Assembly: GCA_963709405.1 (NCBI GenBank)
Contig: CAVPXM010000021.1
Location: 32,001-96,000 of the forward strand
Direction: 5' to 3'
DNA length: 64,000 nucleotides
From: an uncultured Nitrososphaerales archaeon
GTDB lineage: Archaea > Thermoproteota > Nitrososphaeria > Nitrososphaerales > Nitrososphaeraceae
This document shows positions 1 through 64,000 of the stretch, in pieces (the first letter of the stretch is position 1; each line of letters opens with the position of its first letter). The notes below the pieces were generated by a model, which was not told the origin of the DNA, searched no databases, and was given only the letters and a program-made list of their open reading frames with translations. The position numbers and the translations under genes are program-made.

Positions 1-849
1 TGAAAATTGAGAACGAACCGTATACTGCCCTCTATGCATTTCTTTGGCTAAGCTCAAGCATGCCAGGACCGATCATAGGTTGTTGAGGGATAATACTTGT
101 AGCATCTTGATCTATCTTAATGGATTTTTGTCGCGTCCAAGGATTAAAACTCTAAGTGATTACAAATTCTAATTTAAATTTAAGCCTATATCTTCCCCAG
201 AAATCGACTAACGGATCTTTAAAATACATATCGTAAATTGAAGACCAAAAGAAAGAATTACGTTAAGCACTATACCGGTTGGAGTGATTATTAAGGAGGT
301 TACCATTCAGATGCTAACTGCACGTTTTGATACCATTCTCTAATAGTTGAGCTCAATGCCGCGAGGGATTGGCAATAGAAACTATAGGCAAAGACTTGTC
401 TTCTTGAGATCTCGGTTTCAGAATTTCGTTAGAGTAAACCCAAAAGGTGACGACTATTTTGATTCGTCAACTTGATGCGATTGAGACATTATCAAAGGTA
501 GATAGTATGAATATTTTAGATAAGCTCTATATTCAAACATATCACCTTTCTATATGAACAACAGCTACGAGCGCTATTGTGTTTGATATATATCAATTCG
601 CACCATGATCACACAATTTAAATTCTCTCGCTAACGAGCCTTTCCATAATGAAATGCTCGGATTCATTCTGCAATATGATGCCTATCCAACAACAAAGTT
701 TTGCAACAGGGTATCATTCAGAATCTGAATTACTTGAAATGAATTCAATCCTTCTATGCGCAAGCTAGTGCGAAGAATCCTTCGTCCGAATCTATCTCAA
801 AATCTTGAACATGGATTACTTTAATTCAGTTTCGTAACCCTTCAAACCC

Positions 850-2206
850 CTAGAATGTTGATGATATCCAAGAGTTGGATAATTTGAAATTTGAATCGGT
901 TGTAAGAAATGATTTTTCTATGCCGTATCTGTGAATAGGTTTTGTCAAATGCCTGTGGCTTCTTGGCGGAGGTAAATATAGCCCAGTCTTTATGTTCCTC
1001 TCTTTATCAACACGAATTTTTTGCTCCATTCTGCCCTTGTATCCGCATAGTTCACACTGAAATCCTTTATTTTTCCCTTCCGATTTCATTCTTTTACCGC
1101 AGTTCTTGCACAATGGATTAAAAAAACGAAATGTCTGTGAAAGTTCGATTATAGAAAGATATTCCACATTTAGGACTTGTTGATGCATAGATGTTGCCTC
1201 TCGTACTCCGAAACCAATCTCTACCTCATCTCCTATATCCAATTTTGATACGATATTCGCAAGATCTGTAGGTTCATAAACTGCCGCAGCTATACTATTG
1301 CCATAATCATCTTCAACTCCTAATATTACATGTCCACCATTAATGATGCTTGGTTTTATATTCACTCTGCAAATTGAGAAACCAGACATATAAGGTTTAA
1401 TATCTCGAAATTCCAGTTCATTCAGAAGATGCATATTGGTTCCTTGGTTAGATCTAAATACCATATATCCCTCCAAGTGTTCTTCGGGTTTAATCATTTT
1501 GAGTGACGATAGCACAATTTCAGGAGATTCTCCCCTGACCCCACAAAACACAGGATCTGGTCCATGTGGAGCTGACGAGAACTCGATGGTGGGTAAAGTC
1601 ATAACTGTTGAAGGTATTAGGAAATGTTTCCTTACTGCATTTTATCACCTTTGAAGCATCGATCATTCTAACGGTTTGGCAGTTTTCCGATTTTCTATAA
1701 GCAATCGCTTCGAAGGTATGGTCTCCCCAAAGCAGGGTACCAACAGCCGCTAATGAGCCTATTAGCCCTTGGCCGTTTCCAAAAGTGAAATAATCTATGC
1801 TGTCGTATTTTCTTGCAATTTTCTCGGCCATTTCCAGACTCAGAATGTCATACATTGCCTTTCTTCCGAATTCTTGGACGACGTCCGGGACGTATTTACT
1901 ATCTAAAATTACAACACCTGGATTTGCACCGGTGTCAATGGCAGATTCCTCTTCTACGTACTCCGATACATAGTCGATTATTTTATCGCGATCGTAGGTT
2001 CTCAATCGTATGCAAATAGCACCATTCCCTCTAGTTTTCCAAGGTATATTTGGATTCAATCTAATGAGCAGAGGATAATCAATAAAATCGCCTAACCCGT
2101 TTTCCAAAATATGATGAACGATATTGTATGCCAAATAGGTAGTACATCTCCCATCCAACGAATCAGTATCATCTATTCCAATATGCAATACGTCGAGGCT
2201 TGACAT
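850..2206 (-). CDS. tiaS: tRNA(Ile2) 2-agmatinylcytidine synthetase, split by a 1-nt insertion near 1574 (probably a sequencing error)
   Basis: ORF 1520..2206 has IGIDDTDS, CTTY and RLNPNIPWKTRGNGA. ORF 850..1602 continues with PHGPDPVFCGVRGE, SNQGT, an OB fold and a Zn ribbon (CKNC...CELC). The junction reads CTC GTC A GCT CCA CAT. Confidence 0.93.
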
Positions 2207-2735
2207 TCCGTTATACCAAAACGTGGTAACCCTGTCTAAATATTAACTATTCCAATTCTGATAACGTGCAAACGTGACGGACCAAGACTCACTGCGAGAG
2301 ATTATTGGAGTTAAATTATTAAGGTATGTGGCATGACCCACGACTGTATTCTAACTTTTCATGCGTTAAATTCGTTGTCAAGCAGGTACATTTGGGCGTT
2401 ACCTCATAAAGTGCAACTATTCTACTCTTTCAAAGTCGTTTGCTAGCTTTATCGCTAAAAATTGCTAATATTGAACCTGCTGTAGCAGACAGATTTTTAA
2501 AACTATTCAACTGATTAACACCGGCCATCATGAAGCGGGTTGCTCTCGATTTTAAGGGTTAAATTCCAGAAGGTGTATGCATGCTTTATGCGAACACACG
2601 TTATCTAAAGTAAGGATTGGGGATTTTCAAATAATAAATTTTCCGGGAGAACTCGATACAATATAGCAGAATGACCTCACATGTGACATGGTTAAACCTT
2701 ATCAATCTAGGATATTAAAAACCATTTATGTAGAT

Positions 2736-3257
2736 CTAGATCACCTGTTGATTAGGTTGTTGTCCCTTTTGCACGTATCGATAACTTCTCATTGTTCCAA
2801 CTCGTCTAAGGCTTCCTTCTCTTACCATATCAGTCAAGGAATGGGATACGGCCGTCCTATCGTAATTGTATCCGCGCCTGGACAATTCCTCATGAACTCG
2901 GCCCAGAGATCTTTCTGATTCAAAATACCCCTCATAGCATAGTACCCCAATTAACCCTCTACATGTCGCTCCAGTGGAGGGCACCACCTTCGAGTTTGTA
3001 GTATTACTCGATGCTTGGGACTGTGTGCCAGTAAATGTCATTATTCTCGATTTCAAATATGCAATTTCGCCATTTAATTCTTGAAGTTTACTAGTAATTG
3101 CCTCATTCAATTCAGTGGAATTATCGATGCCAAAAAGCACATCCTCTATCACACCCTTGACCCTATCTTTGCCGCATGTTATTTCTATTTCCCAATCTCC
3201 GTGTTTAAGTCTTATCTTAACTTCGTCCGGTTGTGATGGGGGATTATATGCGATCAT
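2736..3257 (-). CDS. hypothetical protein with probable C-terminal winged-helix domain
   Basis: 173-aa ORF. The C-terminus (RSLGRVHEELSRRGYNYDRTAVSHSLTDMVREGSLRRVG..RSYRY) has a wHTH pattern. Confidence 0.7.
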   Translation of the reverse strand: MIAYNPPSQPDEVKIRLKHGDWEIEITCGKDRVKGVIEDVLFGIDNSTELNEAITSKLQELNGEIAYLKSRIMTFTGTQSQASSNTTNSKVVPSTGATCRGLIGVLCYEGYFESERSLGRVHEELSRRGYNYDRTAVSHSLTDMVREGSLRRVGTMRSYRYVQKGQQPNQQVI

Positions 3258-3349
3258 TTCATAATTATCCTAGCCTTAATGGTTTTCATCATTATTGGCC
3301 ATGTTGCACAATATTAATTAGGAACCTTTACAACATAATGTTGATCATC

Positions 3350-4381
3350 ATGAGCAATAGTGTATATCGGAATCTATCGTGTAGTGCGATTGATTTGAAT
3401 GACGTTATTAAGCGAACTACGGAACGCTGTTTTTCTACTGACCTAAAAAAACTGTCTAAGGGCCAGAGAATATTATTTGGTCTTGTTGGTAAAAGCATTC
3501 AATCTTTAGATGGACGGTCCAACAGATATAATCCTTATTGTGCAACTACAATAATACCTATCCAACCTATAAAGACGATGACGACTATCTACGCAATTGA
3601 TTCAAGTAGCACGAGGATTGGTGAGACCGATGATGGAAGTATTTATGCTATAAAATGTGGAATTGTTGTAGCTTCTAATTGTCAAACACTGCTCCACTAT
3701 AAACTTGGTCCACTAATATCCTACCTAAGCCGTGAAAATGTCAGAAATTCTGAATTAGATCACAAGCTAGTCAATCTCATCTTGTTTGATCATGAATCAG
3801 CTGAAAGGCTTATGCGAGTAAGGACTGAAAGATCGATTCAATATGAGTTGTCTAAGAGATTTAACAATTCGATAATCCTTGTTGACGGATCATTAAAAGC
3901 CTCTCCACTCGAATCCAGCCAGCAAAATATAATGAAGATAGTTGAGAACTGCTGTGTTAACAAGAATTCTCTCATAGGCATCACAAAGAAAACGAATCTA
4001 AGGATTCTTAGAAGTATTTTGACGCCGCTATCTAAAAGCAGGTCACCGGCATACATGGATGTAGATCCGATTATCAAAGGACTAATGGGAGATCTGATAG
4101 GTAACAACACGTTGGTCAAATTCGGAGGCAATGCTAGTCCAATACTACGTGCAGACATTGTTGATCCGGAGGGCAATAGAGATGTTACCCTAGGAAAATT
4201 ACTCGGCAATGATTCCACAATAAATGGTTATCCGGATTCGTTGAAATTAGCGCATCATATTTCAACTTTCGCTCCTACCGAAATAGCGTGCCTTAAAGGA
4301 TATCTGGTAAGCAAGTACGGGCTAGTAGAAGTCCAGCCTGAGAATATACGAAGCACATTACTTGGATCGGTGTCGTTATGA
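3350..4381 (+). CDS. nurA: NurA-family nuclease (start uncertain; ORF open from 3233)
   Basis: Motifs YAIDSS, ILVDGSL and C-terminal GYPDSLKLAHH. Its stop overlaps the herA start (ATGA). Confidence 0.8.
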   Translation: MSNSVYRNLSCSAIDLNDVIKRTTERCFSTDLKKLSKGQRILFGLVGKSIQSLDGRSNRYNPYCATTIIPIQPIKTMTTIYAIDSSSTRIGETDDGSIYAIKCGIVVASNCQTLLHYKLGPLISYLSRENVRNSELDHKLVNLILFDHESAERLMRVRTERSIQYELSKRFNNSIILVDGSLKASPLESSQQNIMKIVENCCVNKNSLIGITKKTNLRILRSILTPLSKSRSPAYMDVDPIIKGLMGDLIGNNTLVKFGGNASPILRADIVDPEGNRDVTLGKLLGNDSTINGYPDSLKLAHHISTFAPTEIACLKGYLVSKYGLVEVQPENIRSTLLGSVSL

Positions 4382-5856
4382 GAATCCTATCAAAAAATAA
4401 TGATGGTTTCTTAATGTTGGCAATGAAAACTGAAATAATCAATAAAGGTGAGTATCTACTAATTAGAGACGACAAGTCACACCAAAAATTGGTTGTCCAG
4501 GTATTCGATGAAGAATATCTATCTTCCCAACCACTTATAGATGATATGATTAGAGATGAAGTAGTAACAGCCTCGAGTCTGGAAAACATTCATGATCCCT
4601 TGAATATAAGTATGATATCGAATTTATTGAGAGACGCACGCATTTATCACACCAAAATAAGAGCCGCTATTGATTTTGCTGGGAATCTAACCACTGAAAT
4701 TACTGGCCTTCCTTCCAGGGTATTTTCTAGGGTAAGTCTTCTGAGACTTTCTGAACTTCATTCTCTGCTGGGTAGGACAGGAAACTTTCCTATTCGTCTT
4801 GGCAGAACAGGTATGGCGAATGAAGATATGGTGATCTATGCAGAAGATCTAGATGGTAAATTGAATATCATCACAGGAAAAAAAGAATGTGGTAAATCAC
4901 ACCTTTCCAAAATGCTGGTCAAGACGCTCTTGGAACATGGCGGTTACATAGTAGTTTTCGACTTGAATAATGAATATGCAGGTCTAGCATATAATAAGGA
5001 TAAGTCATCATCGCATATAGCAAGTCGACTCATTAAGCTCGAGCTAGGAGATATCTTAAATTTCTCGTTGGATTACTGTGGGAAGGCTGCAATTTCTAAT
5101 ATGTTGAAGAATGCGCTTGAAATGCCCGGAGCATCGCTACGGGAATTCATGCGCATATGGGATCAACTCGAGTGTAGAAAATCATTAAATCTGGCAAGCA
5201 TTGAGAATGCAATTAACAGCTGGAACATCAATGAATTTGTGCGAGAGGCGCTTATTTCCAGATTTCACACGATTCAAACATCTAAATTGTTTTCAGATGA
5301 CATAAACAAGAAAAGCTTGAAATTTGAAGACATAATCTCAGGAATGAACGGAGGTGCTGCTATGATAGTCAACATGGCTGAACTGTCCCCACTTGTGAGG
5401 AGAATGCTAGTAGAGTTGATATTAAGCAAATTAGTGGAACTGCTCGAAAAAACTCTAATACCACCTATCTTTCTCTTTGCGGAAGAGGCGCACTTGTATG
5501 TTAGAGACACGTATTGGGAGGACATTATTACAAGAATGAGGCATTTTGGAATCTATGCAACCTTTATTACCAACCAGCCTGACGCTATCAATGATGGGAT
5601 CTATAGACAAGTCGATAATATCTTCCTGTTTAATTTCGTGAATGAGAATGATTTGGACAAAATATCAAAGGTATCACTTGCGGACAGTGATACCATTAGA
5701 TCCATAGTCAGGACCTTACCTCAACGTTGCTGCTTAGCGATTGGGAAGGCTGTATGCGATCTACCTGTCGTCGTAAAGGTAGCTACGCTGGAGGTCTTGG
5801 CCATGGGAGAAACAAAAAAATTCTTTAGACGACAAAGTTTAGAGAGCTGTTATTAG
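4378..5856 (+). CDS. herA: HerA/FtsK-family ATPase
   Basis: Walker A GKKECGKS, VFDLNNEY, Walker B LFAEEAH, RMRHFG, FITNQP. Coupled to nurA. Confidence 0.85.
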   Translation: MRILSKNNDGFLMLAMKTEIINKGEYLLIRDDKSHQKLVVQVFDEEYLSSQPLIDDMIRDEVVTASSLENIHDPLNISMISNLLRDARIYHTKIRAAIDFAGNLTTEITGLPSRVFSRVSLLRLSELHSLLGRTGNFPIRLGRTGMANEDMVIYAEDLDGKLNIITGKKECGKSHLSKMLVKTLLEHGGYIVVFDLNNEYAGLAYNKDKSSSHIASRLIKLELGDILNFSLDYCGKAAISNMLKNALEMPGASLREFMRIWDQLECRKSLNLASIENAINSWNINEFVREALISRFHTIQTSKLFSDDINKKSLKFEDIISGMNGGAAMIVNMAELSPLVRRMLVELILSKLVELLEKTLIPPIFLFAEEAHLYVRDTYWEDIITRMRHFGIYATFITNQPDAINDGIYRQVDNIFLFNFVNENDLDKISKVSLADSDTIRSIVRTLPQRCCLAIGKAVCDLPVVVKVATLEVLAMGETKKFFRRQSLESCY

Positions 5857-6150
5857 CTTAGGCAGATGTAATTGGGATCTTGACTCGGACTCGAGTGTTG
5901 TGTTATTTATCGGCAGATATACTTCATCACCAATGAAGACAATATATCCTTTGACTTGCGTCTTTTGCATATTAGATTGCTCACCTTAATACGTATCATA
6001 GCTCTGTTCACGTGATCCTCGGATTGCGGATACGTCATGAACGATGCTTCATCACTTTATATTCATTACACACGATAATCATTACACTCAGATAGGAACA
6101 TTCTTAACTTAGACCAGTCTAGCATTTATGTAGTGGTTGTGTAGGGTAGA

Positions 6151-6591
6151 ATGAGCGACAGGAGTCGTGACTTGCTATTTACAAAGGTAGGTACGGTAAT
6201 TTTATTAGTATCAGATATTGATAGGTCTATGAAGTTTTATAATGATATTCTTGGCCTTCCCATTAAAACAAAATCTTCGGATTGGGTTGAATTCTTTAAC
6301 AGGGAAACAACATTGGCCCTCCATCCTATTAAGAAGGGCAGAAGTAAATCTCGTCATGAAGAAATCAAGAGTGGAATGGCTACCTTGGTAGGATTCATGG
6401 TTAGCGATCTGGAAGCAACTGCAAAAATATTAAAGGATAACAACGTGAAATTTTTCAAAGACCTTAAAAATGAATCATTCGGTAAACATGCAATAATCGA
6501 AGATCCTGATGGACATTTAATATCTATCGCAGAAATTAAATCAAAACCTTCCGAAGAATTCGATTTATTGGGATTACTTGGCGCTGAATAG
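6151..6591 (+). CDS. VOC/glyoxalase family protein
   Basis: VSDIDRSMKFYNDILGL and FGKHAIIEDPDGHLI motifs. Confidence 0.9.
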   Translation: MSDRSRDLLFTKVGTVILLVSDIDRSMKFYNDILGLPIKTKSSDWVEFFNRETTLALHPIKKGRSKSRHEEIKSGMATLVGFMVSDLEATAKILKDNNVKFFKDLKNESFGKHAIIEDPDGHLISIAEIKSKPSEEFDLLGLLGAE

Positions 6592-6949
6592 GCATCAAGG
6601 CATTCTGCAAATACGTGATTCCGAGAAACATGCACTATTTGTGATGGGAATGTTTGGACCCATTTGTAGTATCCAGGGTCAATCTGCGTTTATTTCTAAC
6701 TGATTGTGTGGATCAAATTTGAATGCAGATAGCAAGTTGATGAGTTGGAACACATATTCATAGTCATCTAATCGTATTACAATATAGGAGTGGGATTGTA
6801 TGCTCGGAATGTCACAGAATGATCCTAAGAACCTGATGACTAGTGACATCTTAGAAGGTTCTTATCTATAAAATATTGAGTCAGTACATAATAGATATGA
6901 GATTCTGCCTAAATATTAGTAGGATAGCACATTTCATCGTCTATTTAAT

Positions 6950-6976
6950 GGAAATTACCAGGAAATTACCAGGAAA
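6950..6976. repeat. short tandem duplication GGAAATTACCA x2.4
   Basis: GGAAATTACCA GGAAATTACCA GGAAA read directly from the sequence. Confidence 0.8.
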
Positions 6977-7244
6977 GTTTAAAATCCCCTACATTTTTAA
7001 TTGGTGACTGTCCAAGGCATAATCACTCTTCTTACAACAGATGTTCGTAGTTTCTTTCAAGCACTACTCTTAGATTCCTTACCTATCAATATCCTATGGC
7101 AGGAACATTCACGCTTGTTGTAGCCTTTCTGAATCATCTTTGTATCTCTTATGGTTACGCTTATTTGTGATATATCTTTACTTTGTGAGCAACTTCGGCC
7201 TCTAGCCAAAGTAAATCAGATTAGTTTGACTAATTTCGCTAAAA

Positions 7245-7720
7245 TCAACCGTAATATTTACGCTGACTGCCAGCAGCACCGTCGGGTTCTGTCCTTGAAC
7301 CTATCAGTATATCACTGAAGTAATGCTCATCAATGAGGTTCTCTCTAAGCTTCTCCGGATCTCGCTGCGGTAAGTCTAATTTCAAACCATTACTTAAAGT
7401 GAGAGAGGTCTCAATATTGTTTATTGCTCTGAATTTTCCCCTCATTCTGTACAGCTATATTCAACAGAGGTTGGATATTATCTAATATTTTTCCTAATGA
7501 GTTAAGGTAATACTCACCATGTTTTCTTCTGGTGAGTCGAGTTCTAAGAATACTATTTGCCTTAGAATAAAATTGCTCCCGAGGGAGTGCTATTTTATTC
7601 AAAAGAAATATCAGCTTCATCGCCCGCTATCGCCGTCGTGTTAAACATGTTTAACCAAATACGATCTGAAATGGCTCCTACAATATCTAGTTTTGACACA
7701 GGCTTATTAACCAAATCCAT
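7245..7720 (-). pseudogene. winged-helix regulator-like protein broken by two 1-nt frameshifts (~7607 and ~7435-7450)
   Basis: Three overlapping minus ORFs join into one protein: IVGAISDRIWLNMFNTTAIAGDEADI/LLNKIALPREQFYSKANSILRTRLTRRKHGEYYLNSLGKI...AVQN/GKFRAINNIE. From recall, this resembles a wHTH family common in Nitrososphaeraceae. Confidence 0.65.
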
Positions 7721-7856
7721 ACTTTTGAAAGTAGTAGAGTTAAAGTAGGTAGATATTTCAAAATATATGTTAGAATATTGTTCTATTTGTAACTGCTCTT
7801 GAGGATGTGCAGCGATCTTCATTCTTTTCATTATTCTATCTGACAACCCTGTTAGA

Positions 7857-9389
7857 TTGTTCAAACATGATAACCTACCGCCGGATGCCTGGACAGCTCA
7901 GCGCAATTTTAACTTTCTAAAGTTGAACCACAAGTTAGCAGTGTTGCTGGCCCATTATTACTTATCATTACAATTCTCAAACTTCGTTGCTTTGTGTTTG
8001 AGATTGAACCCCGGTATGCCTCATTATCAGCCTTTTATGACTGAAAGGGTCGAAATACCATTCAATTTTTTTTTACAAATATTAATAAATGGAGTCCTTT
8101 ATACGTATCTCGATTCCTTGTATTTATATCATAATGAAGAATTAGTTTCAAAATTCAAAAATGTTGATGTTTCGATAATTATTCCTACATATAATGAATC
8201 GGAAAATATTTTGAAATTGATTGATGCAATTAAGGTTAATCTCCCCGAGAAAATTATTGCAGAAATTATTATTGTTGATGATAATTCGCCTGATGGAACT
8301 GGTACTGTTGTGGAAAATTACATCCGGACAAGTAAAAATTCGAGACCCATTAATAATTCTCAACTACCTCGAAAACAAAAAGTTGAGAGTAATACTATAG
8401 ATGATTCGATAAGTAGTACAATTCAAATTAAGGTATTACATAGAGAAAATAAAGTAGGCCTTATTCCAGCTATCCTTAATGGAATAGCGTCTTCAGTAGG
8501 AAAATACATTTTGATTATGGATGCTGATTTTTCCCATCCTCCAGACACTATCCCTAAATTGATCAATGAACTGATCCGGGATCCAGATTCGATTGTAGTT
8601 GCTTCACGATACGCTCTTGGAGGTTCCATAAAGGGTTGGCCATACAAAAGGCGAATTCTTAGTAGTAGTGCAATAAAAATTGCTCAGCATAGCTTGAAGG
8701 TACAAGATATTAACGACCCAATATCAGGTTTCTTTGCGATCTCTCGTAATGCTATTGAAAATGTGAAGATCGATACTATGGGGTATAAACTATTGTTAGA
8801 AATACTAGTGAAAGTCAAAGGAAAAAGGGTAAAAGAAATTCCATATACGTTTGTCAATAGAAAATCTGGAAGGAGTAAACTCGATCTACCGGTTGTTCTT
8901 GATTATTTAAGGTCGGTTTGGCGGTTGTATCGTTACGGGCAAAAAACTAGAAACAAAGAGAAATCTAATGTTGAAAAACGCAGTTCAGTCCGATTCTTGT
9001 CAAAAGTGGGTAGATTCTACACGGTAGGCGCAAGTGGTCTTGCATTAAATTTCTTAATATCTTACCTTCTTTCAAACACTATATCAAATATGTGGTATAT
9101 CCACGCGACTATTATAGGGATAGGATTTTCAATAACCTCTAACTTTATTTTCAATAAAATTTGGACTTTTGAAGATATGAAATTTCCGATAAAGTCAACT
9201 TTACGTCAGTATGGACTCTTTGTACTTATTAGTACTTTTGGTGCGGCCCTTCAATTAGGGTTACTCTACATGTTTGTGCAGTATGGGTTCCAATATGGAC
9301 TCTCACTAATTTTTGCTGTTGCTCTTGCATCGGCCAATAATTTCTTCTTGAACAAGAAACTTACGTTCCATGAGAAAATATGGGCATGA
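7857..9389 (+). CDS. GT2 polyprenol-phosphate mannosyltransferase-like protein with C-terminal GtrA flippase domain (true start probably ~8040-8120)
   Basis: SIIIPTYNE, IVDDNSPDGT, MDADFSHPP, DPISGFF and RKSGRSKL, followed by 4 TM segments (RFYTVGASG...NFIFNKIWTF...NFFLNKKLTF). Confidence 0.9.
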   Translation: MFKHDNLPPDAWTAQRNFNFLKLNHKLAVLLAHYYLSLQFSNFVALCLRLNPGMPHYQPFMTERVEIPFNFFLQILINGVLYTYLDSLYLYHNEELVSKFKNVDVSIIIPTYNESENILKLIDAIKVNLPEKIIAEIIIVDDNSPDGTGTVVENYIRTSKNSRPINNSQLPRKQKVESNTIDDSISSTIQIKVLHRENKVGLIPAILNGIASSVGKYILIMDADFSHPPDTIPKLINELIRDPDSIVVASRYALGGSIKGWPYKRRILSSSAIKIAQHSLKVQDINDPISGFFAISRNAIENVKIDTMGYKLLLEILVKVKGKRVKEIPYTFVNRKSGRSKLDLPVVLDYLRSVWRLYRYGQKTRNKEKSNVEKRSSVRFLSKVGRFYTVGASGLALNFLISYLLSNTISNMWYIHATIIGIGFSITSNFIFNKIWTFEDMKFPIKSTLRQYGLFVLISTFGAALQLGLLYMFVQYGFQYGLSLIFAVALASANNFFLNKKLTFHEKIWA

Positions 9390-10066
9390 ATATAGCATTT
9401 TTAGCACCTGCAAAATTTCTTACTCTGCCGAAATAAGTCCTGACATTAAGACCTTCTCGGCTAGACTGAAGATTAGGGTATTATTTATTCCTGGTGTAGC
9501 TGACGATAATTAATCAGCGTTGTGATTATGAGTGCATAATACTTAATTCGAATCGCAAGTGTAGATCACTTTGTTATATTCAGTATCACAAAGCCTGAAT
9601 AAGGTTCGGTTGTTGTGACACATCAAGTCATGTTAAAACATAACTGAGTAGATCAAACTTTTATGTGATACGAAATGTTGTTATAATGAGCAACGATTGA
9701 ACGTCATGTATTGGTGAGTGAATCGAGAATATCATCGAAAATAACTTTGTGGGATGTAAGACAGATTCTATATAAAGATAAACCATTCCAGGATTTGTGT
9801 TCGAACCACTTACTCGACTATACGAGTGATAGATGAGTTATCTCGGACCCTCATTCGCATACACATATCGACTCCCCAGAATTGAATTATCGTGCAATTC
9901 ATGATTGAGATGAAAGGCAACTAAATCAATGGAAAATTGTTTGTAATAGTTCGAGCTTTCCGAGTCAACCAACATATATAAAGTGAATCTATACAAATCT
10001 CGATCTGATCAAACATCAACCTATTGAAAACCATCCCCATGATACTCTTTAGCCTTTTCTGTGGCG

Positions 10067-10210
10067 CTAGAACTTCGGAATTCGTTCCTCATCCGCATGA
10101 TGAAAGAACCCCAGAAAGTACGTTTTCGTAGGCCAGCACACCCGCTCGCATAGCCCATTGACACTTTCTGAAGTGTGTATGGCTTTGCCACAATCCAAAC
10201 ATTTAGTCAA
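10067..10210 (-). CDS. putative 47-aa zinc-finger small protein
   Basis: Manual translation from TTG: MTKCLDCGKAIHTSESVNGLCERVCWPTKTYFLGFFHHADEERIPKF. TATA-like TTAAATA upstream at ~10253-10259. Confidence 0.4.
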   Translation of the reverse strand: MTKCLDCGKAIHTSESVNGLCERVCWPTKTYFLGFFHHADEERIPKF

Positions 10211-10609
10211 TTAGCTTTTCACGTCTTATCATTAGTAAACTTAATCGCGATATATTTAACTAGCGAGTTTCCAGAATCGACTAGAGTATGCGACGTTTGT
10301 GATAAGAGTGATTAGTGTCTTCGAATCGGGAGCCTAATTCGAAGATTATTTCATCGTGACAATACCTAGTGACAAATGAAGATGTTGATCTCCGAGAGGT
10401 TTACAAAGAATTTCAGATATTTTCATTTTCTCTTCATGCCTCTTTGATTTAGATGGATATATGAATCTGGCACTCGAAGATAGATTAGCAAAAACATAAA
10501 GGAGTTACGTTTCGTTATTTTCAACCTCTCTTTGCCAGTAACCTGCTTTTATGTCATATATAAATACAAAACGTTTAATAGATTACAGCTAAATTGAGTT
10601 ACTGTACTA

Positions 10610-13138
10610 TTGGCTTTCCGTCATTATACGGGAGATGACGAAAAAACCTCGACGTCTGAACATCCTCAACAGCATCATCTAGTCCGTACACTGGGTTTGG
10701 TCGATGTTATAATGATCGGCATAGCGGGCATGATTGGTGGAGCAATTTTTGTCTTAGTCGGCCCTGCAATAGGATTAGCGGGAAGCGCAGTAATTATAGC
10801 ATTCATTATCAATGGAATTATTACGCTTTTTACTGCCATGGGCTATGCCGAGTTGGGTTCTGCCATGCCAGAAGCAGGTGGGGGGTACCTGTGGGTTAGA
10901 GAGGGATTACCGAGACCGAACGCTTTTATAAGTGGATGGATGGCATGGTTTGCTCATATTGTCGCGGGCAGCTTATATGCAGTAGGATATGCTTCATTTC
11001 AGTATAACTTGCTAAAAATGTTGGGCATAGTCGGTAATGAGCCACTTTTTGGCATTATTCCTGTGGACAAGCTTATTGCTATCTTAGCAATTGCTGCATT
11101 TACTTACGTTAATATCAAAGGAGTTTCCGAGGCAGGAAAAGCTGGAATAATAATTACTATAATCCAACTCGGAACTATTTTTGCCCTAATAGGTGCAGGC
11201 ATATTAACTATGAATAGCAATCCTGATTGGTATAGTAATCTTACAACCAATTTTGCACCTAACGGCATCGGGGGCATAGTAGCCGCGATGGGTTTAACAT
11301 TTATTGCATTTGAAGGATATGAAATTATCGTCCAAACAGGCGAAGAAGTGAAAAATCCGAAAAAAAATATCCCAAGGGCAATATTCATTTCATTGACTCT
11401 TGTAGTATTGCTATATTGTTTAGTTGCATTTGTGTCTGTCGGGGCGATATTTCACAAGAATATTGGTAATTCTATTACTCCATGGCAGTTCATAGGTCGA
11501 AATGGAGATCTAGGAATAATGAAGGCTGCACAACTCTTCTTACCATATGGTTCTTTTATCATTCTCGCAGGAGGCATTGTATCAAGCCTAGCAGCTTTGA
11601 ACGCAACCACATACTCATCTTCTAGAGTTGCATTCGCGATGGGTAGACATTATAATCTTCCCCATCAGCTCAGCACAATTCATAGTAAATTCAAGACACC
11701 CTACATAGCCACGATAATCTCGGGAGTAATAATGGCCGTTGTGGCTTATTCTCTTCCCCTTACACAAATAGCAGTCGCTTCGGGTGTTATTTTTTTACTA
11801 CTCTTTACTCAGGTAAATATTTCAGTCATCACGATTAGAAAGATGTATGGAGATAAGCTAAATTATGGTTTTAAGACTCCATTCTTTCCAGTAATACCGA
11901 TTATAGGGGTTTTTCTAAAATTAGGGCTTGCCATTTATCTGTTAGTCACACAGCCGATAAGTTGGGTGATAAGTCTATTGTGGATAGCGGTAGGCTTTTT
12001 CTTATACCGAATATACACGTTTAGAAGAGAAATAGAACATTATGCACCGCTGATTACAAGTGAGGGAGACCTTACTAGAAAGGATTTTCGGATTCTGATT
12101 CCTTACACTCCGGAGAATCCTGACAGACTGATAAAATATGCCATAAGGGTTGCAAAGGAGAACGGTGGAGAAATCAACGTCCTGAGAATTATTACCGTCC
12201 CAAATCAGACGCCACTTTCCGCTGGAGTTGCATTTACAGAGTCAGCAAGAAGGGCTTTCGAACCCTTGGAAATAATGATAGAAAGGGAAAATATTCTAAA
12301 CCATTATCTCGTAAGAATCTCTCATGACACTACGGAGGCGATATTAGCAACGATTGAGGAACAAAGAATCGATCTGATGATAACAGATTTTGAAACCTAT
12401 CGTAACAACAAAGCTCTTCAAACACTCGTAACCTGCAATGTACTGGCCATTTTGACTGGCGGGACTAGCGATGAAGACCTTGTACTAGAGGAACCTCATA
12501 CGATAGAACCATCGCTAGCTGGTCAACAACCTGGATTGCGAGAAAGTGAAGACAACCTAGGTGGCGTCACTTCCACAATCAGTAAGAAAAACATGGTAGT
12601 CTTGTATGATAGCGAAAACCATTCAGACATAGTATTGAAAACCGCTAGTTGGCTTGAGCATTCAGGTAAATTCAAAGTGAGCGTGCTATCTGTAGAAAAA
12701 CGAGAGGATGGATATAATAATAATCACGAGAAAACCAGTAGGAAGAACCAGAATTATCACGAAGCACAATATGGGGAAATTCGAGAAGAACCAGAAAGTA
12801 GGAAGGACGAGATAGAGGATCTTTTGACCGAACGAGATCAACACAGACAGTATCTCGAGCAGATTGGAGTTGAGTTCAATGAAATTTATTTATCGAAAAA
12901 GACAGAGAGTAATAGTCAACAATTTGCTAAATTGCTTCTATCTGCAATTAATGCTTCTCAAGCAGATTTACTCGTGACAGGCGCTAATATTGGCAAATAC
13001 AATCTATTTAACAATCAACATTTTATTTCAATGCTAGACAAGCTTAACTGCCCAACGATTATAGCGAAAAGCTTTTCCATTCCAGGTGTGAGCCGTATCA
13101 GATCCCTTATTATGAGAATATTTCATAGGCAAATCTGA
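10610..13138 (+). CDS. APC-family amino acid permease fused to C-terminal Usp-like domains
   Basis: GMIGGAIF, YAELGSAMPEAGGGY, FIAFEGYE and EEVKNPKKNIP, with about 12 TM segments. The soluble tail (RILIP...LIKYAIRVAK...DLMI; DLLVTG...LNCPTII) is Usp-like. Confidence 0.9.
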   Translation: MAFRHYTGDDEKTSTSEHPQQHHLVRTLGLVDVIMIGIAGMIGGAIFVLVGPAIGLAGSAVIIAFIINGIITLFTAMGYAELGSAMPEAGGGYLWVREGLPRPNAFISGWMAWFAHIVAGSLYAVGYASFQYNLLKMLGIVGNEPLFGIIPVDKLIAILAIAAFTYVNIKGVSEAGKAGIIITIIQLGTIFALIGAGILTMNSNPDWYSNLTTNFAPNGIGGIVAAMGLTFIAFEGYEIIVQTGEEVKNPKKNIPRAIFISLTLVVLLYCLVAFVSVGAIFHKNIGNSITPWQFIGRNGDLGIMKAAQLFLPYGSFIILAGGIVSSLAALNATTYSSSRVAFAMGRHYNLPHQLSTIHSKFKTPYIATIISGVIMAVVAYSLPLTQIAVASGVIFLLLFTQVNISVITIRKMYGDKLNYGFKTPFFPVIPIIGVFLKLGLAIYLLVTQPISWVISLLWIAVGFFLYRIYTFRREIEHYAPLITSEGDLTRKDFRILIPYTPENPDRLIKYAIRVAKENGGEINVLRIITVPNQTPLSAGVAFTESARRAFEPLEIMIERENILNHYLVRISHDTTEAILATIEEQRIDLMITDFETYRNNKALQTLVTCNVLAILTGGTSDEDLVLEEPHTIEPSLAGQQPGLRESEDNLGGVTSTISKKNMVVLYDSENHSDIVLKTASWLEHSGKFKVSVLSVEKREDGYNNNHEKTSRKNQNYHEAQYGEIREEPESRKDEIEDLLTERDQHRQYLEQIGVEFNEIYLSKKTESNSQQFAKLLLSAINASQADLLVTGANIGKYNLFNNQHFISMLDKLNCPTIIAKSFSIPGVSRIRSLIMRIFHRQI

Positions 13139-13872
13139 ATTGTAACTAGTCCTTTTCAGACAAACTACTGAAATAATACCTCTTTAGCTATGGGTCAGAA
13201 AATTCTACATGGTCATATTGACACTTAAAGAATATCATGATAGTATTGTCCGGTGCGAACATCTGACGGGCATATAATGCTTCGTTATATCAAATTAAAG
13301 GCTTATCAAGATCAAAGTACCGGCTTAACCAATTCTAGAGCATGATGGAGATGGTAAAGGGTGCCTGACAGGGTGTCAGAAGCTCACATCTATAAGACTG
13401 ATAACATTAAAGCTCTTAGGCAACTTTTCTTGAACTCACTATCATATTCCAAAAATATATCTAGCAAGAGTGAGACGGCACTTTACTAATAAGATCGATC
13501 ACTCTCATTTTTGGTAGTATCTCATATTTAGCTTAACAACAAAAATGCACTGACTGCTGATATACTACTAATCATCTATCAGTTCAAGATCTAACAAATG
13601 TGCTGACCAAACTTCAATATAGAAACTCACCAGATATTCCATATCTTCTTGTCTTAGTTTTCTTTCTGCTTTTTATGTGCATCGATTGATCAATGTCTTA
13701 ATCATTTAGTTTCACCCATAATCTAATTCTAATGAATCTTGATAGATGACGCTAGATAGCAAGGTGGCTGCCGAATTAGAATGATAACTTCGGCACAACG
13801 AAAATGCAAGCATTCATACCGTAAGAATCTTTTCAAAGATAGTTTCATATGAATATAATGTTCCATCCGGTA

Positions 13873-14546
13873 GCTTTGTTACCTTAAGCGTTTATTGCTC
13901 CCTTGCTATGCACGTTTACGAAAAGGGTCAACCATATTGTACATGTTTAGTCTACAATTCTCTTTTCTACAATGGAAATAGTCGTCAAAACTCTCGGTTC
14001 TATTCTTGATATACTGCATTGTTCTTTCAATAAGACTTTTCTCAATTGTGGAATGTATGTGATGCTTTAATCTCAAGAATCTGCAAGCTTGTGGATACTA
14101 CATATCACAATCTGTAGATATCGAATGCTTACCATATCCTTTTATCAATGATGAAATAAAACGCTCTGCAATGAACATATTTCCTTCTTTTGATACACTA
14201 ATTCCAAGAATTTCCTTGGATTCAGACTCTATTGCAATCCAAATCCACATGTAATTAGAACCATTCTTTTTTTATCGTGGTTGCATCAATGATAAATTCC
14301 GGTGTCCTTTTCTCTTTCGCTTGATTCTTTTAGGTCTGCACTTTTGAATCCATTTACAGATGGATACATTACTCCTTTTGACGAATCGAGATAATGACCT
14401 TTGACGTATTCCTATATGATAAACCTAGAAAGTACAAGTACAATCCATAGTCAACATACTTTGAATCTGTCCTATCTCTTTTAACAATCATGTTAAAGAG
14501 ATAGGACTTCATCTTCAGCTATAGGATTTTCTTTAAGTTAAGACAG
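13873..14546 (-). mobile_element. degenerate IS6-family element (transposase pseudogene)
   Basis: The minus strand from ATG 14491 gives YGLYLYFLGLSYRNTSK...WIQK...FIID...WIWIAIE...STD...YPQACRFLRLKHHIHS..EKSLIERTMQYIKNRTESFDDYF, with stops and frameshifts. Ends are approximate. Confidence 0.88.
14469..14507. repeat. 17-bp inverted repeat (1-nt bulge, 4-nt loop) over the IS6 transposase start codon
   Basis: GTCCTATCTCTTTTAACA atca TGTTAAAGAGATAGGAC. Confidence 0.85.
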
Positions 14547-14939
14547 CTCATCCGGCACCTTATAGCCAGTATGACCAGAAAGCATTCATACATTCAATTC
14601 TGGACACAGGGATCTTGGCAAGCTTGGAAAAATAGATAATAGGCATAATGGGTTGATGCAAACATGATCGTTTCAAATCAAGTCAGTCCCTCATCCTTTA
14701 TTGGAATGATATATCGGGAATGCTTTCTAATGCCAAGATTCAAACAGGTAACGGAAAACTTGATGCCCTAGATGTAAGGATAAGTGAGAGCATTGTCTGT
14801 TGTGGATCAGTCACGATATAATCTAAAGGGATTAAACTCGTGGAGTTCATGGGGCCTTCGTATCGTCCTGCGTCAAGCTGTCGCCAAATCAGGAAGGACC
14901 TCATCATCAAGCCAATACCACAGATTTCGTATGCACTAG

Positions 14940-15287
14940 TTACAAATGCTTTTCGTTCCAATGCCTTACAAATGTGTTAGCATTCTTTTCTATCCCGGAA
15001 TATGAATGAATCATAAAGTAATTCATGAATCTCACACATAATTTGTTACATTCCCCACATGTATTCAAGTATGAAGAAGAGTAGCCATAGGCCTCGCCCA
15101 CTATGCATTTTGAGGAGTTTCTAATTTCAACGTACCATCTAAACCACTTAATCGACAGTGGAAACGGCAGATTTTTACTTTCTTGCAGCCGACAATGCCA
15201 TCTAGGAGATAATTCCCGTAGGGTTCTATTTCTATCCATAGCACGATGGAGGTCCAACAGAGCACAACGTTTCTGTTTTTCTAGCAT
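14940..15287 (-). CDS. hypothetical protein (Cys/Trp-containing, Nitrososphaeraceae-type)
   Basis: 115-aa ORF with LSPRW, KCIVGEAYGYSSSY, CGEC and FVRHWNEKH. TATA-like sequence ~25 nt upstream. Family recognised from memory only. Confidence 0.6.
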   Translation of the reverse strand: MLEKQKRCALLDLHRAMDRNRTLRELSPRWHCRLQESKNLPFPLSIKWFRWYVEIRNSSKCIVGEAYGYSSSYLNTCGECNKLCVRFMNYFMIHSYSGIEKNANTFVRHWNEKHL

Positions 15288-15871
15288 TCTAGACTACCAC
15301 ATAGTAATATATACATCAAAATTTAAGAACATATCTGATATGTAGACGTTCGAAGTAATCTGATTATCGTACTATTCAAATGATGCACCTTTTTCGACTA
15401 TATGCGACGATCAGATGTAGCACAAATGCAAAAAATTCTGCACTCGCACTGCGCACTTCGCCACTCTGGGCTCAATAAGTTTTGTAGGGCGGAAGTTAGA
15501 AGGACTAGTTCATCAATGCTTGCTTATTACAGCATTGCTAAAATGAGCAGAGATGGACGTGCCCTTTACCGACATAATGATTATTTGATCAATCAATCTA
15601 AGTTTGATAATCCTTTGTAAGTGACTTTACATTTTTGAATGCAGATCCAGTAGACTGGTGGCTATCGTGTTTTTCACTCATTCATGTACCTTTGATTTTG
15701 TCACATTACCGACTCTCGATAACTAGTCGAAATCCATACTTTGTTATCACTTACTCCTAATCCACTCGGGTGACAAAGAGACGAACCTACGAAAGTAATA
15801 CTAAATATGCATATGGCCATTTATTGTTATTTTTAAAGCCTAATCAGCTGACCAGTAATTAAGTTAAAGAA

Positions 15872-16252
15872 CTACGAACCCATCATTCCTGGTATCTTAA
15901 TTGGAGTCCTATATGACCTAGTGATCTTCAATCCATGATCAGCAATGACAGTCACTGACTTTAAAGACGAACTAGATGGAGGGGAGAGCATTATTTTTTC
16001 TCCTGGAGATAGTGGGTTGATCTTCTCCGTGGAGTTATTGTCGTATATAACAGTAATGTTACTCAGAGGTAATCTTCCGGTATTTGTAAGCGTCACCCTT
16101 GCCGTATTAAAGAGGTTCTGATTATCTTTAATCGGATCTACATCTAGTGAAAAATTTTTGGTTGCTATTGAGAATACAGATATTAACAGCATCACTGAGA
16201 TAATGGCAATCGCTGCGCTTAAGCAGACATAAACGATCACCTTCATGTTCAT
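15872..16252 (-). CDS. membrane-anchored/exported protein with Ig/CARDB-like motif
   Basis: N-terminal hydrophobic helix, then VTLTNTGRLPLSNITV...LSPGEK. Confidence 0.7.
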   Translation of the reverse strand: MNMKVIVYVCLSAAIAIISVMLLISVFSIATKNFSLDVDPIKDNQNLFNTARVTLTNTGRLPLSNITVIYDNNSTEKINPLSPGEKIMLSPPSSSSLKSVTVIADHGLKITRSYRTPIKIPGMMGS

Positions 16253-17116
16253 GTTAGTTCAATTGTGGTATACCAAAAAAGCATATTTAGGTTTAATTGT
16301 GAATTAGTGAATGGGGCATTTCATCATCATACGTTGATAAAGGACACTCAAGGTAAATTATGTATAAAATCAACGATACAGAATGAGATTCATCATATTT
16401 TTTATTGAATAGGATTCTATGGTTAGCCTCACTATGAATCCTATCTGGCTTAAGACTATGCTATATAGAGGTCCTTGAGGGATATACTCTAAGTTAGGTG
16501 ACGAAACACTGATCACTTGCTATTTGCAAGGCAATCCCTAGTCAAAATTCATGAGCAAAAGGGCTAAATAGAATGGAATCTGATACCTTTTTATTGAAGA
16601 TAACATAAACAAAGCAAGACAAATTAAGATACATGCTGAAGTTAAACCTATCACAATAAAGTTAGCTTGTAGGAAATGCAAACGTGACGGGGCGTTATTA
16701 TTTAAGACTAATGATTTGAATATTATTCCGAATTCAGTATTATGGATATGTTCGATCTGCAATGAACAAAATTTTGATGAATTAATTTTTTCGCCAGAGC
16801 GTTAGAACTTCATCCATCACCACGTTTACTGGCTAATGAATACTCGATAGGTCTATATATCGTAATTTGCATAAGGAATGAGGGATGAGGTAATATTCGC
16901 TGCTCCAATCCGAGTGAAAACTATGAGGACCTCGCGACGAACCGACCTTTTATGTAATTATTTAAATAATCGTGCGATTTTTGATGTGTTCATTGATTAT
17001 TTTTCAGAATATGTTGATTAGTTAATTCACTACTGTTCGATGGGTAAAGATTCATTTGAATTAGTATCCTGCTAAAAATGAGCATATTTTAATATACAAA
17101 GTCCGTCATTTAATGC

Positions 17117-17998
17117 ATGCAAATAATTTATGATTATCCACTGTACAGGCCTCCGTCTGAGGCAGATTCTGTGATATTTCAAGTTACACTGGGTTGTTCT
17201 TATAACAAGTGTTCTTTCTGCAATATGTATAGGACAAAGCGCTATGTGGAGAGATCTCTGGATGAATTGAAGCCAGAAATAGACCTCATTGCTAATGAGC
17301 AGCCAGGAGCCAGCCGTATTTTTTTGGCAGACGGAGACGCACTTAACCTTCAAACTAATACCTTGCAAGAAATCTTGGAATATTTATATACGAAATTCAA
17401 AAACCTTGAAAGAGTTTCATGCTATGCGATGCCCAAGAATTTATTACAGAAAAAAGATACTGAATTACAGTTGCTCAAGAATTCAGGCTTAACTATGCTC
17501 TATGTTGGTATCGAGAGTGGTAATGATTTTGTATTGAGGAAGGTAACAAAGGGCGCCACTCAAAGAGGCATAGTTCAAAGTTGTGAGAAAGCGAAGCAGC
17601 ATGGTTTTACTCTATCATGCATGATAATTTTGGGACTTGGCGGTAAGACATATTCTCATCAACATATAATCGATACAGCAAGAATTGTAAGTGAGATTTC
17701 TCCTGATTATTTGGCTGCTTTAGCTTTACATTTAGAAGATGGCATTTATGACGAATTCATGAATAAGTATTCGGAAAAATTTTACCCGTTAGACGATTTG
17801 AGTATTCTGGAAGAATTGGATTCTCTAATAAGAGAACTCACTCCGAAACATCCTATATTATTCCGAGCAAATCATGCATCTAACGTGTATTCCATTGGTG
17901 GCATTATTCCTCAAGATAGAGACAAGCTTTTAAGCTTAATCAATGACCTGAAATGTCATCCAGAAATGTTAAGGGATAAGAATTTGAGAAGATTTTGA
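17117..17998 (+). CDS. radical SAM protein
   Basis: YRPPSEA, CSYNKCSFC (CxxxCxxC), FLADGDAL, YVGIESG, FRANHASN. Confidence 0.92.
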   Translation: MQIIYDYPLYRPPSEADSVIFQVTLGCSYNKCSFCNMYRTKRYVERSLDELKPEIDLIANEQPGASRIFLADGDALNLQTNTLQEILEYLYTKFKNLERVSCYAMPKNLLQKKDTELQLLKNSGLTMLYVGIESGNDFVLRKVTKGATQRGIVQSCEKAKQHGFTLSCMIILGLGGKTYSHQHIIDTARIVSEISPDYLAALALHLEDGIYDEFMNKYSEKFYPLDDLSILEELDSLIRELTPKHPILFRANHASNVYSIGGIIPQDRDKLLSLINDLKCHPEMLRDKNLRRF

Positions 17999-18284
17999 TT
18001 TTCCAAAAAATTGATATACCTCTTCCAAGTATACCTCCTAAATATTAGTACCGATAGCAATGTTTCGAATGTAACTTAAATATTGGCTTAATTTTCTTTA
18101 ATGATTATCGATAAATCGAGAATGGAGTAAGTAAACCCAGTGAATGCGCTCGATCACACTGAACGTGCGATAGAACTAAAGTAATTCGACCGACAATCAA
18201 CAAAGAATATCGCAAATTCACTGGTCTGATTAGATAACAGTGTAGAGAAAAAGAAATTTAGGCGAGAGATTCAGTTTTTATACA

Positions 18285-18569
18285 TTACCAATGGTGTTTC
18301 TCATCTGGAATTAACCCAATCTGTTCACGTTCAAAGTATCTTTCGAGTTCTTGAGTCCATTTTTCCTTTGCAGCACCACCACCAAGACCCTTTCTCCTTA
18401 ACCAAAATGCAATAACACTCAGCAAAAATACTGCGAACAGCATTACTCCGAAGATGTAGACCATTACATCATAGAATAGTGGGTCGTATGCAGGTCCAAT
18501 CTGCTTCATCAAGCTCTCGAATGCATAGCTTACCATTGTTACAATGCCTAGGATAGCGCTCATTATCAT
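18285..18569 (-). CDS. small membrane protein, candidate AMO accessory subunit (AmoY-like)
   Basis: 94 aa from ATG 18569 with TATATA 23-28 nt upstream. One clear TM helix (VMVYIFGVMLFAVFLLSVIAFWLRRK). The AmoY identity is inferred from context only. Confidence 0.6.
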   Translation of the reverse strand: MIMSAILGIVTMVSYAFESLMKQIGPAYDPLFYDVMVYIFGVMLFAVFLLSVIAFWLRRKGLGGGAAKEKWTQELERYFEREQIGLIPDEKHHW

Positions 18570-18617
18570 ATAGAGCAAATAAGGTCTTCGATATATACAT
18601 TTTGGTTGTTTCCAATG

Positions 18618-19350
18618 CTGGATTAAATTAAGGCTCCTCTCCACCTCTTATCAAGAACTTGATAATGTTTATTTTAGATTGTGATTTTGATAAATTATAT
18701 AAGAATATGAACAATATCTGCCATTGGTAAACATGAATTAGATTACAATCAACTAATTTCTTCCTAAACGGATAATAGTCATCAAAACCTCCGGTTCTAC
18801 CCTTACCTATTCCATACCCCTTCTCAATAATCCTTTTTTCAAATGGAGAATGGAATATATGCTTTAGTCTTAAGCACTTGCAAGCTTCACGATACCCGTC
18901 ACACGCCATCTGAATATGCACTATGTTTACCATAAAGCTTAATCAACGATTTCAGAAATGATTCAGCAACTAGTATATTCCTGTGCCTTGAAACATAAAC
19001 TCCAAGAATTATGTGTCGAATTGGTTCTATTGCAACCCAAAGCCATGCATGAGTATAGACGTTCTGAACCATTGCTTCGTCTATGATAGATATGCAGTTA
19101 TCCTACTACTCTTCTTTTTATCTAGAAAAACAACCTTTGGATTGAATTACTGTATCCAATACCATATTGCGACATAGCTTATGTCTACGAATGGTTCCAA
19201 TGCCCTTGAAGTATCTCTCAGACTTAAGCCAAGAAAATACAAATACAATGCATATCGGATAAGAAATGGTCTAGTTCTAATACGTTCAAACATTATCATA
19301 TTATTCTTAATCTGATCAAGCTTTAGCAATTACCATTCTTAACTTAACAG
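18618..19350 (-). mobile_element. degenerate IS6-family element with internal deletion
   Basis: ORF pieces YALYLYFLGLSLRDTSRALEPF..ISYVAIWYWIQ, WLWVAIEP and ACKCLRLKHIFHS..EKRIIE...RTGGFDDYYP. Terminal sequences CTTAACTTAACAG (19338-19350) and a degenerate CTGGATTAAATTAAG (~18618). Confidence 0.88.
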
Positions 19351-19585
19351 CAGCGTTTTCAATCACGAACCGGCTTGTTTGCAATCCGAATTATTATTCA
19401 AGGCCTTCTTAGTGGCATTTAGGGCCAGCTTAACAACTCCGCCGGAGTACCGAGACGCATTTCAATTATTATAACAGATCGAGTTAGCTGACCAAACAAT
19501 CTATCCTGTACACTCAACATTGATTTAATTATAAAATAGGGGTTATATATTAAAAATTATAAAACATAAAAAAAGATTATTTACG

Positions 19586-19898
19586 TCACCTCGTCACTTC
19601 TCTTTTTTTGCTCCTGCCCATAATAAAGAATGCCCCAGCAACCCCGCCAAATATCACCGCGAGAATGATGATGAATAATACAGTTTCGTTGATGTTAGTT
19701 CCAAGCATAGGTGTCCCTGATCCATAAGCTCCAGCAGATTTGGCGTTGCTTATTTTTTCCCGTGCTAATTTTAACTGTTCCTCGATATTACCTCCAGTTC
19801 CGAATACTGAGCTTTAGCTATCTCAATCGATGGTAAAGCAAACACAGAAATCGCCAGTGCTCCGCGACTGCAACAGCCACTATAGTATGCTTGTTCAT
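19586..19898 (-). CDS. exported single-pass membrane protein, candidate AmoZ-like; two 1-nt deletions (~19862, ~19800-19809)
   Basis: Restoring 2 nt gives 104 aa: MNKHTIVAVAVAGALAISVFALPSIEIAKAQY(S)GTGGNIEEQLKLAREKISNAKSAGAYGSGTPMLGTNINETVLFIIILAVIFGGVAGAFFIMGRSKKREVTR. It has a signal peptide (AKA|Q), a C-terminal TM, an upstream TTAAATA box and a downstream T-tract. Confidence 0.65.
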
Positions 19899-19998
19899 AC
19901 AATATATTACGACATGATTCAATTATTTAACTTTTGTGCACACGGAAAACAGACAAATTTGAGTAACATTTAAGAGATACGTCCAGCCCTGAACAATC

Positions 19999-20448
19999 AT
20001 GGCGAGAATGCATGCACATACTCGTGGTAAGTCTCATAGTGTTCGCCCAGTTTCTATCAATATACCTAATTGGCTAACGCAAGATTATGCTCAGGTATCG
20101 TCTCTAATTCTTCAATTATCAAGAGAAGGGCTAACGCCAAGTGAAATTGGCGTTTGCCTGCGCGATCAACATGCCATACCCTTGGCAAAACCAATCGTAG
20201 GCAAGTCTATTACTAATGTGCTGAGTGAGAGCGGAATAACACGGGATATGCCCGAAGATTTAGATCAGTTGGTGAAGAAAGCCTTGGGACTTCAAAGACA
20301 CCTGAGGTCTCATAATACCGATCATAGAAATGTTCGCTCATTGGAATTGATTGAGTCAAAAATACATCGTCTTTCTAGATACTATAAGGAAAAAGGAAAG
20401 CTTCAAAAAAATTGGAAGTATGCGACTGTTATAGCACAGCTAGAATAA
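19999..20448 (+). CDS. rps15: 30S ribosomal protein S15 (uS15)
   Basis: MARMHAHTRGKSHSVRP, PSEIGVCLRD, LELIESKIHRLSRYYK. Confidence 0.97.
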   Translation: MARMHAHTRGKSHSVRPVSINIPNWLTQDYAQVSSLILQLSREGLTPSEIGVCLRDQHAIPLAKPIVGKSITNVLSESGITRDMPEDLDQLVKKALGLQRHLRSHNTDHRNVRSLELIESKIHRLSRYYKEKGKLQKNWKYATVIAQLE

Positions 20449-20457
20449 AATGTTGGT

Positions 20458-21882
20458 ATGGGTAGCAGGGAACTATATGATACTTTAGGACGATTTAGCG
20501 AAAGAATTAGACTTGCAGTTGAGAATGAGAAAAGTATAGCTATAATTACCTCTCTGAATTCGGATGGATTGTGTTCAGGTGGCATAGCTACGATATCCTT
20601 GCTTAGACTAGGAGGAAAGTGCTCTGTTCGTACTGTTGTAGATCTGACTGCTGATGTTCTGTCTGATCTAAAGTCCTCTGGATATGATCTATTCATACTC
20701 ATCGACCTTGGCATCAATATGGTCAGTAAACTTGATTCACTTGGCGTTAAGTGGCTCCTTATTAATCATCAAATTATGGGATATCAGCTAGAGGAAAAAT
20801 CGTATGATCATGTTATTAATTTAGATAGGTGCGGCATAGATGGCAATAAGGAAATTTCTTCCGGAGGACTGGCATATCTTCTTGCTATGGAATTAAATAA
20901 CAAGAATAAAGATCTCTCGACTCTCGCTGTTGTATCTGCCTTGGCAGAAAAGCAAGATATAGGTGAAAAAAGATCGTTTGTAGGAATCAATTCTGAAATA
21001 GTTAATTCGGCTCAATCAATTGGAGCGCTCAGCGTTAAGTCTGGCTTAATGATTACTGGGGAGACAAGTCCAATTCATGAAGCGATTGCCTGCAACTTGG
21101 CTCCATGTATAGATGGTTTAACTTGGAATTATGAAAATTCATATTCGTTGGTAAAAAACTCTGGGCTTCGAATGAAGAATAAGAATGGACAGTGGCGCAT
21201 ACTCGCGGAACTCGACCATGAAGAAAGAGGGATACTTACGGAGAATATTATAAAATTCATAGTTACCAGTACTACTTCCGGACTACCAGTAGCTGACGAT
21301 CTTACTGGTTACATTTATACTCTGAGAGAAGATCCGGAAACCTCTATTCGAGATGCGAGACAATTTGTGGAATTACTAAATGCATGTGCAAGTGCAAACA
21401 AGGGTGGAGTCGGCTTGGGGATTTGTATGGGCGACAGAAGAATTAGCTTGGATGAAGGAGAAATGATATTTTTAGGTTATAAATCTGCTTTAAAGGAGAA
21501 TTTGTCCAGAATTTTTTCAGAGAGATGGCGCTTGAACGACTATGGAAATTGCGTAATTGTTTCTGGAGAGGGAGCTGTACATGAGACCATGATTGATTCA
21601 GTTTGTTCATTTCTGATGGAGTGTTTAACATTCAATGGTAAGCTCCTTTTGGTAAGAACGATAACCAAAGACAATACACATTATAAATTTTCTGTGATGA
21701 AGGGATTTAAATGTAAATTTCCATCTATTATTGGAGATCTGGTGAAAAATTGTTCTGAAGCGGTAGGAGGAGTCGCATGGGGCAGACCGAACTCAGCTAT
21801 ATGCGAGATTCCCATAATGAGATTAGAGGAATTCATGACATCCATTAGAAAACGGATTGGAGATACAAAATTTGAAGAGTAA
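20458..21882 (+). CDS. DHH/RecJ-like phosphoesterase-fold protein with degenerate motifs
   Basis: Lies in the usual position after rps15. Motifs NSDG, IDLG, NHQ (for DHH), EISSGGLAY and DARQFVELLNAC. Confidence 0.82.
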   Translation: MGSRELYDTLGRFSERIRLAVENEKSIAIITSLNSDGLCSGGIATISLLRLGGKCSVRTVVDLTADVLSDLKSSGYDLFILIDLGINMVSKLDSLGVKWLLINHQIMGYQLEEKSYDHVINLDRCGIDGNKEISSGGLAYLLAMELNNKNKDLSTLAVVSALAEKQDIGEKRSFVGINSEIVNSAQSIGALSVKSGLMITGETSPIHEAIACNLAPCIDGLTWNYENSYSLVKNSGLRMKNKNGQWRILAELDHEERGILTENIIKFIVTSTTSGLPVADDLTGYIYTLREDPETSIRDARQFVELLNACASANKGGVGLGICMGDRRISLDEGEMIFLGYKSALKENLSRIFSERWRLNDYGNCVIVSGEGAVHETMIDSVCSFLMECLTFNGKLLLVRTITKDNTHYKFSVMKGFKCKFPSIIGDLVKNCSEAVGGVAWGRPNSAICEIPIMRLEEFMTSIRKRIGDTKFEE

Positions 21883-22126
21883 AGTCGAAATTCGGATTCG
21901 TCTACAGATAAAATTCAAAATAGCATCAGAGTTATGTGCTGTAATGAATTCGCTAATGCCAGACAATATCGACTGTCCGGATGGATTGTCCGTAGAAATG
22001 TATGGGAAGTCTAACTGCCTCGTATTCGACATATCATGCAAAAGAGAAATTTGTGTCATAATAAACACTGTCGACGAAATTCTGAGTCATATCACAATGG
22101 CGAGACACGTGATCTCCAATGCTTGA
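21857..22126 (+). CDS. pcc1: KEOPS complex subunit Pcc1
   Basis: 89 aa with SLMPDNIDCP...INTVDEILSHI, in the conserved position after the DHH gene. Confidence 0.75.
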   Translation: MEIQNLKSKVEIRIRLQIKFKIASELCAVMNSLMPDNIDCPDGLSVEMYGKSNCLVFDISCKREICVIINTVDEILSHITMARHVISNA

Positions 22127-23387
22127 CACAAAACTACTAAGGAATCCGAATTTAATAAAAGACCTAATCGGTAAGAGAAATCTAGAATTTCCATTGCAGG
22201 AATTGCTGCTATTGGACTCACGGAGGAGAGAGCTGAACCTTAGAGTAGATGAAATTAGACATAAGAAAAATATTCTAATCAACCAGATTTCGATGAAAAA
22301 GAAGGGGGATAGAGATACTTTAGAAGAAATAAAACTGATGAAAGAAACTAGTAACAATCTATCTAATCTCGAAGCTGAAAAATCAGAACTTGACACAAAA
22401 TTTAAGCGATTAATGATGCTCCTACCTAATTTGATATTAGATTCCGTCCCTATAGGGAAGAATGAATCAGATAATGTAATGGTAAGATCTCATGGAACAA
22501 TTAGGAAGCTAAATTTTCAAGGTAAAGACCATGTCGATTTAAGTACTACTCTTGATCTGGTCGATTTCGAAAGAGCGGCCAAAGTTGCCGGCGCTAGATT
22601 TTACTTTCTGAAGAACGATTTGGTCCTGTTGAATCAGGCGTTAATACGGATGGCATTAGATTTCTTGTCGGACAAATCTTACACTCTTTTGCAGCCTCCC
22701 TACATGATTCGAAAGGAAGCTATGGAAGGCGCGGTAATGCTTGGAGATTTCGAACAAGTCATTTACAAAATTGAGAATGAGGATCTTTACATGATAGGAA
22801 CGTCGGAACACGCCATTGCTTCAATGCATATGAATGAGATCCTTGATGGTAGTAAACTTCCGATACGATACGGGGCAATTAGTCCTTGCTTCAGAAAGGA
22901 AGCCGGAGCCCATGGAAAGGATATGAAAGGCATATTTAGGGTTCATCAATTTGAAAAGGTTGAGCAATTTGTCTACTCACGCCCCGAAGAGTCTGAAAAG
23001 CAGCACGACATCATGTTGGCAATCAGCGAAGCGTTCTACGAACAATTGGGAATTCCAACACGTACAATGTTACTGTGTTCAGGTGATTTGGGAAAGACGT
23101 CTGCGAAAACATTTGACGTCGAAGCATGGATGCCTGGTCAAAATGCCTATCGTGAAATAGTCTCATGTTCTAATTGTATAGATTATCAAGCTAGAGGGCT
23201 GCATATACGATTCAGAGATAGGCCAAATGATGAGACGAAGCTGGTCCACACATTAAATAGCACGCTAGTTGCTACGGAGCGATGCATGGTAGCAATAATT
23301 GAGAACTATCAAACAGATAGGGGCACAATTGAAGTTCCAGACGCCCTTAGAAAATATATGAACGATCTTAAAGAAATTGAGTTATAA
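22119..23387 (+). CDS. serS: seryl-tRNA synthetase
   Basis: MLDTKLLR, GARFYFLK, GTSEH, FRKEAG, FRVHQFEKVEQF, EIVSCSNC, HTLNST. Confidence 0.98.
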   Translation: MLDTKLLRNPNLIKDLIGKRNLEFPLQELLLLDSRRRELNLRVDEIRHKKNILINQISMKKKGDRDTLEEIKLMKETSNNLSNLEAEKSELDTKFKRLMMLLPNLILDSVPIGKNESDNVMVRSHGTIRKLNFQGKDHVDLSTTLDLVDFERAAKVAGARFYFLKNDLVLLNQALIRMALDFLSDKSYTLLQPPYMIRKEAMEGAVMLGDFEQVIYKIENEDLYMIGTSEHAIASMHMNEILDGSKLPIRYGAISPCFRKEAGAHGKDMKGIFRVHQFEKVEQFVYSRPEESEKQHDIMLAISEAFYEQLGIPTRTMLLCSGDLGKTSAKTFDVEAWMPGQNAYREIVSCSNCIDYQARGLHIRFRDRPNDETKLVHTLNSTLVATERCMVAIIENYQTDRGTIEVPDALRKYMNDLKEIEL

Positions 23388-23509
23388 TAACCAGAACGAA
23401 ACTAGCCGATGCCATCATGATGAATTATGTTCCAGCAGCCTTGAATTGACGTCTGCGTAAAATACCATTGACAAGAAAGCGAAAATAAAAGATAGGAAAA
23501 ATAAAGTTG

Positions 23510-24067
23510 TTAGATGACTTGCCAGGGTCGAGTAGCGAAGGTTACACCTAATCCAGCGCCGATAAGAATTACTTGGTAGGCCACATTGCCCCATGGAACA
23601 GGCTTAAGTATTGCAGGGCCAGTTACTTGAACTGTTTGACCCGGACCGAGGCCTGGCCCAATGTGTTCAATATTCAGTTGAGTGTGAACGTGGTATGTGC
23701 CAGGTTCCAATGCCTTTACTGTTATTGAGTACGGAACGTTTGCTCCCGCGGGAATATCAAATATGTTGCCTGGAGGATCTCTAGACATAAATTCCCATCT
23801 ATTCCCTGCATTTGTCGACTCACTAAATAGGGACAACCATGCTCTGAGAGGCCGATTAACTAGACTCTGAAGCGTACCAGTGACAGTTAGTGTATCACCT
23901 GTATGCAAGGTTTGAGCTGAAAAGGATTCATCAGCTATCCTAACAAATCTACTCTGTAACTGAGCCTGTACTCCGTGTGCATGCGCTGTTGGCAAGTATG
24001 CCAATAGCGTAGACAAAACTGTCGCCGCAACGAGAGACGTCACTATATACGTCTTGCACTTGATCAT
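23510..24067 (-). CDS. amoB: archaeal ammonia monooxygenase subunit B
   Basis: Signal peptide, then AHGVQAQLQSRFVRI, NAGNRWEF, YHVHTQLN, GPGLGPG and TRPWQVI. Confidence 0.97.
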   Translation of the reverse strand: MIKCKTYIVTSLVAATVLSTLLAYLPTAHAHGVQAQLQSRFVRIADESFSAQTLHTGDTLTVTGTLQSLVNRPLRAWLSLFSESTNAGNRWEFMSRDPPGNIFDIPAGANVPYSITVKALEPGTYHVHTQLNIEHIGPGLGPGQTVQVTGPAILKPVPWGNVAYQVILIGAGLGVTFATRPWQVI

Positions 24068-24101
24068 GCCTTTGTATCTAGCGGTACCAGTAGACACAAA
24101 G

Positions 24102-24109
24102 ATATATAT
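24102..24109 (-). promoter_or_regulatory. TATA box of amoB
   Basis: AAAATATATATC on the minus strand ~35 nt upstream of ATG 24067. Confidence 0.5.
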
Positions 24110-24705
24110 TTTGCTGTGATGCCCTGGCGTTTATCAACTTGACTTAGGGCGCAAACCTCGCATCGTGGTAAATAAATGTAGCTTTCGGATCGAGTTATGC
24201 AAATATTTCTCATATAATCGTAGCTTTTTTCATGCTTACTTTTCAGCAGTCTAAAGCTTTCTGTTCATTTGGGTAAACAAAATCAAAGTCATATAGGTTT
24301 GTGCAGGTTTACTAGAGCAAGACAAATCGATTTGAGAACAGATCTCTAACTAATCCGAGAAGGTAAGATATTGTCTAAATATAGGCCGAAATATTACAAT
24401 CTTGTAATTAGAAGGTCTGTAAAAATTTTTCAAAATTCTAGGTTCGAGGCTATGAGATTTCATTTTACGTTAGATGGAATTGATATGAGGGATGTTCGCA
24501 CTCCATCGATTTCTAATACCAAACGATGCGAGTTCGAACTAAAAAGTTGACAATAACTATATCATTCAAATATGATATCAGGGGTAAATGTGATACAAGA
24601 ATATCGAACATACAATGCTAGTTACTGTGTATACGGACACAACGAGTTTAGTAGCTATAAAATACATATGTTAGTTCTGATGAAACCGCAATAGCAATAG
24701 CAAAA

Positions 24706-24713
24706 TTTAAAAA
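24706..24713 (+). promoter_or_regulatory. TATA box of amoX (leaderless)
   Basis: TTTAAAAA 25 nt upstream of ATG 24738, preceded by GCAATAGCAATAGCAA. Confidence 0.55.
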
Positions 24714-24737
24714 GGTATTGTCTTAATAATACATCAA

Positions 24738-25031
24738 ATGACATTACCGAAGGGATGGGGCACAGGTGGAAGGAGAGGCGAAAGCAGAGACGATGTTGAA
24801 AAGATGATAGGACGCAGAGTCGAGAATATGGCTCCCATATTCATCCTAGGATTTGTGCTGTGTTGGGTTGCTACTGCTGGAGGTGTATATGTGGGTGTTA
24901 CAATATATCCATGGGCATATCCGTTGCCTAGCGGCGTGTATGCGTTGTCTGTTTTGACTGTCATCGAAGGATTGGGATTCCTCTTCATAATGAAGATTAG
25001 TCGCGAGAAGCTTGGTTATGCATCATACTAG
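24738..25031 (+). CDS. amoX: ammonia monooxygenase subunit X
   Basis: LPKGWG, DVEKMIGRRVENM and YPWAYP, two TM helices, directly upstream of amoA. Confidence 0.92.
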   Translation: MTLPKGWGTGGRRGESRDDVEKMIGRRVENMAPIFILGFVLCWVATAGGVYVGVTIYPWAYPLPSGVYALSVLTVIEGLGFLFIMKISREKLGYASY

Positions 25032-25187
25032 GATATAAGATTCCTTATTTGATGGGTTGTGCAATTACCATATTTTCTATGAGATTTCTCACTTCTTTTT
25101 TCTAATTTTTACCGCTTTCTGGAACGTTATTTATGCAAGAGCCGATTTATCACTTATTAAATAACATGCAATTAGACTGTTCATAAA

Positions 25188-25197
25188 TTTTATATAT
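25188..25197 (+). promoter_or_regulatory. TATA box of amoA (leaderless)
   Basis: TTTTATATAT ~23 nt upstream of ATG 25220. Confidence 0.6.
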
Positions 25198-25219
25198 TAC
25201 CTATCTTAGTACGTTACTA

Positions 25220-25870
25220 ATGGTCTGGCTTCGACGCACAACGCACTATCTGTTTATAGTAGTAGTTGCTGTAAACAGCACACTATTGACTATTAATGCT
25301 GGAGACTATATATTCTACACTGATTGGGCATGGACGTCATTCGTAGTATTCTCTATCTCTCAATCGACAATGCTTGTGGTAGGGGCAATATACTATATGC
25401 TATTTACAGGAGTGCCGGGTACGGCTACTTATTATGCAACCATTATGACGATATATACGTGGGTTGCAAAGGGCGCCTGGTTTGCATTAGGATACCCATA
25501 CGACTTCGTTACAGTACCGGTTTGGATACCTTCAGCAATGTTATTAGACCTGACATATTGGGCAACGAGAAGGAATAAACACGCCGCTATAATCATAGGC
25601 GGGACACTCGTAGGTTTATCTCTTCCAATGTTCAATATGATCAACCTTCTACTGATTAGAGATCCACTAGAGGTAGCTTTCAAGTATCCTCGTCCAACAC
25701 TACCGCCGTACATGACTCCCATCGAGCCTCAGGTCGGGAAGTTCTACAACAGTCCCGTAGCCTTAGGAGCAGGCGCAGGAGCAGTGCTATCAGTGCCAAT
25801 TGCAGCATTGGGTGCTAAACTAAACACGTGGACATATAGATGGATGGCCGCGTGGAGTAAGTGGGATTAA
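25220..25870 (+). CDS. amoA: archaeal ammonia monooxygenase subunit A
   Basis: MVWLRRTTHYLF...AGDYIFYTDWAW...WTYRWMAAWSKWD, 216 aa. Confidence 0.99.
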   Translation: MVWLRRTTHYLFIVVVAVNSTLLTINAGDYIFYTDWAWTSFVVFSISQSTMLVVGAIYYMLFTGVPGTATYYATIMTIYTWVAKGAWFALGYPYDFVTVPVWIPSAMLLDLTYWATRRNKHAAIIIGGTLVGLSLPMFNMINLLLIRDPLEVAFKYPRPTLPPYMTPIEPQVGKFYNSPVALGAGAGAVLSVPIAALGAKLNTWTYRWMAAWSKWD

Positions 25871-25884
25871 GCTTCCCAACCTAA

Positions 25885-25897
25885 TTTTCTTTTTTTT
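25885..25897 (+). terminator. oligo-T terminator after amoA
   Basis: TTTTCTTTTTTTT 15 nt after the stop codon. Confidence 0.55.
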
Positions 25898-26240
25898 GAA
25901 GGGTTTTTGTTCGAAATTCATTTTGTCTTATATTTTAGCAATGGATTACATGTTTACATATTCGAGTCATGAATCTAGCATAGTAAACCTAGGTAAACTA
26001 CGGGTAATTTCATAAGATAATTCCTAAATTCTAATCTAGTTTAAATTCACATTCAATCACAATTGATTATGGAATATGAACGATTAATCTTGATACTTCA
26101 TTCACTCGAACCCTGACTAGTCATTGAATTACATCTAAATTGTACTTGGCCAGGCACTATTCAAATCCACGAGGTTATAAAAGAACCTTGCTTAGTACCT
26201 AATGCTAAATGCTATCCTAGACTGATTATGGTACAGTAAT

Positions 26241-29160
<2,920 letters not shown>

Positions 29161-29215
29161 GTATATAATTTTGAATTTTTCTTGCTTTTAATGCTTTAGT
29201 ATTGGAGAATACTAT

Positions 29216-29362
29216 TCATCCTCCTCCAGTAACAGCATCATATAAACAGCATTCGCAATTATCAAGTTCTCCGCAGTATGGGCATGCGCACATACACGCT
29301 TCCATTGAATTTCCACAATATTCGCATAAAGTTCCGTCGCTAGTAGATGTCTTTTCGTTCAT
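29216..29362 (-). CDS. 48-aa Cys-rich small protein
   Basis: Manual translation MNEKTSTSDGTLCEYCGNSMEACMCACPYCGELDNCECCLYDAVTGGG (9 Cys). Lies 55 nt upstream of the OOR alpha gene on the same strand. Confidence 0.75.
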   Translation of the reverse strand: MNEKTSTSDGTLCEYCGNSMEACMCACPYCGELDNCECCLYDAVTGGG

Positions 29363-29540
29363 AATGCATCGATCTTAATGTCTTGTGCACTCACCGCTAT
29401 TATAGTTTATAAACTCAGTGTAATACTTCGATGTCCCTCAACTTCATAGTCTTCTAAATGTGATGGGTTACGGATTACTCTGATTTATCCTCTCCTGAAA
29501 AAAACTAATATCTATATAAGTGTTCTAAGAACAGATTCTT

Positions 29541-30497
29541 ATGGTAATTTCTGTTGCCCAGCAGCAACCAGTGGGGACAAGATTAGATGAGATTGAAAAG
29601 TCAAAAATCATTCGTGGTACTGTCCTAGTAAAGCGCGGTTTTGCGCGCATGCAAAAACATGGTGTAATTATGGACATAACTAATGCTGAACAAGCTCGGA
29701 TTGCTGAGGATGCTGGGGCTGTAGCCGTTATGGTACTGGACAAGTTACCATACGACGTAAGAAAAATGGGCGGCGTTGCAAGAACAGCAAGTGTGAATGT
29801 CATACAGGAAATTATTGATACCGTCACTATTCCAATAATGGCAAAATGTAGAATTGGCCATGTCTCCGAAGCAGATCTTCTCCAAGCGATTGGTGTCGAC
29901 ATGATAGACGAGAGTGAGGTTTTGACACCAGCAGATGAAGAACGACATATATGGAAATGGGAGTACACAACGCCCTTTGTGAACGGCGCAAAAAATCTCG
30001 GTGAGGCATTACGAAGGATCGAGGAAGGTTGCGCGATGATTAGAACCAAAGGTGAGCCCGGCACCGGCAATGTTGCGGAAGCAGTTTCACACATAAAATT
30101 AGTCAATAATGAGGTTCGGAGGATCAAATCTTTACACGGAGATGAGCAAGAATTAATGATTGCAGCAAGGGAGATGAAGGCCTCTTTTTTTCTAGTGGAA
30201 GAGACTGCTCGTCTTGGTAGATTGCCAGTTGTTAATTTCGCTGCAGGAGGTATTTCAACTCCAGCAGATGCAGCCTTTCTTATGAATTTGGGTTGTGATG
30301 GCGTGTTCGTCGGATCTGGAATTTTTAAAGCGAATGATGCATGTCAAAGGGCAAGAGCTATTGTTCTTGCCACTGCGCACTATGACGATACCAAGATTGT
30401 TGCTGAGGCACAAAGTATGATTGATGAAAGAAAATCAATGCTTGGGCTTGATACAAAAAATCTTGACCTGAGGATGCAGGAAAGAGGACCATTTTGA
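29541..30497 (+). CDS. pdxS: pyridoxal 5'-phosphate synthase lyase subunit
   Basis: [59 protein letters not shown]. Confidence 0.97.
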
Positions 30498-31111
30498 AGA
30501 ATTCTATTAAAATTGGGGTTCTGGGTATACAGGGTGACATCGAAGAAAATGTCTCATGTACCATATCCGCATTAAAGAGAGCTAGACGACGGGGAGAAAT
30601 CAAAGTAGTACGCCACTCTGAGGAGATTGAAAACCTGGACGGCTTGATCATACCTGGTGGTGAAAGTACTGTGATGAGCTCACTTATCTCAACCCAGGAA
30701 AATGTCTTTCAATCCATCAAGAGACGCATCTCAGAAGGTATGTCTGTAATGGGTATATGCGCGGGTATGATATTGCTTTCTAGAAGAGCTTATGATAGAG
30801 TTATAGGCGAAACAAAACAGAATTTACTATCCGTCTTGGATATAGTTGTAGAAAGGAATGCCTTTGGTAGACAAAATGAGTCTTTTGAAACCTATTTGAA
30901 GATACCACTAATTGGTAAAACCAAATTTAAGGCCATCTTTATACGAGCGCCGATCGTAACAGAGATAGGTGCCGGAGTGGATGTCGTAGCAAAGTTTGAC
31001 GAGAAGATCGTTGCTGTGAAACAGAACAATATCATTGCCACTGCTTTTCACCCGGAATTGATTGATGACAAGCTTCACACTTTGTTTATAAAAAGTGTCT
31101 CTCAGGTTTAA
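30494..31111 (+). CDS. pdxT: PLP synthase glutaminase subunit
   Basis: [35 protein letters not shown]. Confidence 0.97.
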
Positions 31112-31146
31112 CAATCATGATGTGGATTCCACGATCAACTAAATGA

Positions 31147-31267
31147 TGCGGGGGGTGGGATTCGAACCCACGAACCGCTAAAGGACGGGATAACCCATTT
31201 CTTAAGATCTTAAGTCCCGCGTCTCCAATTTATTAAATTATATTTGGCCGGGCTCTACAACCCCCGC
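31147..31267 (-). tRNA. tRNA-Leu(UAA) with two BHB introns (31223-31241 in the D-arm; 31192-31208 at 37/38)
   Basis: The minus strand reads GCGGGGGTTGTAGAGCCCGGCCAAAT[19 nt]ACGCGGGACTTAAG[17 nt]ATCCCGTCC...GGTTCGAATCCCACCCCCCGCA. The BHB helices are CCAA/TTGG and CTTA/TGGG. Confidence 0.9.
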
Positions 31268-31574
31268 ATGGTATCCAAATTATTGACGACTACGTAATTA
31301 AACCTTAAGTTATGGGCCATTCTGCAGGATAATGGGTGGGTTGAGGATAAACCTACATAATTTACTCTGTGTTCGGCGTATCAGATTTCGCGTGTCGTTG
31401 ACTCATTCAGATCATTTGACCACTATCAAGATTAGATCTCGTGGTTACCTCATTTTACTCCTCGTAAAGTTGCATCCTGACCTAGTACGACTGATAATAC
31501 GGACTTGACCGTCTTTCAATCGGCTAGAGTATGACAACATTAATGAAGCCCTGATGTCATGTAGAAATCTTGTT

Positions 31575-31648
31575 GCCTTGGTAGCTCAGTATGGTAGAGC
31601 GTTGCCTTGGTAAGGCAAAGGTCCCGGGTCCAAATCCCGGCCAAGGCT
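31575..31648 (+). tRNA. tRNA-Thr(GGU)
   Basis: Acceptor stem GCCTTGG/CCAAGGC, anticodon arm TTGCC TTGGTAA GGCAA, T-arm CCGGG TCCAAAT CCCGG. Confidence 0.93.
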
Positions 31649-32143
31649 TTCATGTTTGATTCAGATCTGCAACGCTATTAGCCGAAAACTCAAAGTCTAT
31701 AGCTATTATCTTCTTTTAATTAATAGAGAACCAGTTTTCTGAATGATAAAATTGAGTCAATGATTAATCGTCATACTTTATTCTAGATTTGCATATCCAA
31801 ATGCATTTTAGTAACTTTTAATAACTTTTAACAATCTTCTATGATGACCAGATGAATAGGTCAAGGATTCTATTTGTATAAAAGTGTAGGCAAAAACTAC
31901 CGTTGTTTTAAATGCATTGTGATACTTGTGATACTTTAAGACGCAACGGTTTCATACTTTCAGAATATAATGGACATCGTGGTAAGCAACATTAAGCTAA
32001 TGGTGTATTTTTTGGTAGTTCTTAAAACGGGTAACTAGATAAGATATCAAACTCTTATCCTTTTACTCTCAGGAATATGTTAAAGCGCATTAAAAACATT
32101 GACTTGCTCTAATGTTTATGCGGTTTCATATTCCATTTACGTC

Positions 32144-32600
32144 TTACTCCTTACTAACATCTTTCATAGACTCGATTATTCTTGCATTGACATCGTCTAT
32201 GTCTAGGTTTTCCTTTAAGTATTCTACAAAATCACTTGAGCTGATTATACCCACAGGCTTGCTTGTGTCATTATCTCGGACTACAAGCAAGTGCCTGACC
32301 TTATTCTGCAGCATTATGTCAGCTGCTACTTCTATTTGTGAATTCGCATCAATAGTTACTATGGATGAAGACATTATATGTTGAACCATGGTATGTTTAC
32401 TGCTGGCGTCATGAACACATATTCTCGATACTAAATCTCGATCAGTTACCATTCCTATCGCCGTATCATTGTCATCAATTACTACCAACGAGCTAATTGC
32501 TTTATCGTTCATCCTTTTTGCTGCCTTCCTGAGCTGTAGCTGAGGCTTTAATGGTTTCTAACTTTTGAGTCATTAATTCTGCGATCGAAGTTGTGGCCAT
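32144..32600 (-). CDS. CBS-domain pair protein; 1-nt insertion near 32526
   Basis: MATTSIAELMTQKLETIKASATAQE/AAKRMNDKAISSLVV...GMVTDRD...IMS...VRHLLV...GIISSSDF. Confidence 0.88.
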
Positions 32601-33036
32601 ACCTCAGAATCTGGGAAGCCGTTGTCTATATAAAGATTGGCAATTGGCTGATCCCTAGACTCTAAGTGATTTATGAGGTTCATTCACCTGCTATCATTGT
32701 CCTCCGCTACTCGATTTGAATGTCTTTTCTAGTATTAAATCGAGATGATCCTATGAGCCCCATTGCAACGCACTAAACGATACGAATTATCTATGATGTG
32801 AGTAAGGATTCTAGAATTACATTCAGAAATTGAACTTAACAGGATCATTTCTGGTTGAATTGAGTTAGCTAAGAAGGTATGCTTTCTAATAGTGGTACGC
32901 CTCTAATAGACTTGATCGCAAAATTAAATATATTTTTGTAATATTTACAATTCTTACATATTAGGGTAACTTAAAGGGGACAAAATGGGCTCGCCGTATA
33001 GCTATTCTTATATTTAAGCATGAGAAATCATACAAA

Positions 33037-33270
33037 TTGGTAATACAGGCTTATTGTGTAAAGTGTAAATCCAAACGAGACATGAAAGATGACAAGCAAA
33101 TAACGATGAAGAATGGACGACAAGCCATTACTGGAATCTGTACAACATGTGGTACTAAGATGTTCAAAATAGGCGGTGGAAGCACTAAAGTGGCCGCGAA
33201 GGTAAAGCCTACAAGCAAGAAACCAGTAAAAAAGGCTACGAAGACGAAAACGAAGAGTAAAAGGAAATAG
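33037..33270 (+). CDS. DUF5679-type Zn-ribbon protein with Lys-rich tail
   Basis: AYCVKCK..RDM...MKNGR.AITGICTTCGTKMFKIG, followed by a K/T/A-rich tail. TATA TTTAAG upstream. Confidence 0.8.
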   Translation: MVIQAYCVKCKSKRDMKDDKQITMKNGRQAITGICTTCGTKMFKIGGGSTKVAAKVKPTSKKPVKKATKTKTKSKRK

Positions 33271-33719
33271 TTATTTTCTGTTTTACTTTGGTTAGGTCGG
33301 TCACCATTCGTTCATTCTAACCTATTTTTAGCTAGCTTATTAGCACTCATTGAATGGCTACAACAGCCAGTTAAAACCAGATTCCAAATATATAACACGC
33401 ATTATTATAAAGAATTCGAGTTTGATGTTGTTCTCAATTTCACGCTTTATTCGGGCAATTCCATCTCGGAGATTTATCTGGTCTTTTAGGCACCTAATCA
33501 GGCAGACTTTATACTTCGATTTATTCTAATCTAACATGATTGTCATCTGAGTCAGATCAAGCTCGCTAGCGTCTATATCTGCTAACAATAGTACTGATTA
33601 ATTTCGAGGTAGATAGAATATAATTGGCATATTTTTATGGGACTTACATAACTTATAGAATAGTTATCTACTACGAATCTGATCAAGGCCCATTACCACT
33701 TGGTTTAGCTGTTCCCAAG

Positions 33720-34091
33720 ATGTTAGAAACGGGTAATTCTAATATCACTAATCAGGTACGAAATATAGAAGCAGAGCAACACGTTCTTTTGGATGACGGG
33801 ACGTTCGTGAATACAGAATCGGAAATGTGCAGAATTGAAAATGAAAGCAGATACGCTAAGCTTCATTCTTCTCAAAGAGAGCAATCAAATGACGGTCCTA
33901 GTAGCTCGGGAGACATCAATCATCCTAAACTACCGCCATCACATATTTCTGGTATAGACCTTCGTTCCGGATCGAACAGACTACTTGAATCAGTTCCAGA
34001 ATTAGTTGATTCAAATTATCTTCTAGAAAAATCGGGCGAAAATAGGAATGTCAATATAAAACAAAAGTCACTTTTGGAATTCATCGGTTAA
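33720..34091 (+). CDS. hypothetical low-complexity protein (ORF open from 33624)
   Basis: Open frame ending KQKSLLEFIG, which resembles a PIP box (Q-x-x-L-x-x-F). Confidence 0.45.
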   Translation: MLETGNSNITNQVRNIEAEQHVLLDDGTFVNTESEMCRIENESRYAKLHSSQREQSNDGPSSSGDINHPKLPPSHISGIDLRSGSNRLLESVPELVDSNYLLEKSGENRNVNIKQKSLLEFIG

Positions 34092-34602
34092 GGTACTGGA
34101 AGCTGCAGAAGGCCGCATCCACCAAAAGGATATAGCACTCGAGCCCACAATAGCTTTTTCCAATCTTATTTCTTCTCTTACAATTTTGTATCTTTATCAT
34201 TAACGAGTCGCCATCAGTTGTTTATACGTAGCTGTCCATAGCTAGTAATGTTGAGCTAGGCTCTTCTGTGTGGGTCTTTAAACAATGTACTGCAAGTTTC
34301 TAGGAACCAATTTGTGTAGATTCTCCCTGATTGCAATATTGTTTTCAATATGATCCTTTTTTGTGTCATATTCTATTAATAGTAATATAGGCCTAGACAA
34401 TCCATAATAGTTTTTGAACTTCTTTATTGTGATGCTATCACCTGCCTCAGGAGTTATTATTTTATATTACACCGTATCGACTGCGGATGCATAGACCAAT
34501 TGTTATCGTTAAACTCTTACCAATACCTGGTTACGGTCTATTAAGAAATCTTTAACTCGATCTGCTTCAAGCCATTGCAACAAAAATATAGAGTATGATC
34601 TA

Positions 34603-34752
34603 ATGAAGCATATGCCAAACCATGGGGAATATGATTCAAATTCGATGCAATGGTATTGCAATTATTGGATGACTAAAGAAGAATGGCTGGATATTCATGA
34701 TTATGCTCCAGTAGACGTCGTACCGAAAGAACAAAAGACAGAACAATTCTAG
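34603..34752 (+). CDS. 49-aa hypothetical small protein
   Basis: Manual translation MKHMPNHGEYDSNSMQWYCNYWMTKEEWLDIHDYAPVDVVPKEQKTEQF. AT-rich box just upstream. Confidence 0.5.
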   Translation: MKHMPNHGEYDSNSMQWYCNYWMTKEEWLDIHDYAPVDVVPKEQKTEQF

Positions 34753-35279
34753 CCTCTACCCACTCATTTCCTAAATGTGATGTTGGGTCAAGGCTCTAAC
34801 CAAAAAGCATCCTCTAATGAAGCAATACTAAATTTCAACATTCAAGGCTATGACTTGTTATTCACTTTTGGCACCCAAAGAATTTTCTTGCAAACAACCG
34901 GAATTTTAGTATCACTAGGTTTGCTGACTTAACTTTGGACATGAACTCAGGTGCATAGAAAATAACGAGGTGGGCATATTGCGAAGATATATGCACTGGA
35001 TTATTTCTAGTCCATTTCAATGCTAAATTTTTAACCGTTCTCCAATGCAACGCAGCTATAGATTATTTGATCATGAGTGAGATAATCGTCGACATATTGA
35101 CCACCTTATGCTATTAACAGAAAATAAGTTTGTTCGTTTACACTGTGTCTAGAGCACAAGGAATTTTCATTGGGGCGTTCAACCGGGAGTCTGTTATTAG
35201 GTGAGATTGGGTGAACAACGTTGGCTAAGAACTCAATTACCTCACACTACCGTATCATCACCATACTTGTACAATAACT

Positions 35280-36822
35280 TCACGACGGTTCAGTGTGTAC
35301 TATGACTCTAGAAGCTCCTGTCTCCTTAACTATCAAATTCTGAACAGCAGTAGCAATTCTGTGTGCATCCTCTATCGTAGTAATGCTACCATCGGGTAAT
35401 GATTCAATCCTTATTGTCAAAGTTATGTGAATATCGCCATTAATGTCTATTACTCCGATATCCTCACAATTAATAACTCCTGAGACTGAATAGGCTGCCC
35501 TTCGAATGTTCTCTAAGTATGCAGCATTTACTTTTTTTTCAATGCCCATTGTTATGTTTTTGGTGATCTCGGATTCTATGTGTGTTGTAATATTCAATAT
35601 TTCAGGAATTTCAGCTTTGATCCGTCTTTCAAATTCGTCTACTATTCTGTGTGCAGTTTTTAGATCTAGCGTATTGGTCATCTGTACGTCTAAATAGAGA
35701 TGGAGTAATATTGTATCCTTATTATTGCTGCTCGAATTCCAATTCGGGAATTTATCATGCATTAACCTGTATTGTTGACCGAGATCAGGATTTAGGATTC
35801 TTGAAACGTAAATGGAATGAATATTAGCAATCCCATCGGTTTCAGCCGCGATGAGTCTTATCCTATCACTTATTGTCTCATTACCCGATTCTATCGCATC
35901 TACGTGCACTAGAACATCCGAATTCGGGAATGCGTCTCTGATCTTGTTTTCTACCTTCGTTGCTACCTTGTGCGCCGTTGCATGAGTAAGTGTTCTTGGG
36001 ACTTCTATGTGCATATCAACAAAGTCCTTCGTTCCTATTCTTCTAACACGTATATCATGTGCGCTATCTACACCCTCTAGCCCGGAAACTGTCTCTAATA
36101 CACGTTGATAGGCTCCTTTGGGAGCTTTGTCTAATAATATGTCAAGTGTTCTCCTGCCTAGTCCCAACGAAGTATAAATTATCAGAGCTCCTAGAATCAG
36201 AGCAACATAGGCATCGATATTTGCTATAGGAAATATCGATGCCAATATCAGACCGATGATGACGATTCCAGATGAAAACATATCTGCCTTAAAATGGATA
36301 GCATCAGCTTCTAACGCTTGACTACCAAATGTTCTTGCAGTCTTGTTCAATGTACGATATCTTAAAAAATCTACGCAAACTGATATGAACATGATTCCAA
36401 AGGAAAATATAGTGATCTCCGGTTTTACAGTCCTAAAGAATATTCGATCTGAGAGCTTCATAAAACACCCAGCTAGCAGTAGCAAACAGCAGAGCAATTT
36501 GAACAAAACTTGAAATACTTTCAAATTTTGCATATCCATATGTGTACTTCGTATCAGGAGGGCGTGCAACCATATGGATGGCATACAGCGTCACGATAGC
36601 TGCAATTACGTCTAGCCCGGAGTGCATCGCCTCAGTTAATATGCCAAGACTGTTTGTTGAAACTCCGACCAAAAATTTTAAAACAGTTAGACCTACCGAG
36701 ACTAAGATCGAGGTCAACGCCACTTTAAATTTAATACCAAACATGTCCCCATCTTTAACTGGAGCATCTACTGTCCCAACGTTGTCTTCGTGACCCTCGT
36801 GATACTTGTCTTCCTCAACCAC
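35280..36822 (-). CDS. cation diffusion facilitator (CDF) with three C-terminal dimerisation domains; 1-nt insertion near 36451
   Basis: EAMHSGLD, PPD..YTYGYAKFES and ALEADAIHFKAD, plus repeated AHKVATKVE/AHRIVDEFE/AHRIATAVQ...HTEP domains. The junction reads GCT CTC A GAT CGA. Confidence 0.92.
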
Positions 36823-36950
36823 GATTAAAGTAAGAATTAGTTTATTGACTTATATAGATTACCTGTCAGGTGAATGCTTGTTAATCTGTGCATGGTAGAG
36901 TCATGCGTCATGAGTTATAACCGTAAATAGCTACTAGTGAGCAGTTCTAG

Positions 36951-37880
36951 TTATTTGATTTGTCCTATATTTCTTAATTCCTTCTCGGTCCAGTTAATCA
37001 GGGACTGCAAGTCTTTCGCCATAAAGTCTACTCCTATATGCTCAGATAGTGATTCTAATTCTGGGATAGTCATTGTCACTATCCTAAGTTTCCCTTTTAA
37101 CCTGTCCTTGATCGAAACCGCAGCGGTGGTCAAGAACCTTAATGAGCTTTCTTTCGAGGAGCAAATAATCACAACCATTAAGCCTATCTTGTTGCTCCAT
37201 GACTTAAGAATAAAACGTTGGAAGTCAATATCGAAGAATGGATCGAGTTGGCCTTCTACGTTACCTATATAAATTGAAAGGCCACCAAGCATCTGATACG
37301 CGAGAGCTCCAAGTTTTGCATTATAAGTTGCGTCTTCAGAACCGGCTACTGACATTGCGAAAATATCTTGGTTTATACTATCTCTAGTTAGATTAAATTT
37401 CAAAAGCTCTGAGATTTCCATAATCACATTGATTAGATAGATTTTTTCAGTCTTACCGAGTTTGCTTCTATCGTAAAGTTCATTTATTGTGTTTAAGGTT
37501 GGCAGAATTACATCTAACAGGATTTTTACTTTATCTGCTTGCGAATTAACCACATTCATTATGATCTTTCGGGCAGAATCTTCATTACCAACTAATATTG
37601 CACCCATAAATCTCTGCTGAATTTCAAAATATTCCATAGGGTATGCAAAATCTGCTGCTCCTTGCTCGAGTGACCACACATTTACTGAACCTATCTTCTT
37701 TTTTTTTATTAATCCTATGATATAGAGCAAATCCAAATACTTAGTGATTGTCATTCTATTTATCCCAGTTTTATGCGCTAACTCTATCCCAGACATTCCT
37801 GTGTTATCGCTCAGCAGCACATTAATGACGCGACGCTTAACTTCGTCTAATGTATATCGTCTGTACATTGGGCTGCTCAA
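36951..37880 (-). CDS. HTH transcriptional regulator with B12-binding-like C-terminal domains
   Basis: N-terminal wHTH (MSGIELAHKTGINRMTITKYL), a four-helix cap (ILLDVILPTL) and a Rossmann-like C-terminus. Confidence 0.7.
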   Translation of the reverse strand: MSSPMYRRYTLDEVKRRVINVLLSDNTGMSGIELAHKTGINRMTITKYLDLLYIIGLIKKKKIGSVNVWSLEQGAADFAYPMEYFEIQQRFMGAILVGNEDSARKIIMNVVNSQADKVKILLDVILPTLNTINELYDRSKLGKTEKIYLINVIMEISELLKFNLTRDSINQDIFAMSVAGSEDATYNAKLGALAYQMLGGLSIYIGNVEGQLDPFFDIDFQRFILKSWSNKIGLMVVIICSSKESSLRFLTTAAVSIKDRLKGKLRIVTMTIPELESLSEHIGVDFMAKDLQSLINWTEKELRNIGQIK

Positions 37881-37902
37881 GTTTAAAGCATGTTAAAACC
37901 TT

Positions 37903-38613
37903 TTAGAGATTTTTGTTTCCATAACGCCGCACTTGAGAAATTAGTTTGGTAATTGCGTCAAAAGCTCTTCCTACATCATTCATCTTTACAATCATTATTG
38001 TATCAGTATGACAGCTTACGGTATCTTCTATGTTAATGTGTCTCCTGGAAATTTGATTGTAGAACGCAATAGCGCAGCCAGGTGTTTTAATAATTTGTTC
38101 TGGACTGTGAACTATGATCGCTGCTAAATCCTCATCAATTTCCAAAATATCATAACTTGCAAATAGGTCTCTTACGGAATTTAACAGATTATCGTCAAAT
38201 ACCAGAGTTATTGATGAGATACTTTCAGAAACACTTATGAAGCTATTTACGTTCTTTGTGAGTGCCTTGGCTACTTTCTCTACCGTTCTCTTGCTCTTAA
38301 CTGTGGAGATCTTGGCAACATCGGTTTTAACACTAATCGTACTTCCAAGTAAGATTGAAGAAATTAACTTGTCACGAATATGATAAAATTTTCTTGCCCT
38401 TTTTATAGCCGTGACGACGCTCTCCATATTCGCTCTCCTTCCTAGCAATCTTTCGATTTCAGGTTTGATCACTCTTGCGAGACCGCTAAAATTACAATAG
38501 TCATTTTGAAGAGAGTCTTGATAAGACAGGTCAGTAGCAATGATGTCATTTACAATACTAGTTATCGATTTTTGGTTGACCAAGGCTGGTCTGATATACA
38601 TTATTTTGGTCAT
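37903..38613 (-). CDS. ACT-domain-containing regulatory protein
   Basis: NFSGLARVI..., and the C-terminal ACT-like TPGCAIAFYNQISRRHINIEDTVSCHTDT. Confidence 0.75.
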   Translation of the reverse strand: MTKIMYIRPALVNQKSITSIVNDIIATDLSYQDSLQNDYCNFSGLARVIKPEIERLLGRRANMESVVTAIKRARKFYHIRDKLISSILLGSTISVKTDVAKISTVKSKRTVEKVAKALTKNVNSFISVSESISSITLVFDDNLLNSVRDLFASYDILEIDEDLAAIIVHSPEQIIKTPGCAIAFYNQISRRHINIEDTVSCHTDTIMIVKMNDVGRAFDAITKLISQVRRYGNKNL

Positions 38614-38661
38614 CCTTGACCAAAAAATATAAATGTAGTGTCATTAGTGGGAACGCCTGAT

Positions 38662-39864
38662 ATGGCAAATAACAGAGTTGTACTAGCATACTCTGGTGGG
38701 CTGGATACCTCGGTTTGCGTACGTTACTTGCAAAAGCTGAATAAACTAGACGTTATTACGCTTACTATAGACTGTGGTCAGAATGAGGACTTTGCCGGAC
38801 TGGAACAAAGGTCGATGTCATTAGGTGCTATTAAACACATACATATTGATGCCAAAGAGGAATTCGCTGCAGATTATATTTCTCCATCTATACGAGCAAA
38901 CGGGCTCTATCAAGGCAAATATCCACTTGCAACTGCGCTCGCAAGACCTTTAATAGCAACAAAGCTCGTGGAAACCGCGCATCAAGAAGACGCGATGGCT
39001 GTTGCCCATGGTTGTACCGGAAAGGGAAATGACCAGATTCGGTTTGATGTAACGATTCGAAGTCTAGATCCAAGCTTGAGCATAATCGCTCCTATCAGAG
39101 ATATGAATTTGACACGGGATATTGAATTAAAATTTGCAAAGGAAGAGAATATTCCGATATCATTCGATGCGAGGAAATATAGCGTTGATTCCAATTATTG
39201 GGGAAGGGCAGTTGAAGGAGGCATACTAGAAGACTCTTATTGCGAGCCTCCCGACGACGTGTTTCATTTTGTTGGATCAGATGGAAACGATCCGGTTTAC
39301 ATAGAAATAGGCTTTGAAAAAGGATTGCCTATAGCATTGAATGGAAAAGATATGGGTCTCGTGTCGATCATAAACAGTCTAAATAAGACGGTCGGCACTT
39401 GCGGTGTAGGGATTATAGATCACATTGAAGACCGTGTAATCGGCGTGAAATCAAGGGAAATTTATGAAGCGCCTGCTGCAATCGCAATAATCGAAAGCCA
39501 CAAAGACTTGGAAAAATTGGTTCTTACAAATCATCAACTCAGATTCAAGCATTTGGTTGATGAACAATGGACATGGTTAGTGTATTCTGGCTTGTGGCAA
39601 GAACCACTTAGAAAAGATTTGGAGAGATTTATAGACTCCTCCCAGAAAAAAGTATGTGGAAGGGTAAAACTACGGATTCACAGAGGTTCAATGCGTGTAG
39701 TGGGAAGAGAATCAATTTATTCGATATATAAGGAATCACTGGCCACATATGGTACCGGCTCTACCTTTGATCAAAATCTGGCGAAGGGTTTCTCTGAATT
39801 ATGGGGCTTGCAGTCAATAATTGCAAACTCTATATTTGAAAACAAAACTCACAACAGGAGGTGA
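38662..39864 (+). CDS. argG: argininosuccinate synthase
   Basis: LAYSGGLDTS, TALARP, HGCTGKGNDQIRF, IEDRVIGVKSREIYEAP. Confidence 0.98.
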   Translation: MANNRVVLAYSGGLDTSVCVRYLQKLNKLDVITLTIDCGQNEDFAGLEQRSMSLGAIKHIHIDAKEEFAADYISPSIRANGLYQGKYPLATALARPLIATKLVETAHQEDAMAVAHGCTGKGNDQIRFDVTIRSLDPSLSIIAPIRDMNLTRDIELKFAKEENIPISFDARKYSVDSNYWGRAVEGGILEDSYCEPPDDVFHFVGSDGNDPVYIEIGFEKGLPIALNGKDMGLVSIINSLNKTVGTCGVGIIDHIEDRVIGVKSREIYEAPAAIAIIESHKDLEKLVLTNHQLRFKHLVDEQWTWLVYSGLWQEPLRKDLERFIDSSQKKVCGRVKLRIHRGSMRVVGRESIYSIYKESLATYGTGSTFDQNLAKGFSELWGLQSIIANSIFENKTHNRR

Positions 39865-39872
39865 ATGAGAAG

Positions 39873-40046
39873 ATGAAAAAAACTTGTGATGACTGTGGGG
39901 CAGAAATTACCGTTCCTAACGATGCGATGGCAGGCGAAATCATAACCTGTCCTGACTGCGGTGCAAATTTTGAAATAATCGAAAAATCCGAAGAAAAAAT
40001 AAAGGTAAAGCCTGCAGAATCGATAGGTGAAGATTGGGGACAATAG
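39873..40046 (+). CDS. lysW: amino-group carrier protein LysW/ArgW (copy 1)
   Basis: CDDC...CPDCG...EDWGQ, with SD AGGAGGTG upstream. Confidence 0.95.
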   Translation: MKKTCDDCGAEITVPNDAMAGEIITCPDCGANFEIIEKSEEKIKVKPAESIGEDWGQ

Positions 40047-40907
40047 ATGGTCGAACTTTGCATCATTTATGACAAGGTTCGTTTTGAAGAAAAGAATCTC
40101 CATGATAAAGCAGTAAAGAGGGGCTTAAATACACGAATTGTGGACGCAAAGAGTATCACTATTGGTACAAACAGCAAGAAAAGTGACTTAAAATTGGGAG
40201 ATATTATTTTGCAGAGGAGTATAAGCCACTACAGAGGACTATATCTTACGGCATGCCTTGAATTCTTAGGGTTTTTAGTCATCAATAGGTTCGAAGTGGG
40301 AGAAATATGCGGAAACAAGTTATTAACTTCAATCACGCTCGCCAAACAAAATGTACCAACTCCGACTACTCATTTCGCCTTCAGTTCCGAATCGTTATTA
40401 GATTTAATTAATAAAATGGGTTTCCCTTTAGTAGTGAAGCCAATAGTCGGTTCATGGGGCCGAGGTGTTTTTCCTTTGCGCGATGACGAAGCTGCAAATA
40501 TGATCGTTGAATTAAGAGAGGAAAATGACAATCCCCTATCTCGTATATATTACATCCAGGAAATGGTCAAGAGACCTCCTCGCGATCTTAGATGTATAGT
40601 CGTGGGGGATCGGGTTGTTGCAGCGGTCTATAGGTATTCTGCAGAGAAGGAATGGAGGACGAATGTTGCGAGAGGAGGCAGAACAGAAGAAGCGCCCATT
40701 ACAAAAGAGTTAGAAGATATTACAATGAAGGCGGCAAAAGCGGTTGGAGGAGGGGTGTTAGGTGTTGACCTAATGGAGGATGAAGCAAGAGGTCTACTAG
40801 TGCATGAAATTAATAGCACTGTTGAATTTCGCGGAGCTTCCAATGTTGCTAAAAGTGATATCGCAAACGCCATAATAGATTACAGTATTGGAATCGCAAG
40901 GAAATAG
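40047..40907 (+). CDS. argX: ATP-grasp LysW ligase (probably glutamate-specific ArgX)
   Basis: RimK/LysX motifs KPIVGSWGRG, YIQEMV..PPRDLR, WRTNVARG and HEIN. Lies next to argG. Confidence 0.85.
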   Translation: MVELCIIYDKVRFEEKNLHDKAVKRGLNTRIVDAKSITIGTNSKKSDLKLGDIILQRSISHYRGLYLTACLEFLGFLVINRFEVGEICGNKLLTSITLAKQNVPTPTTHFAFSSESLLDLINKMGFPLVVKPIVGSWGRGVFPLRDDEAANMIVELREENDNPLSRIYYIQEMVKRPPRDLRCIVVGDRVVAAVYRYSAEKEWRTNVARGGRTEEAPITKELEDITMKAAKAVGGGVLGVDLMEDEARGLLVHEINSTVEFRGASNVAKSDIANAIIDYSIGIARK

Positions 40908-41036
40908 GTGGACACTACACTGGCTCGTATATTCTCTTACAATATAACTCTTGAATGTACCTAGAAAAATGGAATTATTGTTATATGACAAAATTCATAA
41001 GAAGCTAAACTAGGAAACAGGGTAGAAATAGATAAC

Positions 41037-42089
41037 ATGAGAGTTGGTGTGGTAGGAGCATCTGGATATGTGGGCGGCGAGCTTTTGCGCCTTCTCGTAG
41101 GCCATCCAAAGATCGAATTAAGCACTGTCACTTCTAGACAAAAGGCTGGTGAATACGTGCATAGAGTACATCCTAGTCTAAAAGGATTCATTAATATCAC
41201 ATTTTCGGACATGAGTATTGATAAGCTTAGCAATACATGCGACATAGTATTCACTGCTCTCCCTCACGGGAAATCGAAGGAGATAGTAAAAGATCTTTAT
41301 GATCGAGGAATAAAGGTTATAGATTTATCCGCAGACTTCCGTTTGAAGAATCCAAAAGATTACGTTAAGTGGTACGGTTGGGAACATCCATTTCCTGAAT
41401 TACTATCAAAATCGGTATATGGTGTGCCTGAGATTCATCGTAGTGACATCAAAAGAGCTCAATTAGTATCCTGTCCTGGCTGCATGGCTGTTACATCACT
41501 TCTTGCAATAAGACCTTTAATCGCAAATGATTTGATAGAAACTGAACATATCGTGGTCGATAGTAAAATAGGATCCTCTGGAGCAGGATCTCAACCAAGT
41601 GCAGGAACACATCATGCCATGCGTTACGGAGTTATTCGTCCCTACAAGCCAGTAAAGCACAGACATACCGGAGAAATCGAACAAGAATTGGGGCAGGTTG
41701 CCAAAAGGGCCATTAGAATAAACATGACTCCTCACGCAGTAAATGTTGTACGAGGAATTTTGACCACTAACCATACCTTCTTGAAGCGGATGGTACCTGA
41801 GATTGACCTCTGGAAGATCTACAGAAATTCATACAAGGACGAACCATTTATCAGATTTATACGGGATAAAAAGGGCTTATACAAATTTCCGGATCCAAAG
41901 TTTTTAATCGGATCGAATCTTTGTGATATAGGCTTCGAAGTCGATGAAGAAAATCGAAGATTAGTAGCGCTATCGGCATCAGATAATTTAGTTAAGGGAG
42001 CTGCCGGCTCGGCAATACAGAACATGAATGTTATGCTGGCTTATGATGAAACAGATGGCCTCAAACAGACTCCGATCACACCAGTATGA
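41037..42089 (+). CDS. lysY: LysW-AAA/glutamyl-phosphate reductase (LysY/ArgC)
   Basis: VVGASGYVG, IDLSADFR, PGC, GSSGAG, DNLVKGAAG. Confidence 0.95.
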   Translation: MRVGVVGASGYVGGELLRLLVGHPKIELSTVTSRQKAGEYVHRVHPSLKGFINITFSDMSIDKLSNTCDIVFTALPHGKSKEIVKDLYDRGIKVIDLSADFRLKNPKDYVKWYGWEHPFPELLSKSVYGVPEIHRSDIKRAQLVSCPGCMAVTSLLAIRPLIANDLIETEHIVVDSKIGSSGAGSQPSAGTHHAMRYGVIRPYKPVKHRHTGEIEQELGQVAKRAIRINMTPHAVNVVRGILTTNHTFLKRMVPEIDLWKIYRNSYKDEPFIRFIRDKKGLYKFPDPKFLIGSNLCDIGFEVDEENRRLVALSASDNLVKGAAGSAIQNMNVMLAYDETDGLKQTPITPV

Positions 42090-42892
42090 TAGTCATAAAG
42101 CTAGGTGGTAGTGTCGTATCAGATAGACTACATCCTAGTACATTTCCAGATCTTAGAGAAATCTGCAAACGCGAAAAGATAGTAGTTGTTCACGGTGGCG
42201 GCAAGGATGTTACGAATATGGCAACTAAACTTGGTAAAGAGCAAAGGTTTATTGTTTCACCGCAGGGAATTAGGAGCAGATATACAGATAAAGAAACAAT
42301 TGAAATATACACTATGGTTATGTGTGGAAAGATTAACAAGATGATCGTGGGGATGCTCTTACGGCATGGTATAAAGGCGATCGGTATATCGGGTATAGAT
42401 GGTGTTACCATTAAAGCAGATCGCAAGAAAAAGCTTGTTATAATAAATGAGAAGGGTAGGAAAATGATAATTGAGGGTGGATATACTGGCAAAATAAGAG
42501 CGATAGATCCATCATTAGTCGATTTACTTGTAGCTGAAGGCTATGTTCCTGTTATATCACCTATCGCCTTAAGTGAAGACTTTGAATTTCTTAACGTAGA
42601 TGGGGATAGGGCAGCTGCTTACATTGCTGCTGGGATTAAGGCCGATAAGATATTGTTCATGACGGATGTCAACGGATTAATCATAAATAACCAAGTGATA
42701 TCAACTTTGACCTTGGAACGAGCCAAGGAGTTGTTGCCTTCTATCGGATTTGGTATGGAAAAAAAGGTTTTGGCTTGCACAGAGGCATTGGAAATGGGCG
42801 TCAATGAGTCTATTATCGGGTCCAGCCTAATTGATAATCCTATCTCCGCATGCCTTTCTCATCAACAGTGTACTGTAATCACTCAAAAATGA
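42086..42892 (+). CDS. lysZ: LysW-AAA/glutamate kinase (LysZ/ArgB)
   Basis: IKLGGS, VHGGG, SRYTD, LNVDGDRAA, GMEKK. Confidence 0.95.
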   Translation: MIVIKLGGSVVSDRLHPSTFPDLREICKREKIVVVHGGGKDVTNMATKLGKEQRFIVSPQGIRSRYTDKETIEIYTMVMCGKINKMIVGMLLRHGIKAIGISGIDGVTIKADRKKKLVIINEKGRKMIIEGGYTGKIRAIDPSLVDLLVAEGYVPVISPIALSEDFEFLNVDGDRAAAYIAAGIKADKILFMTDVNGLIINNQVISTLTLERAKELLPSIGFGMEKKVLACTEALEMGVNESIIGSSLIDNPISACLSHQQCTVITQK

Positions 42893-44070
42893 ATTCAGAA
42901 GATCGATATATCGGGAATCTTTATCAAAGATTTCCAGTAAATATTTCTCATGGAAAAGGAGCTAGGGTCTGGGATACTGACGGAAGAGAGTACATTGACT
43001 GTATGGCCGGGTATGGCGTAGCACTAGTAGGGCATTGCAACGATAGAGTAGTTCAAGCAATTAAGAACCAAATCGAGAGGCTAATCGTCTGCCATATGTC
43101 GACCTACAATGATACTCGTTTAGAATTTTTGGAAAAAATATCTAAAATTTCTCCAAGCGGGCTTTCGAAGGTAGCGTTCAGCAATAGCGGTGCTGAATCT
43201 GTTGAAGCAGCTTTAAAATTCGCTCGCAAATACACAGGTAAGCCTGGAATAATTGCAATGGTAGGTGGCTACCATGGCAAGACTCTGGGAGCACTATCTG
43301 TTACCTACAACGATAGGTACCGTAAACCATTTATGCCACTTTTAGATTTTGTCAGATTCGTACCTTACAATGATCGATTGAGAATGGATGAAGAAATAGA
43401 TGACTCAATAGGAACAGTGATAGTGGAACCAATTCAGGGAGAGACAGGAATTATTATACCTCCAGATGGGTTATTACAAAAAATTCGAGAGGTCTGCACA
43501 AGTCGAAAAATAGTTCTAATATTTGATGAAATTCAGTCGGGATTGGGAAGAACTGGCAAAATGTGGGCTGGAGAGCACTGGGATACGATTCCAGATATTA
43601 TGTGTCTGGCTAAGGGTATAGCTGGCGGGATACCAATGGCTCTTACTCTAGCTAAACCGGAAATAATTGATTCGATGAAAATTGGTGAACATTCGTCCAC
43701 TTTCGCTGGTAATCCGGTAGCATGTACGGCTGCATCAGCAGCTATTGATGCATTGGTTGAAGACAGACTAGTAGAAAATGCTGCCAATATTGGAAAATAC
43801 TTTAAGGATGGGTTAGAGAGTTTAAAGGAGAGACATAAAATAGTTAGAGAAGTAAGAGGGTTAGGATTGATGATTGCAATAGAACTTCGTTTTGATGTTA
43901 AGGATGTATTGTTTGACGGCATAAAGAATGGGGTACTAATGCTGTATTCAGGAAGAAATATTATTAGATTACTCCCACCTCTGGTAATAGATGAATCTAT
44001 GGTTTCTGTTGCACTTGAAAGGATAGATACCGTACTAACCAAAGAGGAGCAAAGAAGAAATGTTAGATGA
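42889..44070 (+). CDS. lysJ: LysW-semialdehyde aminotransferase (LysJ/ArgD)
   Basis: NSGAES, YHGKT, EPIQGE, FDEIQSG, LAKG, STFAGNP. Confidence 0.95.
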   Translation: MNSEDRYIGNLYQRFPVNISHGKGARVWDTDGREYIDCMAGYGVALVGHCNDRVVQAIKNQIERLIVCHMSTYNDTRLEFLEKISKISPSGLSKVAFSNSGAESVEAALKFARKYTGKPGIIAMVGGYHGKTLGALSVTYNDRYRKPFMPLLDFVRFVPYNDRLRMDEEIDDSIGTVIVEPIQGETGIIIPPDGLLQKIREVCTSRKIVLIFDEIQSGLGRTGKMWAGEHWDTIPDIMCLAKGIAGGIPMALTLAKPEIIDSMKIGEHSSTFAGNPVACTAASAAIDALVEDRLVENAANIGKYFKDGLESLKERHKIVREVRGLGLMIAIELRFDVKDVLFDGIKNGVLMLYSGRNIIRLLPPLVIDESMVSVALERIDTVLTKEEQRRNVR

Positions 44071-44485
44071 ACAAGATTCTGTTGATGACAAAATAATAAA
44101 GATCCTGCAAGAGGATTCGAGGAAGTCCTTTGTTGAGATTGCAAACGAAATCGGTTATTCAGAGTCGGCTGTTAGAAGACGAGTAAAGAATTTAACACGA
44201 AATGGGATTATAAAAAAGTTTACGATTGCAACTCAAAGTGGCGATAAAACAAGTGCAATAGCATTAATCTCGGTCAGTTCAACATCTGATACATCTGCAG
44301 TTTCAGCTAATTTGATGAAGCTAACTGGTGTTCAAACTATCTACGAAATTACTGGCCAATACGATATAGCAGCTATAATCTCATCCCCGTCAATAGCCGA
44401 AATTAATAGATGTATAGACGATGTTCGTAGGACAGACGGAGTCGCAGATACTAATACTGTTATAATCCTTAGGACTATACGTTAA
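44060..44485 (+). CDS. lysM: Lrp/AsnC regulator LysM
   Basis: DDKIIKILQEDSR..FVEIA..SESAVRRRV and YEITGQYD, located within the lys cluster. Confidence 0.88.
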   Translation: MLDEQDSVDDKIIKILQEDSRKSFVEIANEIGYSESAVRRRVKNLTRNGIIKKFTIATQSGDKTSAIALISVSSTSDTSAVSANLMKLTGVQTIYEITGQYDIAAIISSPSIAEINRCIDDVRRTDGVADTNTVIILRTIR

Positions 44486-44610
44486 TTTATTCGCCATTGA
44501 CATGAGATCACCAAGATCTTCCTCTAAATGGAATTTTCCTTTTCATCTCATGCTAATAAGTATCATATGCTCTAATAGGTTGCGATAAGATTTATATCTC
44601 ATACGAAAAT

Positions 44611-45840
44611 ATGTTTCATGAAGGAAGAATGTCGCTAAAACCGTCGGATCCCAATCATTATGCGTATATTTATAATGAATCAGATAAGGAACGTTCCAAT
44701 ATTCAAATACTCGACTCGACACTTAGAGAAGGTGAACAGCATCCTGGCGTCTCGTTTACTACAAAGCAAAGGATTCAGATTGCATGGATGCTCGATTCCT
44801 TTGGTGTCGATCAGATCGAGATAAGTCCGGTGGTTTCGTCTGATCACCTTGTTTCTACAAAGACGATAATAAAGCAGGGTTTAAGTGCAGATATCCTGGC
44901 TCACGTTAGAGCAACAAGATCTGATATTGACGTAGCGATCAGCTGTGATGCCACATGGGTAGCTACATACATGGGGATTTCCGATATTCATCTATCCTCA
45001 AAACTAAAAATATCAAGGGAAGAAGCAAAAATTAGGGCTCTAGATGTTGCTGACTACATAAAGTCGCATGGTTTAAAGGCTCGCTTCACTATGGAGGACG
45101 CTAGTCGAACAGATCCTTCATTTCTAATTGATATGTGTAAAGAAATGAACAATCGAAAGATTGAAAGAATTAGCCTTCCAGATACAGTCGGCATTATGCG
45201 ACCAAGGGGCATGTATAATCTTGTCAATCGCGTTTATGAAAGTATTGATAAGTCGAAAAGCCTACTTGACGTTCATTGTCACAATGATTTGGGACTTGCA
45301 TTAGCAAATGCTTTGGCGGGGTGTGATGCAGGGGCAAATCAAATACACACTACAATTGATGGACTAGGAGAACGAACAGGGATTCCGTCGTTGGCTGAAA
45401 CCGCAGTTGCCTTAATGCTTATTTACAGATCTAATAATGATCTCAGATTACACATGTTGAAGGATTTGTCAAGGACTATTTCACAGTACACAGGATTGGA
45501 GATTCCCGAGTCAAAACCAATCGTTGGGGATAGCGCATATAAACACAAAGCAGGCACTCATCTTCCAGCGGTCTTACGAGATCCATCTGCATACGAAATT
45601 ATAAAACCAGAAACAGTTGGCAATAGGAGAAAGATAGTATTTGGTGAGCTTGCAGGAAAAAATGGAGCAGCCTATCTTTTATCTTTACTCGGACTGGAAA
45701 CAAACATTCATGAAGCTGAAAAATTGGCACGAGGATTGAAGGATCTCAGAATGGGAGACATACTGGAGCTGTACTTAGACGATCGGCTAGAAAGAAAGAT
45801 ACTTAATGATGTATCTCCAAATCTAAAGACTAAGGAGTAA
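44611..45840 (+). CDS. homocitrate synthase (LeuA family)
   Basis: LDSTLREGEQ, PDTVG, HCHND, GLGERTG and HKAGTH. No LeuA regulatory domain. Lies in the lys cluster. Confidence 0.88.
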   Translation: MFHEGRMSLKPSDPNHYAYIYNESDKERSNIQILDSTLREGEQHPGVSFTTKQRIQIAWMLDSFGVDQIEISPVVSSDHLVSTKTIIKQGLSADILAHVRATRSDIDVAISCDATWVATYMGISDIHLSSKLKISREEAKIRALDVADYIKSHGLKARFTMEDASRTDPSFLIDMCKEMNNRKIERISLPDTVGIMRPRGMYNLVNRVYESIDKSKSLLDVHCHNDLGLALANALAGCDAGANQIHTTIDGLGERTGIPSLAETAVALMLIYRSNNDLRLHMLKDLSRTISQYTGLEIPESKPIVGDSAYKHKAGTHLPAVLRDPSAYEIIKPETVGNRRKIVFGELAGKNGAAYLLSLLGLETNIHEAEKLARGLKDLRMGDILELYLDDRLERKILNDVSPNLKTKE

Positions 45841-45850
45841 TTGGTTAAAA

Positions 45851-46018
45851 ATGGTCAAGTGTCCAGAATGCGACGCAGAAATAAAGCCACCATCCGATTC
45901 GATCGAGGGGGAAATAGTGACCTGTCAGGATTGTGGAGCAAGTTATGAACTGGTGAAAGAAGCCACAGAATTTAGCCTTAAACCGGCCCAGACAGTCGGT
46001 GAGGATTGGGGTCAGTGA
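45851..46018 (+). CDS. lysW: amino-group carrier protein LysW (copy 2)
   Basis: Manual translation MVKCPECDAEIKPPSDSIEGEIVTCQDCGASYELVKEATEFSLKPAQTVGEDWGQ. Confidence 0.95.
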   Translation: MVKCPECDAEIKPPSDSIEGEIVTCQDCGASYELVKEATEFSLKPAQTVGEDWGQ

Positions 46019-46894
46019 ACGACGAGGCAAAATCTTCATCTCCTCATTTCGCGATTCTATATGACCAAATTAGATGGGAAGAAAAAGCATTATATGAAGC
46101 AGCTAAGAAACGAGGATTTGAACCAGTAAATATTGATTGTAAAAGTCTGTTTGTGGATTTAAATCAAGCAGAATCTCGATATAAGGACTTCACAATCATT
46201 CAGCGGTGTGTAAGTTATTTCAAGAATATTCATTCCACGGCTGCGCTGGAGGGGCTAGGCGCAGTGGTAATTAATCCGCTCAGTACAAATTCAATATGTG
46301 GTAATAAGCTGTATACCCACATGGCCCTTCAAAAAGCAGGCGTGAAGACGCCCAAAGCGATTTCCGCCTTCTCAGGGACATCAGCAATCGCAGCACTTGA
46401 TCAGTTAGGATATCCTGCCATAATAAAGCCAACAATTGGGAGTTGGGGGCGGCTGATCGCCGTTTTGAACGATAGGGAGGGCAGCTAAAGGTGTAATTGA
46501 GCACAGGGAGCATATGTTTCCTTTGTATCAAGTATATTATTTTGAGGAATTCGTAGATCGGCCACCTAGAGATATTAGGGCCATAATTATAGGTGAGAGA
46601 GTAGTCGCCGCTATTTATCGATACTCTGCAAGTGGTGAATGGAAAACAAACATGGCCTTAGGGGCGCATGCCGAAAATTGTCCAATCACCAAAGACCTAG
46701 AAGATATATGTCTTGAGGCGAACAAGGCTGTTAACGGAAAAATTGTTGGGGTCGATTTAATGGAAAGCAAAAAGGACGGGTTTGTGGTTCATGAGGTCAA
46801 TAATACAACTGAATTTAAGAATACTGTGAAGGTGACTGAGATCGATATTCCAGGACAGATGGTGGACTTCGTATCTGAATTAGGAAAGCATTGA
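46015..46894 (+). CDS. lysX: alpha-aminoadipate-LysW ligase; extra G at 46479-46481
   Basis: YDQIRWEEK and KPTIGSWGRL. After removing one G the frame continues REAAKGVIEHREHMFP..PPRDIR, WKTNMALG, HEVN. Confidence 0.9.
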
Positions 46895-46906
46895 GCCAGT
46901 AACAAA

Positions 46907-48025
46907 TTGGTCTCTATCAATTATGCCATCGAATTGCTAAAGATGGCCCTAGAATTGTATACGCCGTCGAGATCCGAATCAGCACTTGCTAATATGCTAA
47001 AGACGAGGTGTACTGAAGAGTTAGGATTTGAACAAACATACGTTGACAGTGTAGGGAATATACTAGCCACTAAAGGCTCTGGGGAACCACGAATTCTCCT
47101 TTGTGGCCATATGGACACCGTTCCTGGCAGGATCCCAGTCAGGATAGATGACGGTTACTTGTACGGAAGAGGAGCATCAGATGCCAAGGCGTCGTTAGTC
47201 TCTATGCTTCTAGCAGCTTCTGAGTTTCCAAAACAGAAAGGCACGATCATTTTTGTCGGTGTAGTAGATGAAGAAGGAAATGCCACAGGAATAAAGAACC
47301 TCGTAGCATCCAGATTACCATTCGACTATGCAATCTTTGGTGAACCTAGTGGTATCAAAAATATTACTATTGCATATAAGGGCAGATTATCAATTAGACT
47401 CACATGCGATGTAGGCAATAGCTCACATGCCAGTGCCCCTTGGTTATCTAAGAATTCCATCGAGGAAATCTATGATTTTTGGACTGGGATAAAATCTGAA
47501 ATATCCAGAATAAGTATATATGAAAATAAAACAAAAACTGTAAGCTGCAGTCTAACAGAAATTGTTGGTGGATCTAGTCACAATGTTACTCCACGAAAAT
47601 CTACTATGACCATTGATATACGTATTCCAGTATCCATAAAATCTCAAGATGTGCTACACCTCATTGATCAAGTTATATGCAAAATTGCGAGTGAAAAGGG
47701 AGTTAAAGCTACTTATAGAATACAGGACCAAACCGAACCCTTTGAAGCGAGCTATTCCTCGGCTTTAGTGAGAGCCATGTCATTATCAATAATTGATGTA
47801 TGTAAAATTCGACCTACGCTTTTGAGGAAAACAGGCACAGGTGATATGAATATTTTAGGTAATGCATTCAAGATTCCTGTAGTGACATACGGGCCTGGCG
47901 AACCTCATGCATCACATACAGCTAATGAACGGGTAAACCTTGAAGAATATGTCACCAGCATAGATGTATTCTCCAGGGCTCTGTTTCATATTTCTAGACT
48001 ACATACCCGAAAAAAACCTACCTAG
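46907..48025 (+). CDS. lysK: LysW-lysine/ornithine hydrolase (M20)
   Basis: LCGHMDTV, GRGASDAK, DEEG, GEPS, HAS, GTGDMN, YGPG. Confidence 0.93.
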   Translation: MVSINYAIELLKMALELYTPSRSESALANMLKTRCTEELGFEQTYVDSVGNILATKGSGEPRILLCGHMDTVPGRIPVRIDDGYLYGRGASDAKASLVSMLLAASEFPKQKGTIIFVGVVDEEGNATGIKNLVASRLPFDYAIFGEPSGIKNITIAYKGRLSIRLTCDVGNSSHASAPWLSKNSIEEIYDFWTGIKSEISRISIYENKTKTVSCSLTEIVGGSSHNVTPRKSTMTIDIRIPVSIKSQDVLHLIDQVICKIASEKGVKATYRIQDQTEPFEASYSSALVRAMSLSIIDVCKIRPTLLRKTGTGDMNILGNAFKIPVVTYGPGEPHASHTANERVNLEEYVTSIDVFSRALFHISRLHTRKKPT

Positions 48026-48073
48026 TATACAGTCAAACAAGATTTAATTCTAGCCCCTTCATGTCATCGCTAT

Positions 48074-49147
48074 ATGCTTTGGTTTATTGGGTTGGGAATC
48101 AATGGATATCTTGGCCTAAGCGTCCATGCGATAAACATTTTGAAGAAATGTAATAAAATATGGGTAGAAAGGTTCACAAGTGAAATCTCAGAAGAGGATC
48201 TGACTTGCATACGAGCGTTGATAGGTGACACAGGTAAAGAAATAATTACCGTAAAGAGATGGTTCGTAGAGGATGGTCGGCTAATTCTGGAAGAAGCAAA
48301 AAAGAAGGAAGTGGCACTCTTATCATACGGCGATCCCCTTATCGCCACAACACATTTGGAACTATTCATAAGAGCCAAGAGGAATTCCATTGATGTGAGG
48401 GTGATTCATGCGGCATCTGGTTTAACTTCTGTTATTGGCGAAATTGGGCTGCATTTTTATAAATGTGGAAGATGTGTGACCATGATGTCCGAACCTCAAT
48501 CTGGTATAAGTGTATATAATACCATCCATGACAACCTGATGGCGGGTAATCACACTCTAATTTTGACCGAGTATGCCGACAATGATAGTGGCAACCCATC
48601 ATTCCTTGAGCCTAGAAAAGCATTAAAATTCCTGCTTGACATTGAAGGCGATCTAAAATATGGAATTCTGAACACCGAAACCTTTGCCATTATTGCTTCT
48701 AGAATAGGAGCAGAAGATAGGAGAATAGTTTCCGGAAAAATTGAGTCGCTAATCGATATGGACTTTGGTTTGGGACCACATTCTATCGTCATTACTGGTA
48801 AGCTACATTTTACCGAAGAAGATGGGATCATTAATCTTACTCATAATTTAGATGACCCTGTGGACAATACCTTGAAGGCATATAGACTCTCAGTTAAGAT
48901 GATTGAACGTTACGCTCCGAAGGCGAAGATAGCACTGAGAAATTTGAAAAATATTCTAGATGGCGAAAGCGATTCCTCTGGTAACAAAGGGATACTGGAA
49001 TCTCTCGATAATGCTGAGCACTATATCTACGATGCAGAGCGATTCCTCGGACAAGGTAAATTAGAACTTGCTGTACTGAGTATAGGCTATGCAGAAGGAT
49101 TGATTGATGCATCAAGATACCAAATGGGTGTAAACCCATGGTCATAA
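48074..49147 (+). CDS. dph5: diphthine synthase with C-terminal DUF357-like extension
   Basis: LWFIGLG, GDPLIATTH, YKCGR, PHSIV, LHFTEE. The C-terminus reads NAEHYIYDAERF...AVLSIGYAEGLIDA. Confidence 0.92.
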   Translation: MLWFIGLGINGYLGLSVHAINILKKCNKIWVERFTSEISEEDLTCIRALIGDTGKEIITVKRWFVEDGRLILEEAKKKEVALLSYGDPLIATTHLELFIRAKRNSIDVRVIHAASGLTSVIGEIGLHFYKCGRCVTMMSEPQSGISVYNTIHDNLMAGNHTLILTEYADNDSGNPSFLEPRKALKFLLDIEGDLKYGILNTETFAIIASRIGAEDRRIVSGKIESLIDMDFGLGPHSIVITGKLHFTEEDGIINLTHNLDDPVDNTLKAYRLSVKMIERYAPKAKIALRNLKNILDGESDSSGNKGILESLDNAEHYIYDAERFLGQGKLELAVLSIGYAEGLIDASRYQMGVNPWS

Positions 49148-49317
49148 AGGCAATTATCTGCCCGGTTAATAAGACAGTACGTCAGTACGCCGATATGCAG
49201 CAGATATACTGAACAATTGTTTTGGATGATTTAGGAGAGAATTTGTTACAATCGTTATAGTCATGCGACATGAATAGTATAAAAATGGCAAGAGTGTCAA
49301 GAGCTGGTGATAACCAC

Positions 49318-50757
49318 ATGCAAATACCACCAGATCTAATGCATTTCGTTCAACATGATACATACTCGCTACTGATCAAGGGCAACTCCGGAACAGGTAA
49401 GACCACACTATCCCTAACGATTTTGAAAGCGCTAGAGGTCCGAAGTAATTTCTTCTACATATCCACTAGGCTGTCTCCAAGACAACTTTTTGTAAATTAT
49501 CCATGGCTAGATAAATTTGTCGTGCGAGAAAATATAGAAGTTAATGACCTGACAAATCAGCGAACAAGTCTTTCAAGTTTTGAGGATGCTCGTCTTGATG
49601 AACCTGAATCACTATTTGAACGGATTACAAATCAACTGATGGATGTTAAGGCCCCAATCATAATTATTGATAGCTGGGATGCGATAGCTTCATTCATGGA
49701 TACCGAAGCACGATTGAATAATGAAAGAGTTTTGCAAACATGGCGTGAGAGGGCGGGGGCAAAATTGATCTTCACCAGTGAGGATGCAGAAGATAATACA
49801 CTTGACTTTCTTGTAGACGGAATAGTAGAATTAAAACAAAGCGCCTATAGAACCACGAGTGTTAGGCAAATTATCCTTTCGAAATTGCGAGGGATTAAGA
49901 TAAATCGATCTTCTTATATTTTCACGCTTAATAATGGTATATTCCAAAGCTATAAGCATTATGATCCTTCTGATTTTCTCATTGTCAACCCAGCTACCAA
50001 TGCTGTGGCAAGTAGAAATCGAGTTGAACAGAAGGAATCATCTTTAGGCCTAAAGTCGAGCTCAAAAATAGCGAAAAAATTCACGGGAATCGAATGCGAA
50101 AGTCTGAGGATTCAGTTGTCTACCCAAGCTTTAAAAAATAGACTTGTACTTCTTGAAGTTGATCAAGTCATTTCTCCAAACGTATGTATATCATTTTTAG
50201 CTAAAATTATGTCTCAATTTATCAATAATGACGATAGTGTTATAATTCAACCTTCTTCAGATACTGAACCAAAGGTACTCTTGAATTACCTCCAGCCTTA
50301 CGTATATCAGAAACTAGGAAAAAATCTCCGAATATTTCACCACATGAGTAAAGATCCAGAGATTTCAGAATTCATTGTTGAGTATCGCTTTGAAGATACC
50401 TTCTCTGAAAGATTTAAAAAATTCCAAAACATCGTGTCTAACGTACGAAGTCAGCATAAGAACAGGTTATTGTTGAACCTTGTGATGCTAGAGGACCTCG
50501 GTGAAAGATTAAATGAAGATTCTCGTTTTTCAGAAATCATTTCATACCTAAAACTGAATACTAATCTTTCTGTATTGGTTTCTATTGGGCCAAATAAGCA
50601 TAAAGAAATAATCCGTAAAGTAGATATATATCTGAAACTGAAGATATTAAGCGACACTCTATTTCTACAATCGGTCATCCCAAGTGGACATTGCCATGCC
50701 GTATTGGTACAGAGATCACTTGGGGTTCCAAGGATCAGGTTAGATTGCCTAGTTTAA
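49318..50757 (+). CDS. GvpD/KaiC/RAD55-like P-loop ATPase (active N-domain, degenerate C-domain)
   Basis: SLLIKGNSGTGKTT, YISTR, IIIDSWD, LDFLVDGIVEL, KLRG. Confidence 0.85.
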   Translation: MQIPPDLMHFVQHDTYSLLIKGNSGTGKTTLSLTILKALEVRSNFFYISTRLSPRQLFVNYPWLDKFVVRENIEVNDLTNQRTSLSSFEDARLDEPESLFERITNQLMDVKAPIIIIDSWDAIASFMDTEARLNNERVLQTWRERAGAKLIFTSEDAEDNTLDFLVDGIVELKQSAYRTTSVRQIILSKLRGIKINRSSYIFTLNNGIFQSYKHYDPSDFLIVNPATNAVASRNRVEQKESSLGLKSSSKIAKKFTGIECESLRIQLSTQALKNRLVLLEVDQVISPNVCISFLAKIMSQFINNDDSVIIQPSSDTEPKVLLNYLQPYVYQKLGKNLRIFHHMSKDPEISEFIVEYRFEDTFSERFKKFQNIVSNVRSQHKNRLLLNLVMLEDLGERLNEDSRFSEIISYLKLNTNLSVLVSIGPNKHKEIIRKVDIYLKLKILSDTLFLQSVIPSGHCHAVLVQRSLGVPRIRLDCLV

Positions 50758-50762
50758 ATGCC

Positions 50763-51059
50763 TCAGACGCTTAGACGATAGTATTCCTCAGTAGGATTAT
50801 CTTCAATCCCAACTGGTAGCAACTCCTTCATTTGATCATAATAAGACAGAAATTTGTCTCCTTTTGCTGTAATTCGATACACAATTTTGGTTCCATTGTC
50901 GACTTCCTGAATTAGGCCGCTCTGAAGAAGTGAATCAAGATAGATCTTGCATTGATCATTGCTCAACATGGCCTTGTACATTATTTTTGTTCGGGTCTCT
51001 TCTCTGTTTGCAGATTTAAGAATAGCAGCTATTACCTCGTAACGACTACGATTTTTCAT
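50763..51059 (-). CDS. winged-helix transcriptional regulator
   Basis: RSRYEVIAAIL...TKIMYKAMLS..YLDSLLQSGLI..YRITAKG. Confidence 0.88.
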   Translation of the reverse strand: MKNRSRYEVIAAILKSANREETRTKIMYKAMLSNDQCKIYLDSLLQSGLIQEVDNGTKIVYRITAKGDKFLSYYDQMKELLPVGIEDNPTEEYYRLSV

Positions 51060-51154
51060 TTATGACAATTCAATTAGACCTACATTCCATTTAACATGAG
51101 TGGAACTATCCGATAGAATTATTATAAACGTCGTGAGCACTTTAAAATAGTATT

Positions 51155-51454
51155 TCACAGAAAAAAAGCTGGATCTCTTTTGAATAAACGAGCCAAATCA
51201 TGGTACCTTTCAATCGCTTCTGTTCCCAATTTACTCGTCTTATATATATATCGCTTAGAATTGGGGTGTTCCTGTGTTCTTTCAAGCATCGAACATTCAT
51301 ACAGAAAATCTAGATACTCATTTATTTGCTTCGAATTGAGATTACACCGATACATGACATGCGTTTTTCGAGCACCATCTTTACACATTGAGAGTATAAA
51401 TTCAACAATTTCCAACCATCCTCTATTAGTCCAACCTGTTGACCTTAACGGCAA
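51155..51454 (-). CDS. winged-helix transcriptional regulator
   Basis: RGWLEIVEFIL..GARKTHVMYRCNLNSKQINEYL..YKTSKLG. Confidence 0.88.
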   Translation of the reverse strand: MPLRSTGWTNRGWLEIVEFILSMCKDGARKTHVMYRCNLNSKQINEYLDFLYECSMLERTQEHPNSKRYIYKTSKLGTEAIERYHDLARLFKRDPAFFL

Positions 51455-51859
51455 TTCTTCTTAAAATAGATCAGATCTTCTTACTATTAATACTAAGCAT
51501 CGTACCTGTTAATTAGCCACTAAGTAACGACAAATCAAAGAAAGCGCGTTAGATTTAATTTATATTGTGGAATTCATCCTCGCCTTAAATACTTATATTA
51601 ATTCAACTAAGTTCACATACTACTTGACTAAAGTTCATTCTAAAACCTCTAAAGCTTCGTCATTTCGGCTTTAAAGCGACCATCTAGTGTGCGAACAGAA
51701 ACTAATATCTTTGATTATTGACTTGCATATCACTATAGTTTAATCTACCGTAGGCCGTTGCATTCCATTGGCTGGTGTAACCATCCAACCGCTAGGTACA
51801 TTTTACTTAAGATCACCATTCCAATACCTTTAAAAAAAGGCGAAATATATACGAATGAT

Positions 51860-51985
51860 ATGGCTGACGAAATATTCATGTTCGCGTTGACTTGTGGTGT
51901 CTTTGTGGTCTTTACGGCTATCTTGTTTGGCTCAAGGGTGAAAAGGAAATCCACGGAAGTAAAGATTGAAGAAAAACACGAGTGA
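51860..51985 (+). CDS. 41-aa single-TM small protein
   Basis: MADEIFMFALTCGVFVVFTAILFGSRVKRKSTEVKIEEKHE, with TTAAAAAA ~25 nt upstream. Confidence 0.5.
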   Translation: MADEIFMFALTCGVFVVFTAILFGSRVKRKSTEVKIEEKHE

Positions 51986-52234
51986 CATATCATCACAAAA
52001 TGGGTACGTGGCCTCTCCATTCATCTCCTTATAACAGTATGCACTGCCGGACAGTTTGTTATGAGCGTAATAGATATTCCTTGTAATAATTGCTAATGAA
52101 TCGTTGCAATAACTACACCAACCACCATTGCAGTATCTAGCGAGAGTTAATTGTTGCGACACAGATAATGAAGAAATCGATTATTGGAAGCAACGCACAA
52201 ACAGTTTATAATCTATATGATTGTCAGACTGTAT

Positions 52235-53038
52235 ATGAGATCTGATCATTCTGAGATCAACATCGTTTACTCTTCAAAAACTATTCCAACATTACGTTAC
52301 CCTGTCTTAATATGTGGATTTCCAGGAAGCGGCTATGTTGGCAAATTAGCAGTAGATCATCTGATACATGAACTCAATGCGACTCACTTGGCAGATATTT
52401 ACTCTACTTCATTTCCTGCTCAACTATTAATAAGAGCTGACGGTACTGCAGATCTTTTAAAAAATTATATATTCTATTCAAACGTACCAACTTCTTACGG
52501 TACTGGCCTACTTTTGCTAAGTGGTGACTCCCAGCCATCCAATCCTAATTCGGAATATTTTCTTGCCGAGGAAATATTAGATATTGCATCAAGATTTAGT
52601 ACAGGCCAAGTATTGACCTTGGCGGCATATATTACTGGAACATTTGTAACTGATCCGCGCATATTTGGCACGGCGGGCGATCTAGATACTATAAAAACCT
52701 TCAACGAGCTAAATGTTCATACGATGGAAGGTGGGAGCATTACTGGTATGAATGGGATTGTTGTTGGTATTGCTAAGCGTCGAGGAATGAAAGGAACATG
52801 CTTACTTGGCGAAACATCTGGATATGTAATAGATGCAAAGGCATCAAAGGCTATTCTGGAGACCGTGGTAAGAATCTTAAATCTAAAGATAGATATGACC
52901 AATATCGAGAGAAGAGCAAAAGACACCGAAATGTTAATCAAGACGATAGAGCAACAGATGACAGGCACTTTAAAGCAACAAGAAGAACAACAATCAATTA
53001 TTCCGAATAGACCTTCTGATATGGGATATATTAGTTAG
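52235..53038 (+). CDS. PAC2-family proteasome assembly chaperone-like protein
   Basis: CGFPGSGYVGKLA, GDSQP, ITGMNG, CLLGETSG, C-terminal GYIS. Confidence 0.9.
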   Translation: MRSDHSEINIVYSSKTIPTLRYPVLICGFPGSGYVGKLAVDHLIHELNATHLADIYSTSFPAQLLIRADGTADLLKNYIFYSNVPTSYGTGLLLLSGDSQPSNPNSEYFLAEEILDIASRFSTGQVLTLAAYITGTFVTDPRIFGTAGDLDTIKTFNELNVHTMEGGSITGMNGIVVGIAKRRGMKGTCLLGETSGYVIDAKASKAILETVVRILNLKIDMTNIERRAKDTEMLIKTIEQQMTGTLKQQEEQQSIIPNRPSDMGYIS

Positions 53039-53158
53039 AAAGATGTGGCACAAACTGGCATCTGTCTAGAAATATATGGGATTCATATTGAACATGTCAG
53101 ATGGAAATAAAGCGGGACGCTTATTATCCATGCAATCTACGTAATAAATATAGGTAAT

Positions 53159-53446
53159 CTATAGTCTCTTTAGCTTTCCGTATCTTCCTATATTAAGACT
53201 ATTCTCTCCACGAAATGACTGAGTATATCCATTCTCGATAGCAACGTTATCCCCGTCTTTTACCAAATTGATTTGATCGTCCCAGAGAGACAGTTTTATG
53301 CTTCCGGTCTCATCAGAGATCATGGCGTCTGCAACTTGCGCAGTGCCCCCAGTTCTCAAATTCACCGTCCTTGGCTCAGTTATGCTATCTATTCTTCCTT
53401 CTACATTGACTCCTCGCATTCCAGGTTTCAACTCAGTGATCTTCAT
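53159..53446 (-). CDS. ssb: single OB-fold ssDNA-binding protein
   Basis: MKITELKPG..VNV, DETGSIKLSLW, IENGYT.SFRGE..LNIGRYG. Confidence 0.9.
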   Translation of the reverse strand: MKITELKPGMRGVNVEGRIDSITEPRTVNLRTGGTAQVADAMISDETGSIKLSLWDDQINLVKDGDNVAIENGYTQSFRGENSLNIGRYGKLKRL

Positions 53447-53633
53447 TACTTGTTTCACATCGTTACATAGCAATAATAAAGGTTCTGTATAGTAAGGCAT
53501 CGTGTGCCAGATCATATGGATGTAATGAACTCCAGAACTGAATTCGTCTCGCACTTAGCCGCATCCACTATTCTAAAGTAAATGAAAACACATAGTAACC
53601 AAGAAATAAGTAAACCTATTGGGATCATTGCGT

Positions 53634-53767
53634 GGAGGGGTAGCGAAGCCAGGTCAAACGCGCAGGACTCAAGATCAAGATAAGTAACCTAAGATTCGTG
53701 CCTATGTAAATCAAGATGAGTGATCCCGTCCTTCAGGGGTTCGTGGGTTCGAATCCCACCCCCTCCA
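53634..53767 (+). tRNA. tRNA-Leu(CAA) with 49-nt intron (53674-53722) at 37/38
   Basis: Acceptor stem GGAGGGG/CCCCTCC-A, BHB motif CTCA-AGA...TGAG-TGA, a variable arm, and GGTTCGAATCC. Confidence 0.88.
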
Positions 53768-54233
53768 TGACAATAAAGATGTGTTTGGGTTGTTTTGTAT
53801 CTTCTAATTCTGAAAACAAATTTGGCTTGTGTTTCAAGCTAGCTTTTTGACTCGATGTTTCCTAATGCTATATTTTGTACGAGATAAGAAAATTATCTTC
53901 GAAAAGAGCTTCTGTTGCACTATTCATGTTATGTCGATCCTGAGCAAATCGCACTAACAATAATGTGCGTTCCCTTTGAATCACGATTGACGATAACAAT
54001 AGATTCTTGTATTTTCATACAGTAATACTGATGGATCTTCTTGATTATTCATCTCAACTTAGTTGGTGGGTCCAATATATTTGATTTGAGTTTAAAGATG
54101 ATTATCTTTAGCTAATCAGCTGATAATTCTAACTGCCTGACAGCATTTAACCGTAAGAACTATGTGGTTGTTGTAAAATTACAATATAATTTTATGAATA
54201 TACAGATTCGGTCAATAATGTTTCTGCCAATTA

Positions 54234-55634
54234 CTATTTATTGATTACATAAAAGTCGTATATTGGAGCAGACTCATTGTTGGTAGATCTCTTCCTAAAA
54301 CTGTATTCAATAATGGCAAAAAATGCTGGAAACGTTTCGATCAATCCAAGAATAGGACAGAGTACGAGAGTTTGAATATGCATAAGAAATTTTTTACTCA
54401 ACTTTACTTTGGAATATCGTAAGTTTAGGAATAATCCTAACTGGTATGAAAATAGCCACACAAGCGAAGAAATGAAAATCAAAGATGCCGTCGCTACTTC
54501 ATAAGATGATCCTCCAGACCAAAGATGGAGTATCGATTCACTGTAAAGTACGTCAACAGTTTTGTTAAAAGTACTACTCATCATATCGATGCTTGCTGAC
54601 CCCGCAATTCCGTTCGCCGCTAATAATGTTAGGATGAATGGTATGTGCATCAAAAGAGAAAGGGCAATCGAGGTTATACCAGCTGCAAAGCCTAAAAAGT
54701 ATGTTGTTAACTTGTAGATAACTTTCAACTTATGGATAGAGGTAAACTTGTCAATATTCTGCAGGCTCCCTACAACCCATCTTCTCCTTTGCATAAAATG
54801 ATCTTTAATGTTCAATGGGGGCTGTTCCAACAAAATTCCGCCATGCCATCCTAATGAATTAGCACCATATTTCTGATAAATTTCATAACCAAACAATTGG
54901 TCCTCTGCAAGCGTGGGTCCAAAATCCCAACCTATTGAATCTTCGACATCAGATCTAACCAATAGATTACTGCCATGCATATGCAACGGAGGCGTTTTAA
55001 TGATGGCACTATTTGTCATTTGAGATACGCAATCGTAGCATGAGAAAGGCCTGACAGATTCTGCGAGGGCAGTCAGAAAATTAGCGGATTCAAATTTTAA
55101 TGGGTAAAAGATAGGACCTTCCGCAGCCACCCCGTTACCTTCTCTGATGAATTTTAAAAGCGATAGGATAGTCTGAGGTGTAACAAAGCTTTCGTCATCT
55201 AAGTGAAAAATCCAATAGCTTTTGTTATTTTGGAGACATCGACGACGATGAACCACCCCGTATTGTAGAGCTCTACCTTTCTTTATAGCTGAAGTCTTGA
55301 AAGATTTATCGACGACTACAACTTCGCACTTTGAATCTCTCAAATTCTGGATATCCCTGGCATCTTCTGTTACAACAGATATGAGATATTTTCGATAACG
55401 TAGTTGATCACTTGAATCCATTATCGAACGTATTCCACGGAGTACTACAGGAGTATCCGTAGCTGATCTAGTAGTAATTTGAAAAATAATTGTGGGATCG
55501 TTATAAATCCTTATAGGATTTTTAAGTACAAAGACCTTATTATTTAATATACATCTAGTGATTGCAATAAAAGCAATAGGAATATTCAAGAGCCAGATAA
55601 TAGTCAAAATGTTCATTATCAAGCTTTGTACCAT
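54234..55634 (-). CDS. membrane GT2 glycosyltransferase, Egghead/BRE-3-like
   Basis: KGRALQY, IFHLDDES, HGSNLLV, AED and QRRRW, with an N-terminal TM and several C-terminal TMs. Confidence 0.88.
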   Translation of the reverse strand: MVQSLIMNILTIIWLLNIPIAFIAITRCILNNKVFVLKNPIRIYNDPTIIFQITTRSATDTPVVLRGIRSIMDSSDQLRYRKYLISVVTEDARDIQNLRDSKCEVVVVDKSFKTSAIKKGRALQYGVVHRRRCLQNNKSYWIFHLDDESFVTPQTILSLLKFIREGNGVAAEGPIFYPLKFESANFLTALAESVRPFSCYDCVSQMTNSAIIKTPPLHMHGSNLLVRSDVEDSIGWDFGPTLAEDQLFGYEIYQKYGANSLGWHGGILLEQPPLNIKDHFMQRRRWVVGSLQNIDKFTSIHKLKVIYKLTTYFLGFAAGITSIALSLLMHIPFILTLLAANGIAGSASIDMMSSTFNKTVDVLYSESILHLWSGGSSYEVATASLIFISSLVWLFSYQLGLFLNLRYSKVKLSKKFLMHIQTLVLCPILGLIETFPAFFAIIEYSFRKRSTNNESAPIYDFYVINK

Positions 55635-55858
55635 TATAGGATTGTAAGTGTGACCCAATATGAGTACATTCTTTCTAGAATACAATTTAAAGAACAAGTG
55701 CCCCTTCAAGAAATGGATTAGAATATCTAACTCTGTACGTCAGTACATTGGAATATTCAATTTAACAACTACAAATACTAAGGAATTCTTATTTCTAGAA
55801 AAACTAGGGATAAAAATGCATTTAGCTTGTTCTTTCGATGGAGCCTGTTGAACATTAG

Positions 55859-56785
55859 ATGCCTTCCGAGAGCAAGTTAAACGATTTTAATGATGCTGCC
55901 TATTGTGATCAATGCAAAAGCTATACCGTTATTTTTGATATGATTTCCAGTGAATATGTATGCAGTTCATGCGGTTGCGTTGCGAATGATAAGTTCTTTA
56001 ATAATGAAAGTGGTGCAGCATTTACTGCCCAATCGGGTTACAGTGATAGGTCTAGGACAGGAATGCCAGAATCCTTAGCAATTCATCATAAAGGCTTGTC
56101 TACGTTGATAGGGCTTGGAGATACCGATGCTAGGGGAAAGGCATTGGAACCAGCACAAAAATTGAAAATGCAGAGACTACGGACCTGGAATAATAGATCG
56201 CAGTTAAATGACTCCATTTCACGCAATTTAGAGAAGGCTTTGAAATTTCTCAATAACTTCGGAGACAAGCTTTACCTGAGTCAGGCAGTGATGGAAAGTG
56301 CGGCTTACATATACAGAAAGGCGGCTGTTAAAAAATTAGCAAAGGGTAGATCCACTCTTGGCCTTGTTGGAGCTGCCCTTTACGCAGCATGTAGGGAGAC
56401 CGAGACTCCAAAAACTATCTCTGACGTAGCCGCGGTTTGTAACCTGTCTAGCAAGGACGTTATGTCACATTATAAGCTGATTCTAAAGGAACTTTCTTTA
56501 CAAATGCCAGTCCTGCACGGTCCTGACTATGTGACTCTCATCTCAAATAGATTGAATTTAAGTGAAAGAACCAAGCGCGAAGCCTTAAAGGTATATTCGG
56601 AGGTGCAGCTCAACCGAATATCTATCGGGAAAAATCCAAGGGCCTTGGCAGGTGCAGTAATTTATCTTGCTTCACAGAATTGTAATGAATTTCTTAGGCA
56701 AGTGGAAATTTGTCAAGTGGCTGATATTTCTACTGTGTCGCTAAGAAAACGATGTAAGGAGATAAAGGCAACTCTTTCCATCTGA
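55859..56785 (+). CDS. tfb: transcription initiation factor IIB paralog
   Basis: Zn ribbon CDQC...CSSCG, RSRTG, GLST.IG, RLRTW, two cyclin repeats (YAACR, GKNP). Confidence 0.93.
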   Translation: MPSESKLNDFNDAAYCDQCKSYTVIFDMISSEYVCSSCGCVANDKFFNNESGAAFTAQSGYSDRSRTGMPESLAIHHKGLSTLIGLGDTDARGKALEPAQKLKMQRLRTWNNRSQLNDSISRNLEKALKFLNNFGDKLYLSQAVMESAAYIYRKAAVKKLAKGRSTLGLVGAALYAACRETETPKTISDVAAVCNLSSKDVMSHYKLILKELSLQMPVLHGPDYVTLISNRLNLSERTKREALKVYSEVQLNRISIGKNPRALAGAVIYLASQNCNEFLRQVEICQVADISTVSLRKRCKEIKATLSI

Positions 56786-57099
56786 AATTAAGATTAGATA
56801 AAACTGCGGTTATTTGGTCGACAAAATTTACAATATATGCGATTCGTGCATCATCCTGAGCTGGAATCTTAATGAGAACCTCGAAAAACCTTGAGTAAAA
56901 GGTTGCTGATATTGAACAATCAGCTGGAATGTAACAAGGGCTTAATTGCGCTCCAAATCGAATTGTAAGATCGGATCGAGTCTTCTGGGATTCGACGGAA
57001 TTAAACATGATGCTCTAATAGCCTGAGGTGTGGCTGACTCGTCTGACCAAAAATGTTAATCTGAAAGGAATGTATATGTGCGTAGAACGAGACATGATT

Positions 57100-58047
57100 T
57101 TAGAGTATCGTTACGCTTTCTGATAAATCGAAGCCGTTTCTGATTGAGCGCAATTGATCACCAGATATTGAAATATAGCCTATGCCAAACTTGGGATAAG
57201 CTTCATTGCAGGAAAATAGGGTCAACACCCTCCCGTTATGATCAAGTTTGAACCCGTAGCATGGTTCGTGACCTCTAACAATAACCTTAGTATTTGAAAT
57301 ACTCAACCATTTTTTAGAAATATTTAAACCGAAGTGTCTACCTAAACCCCTTCTGGAATTCTCCCAGTCCTTTCCATCCGGGATGAGTTTCCTAGGATCG
57401 TTCCATAATATTTCTTCCACTATTCCGCCATATGCTTCAGAAATCCGTTCATGACCTAGTATCTTTCTAAAATTCCTTGTCATGATATTAAGCTCTGTCG
57501 GGACACCGCCATGAACGACAAATAATTTTCTGTCAATAATAGTAATCAGATAAAGTAATTGAAAAAATTTAATAATTTTGTTTTGGTATATTTCATTCCC
57601 TATTCTTTTGCCAAAACGTTCCGTCATTTTTCTGGGGAGGTCGTGTGATGAGAATGGGAACTCAACAGGTGCTTCATGATTTCCACGCATTAATATGATC
57701 GAATTCGGATGTCTTCTCTTCAGAGAACAAATTGTGTACAACACTTCGATAGATCCAGACCCTCTATCAACATAATCGCCCAAAAATACAATCTTATTAT
57801 TAGGGTTGAGAATATACTCCTCGATTCTAATCTTTTTGAAGATATTATTTAACGCACACGAATCACCATGTATATCCCCAATTACAACAAGATTTTCTGG
57901 AATTTCGAGCTCGAGGAGTTTATTAGAAATCTTTCCTCCAGTTATTAGCCCTGTATTTTGTTCTTTTTGTAAAGCGTTAATAGCAGCGTCTAAAGTGGTC
58001 GCATATTCACTAGCTGAAATGCGTGACGCCTCTAGATAATCCATCAA
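57100..58047 (-). CDS. PPP-family Ser/Thr protein phosphatase
   Basis: GDIHG, GDYVDRG, RGNHE, VHGG, LWNDP, RGHE. Confidence 0.93.
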   Translation of the reverse strand: MMDYLEASRISASEYATTLDAAINALQKEQNTGLITGGKISNKLLELEIPENLVVIGDIHGDSCALNNIFKKIRIEEYILNPNNKIVFLGDYVDRGSGSIEVLYTICSLKRRHPNSIILMRGNHEAPVEFPFSSHDLPRKMTERFGKRIGNEIYQNKIIKFFQLLYLITIIDRKLFVVHGGVPTELNIMTRNFRKILGHERISEAYGGIVEEILWNDPRKLIPDGKDWENSRRGLGRHFGLNISKKWLSISNTKVIVRGHEPCYGFKLDHNGRVLTLFSCNEAYPKFGIGYISISGDQLRSIRNGFDLSESVTIL

Positions 58048-58264
58048 ATAGATATCGGGTTGCTACAATGAGTTAAATGTGTTCTGGGAATTGTAACTGT
58101 AAAAATCTAGCTATTGATACGTAAAGTCGTTGTTTCGAGGATTAGAAAGTCCTTTAGTTGATTTTTCCTCCTTTTACTTGCGATCCGTCTCATATTCATC
58201 GAAAACTATCGGGGAGAAGAGGTAGGCATTGATCGCTAAAATCGTCCTAACAATTCTCATATAT

Positions 58265-59029
58265 TCAGATATACGAGGTTATAAATAGAGCCATGGTAGA
58301 AGCCATAGTACAAGCCCAAACAACCTTATTCCAGTCAAAAATCTTTTGTCCATCAAGGACTCCAAATGGTAACAAATTAAACATCGCAATCCATGCATTA
58401 AACGACGCTCCCACATACATATACGGGTTGTAGGGGAGCAGATAGGATGACATTAGAAATGCAAAGCCCATCACCAAATTCGTCATAGGACCAATTAATG
58501 CAACCCTTCCAAACCGGCTCTTGTCTGATAAACCAACCATAACTGCCCCAGGCGCAATGAATTTAAATGGCATAATCGGCAGCGCCGATATAGCAGTAAT
58601 TATCAATCCATATAATTGTGCACGAAATTCTGCCCAGCTACCGTAATACTGGGCCAAAAACTTGTGGGCTAGTTCGTGTACAAGAAATGCACTAATAAAG
58701 ATGGCGAGAAACTGCCAGGAAATATATCTGTAGTGATTAAAGGATAAACCAACCGCCATAACTAGGACTGTGGCTATAGATAGATGTAACAGTTCGGTTT
58801 TGGAAGTCTTTATCTTTACCGCTCTAGTTAGCGATCTTCCAAATGATGAATTTGTGGAACGTCCAACGTAATCGTCCTGCATCATGATTTTTCTCTTTTC
58901 GATATATTTACTAATGAATGGACATGAGTGGTTTACTGGAATCCTATGTAAATTACAGAACCATTCGCCACAATAATTACACTTAAAAGGAATACTTTCT
59001 TCGTACCCACATGTAGAACAATTCTTCAA
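58265..59029 (-). CDS. AN1 zinc finger fused to M50 (site-2) membrane protease
   Basis: CSTC..PFKCNYC..FCNLHRIPVNHSC, then HELAH, GPMTN and NLLPFGVLDG. Confidence 0.88.
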   Translation of the reverse strand: MKNCSTCGYEESIPFKCNYCGEWFCNLHRIPVNHSCPFISKYIEKRKIMMQDDYVGRSTNSSFGRSLTRAVKIKTSKTELLHLSIATVLVMAVGLSFNHYRYISWQFLAIFISAFLVHELAHKFLAQYYGSWAEFRAQLYGLIITAISALPIMPFKFIAPGAVMVGLSDKSRFGRVALIGPMTNLVMGFAFLMSSYLLPYNPYMYVGASFNAWIAMFNLLPFGVLDGQKIFDWNKVVWACTMASTMALFITSYI

Positions 59030-59528
59030 AGTGATTGCTTGTCATATATATTCTGCTATAAGGTAATATCAACCTTCTATCTTCGATAAGCAAATGTGTA
59101 GGGACGCTGAGGCTATATGAAGGACTATCTGCTTCATCCGAGTCTTCATAGTTAAGTTCCTTTGTGATAATTTGCACAACGGCAAGCATTTAACCTTGCT
59201 TGAAATCTAGTAACAAAAACAGTTGAATCGTAGCGCAGCGTAAGATCGTAATATCATTTGTCATCTTTCATCTAGTCATCTTTATTCCTGCATCTCTGAC
59301 AAGGTCTAAATTTCTGATCATATGTTAAACTAGTGATATGTCTGTTCGACTTCATCACGTTGAAATACGTTCAAAGTTTCATCATTCTCGACCTGGCAAA
59401 ATGGCTCTCTGAGTATTCGTTGCCAGTTTATGCATTCGTAGCAACAATCTCTTATCTTCCGTTCTAATCTCTTCATCACAATTGCCGATGTAGCTATTGA
59501 TTGATTATAATTAAATTTTAGCGGACTT

Positions 59529-60516
59529 AACCTATCCGAAAACTAGTTGAGTTTTATTGAGTTATAAGCAAACTGCATTTAATCAATATAGCTAAACTGT
59601 ACTGCACTTTCTTCTGAGTTGTATTGATATCAGATGATGTTACTGGAGTTGATTCATGGTACTGCATACCTGATATTGTATGAGACAGATCCATTGCATT
59701 GCGCTGCTACCGTCACCATCATCAATACATTGGAATAGAAAAAAGACTGGTCGTCCAAGAATGGATGACAGGACGGCCATGAGTGCTATTTTCTACATCT
59801 TAAGAACTGGATGTCAATGGAAGGCTCTACCAAGAAGTCTCGGTGCTTCAAGTACAGTACATGATAGATAGATTCCAACAGTGGAGGGAAGAAGGTGTAT
59901 TCAAACGCATCTGGATCGATGGATTGTCAGTATATGATTAAAATAATAGAATAGATTGGAAATGGCAGGCTATGGATGGTGGTGTTATTACAAAAGTACC
60001 TCTTGGGGGGAAAAAGTACAGGACCAAATCCCTCACACACACAGACAGAAGTAAATCAGGTACAAAGTGCAGTATATTGGTGGTAGATGGTAAAGGGGTT
60101 CCTATTGGTGTATACGTAGATGGTGCTAACAGACAGACATGATATGAAAACGAGCAAAGCAACACTTCAGAGTATAGTAGTAATCTATAGACCTGAACCA
60201 ACAATCAGATCAAAGCAGCACATGTACCTTGACAAGGGTTATGACTTTCCTGAAGTATACGAAATGCTAGAAGAAGAGTATGTATGGTTATACAATTCAC
60301 ATCCGATTAAGAGGAGAAGAAAGTAGCAACATAAAAAGAGAAAAATTACCTAAATATAGAGCTAGACGATGGGTCGTTGAAAGGACTCATTCTTGGATGA
60401 ACCGGTTTAGACGTTTGTTAATTAGATGGGAGAAATAGGTAGAGAACCATATTGCGATATTACATTTTGCTTGTGCTTGGATCACTTACAGAAGAGCAGG
60501 AACTCTCGGATAGGTT
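59529..60516 (+). mobile_element. degenerate IS5-family element
   Basis: TGRPRMDDR..MSAIFYILRTGCQWKALP..STVHDR, DRSKSGTK, DGKGVP, DKGYD and RWVVERTHSWMNRFRRL, with stops and frameshifts. TIRs AACCTATCCGA (59529) and TCGGATAGGTT (60506-60516). Confidence 0.92.
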
Positions 60517-60517
60517 C

Positions 60518-60677
60518 TTAGTCAAATTACAACGGTTCACCCTCGATATCTAACATTACTTCTTTCATGATGTTTCAATCCAGTATTAGTCAAATTATAA
60601 CATTTTCTCGCATTACTTGTTTTGTTCTCATTAGTTATGTTTCAATCCTTTCAAACCTATATTAGTCAAATTACAAC
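60518..60677 (-). CRISPR. orphan degenerate CRISPR array: 3 repeats (one truncated by IS5), 2 spacers (38 and 37 nt)
   Basis: Plus-strand repeats: TTAGTCAAATTACAAC (60518-60533), GTTTCAATCCAGTATTAGTCAAATTATAAC (60572-60601) and GTTTCAATCC[TTTCAAACC]TATATTAGTCAAATTACAAC (60639-60677). The reverse complement is ~GTTGTAATTTGACTAATATAGGATTGAAAC, ending in ATTGAAAC. Confidence 0.8.
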
Positions 60678-61203
60678 AATGCGAGTATGTGACTGCGAGT
60701 ATAATGGAAAGATCGTAATGATAATGGGCAAAAATGCTAGTCCTACGATTTCGAAGCTTATAACAAGAACGGACTATATAGAGATAAGGAACATAATTGG
60801 ACTTAAGCGACTCTATAATGATCTTAGTGATTGAAGCCCTTAATTTTATATACAGTACCTAAATCCTAGTGACAATACGGAGTTTTGAGTGAGGAATGTA
60901 ACTATGACGGATCTTGTAATATCATTTTCATTTCTCAAATGATGATCTGAGTTTAGAAATATGGTGGTTTGTCATTAAGATCTACAATTCATGATGACCA
61001 TTTCAGTTATCCAATCTAATCTGACAATCATATTTTAATTATAATTGACCTTGGTAACACATATGAAAATCGATGTGTAATCAGCAGCTGAGGTTGAAAT
61101 TTCTATAACTGTGAATATATCCATATTATATGATAATTTATTAATTTAGTAATTAAATTAAATTGTTGATAGCAATGAATTCATATATCTAACCGTCGGA
61201 GAA

Positions 61204-62331
61204 TTACCCTATAAAGTAAAAGCCCACGGCTATTATTACGAAGACAGATGTGAGCATCACACCCTCGAACCAGTTACTCTTTCCATCATGGGCAATCCAA
61301 TTTAGTATTATTACAGCTAAAAATAATGCAATCAATTCAAATGTTGTAAATACAAGTGTAAAGGGTTGATGGATTATAATTCCTATTATTACTAGTGTTG
61401 GAGCAACGAATAAAGCAACTTGGGTTCCAGATCCAGATGCAATCCCTATCGATAAATCAAGCTTATTCCTTATTGCAAGGATTACTGCACTACTATGTTC
61501 TGCCGCATTTCCTATTATACCAACAATAATTGCTCCGACAAATAATTCTCCAAATCCAAATTCCTTAGCAGCAACCGACACTGTTCCAACGAGGATCTCG
61601 CTCGTTATTACAACCCCTATGATGCTTAACGAAAGCACTGTAAAGCATCTTTTTTTGCTCCAGATCAACAATGGTTCGCCATTATTCACAACTCCCTTAA
61701 AGTCTCCTTTCTGAACTTCTGCCTCGATTATTTCACTTCCTTCAGTAAACAAATGCTTATGAGTCACAAAGGTAAAGATGATACCACCAACATAGACTGC
61801 CAGCAAAATAAACGCTACTAACTCGCTCAACAATTGTATTTTATTTCCATTCAAGTCGGTTTGAGCACTGGTACTCAGTGTAGTCGCAGCTAATATCGTC
61901 GGGATGGTCAGTCCTATTATTGCTAGGAATAACATCGATGTTTGCATGCCTGTATTTTCCTTGTTGAATAGTTGTTCTTTGTTTCTAAAACCTCCTGCAA
62001 TAAGACTCAAGCCAAGGATCAAGAGGATATTTCCTAAAATAGACCCAGTGATAGATGCTTTGACTAATGTAAAGAGGCCCGCGTTCATTGCTGAAGTTGC
62101 TATTATTAGTTCTGGCGCATTGCCAAATGTTACGTTAAGCAATGAGCCCGCAGTGGCACCGTAATGCGAACCCAGGTGTTCAGTAGAATCGCCTATCAGC
62201 TTCGCTAATGGAATCAAGCCAATACAGGCGAATATAAATGTCAAATAATGATCAGAATGAATCAGATCGGAAATAGTAGCTACGGGTACGAATAAAAGAA
62301 GAAAAATATAAACCACAAGGGATCTTGTCAT
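61204..62331 (-). CDS. cax: Ca2+/H+ exchanger (CaCA family)
   Basis: GNAPE and GNAAEH alpha repeats, GSILGNILL, DGKSNWFEG. Confidence 0.93.
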   Translation of the reverse strand: MTRSLVVYIFLLLFVPVATISDLIHSDHYLTFIFACIGLIPLAKLIGDSTEHLGSHYGATAGSLLNVTFGNAPELIIATSAMNAGLFTLVKASITGSILGNILLILGLSLIAGGFRNKEQLFNKENTGMQTSMLFLAIIGLTIPTILAATTLSTSAQTDLNGNKIQLLSELVAFILLAVYVGGIIFTFVTHKHLFTEGSEIIEAEVQKGDFKGVVNNGEPLLIWSKKRCFTVLSLSIIGVVITSEILVGTVSVAAKEFGFGELFVGAIIVGIIGNAAEHSSAVILAIRNKLDLSIGIASGSGTQVALFVAPTLVIIGIIIHQPFTLVFTTFELIALFLAVIILNWIAHDGKSNWFEGVMLTSVFVIIAVGFYFIG

Positions 62332-62657
62332 CTTCAAATGTCCTGTCAAGACCAAAGTTTCTACACCGTTATGAATTGAATTGTCCTCTAGTATAATTGT
62401 AATTTGGAACTATACAAGACGAGCTTAGGAACAACTATGATTCATGCTCATATTCCTGTACATCATCCCAACCACAATCTGGTAACATTTATTCCTACTT
62501 GACAAAATCTGCTAACATGGATTAACAATTGAGGGCTTAATTAAAGCCAAGATTATAATAGTGAAGTACATTTATCTAAGATTAGAAGAATATTCATTGT
62601 GTCATAATATCACTGCCCGATTGTTAACAATTGAATTAGTCTTACTCGATAGCACGA

Positions 62658-62837
62658 CTACGAAGTTCGAATTAATCCCCTTAGCTTTTCCTTAAATTCT
62701 GGCGTAATGTCTTCCGTTTTCATCCCGTGTTCATCCATAGCATGTTGCCCACCCTTTCTGAAAATCTCTTCTTCGGTTTCACCCTCTACTACATGGTCAC
62801 AATCAAATCCCGCCTCACGGCATGATAATGTTTTCAT
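62658..62837 (-). CDS. DUF1059-type small metal-binding protein
   Basis: Manual translation MKTLSCREAGFDCDHVVEGETEEEIFRKGGQHAMDEHGMKTEDITPEFKEKLRGLIRTS (C-x6-C...H-x4-H). Confidence 0.85.
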   Translation of the reverse strand: MKTLSCREAGFDCDHVVEGETEEEIFRKGGQHAMDEHGMKTEDITPEFKEKLRGLIRTS

Positions 62838-63481
62838 TCACTTTTGGACCACTGCTTACCTTATAATTATGTTACTTGTAATTAACATGATGTTGGCAGA
62901 TTAATAAAATCGAGTTAGTAAGAAACAAAGATAGGTTAGTTAGGCCCATAATGTTAGAAGACACTATGGCGGTCCATGTTTTCCACACACAGTTGTCGAT
63001 ATTAAGACTAGGGAAAAAGATTAAGACAGGATTAGCCATAAATTGGCCGTAAATATAATATGATCGGTACAAGGATTTTTCCAAACTGAGTGTATACCAG
63101 TTAACATAAGTAATCTAACACATTCCAGGTCAGATAACTACGCATATTCAGATTGCCGTTACCGTACTTATGTTAATTGGTATAGTTTGACGACGTAAGG
63201 TACGAAAGGAGTCTACATGTTAAGGGGGAAACACTATCTTTTGAGAAGGACCAAACAATAAATTAGCAGTACGAGGCAGTAGTAATCGGGCACATGAGAT
63301 GAATCGACCAATTTGTTTGATTAGACCAGAATATGATCTTGAGTAATTAAAAAGATAGAATAGCTCAAGTTTACTACCGTCTAGTAATGAAAATATCTGC
63401 TCACATTACCCTATTTTACTTAGAATGATTTTGAAAAAAGTCTACTTGCAACTGTTAAATGACCTAGTTTCAAAATTGTAT

Positions 63482-63910
63482 TTAAGGATGGTCAATGATC
63501 TCATTGACTCTTTCCAAAATCTCATCATTTTCTATCGGCTTTTGTATATAATATCGCTGCCCTGATTTAGGAAATACTTCTTTCTTGAATATGTCATATT
63601 CATGTAACTCACTTAACGCTGTCAGAAAACACACTTTGATCTTTTTATCGATCTTAATTAATTCTTTATAGAGTTCAAATCCGTTCATTTGTGGCATTTT
63701 TATGTCTAAAATCAGGAGGTTGTAAGTATCGAGCTTGAAATTTTTTACCGCCTGTAGGGGTTCTGTGTATGTATCCACTTTAAAGTTATTTCTCTCAAGT
63801 ACTGTCTTCAAAGTAATTACTATGTCTGGTTCATCATCTACAACGAGAATTGATCCCTTTTTTTCCAGAGTTGAGTTGGTTTCTCCTCCGTATGACGGCA
63901 TAGTATGCAT
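63482..63910 (-). CDS. stand-alone response regulator receiver
   Basis: ILVVDDE, LDIKMPQMNG, FLTA, YIQKP. Confidence 0.93.
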   Translation of the reverse strand: MHTMPSYGGETNSTLEKKGSILVVDDEPDIVITLKTVLERNNFKVDTYTEPLQAVKNFKLDTYNLLILDIKMPQMNGFELYKELIKIDKKIKVCFLTALSELHEYDIFKKEVFPKSGQRYYIQKPIENDEILERVNEIIDHP

Positions 63911-64000
63911 TTCATTACGTCATCAAATATTATAGCCTTATCGCTTTTAACAACTAAGAACCCATCCCAAAAATAGATAGACATATCAGCTTGTGATTTT

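What the first reader, a model, noticed from the sequence alone, without database searches (positions are those of the whole stretch)
39873..46018. Both LysW carrier proteins end in EDWGQ, lacking the substrate-carrying C-terminal Glu
Seen: copy 1 ends GAA GAT TGG GGA CAA TAG and copy 2 ends GAG GAT TGG GGT CAG TGA. Two different Gln codons make a sequencing error unlikely. Known: in Thermus and Sulfolobus, LysX/ArgX activate the gamma-carboxyl of the terminal Glu of EDWGE, which Gln does not have. Inference: LysW needs a priming deamidation (LysK, a gamma-glutamyl-amide hydrolase, is the obvious candidate), or the ligase uses the alpha-carboxyl or transamidation. Any of these could be an unrecognised maturation or regulatory step.
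Basis: partly seen in the sequence, partly recalled or inferred. Interest (0 to 1): 0.7.

Follow-up and report, generated by a model that had tools for sequence, protein, structure and literature searches.

The report
Carrier proteins ending in glutamine
Both lysine/arginine carrier proteins of this soil ammonia-oxidising archaeon are encoded with a terminal glutamine where the textbook mechanism needs a glutamate, and this turns out to be a conserved, widespread and apparently unreported state that implies a hidden activation step.

Summary
LysW1 (39873-40046) ends GAA GAT TGG GGA CAA TAG. LysW2 (45851-46018) ends GAG GAT TGG GGT CAG TGA. Both score above the LysW family cut-offs. Contigs from three other studies carry the same codons.

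This is not a quirk of one genome.
- In the organism's family (Nitrososphaeraceae), 61 of 101 genomes show only Gln-ending LysW.
- In the sister family f2, 56 of 56 genomes carry a Gln-ending LysW2 next to a Glu-ending LysW1.
- Several non-AOA lineages have a Gln-ending LysW as their only carrier.
- Among unbiased cluster representatives, 21 of 117 end in WGQ and 96 in WGE. No third residue was seen.

This assembly has no third LysW, no EDWGE pattern and no ArgJ.

E and Q switched at least six times on a 40-genome tree, with no clear compensating change in LysX, LysK or ArgB. Yet Q is fixed in LysW2 of f2 while the adjacent Gly wobble base varies freely.

Best reading: Gln is a masked Glu that is converted once, as PupQ is by Dop. 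After that, LysK regenerates LysW-Glu every cycle. The converting enzyme is unknown; LysK or LysX/ArgX are only candidates. Direct use of the amide, or ligation to the alpha-carboxyl, remain possible.

My literature searches found no mention of this state.

The parts
38638..39864 (+). argG (argininosuccinate synthase), first gene of the conserved cluster
   Evidence: ORF. It is conserved upstream of lysW1 in the related loci.
39873..40046 (+). lysW1 (ArgW-type carrier), zinc ribbon CxxC...CxxC, ends GEDWGQ (Gln codon CAA at 40041-40043, stop TAG)
   Evidence: An AGGAGGTG motif lies upstream of the ATG.
40047..40907 (+). lysX1, a RimK-type ATP-grasp ligase that looks ArgX-like (specificity motif EFRGA; GSWGR motif present)
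   Evidence: TIGR02144 at 296 bits against a cut-off of 275.6. Alignment to Thermus LysX. Motif tally.
41037..42089 (+). argC/lysY reductase
   Evidence: TIGR01850 at 427 bits.
42086..42892 (+). argB/lysZ, [LysW]-aminoadipate/[LysW]-glutamate kinase
   Evidence: NF010662 at 303 bits against a cut-off of 194.
42850..44070 (+). argD/lysJ aminotransferase (ORF as listed; the true start may lie further downstream)
   Evidence: TIGR00707 at 404.7 bits and LysJ models.
44060..44485 (+). Lrp/AsnC-type regulator ORF between the two halves of the cluster; the name is my reading of the sequence
   Evidence: ORF. Its position is conserved in the related loci. I did not scan it against family libraries.
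44611..45840 (+). homocitrate/isopropylmalate synthase family gene (likely homocitrate synthase, the first step towards alpha-aminoadipate)
   Evidence: TIGR02146 at 358 bits, below its cut-off of 413.55. NF002085 at 398 bits, also below its cut-off. So assigning it as homocitrate synthase is an inference from context.
45851..46018 (+). lysW2 (Lys-type carrier), ends GEDWGQ (Gln codon CAG at 46013-46015, stop TGA)
46006..46894 (+). lysX2, a LysX-type ligase (motif EFKNT; GSWGR). In this window it is split into 46006-46488 and 46514-46894 by one extra base near 46479. Its likely start, GTG at 46015, overlaps the lysW2 stop (caGTGa).
   Evidence: Contigs of 4 of 4 other runs lack one base at 46479. 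The gene is intact in all 6 other genomes of the genus.
46907..48025 (+). lysK, an M20 [LysW]-lysine/ornithine hydrolase
   Evidence: NF003367 at 284 bits (below its cut-off of 363) and TIGR01902 at 266.5 bits (above its cut-off of 163.1). Pfam Peptidase_M20 plus M20_dimer.

Best explanation
The window holds the conserved 11-gene arginine/lysine cluster of ammonia-oxidising archaea: argG-lysW1-argX-argC-argB-argD-lrp-hcs-lysW2-lysX-lysK. It has two dedicated carriers. LysW1 pairs with an ArgX-like ligase and LysW2 pairs with a LysX-like ligase. Both carriers are encoded with a C-terminal Gln.

Most likely the Gln is a masked Glu. The side-chain amide of each newly made carrier is hydrolysed once to give the gamma-carboxylate. 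LysX/ArgX then activates this with ATP and joins it to the amino group of glutamate or alpha-aminoadipate, as in Thermus and Sulfolobus. LysK hydrolysis at the end of every cycle releases LysW-Glu, so only nascent carrier needs priming.

This parallels PupQ, which Dop deamidates to PupE before PafA ligates it through the gamma-carboxylate.

Shown here: the sequences, their distribution, and that the genome depends on Q-type carriers. Inferred: that deamidation occurs. Unknown: which enzyme does it. LysK, or the LysX/ArgX active site, are candidates.
For: (1) Only E or Q ever follows the EDWG-type motif.
- In the unbiased phmmer listing: 96 WGE, 21 WGQ and 0 others among the 117 entries with a WG-x end, out of 149 new entries. 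The remaining 32 were truncated, chimeric, unrelated or EDF/Y/G variants.
- Among all 320 proteins fetched: 178 Q, 111 E and 0 others.
- The other single-base neighbours of Glu (K, D, G, A, V) and of Gln (H, K, R, L, P) are absent. This argues that the side-chain carbonyl itself matters.

(2) Q-type carriers must work.
- G000 has only two LysW, both Q, and no ArgJ.
- In genera g2, g8, g13 and g17, lysW1 is lost or decayed, so LysW2-Q is the sole carrier.
- In the 401-genome phylum sample, 28 genomes have Q and no E pattern.
- A published model of Nitrosopumilus maritimus needs the LysW route for arginine (PMC6038301, passages).

(3) E and Q interchange often, within an otherwise invariant GEDWG and the same gene cluster. 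There are at least 3 changes in each paralog on a 40-genome tree. No LysX, LysK or ArgB column tracks the state perfectly once an overlapping-frame artefact is removed. GSWGR is kept in 39 of 39 LysX1 and 39 of 39 LysX2.

(4) Precedent: PupQ, Dop and PafA (PMC8599861, passages).
Against: There is no direct evidence of deamidation. No proteomic or biochemical data were available.

No amidase-type gene lies in the Q-only clusters I examined. The unassigned neighbours were a cobW-like GTPase, a radical SAM protein, an HpcH aldolase, a thiolase and ArgH.

From my own knowledge rather than a test here: M20 hydrolases such as LysK normally recognise the carboxylate of the leaving amino acid, which ammonia lacks.

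Q is strictly kept in LysW2 of family f2. It is CAG in 56 of 56 genomes, while the adjacent Gly wobble base is A 26, G 17, C 11, T 2. LysW1 there is E in 55 of 56. So Q is under selection and is not merely tolerated. A one-time priming step does not by itself explain that. The same puzzle exists for PupQ.

Two LysX2 columns lean with the state: N versus D (2 exceptions) and M versus V (1 exception). They rest on only 2-3 independent events, so ligase adaptation cannot be excluded.
Confidence: 0.45

Rival explanations
1. LysX/ArgX uses the Gln amide directly. The amide oxygen attacks ATP (or bound phosphate), and the activated carbon is attacked by the amino group of Glu or alpha-aminoadipate (or by water) while ammonia leaves. 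The ligase would then be its own priming enzyme, with no separate deamidase.
For: The restriction to E or Q applies equally here. No separate amidase lies in the clusters. The terminal residue already sits next to ATP in the ligase, as in the solved ArgX/LysX-LysW complexes 3VPB and 5K2M listed. For Dop, the authors propose that both the PupQ amide and the PupE carboxylate attack the ATP gamma-phosphate (PMC8599861, passages).
Against: I know of no ATP-grasp enzyme shown to do this (recalled, not searched). No ligase column tracks E versus Q cleanly. Dop and PafA belong to a different fold from RimK/LysX.
Confidence: 0.2
2. In Q-type carriers the amino acid is joined to the free alpha-carboxyl of the terminal Gln. 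This is the chemistry of the homologue RimK on ribosomal protein S6. The Gln stays Gln through every cycle.
For: LysX belongs to the RimK family (TIGR00768 at 277 bits; RimK structures matched). A persistent Q could explain why Q is conserved in LysW2 of f2 while LysW1 stays E. In that case Q would be a lasting identity mark of the lysine carrier.
Against: If the side chain were not the reactive group, residues other than E or Q should appear over such long divergence. None was seen (0 of 289 motif-bearing proteins). E and Q swap between sister genera, and within one genus (G037 against the other g12 genomes). Meanwhile the single shared set of ArgB, ArgC, ArgD and LysK stays the same. These enzymes would then have to accept two tether geometries. 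All three characterised systems use the gamma-carboxyl (PMC10433800, passages).
Confidence: 0.12
3. Q-type LysW is inactive, acting as a decoy or reserve. The flux is carried by something else: another carrier, N-acetylation, or a small fraction of carrier that receives Glu at the CAA/CAG codon. The last could arise because archaea make Gln-tRNA through Glu-tRNA(Gln), which is my own recalled knowledge.
For: In family f2 an E-type LysW1 always accompanies the Q-type LysW2 (55 of 56 genomes). There, an E-type carrier could in principle serve both ligases.
Against: G000 has no E-type LysW and no ArgJ. In family f1, 61 of 101 genomes show only Q-type termini. Outside the order, 24 genomes in the phylum sample are Q-only. 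The Q-type genes keep intact zinc ribbons and an invariant GEDWG, and they keep their own ligase.
Confidence: 0.06
4. The Q termini are an assembly or sequencing artefact.
For: The same window does contain one probable assembly error, an extra base at 46479 in lysX2.
Against: The two genes use different Gln and stop codons. Contigs from three other studies carry identical termini. Hundreds of related genomes have the same state.
Confidence: 0.01

Closest known systems
LysW/ArgW amino-group carrier proteins of Thermus thermophilus, Sulfolobus/Sulfurisphaera and Thermococcus kodakarensis, with LysX/ArgX, LysZ, LysY, LysJ and LysK
   Same: About 55 aa, a zinc ribbon with four Cys and an acidic tail ending GEDWG-x. 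Each carrier gene is followed by a RimK-type ligase that has the GSWGR motif. The full set of kinase, reductase, aminotransferase and M20 hydrolase is present.
   Different: The last residue is Gln, not the Glu whose gamma-carboxyl carries the substrate. All three solved LysW end in EDWGE. There are two dedicated carrier/ligase pairs in one cluster (ArgX-like EFRGA and LysX-like EFKNT). Sulfolobus instead has one shared carrier.
Pup / Dop / PafA (prokaryotic ubiquitin-like protein) of Actinobacteria
   Same: Pup is a small protein whose C-terminal residue is Gln in some lineages and Glu in others. The Gln form must be deamidated before an ATP-dependent ligase joins the gamma-carboxylate to an amine. 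In that system the enzyme that later removes the tag, Dop, is also the deamidase (PMC8599861, passages). LysK plays the tag-removing role here.
   Different: The folds and enzymes are unrelated: GS-like PafA/Dop against ATP-grasp LysX and M20 LysK. The partner is a metabolite rather than a protein lysine. Deamidation of LysW-Q has not been shown.
RimK (ribosomal protein S6 glutamate ligase)
   Same: It is homologous to LysX and acts on the C-terminal residue of a small protein.
   Different: From my own knowledge, RimK extends the alpha-carboxyl. It is relevant only as the model for the alpha-ligation rival.

Membership tests
LysW/ArgW amino-group carrier protein | Matches the curated family models over its whole length | tested here: met
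   NF041070 at 88.9 and 83.9 bits (cut-off 75), covering profile positions 1-57 and 3-57. PF21344 at 54 and 45.9 bits (cut-off 27). The bacterial-type model TIGR01206 scores below its cut-off (39.4 and 36.9 bits against 53.2).
LysW/ArgW amino-group carrier protein | Zinc ribbon with two CxxC pairs | tested here: met
   LysW1 has C-DD-C ... C-PD-C. LysW2 has C-PE-C ... C-QD-C.
LysW/ArgW amino-group carrier protein | C-terminal EDWGE motif with a terminal Glu as the attachment residue | tested here: not met
   EDWG is present, but the last residue is Gln in both copies. The three solved LysW end in EDWGE. On every other criterion these are LysW proteins, so I keep them in the family as a variant. 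The feature may be restored after translation.
LysW/ArgW amino-group carrier protein | Encoded next to a LysX/ArgX ATP-grasp ligase with the GSWGR motif, and with LysZ/Y/J/K homologues | tested here: met
   GSWGR is present in 39 of 39 LysX1 and 39 of 39 LysX2.
LysW/ArgW amino-group carrier protein | Covalent gamma-glutamyl linkage to Glu or alpha-aminoadipate | not testable with these tools
   This needs mass spectrometry or in vitro ligation.
Pup-like 'pro-carrier' (Gln-encoded, deamidation-primed) | The terminal residue alternates only between Gln and Glu among relatives | tested here: met
   21 Q and 96 E among the 117 motif-bearing representatives. 178 Q and 111 E, with 0 others, among all proteins fetched. 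At least 6 switches on the tree.
Pup-like 'pro-carrier' (Gln-encoded, deamidation-primed) | A deamidase converts the Gln form to the ligation-competent Glu form | not testable with these tools
   No candidate could be singled out. No amidase lies in the clusters, and no LysK or LysX column co-varies cleanly.

The most novel reading that the evidence does not exclude
Carrier-protein-dependent lysine and arginine synthesis in ammonia-oxidising archaea, and in other lineages with Q-type LysW, includes an obligatory, selected activation step. The nascent carrier is a pro-carrier. Its terminal Gln amide must be removed or displaced by LysK, by LysX/ArgX or by an unknown enzyme before it can enter the cycle. 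This would be a metabolic counterpart of PupQ/Dop that gates how much active carrier each pathway receives. In the boldest form, an ATP-grasp ligase activates an amide directly, which would be new chemistry for that superfamily.
Probability: 0.5. Interest if true: 0.75.

Novelty: new variant of a known kind. Interest (0 to 1): 0.68.

Why it matters
The terminal Glu of LysW is treated as the defining catalytic residue of the amino-group carrier system. Here it is replaced by Gln in the carriers of one of the most abundant archaeal groups on Earth, and in roughly a fifth of diverse LysW clusters.

If a priming deamidation exists, current pathway reconstructions and metabolic models of these organisms lack a step. 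LysK or LysX would then have an unrecognised second activity, and the unexplained Q/E dimorphism of Pup would gain an independent parallel.

If instead the amide or the alpha-carboxyl is used directly, that would extend the known chemistry of the RimK/LysX ligases.

Either way the question can be tested directly with recombinant proteins and with cultivated strains.

Tried and rejected
- Third, E-type LysW elsewhere in the genome: not found (two further hits at 17 and 9 bits only; 0 EDWGE-stop patterns). The assembly is 91% complete.
- Sequencing error: rejected.
- A LysX, LysK or ArgB residue that tracks E versus Q: the only perfect column (LysX2 alignment column 22) is an artefact. It is the lysW2 terminal codon read in the overlapping frame of my stop-to-stop ORFs. 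The next best columns have 1-2 exceptions and rest on few independent events. Result: inconclusive.
- A dedicated amidase beside Q-only clusters: six unassigned neighbour ORFs were scanned. Five matched a family, none of them an amidase, and one had no match.
- Naming the taxa of non-AOA Q-type LysW: one search named only one cluster (Candidatus Caldarchaeum MAGs). One search found 2 proteins with no names. One search returned mostly AOA sequences (114 of the 120 listed end in EDWGQ).
- G001 pattern hit GAGGATTGGGGTCAGTGG: the locus (L060) holds no homologue of the cluster genes, so it is unrelated.
- Two 10-base regions (L077, L078) were requested by mistake and carry no information.
- RNA evidence: contigs of one RNA library (X15) cover 29 of 30 bins. 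The tool warns that this does not show transcription, so I make no expression claim.
- I did not run complex prediction, structure prediction or fold search. A predicted LysW-LysX or LysW-LysK contact would not distinguish the mechanisms.
- Literature searches: 'EDWGQ' returned 0 papers. LysW+deamidation returned 1, irrelevant. Other LysW searches found no mention of a Gln terminus in the passages I read (PMC10433800, PMC6038301, PMC12998189, bioRxiv 2021.12.28.474397). Subscription-journal papers of the field and all supplements were not searchable, so prior mention cannot be excluded.


Full report
**What is in the window**

The ORF list and the family scans show one co-directional cluster on the + strand:
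- argG (38638-39864)
- lysW1 (39873-40046)
- lysX1 (40047-40907)
- argC/lysY (41037-42089)
- argB/lysZ (42086-42892)
- argD/lysJ (42850-44070)
- an Lrp-like ORF (44060-44485)
- a homocitrate/isopropylmalate synthase family gene (44611-45840)
- lysW2 (45851-46018)
- lysX2 (46006-46894)
- lysK (46907-48025)

GAA GAT TGG GGA CAA TAG lies at 40029-40046. GAG GAT TGG GGT CAG TGA lies at 46001-46018. Both small proteins are zinc ribbons with two CxxC pairs. Both score above the cut-offs of NF041070 (88.9 and 83.9 bits against 75) and PF21344.

**Is it real?**

Contigs from three DNA runs of three other studies cover both termini at 99% identity or more. The differences listed for those contigs account for all their mismatches, and none lies in the terminal codons.

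The same call shows that contigs of all 4 runs laid lack one base at 46479. The split of lysX2 in this window is therefore specific to this assembly, either an assembly error or a strain-private mutation. lysX2 is a single ORF in the six other genomes of the genus.

**Whose genome**

The window is contig 21 of a 4.83 Mb assembly in 100 contigs, 91% complete. Its nearest named relatives are Nitrososphaeraceae MAGs.

The assembly has only these two LysW. Two further hits score 17 and 9 bits. It has no EDWGE-stop pattern, only these two LysX and no ArgJ.

**Survey of termini**

*(a) Close homologues of LysW1.* Of 46 proteins, 38 end in EDWGQ and 8 in EDWGE.

*(b) Unbiased phmmer of LysW2 against 1.84 billion cluster representatives.* There were 235 hits, of which 150 were listed and 149 were new.
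- 96 end in WGE.
- 21 end in WGQ.
- 32 are truncated, chimeric, unrelated, or EDFG/EDYG/EDGG variants.
- No residue other than E or Q follows the motif.

That sample is biased towards AOA.

*(c) Family f1 (Nitrososphaeraceae), 101 genomes, pattern GARGAYTGGGGNSARTRR.* 96 genomes match, and the reversed-pattern control gives 0 hits. Combining this:

| State | Genomes (n = 101) |
|---|---|
| Only Q-type termini | 61 |
| Q and E | 29 |
| Only E | 1 |
| Matched, but row not printed | 5 |
| No match | 5 |

The tally includes two genomes flagged as unpublished. G076 is counted as Q-only. G035 is among those whose row was not printed.

All 7 genomes of the window's genus are Q/Q.

*(d) Phylum sample of 401 genomes.* The Q pattern is in 86 genomes and the E pattern in 261. 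That gives 28 Q-only, 58 with both, 203 E-only and 112 with neither.
- In the sister family f2, 56 of 56 genomes have a Q-type terminus and 55 of 56 also have an E-type terminus. These are small, mostly complete genomes. The named loci L017 and L018 from Nitrosopumilales/Nitrosopumilaceae MAGs have the same arrangement.
- Outside the order, Q-only genomes occur in f12 (14), f18 (9) and f33 (1).
- One Q-type cluster is named Candidatus Caldarchaeum by its source.

**Anatomy across relatives**

I fetched 58 usable loci and mapped them by BLAST against the window's proteins. The 11-gene cluster is conserved across the order.

The two ligases differ at the published specificity positions.
- LysX2 has E[FY][KR]NT in 37 of 39 genomes. 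Asn-Thr is the pair reported for the monofunctional Sulfolobus LysX.
- LysX1 has EF[RK]G[ALM] in 33 of 39. Gly is the first residue of the Gly-Phe pair of Sulfolobus ArgX.
- Sources; alignments; PMC10433800, passages.

With argG beside pair 1 and the synthase gene and lysK beside pair 2, I read pair 1 as the arginine carrier/ligase and pair 2 as the lysine carrier/ligase. This is an inference.

In f2 and f3 the arginine carrier ends in E and the lysine carrier in Q. In most of f1 both end in Q.

In genera g2, g8, g13 and g17 lysW1 is missing, or is reduced to a decayed remnant. That leaves LysW2-Q as the only carrier. In g2, g13 and g17 both ligases are retained.

**Evolutionary pattern**

I built a tree from concatenated ArgC, ArgD, LysK, ArgG and the synthase. 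It has 40 genomes and 1932 columns, was made with FastTree, and was rooted between f1 and f2/f3.
- LysW2 is Q throughout, except in g4, g15 and g16.
- LysW1 is E in f2 and f3, in four of five g12 genomes and in g15. It is Q elsewhere in f1.

That makes at least three changes per paralog, beside an invariant GEDWG. The LysX2 tree places g15 and g16 nearer each other, so the count for LysW2 may be two.

Q is nevertheless not merely neutral. In the 56 f2 genomes the terminal codon of LysW2 is always CAG, while the third base of the adjacent Gly codon is A 26, G 17, C 11, T 2 (my count from the rows).

**Search for a partner change**

Across LysX1, LysX2, LysK and ArgB, no alignment column separates E from Q lineages cleanly.
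- The only perfect column was an artefact of the overlapping reading frame.
- The two best LysX2 columns, N versus D and M versus V, have 2 and 1 exceptions and rest on 2-3 events.
- GSWGR, the ligase motif reported to recognise EDWGE (PMC10433800), is intact in all 78 ligases.
- Neighbour genes of Q-only clusters in other lineages include no amidase.

**What is known**

All three solved LysW (Thermus, Sulfurisphaera tokodaii, Thermococcus) end in EDWGE.

The literature I could read describes the gamma-carboxyl of the terminal Glu as the attachment point. It reports that E54A abolishes arginine synthesis in Natrinema (PMC10433800).

A metabolic model of Nitrosopumilus maritimus needs the LysW route because glutamate acetylation is missing (PMC6038301).

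A 2025 paper on the evolution of the system mentions neither Gln nor glutamine (PMC12998189, term search).

'EDWGQ' occurs in no paper of the library.

**Mechanism**

A gamma-carboxamide cannot form the acyl-phosphate that an ATP-grasp ligase makes, so something must differ. Three facts point to the side-chain carbonyl remaining the reactive position:
- The terminal residue is restricted to E or Q.
- The two interchange freely within one unchanged enzyme set.
- Whole genomes depend on Q-type carriers.

The most economical model is a single deamidation of each nascent carrier. After that, LysK hydrolysis returns LysW-Glu in every cycle. This is the logic of PupQ/Dop/PafA, where the de-conjugating enzyme is also the deamidase (PMC8599861). 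By analogy LysK is a candidate, and so is the ligase active site.

I put confidence at:
- 0.45 on hydrolytic priming
- 0.20 on direct amide use by the ligase
- 0.12 on alpha-carboxyl ligation
- 0.06 on inactive carriers
- 0.01 on artefact

The remainder is left unassigned.

The conservation of Q in the lysine carrier of f2 suggests the masked state is itself useful, for example to gate how much new carrier enters the lysine branch. That is speculation.

**Verdict**

This is a new variant of a known system that can be tested directly.

Noticed in passing
window 46006-46894 (break near 46479): lysX2 is split into two ORFs by one extra base. Contigs from all 4 other runs laid lack that base, and the six other genomes of the genus have an intact gene. 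It is probably an assembly error or a strain-private frameshift.
   Followed up: yes
window 38638-48025; loci L005-L055, L064-L073: An 11-gene cluster (argG-lysW1-argX-argC-argB-argD-lrp-hcs-lysW2-lysX-lysK) is conserved across the whole order. It has two dedicated carrier/ligase pairs and one shared set of downstream enzymes. Sulfolobus, by contrast, has one shared carrier.
   Followed up: partly
L059 (3850-4100), L061 (1250-1720), L062 (2200-2440), L063 (3040-3260): In four genera of the family lysW1 is gone or is a decayed remnant. One remnant still ends ...WGQ, and another has lost its cysteines. In one genus (g8) lysX1 is missing as well. A single Q-type LysW2 then has to serve both ligases.
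   Followed up: partly
window 46013-46018: The lysW2 stop overlaps a likely GTG start of lysX2 (caGTGa), which suggests translational coupling. lysW1's TAG is followed directly by the ATG of lysX1 at 40047.
   Followed up: no
proteins P0236, P0287: Two database LysW homologues run on past the motif (...EDWGQWPTL and ...EDWGQWDWGQ). These could reflect a lost stop codon, a repeat or a sequencing error.
   Followed up: no
G261 (family f2; rows): One genome of the sister family has Q at both carriers and no E-type pattern. The other 55 have E plus Q. This looks like an independent E-to-Q change in the arginine carrier.
   Followed up: no
G000:C36:11030-12289 (-): A LysA-like ORF scores 247 bits against TIGR01048, below the cut-off of 297.9. 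Whether the organism also has a diaminopimelate route to lysine was not resolved.
   Followed up: no
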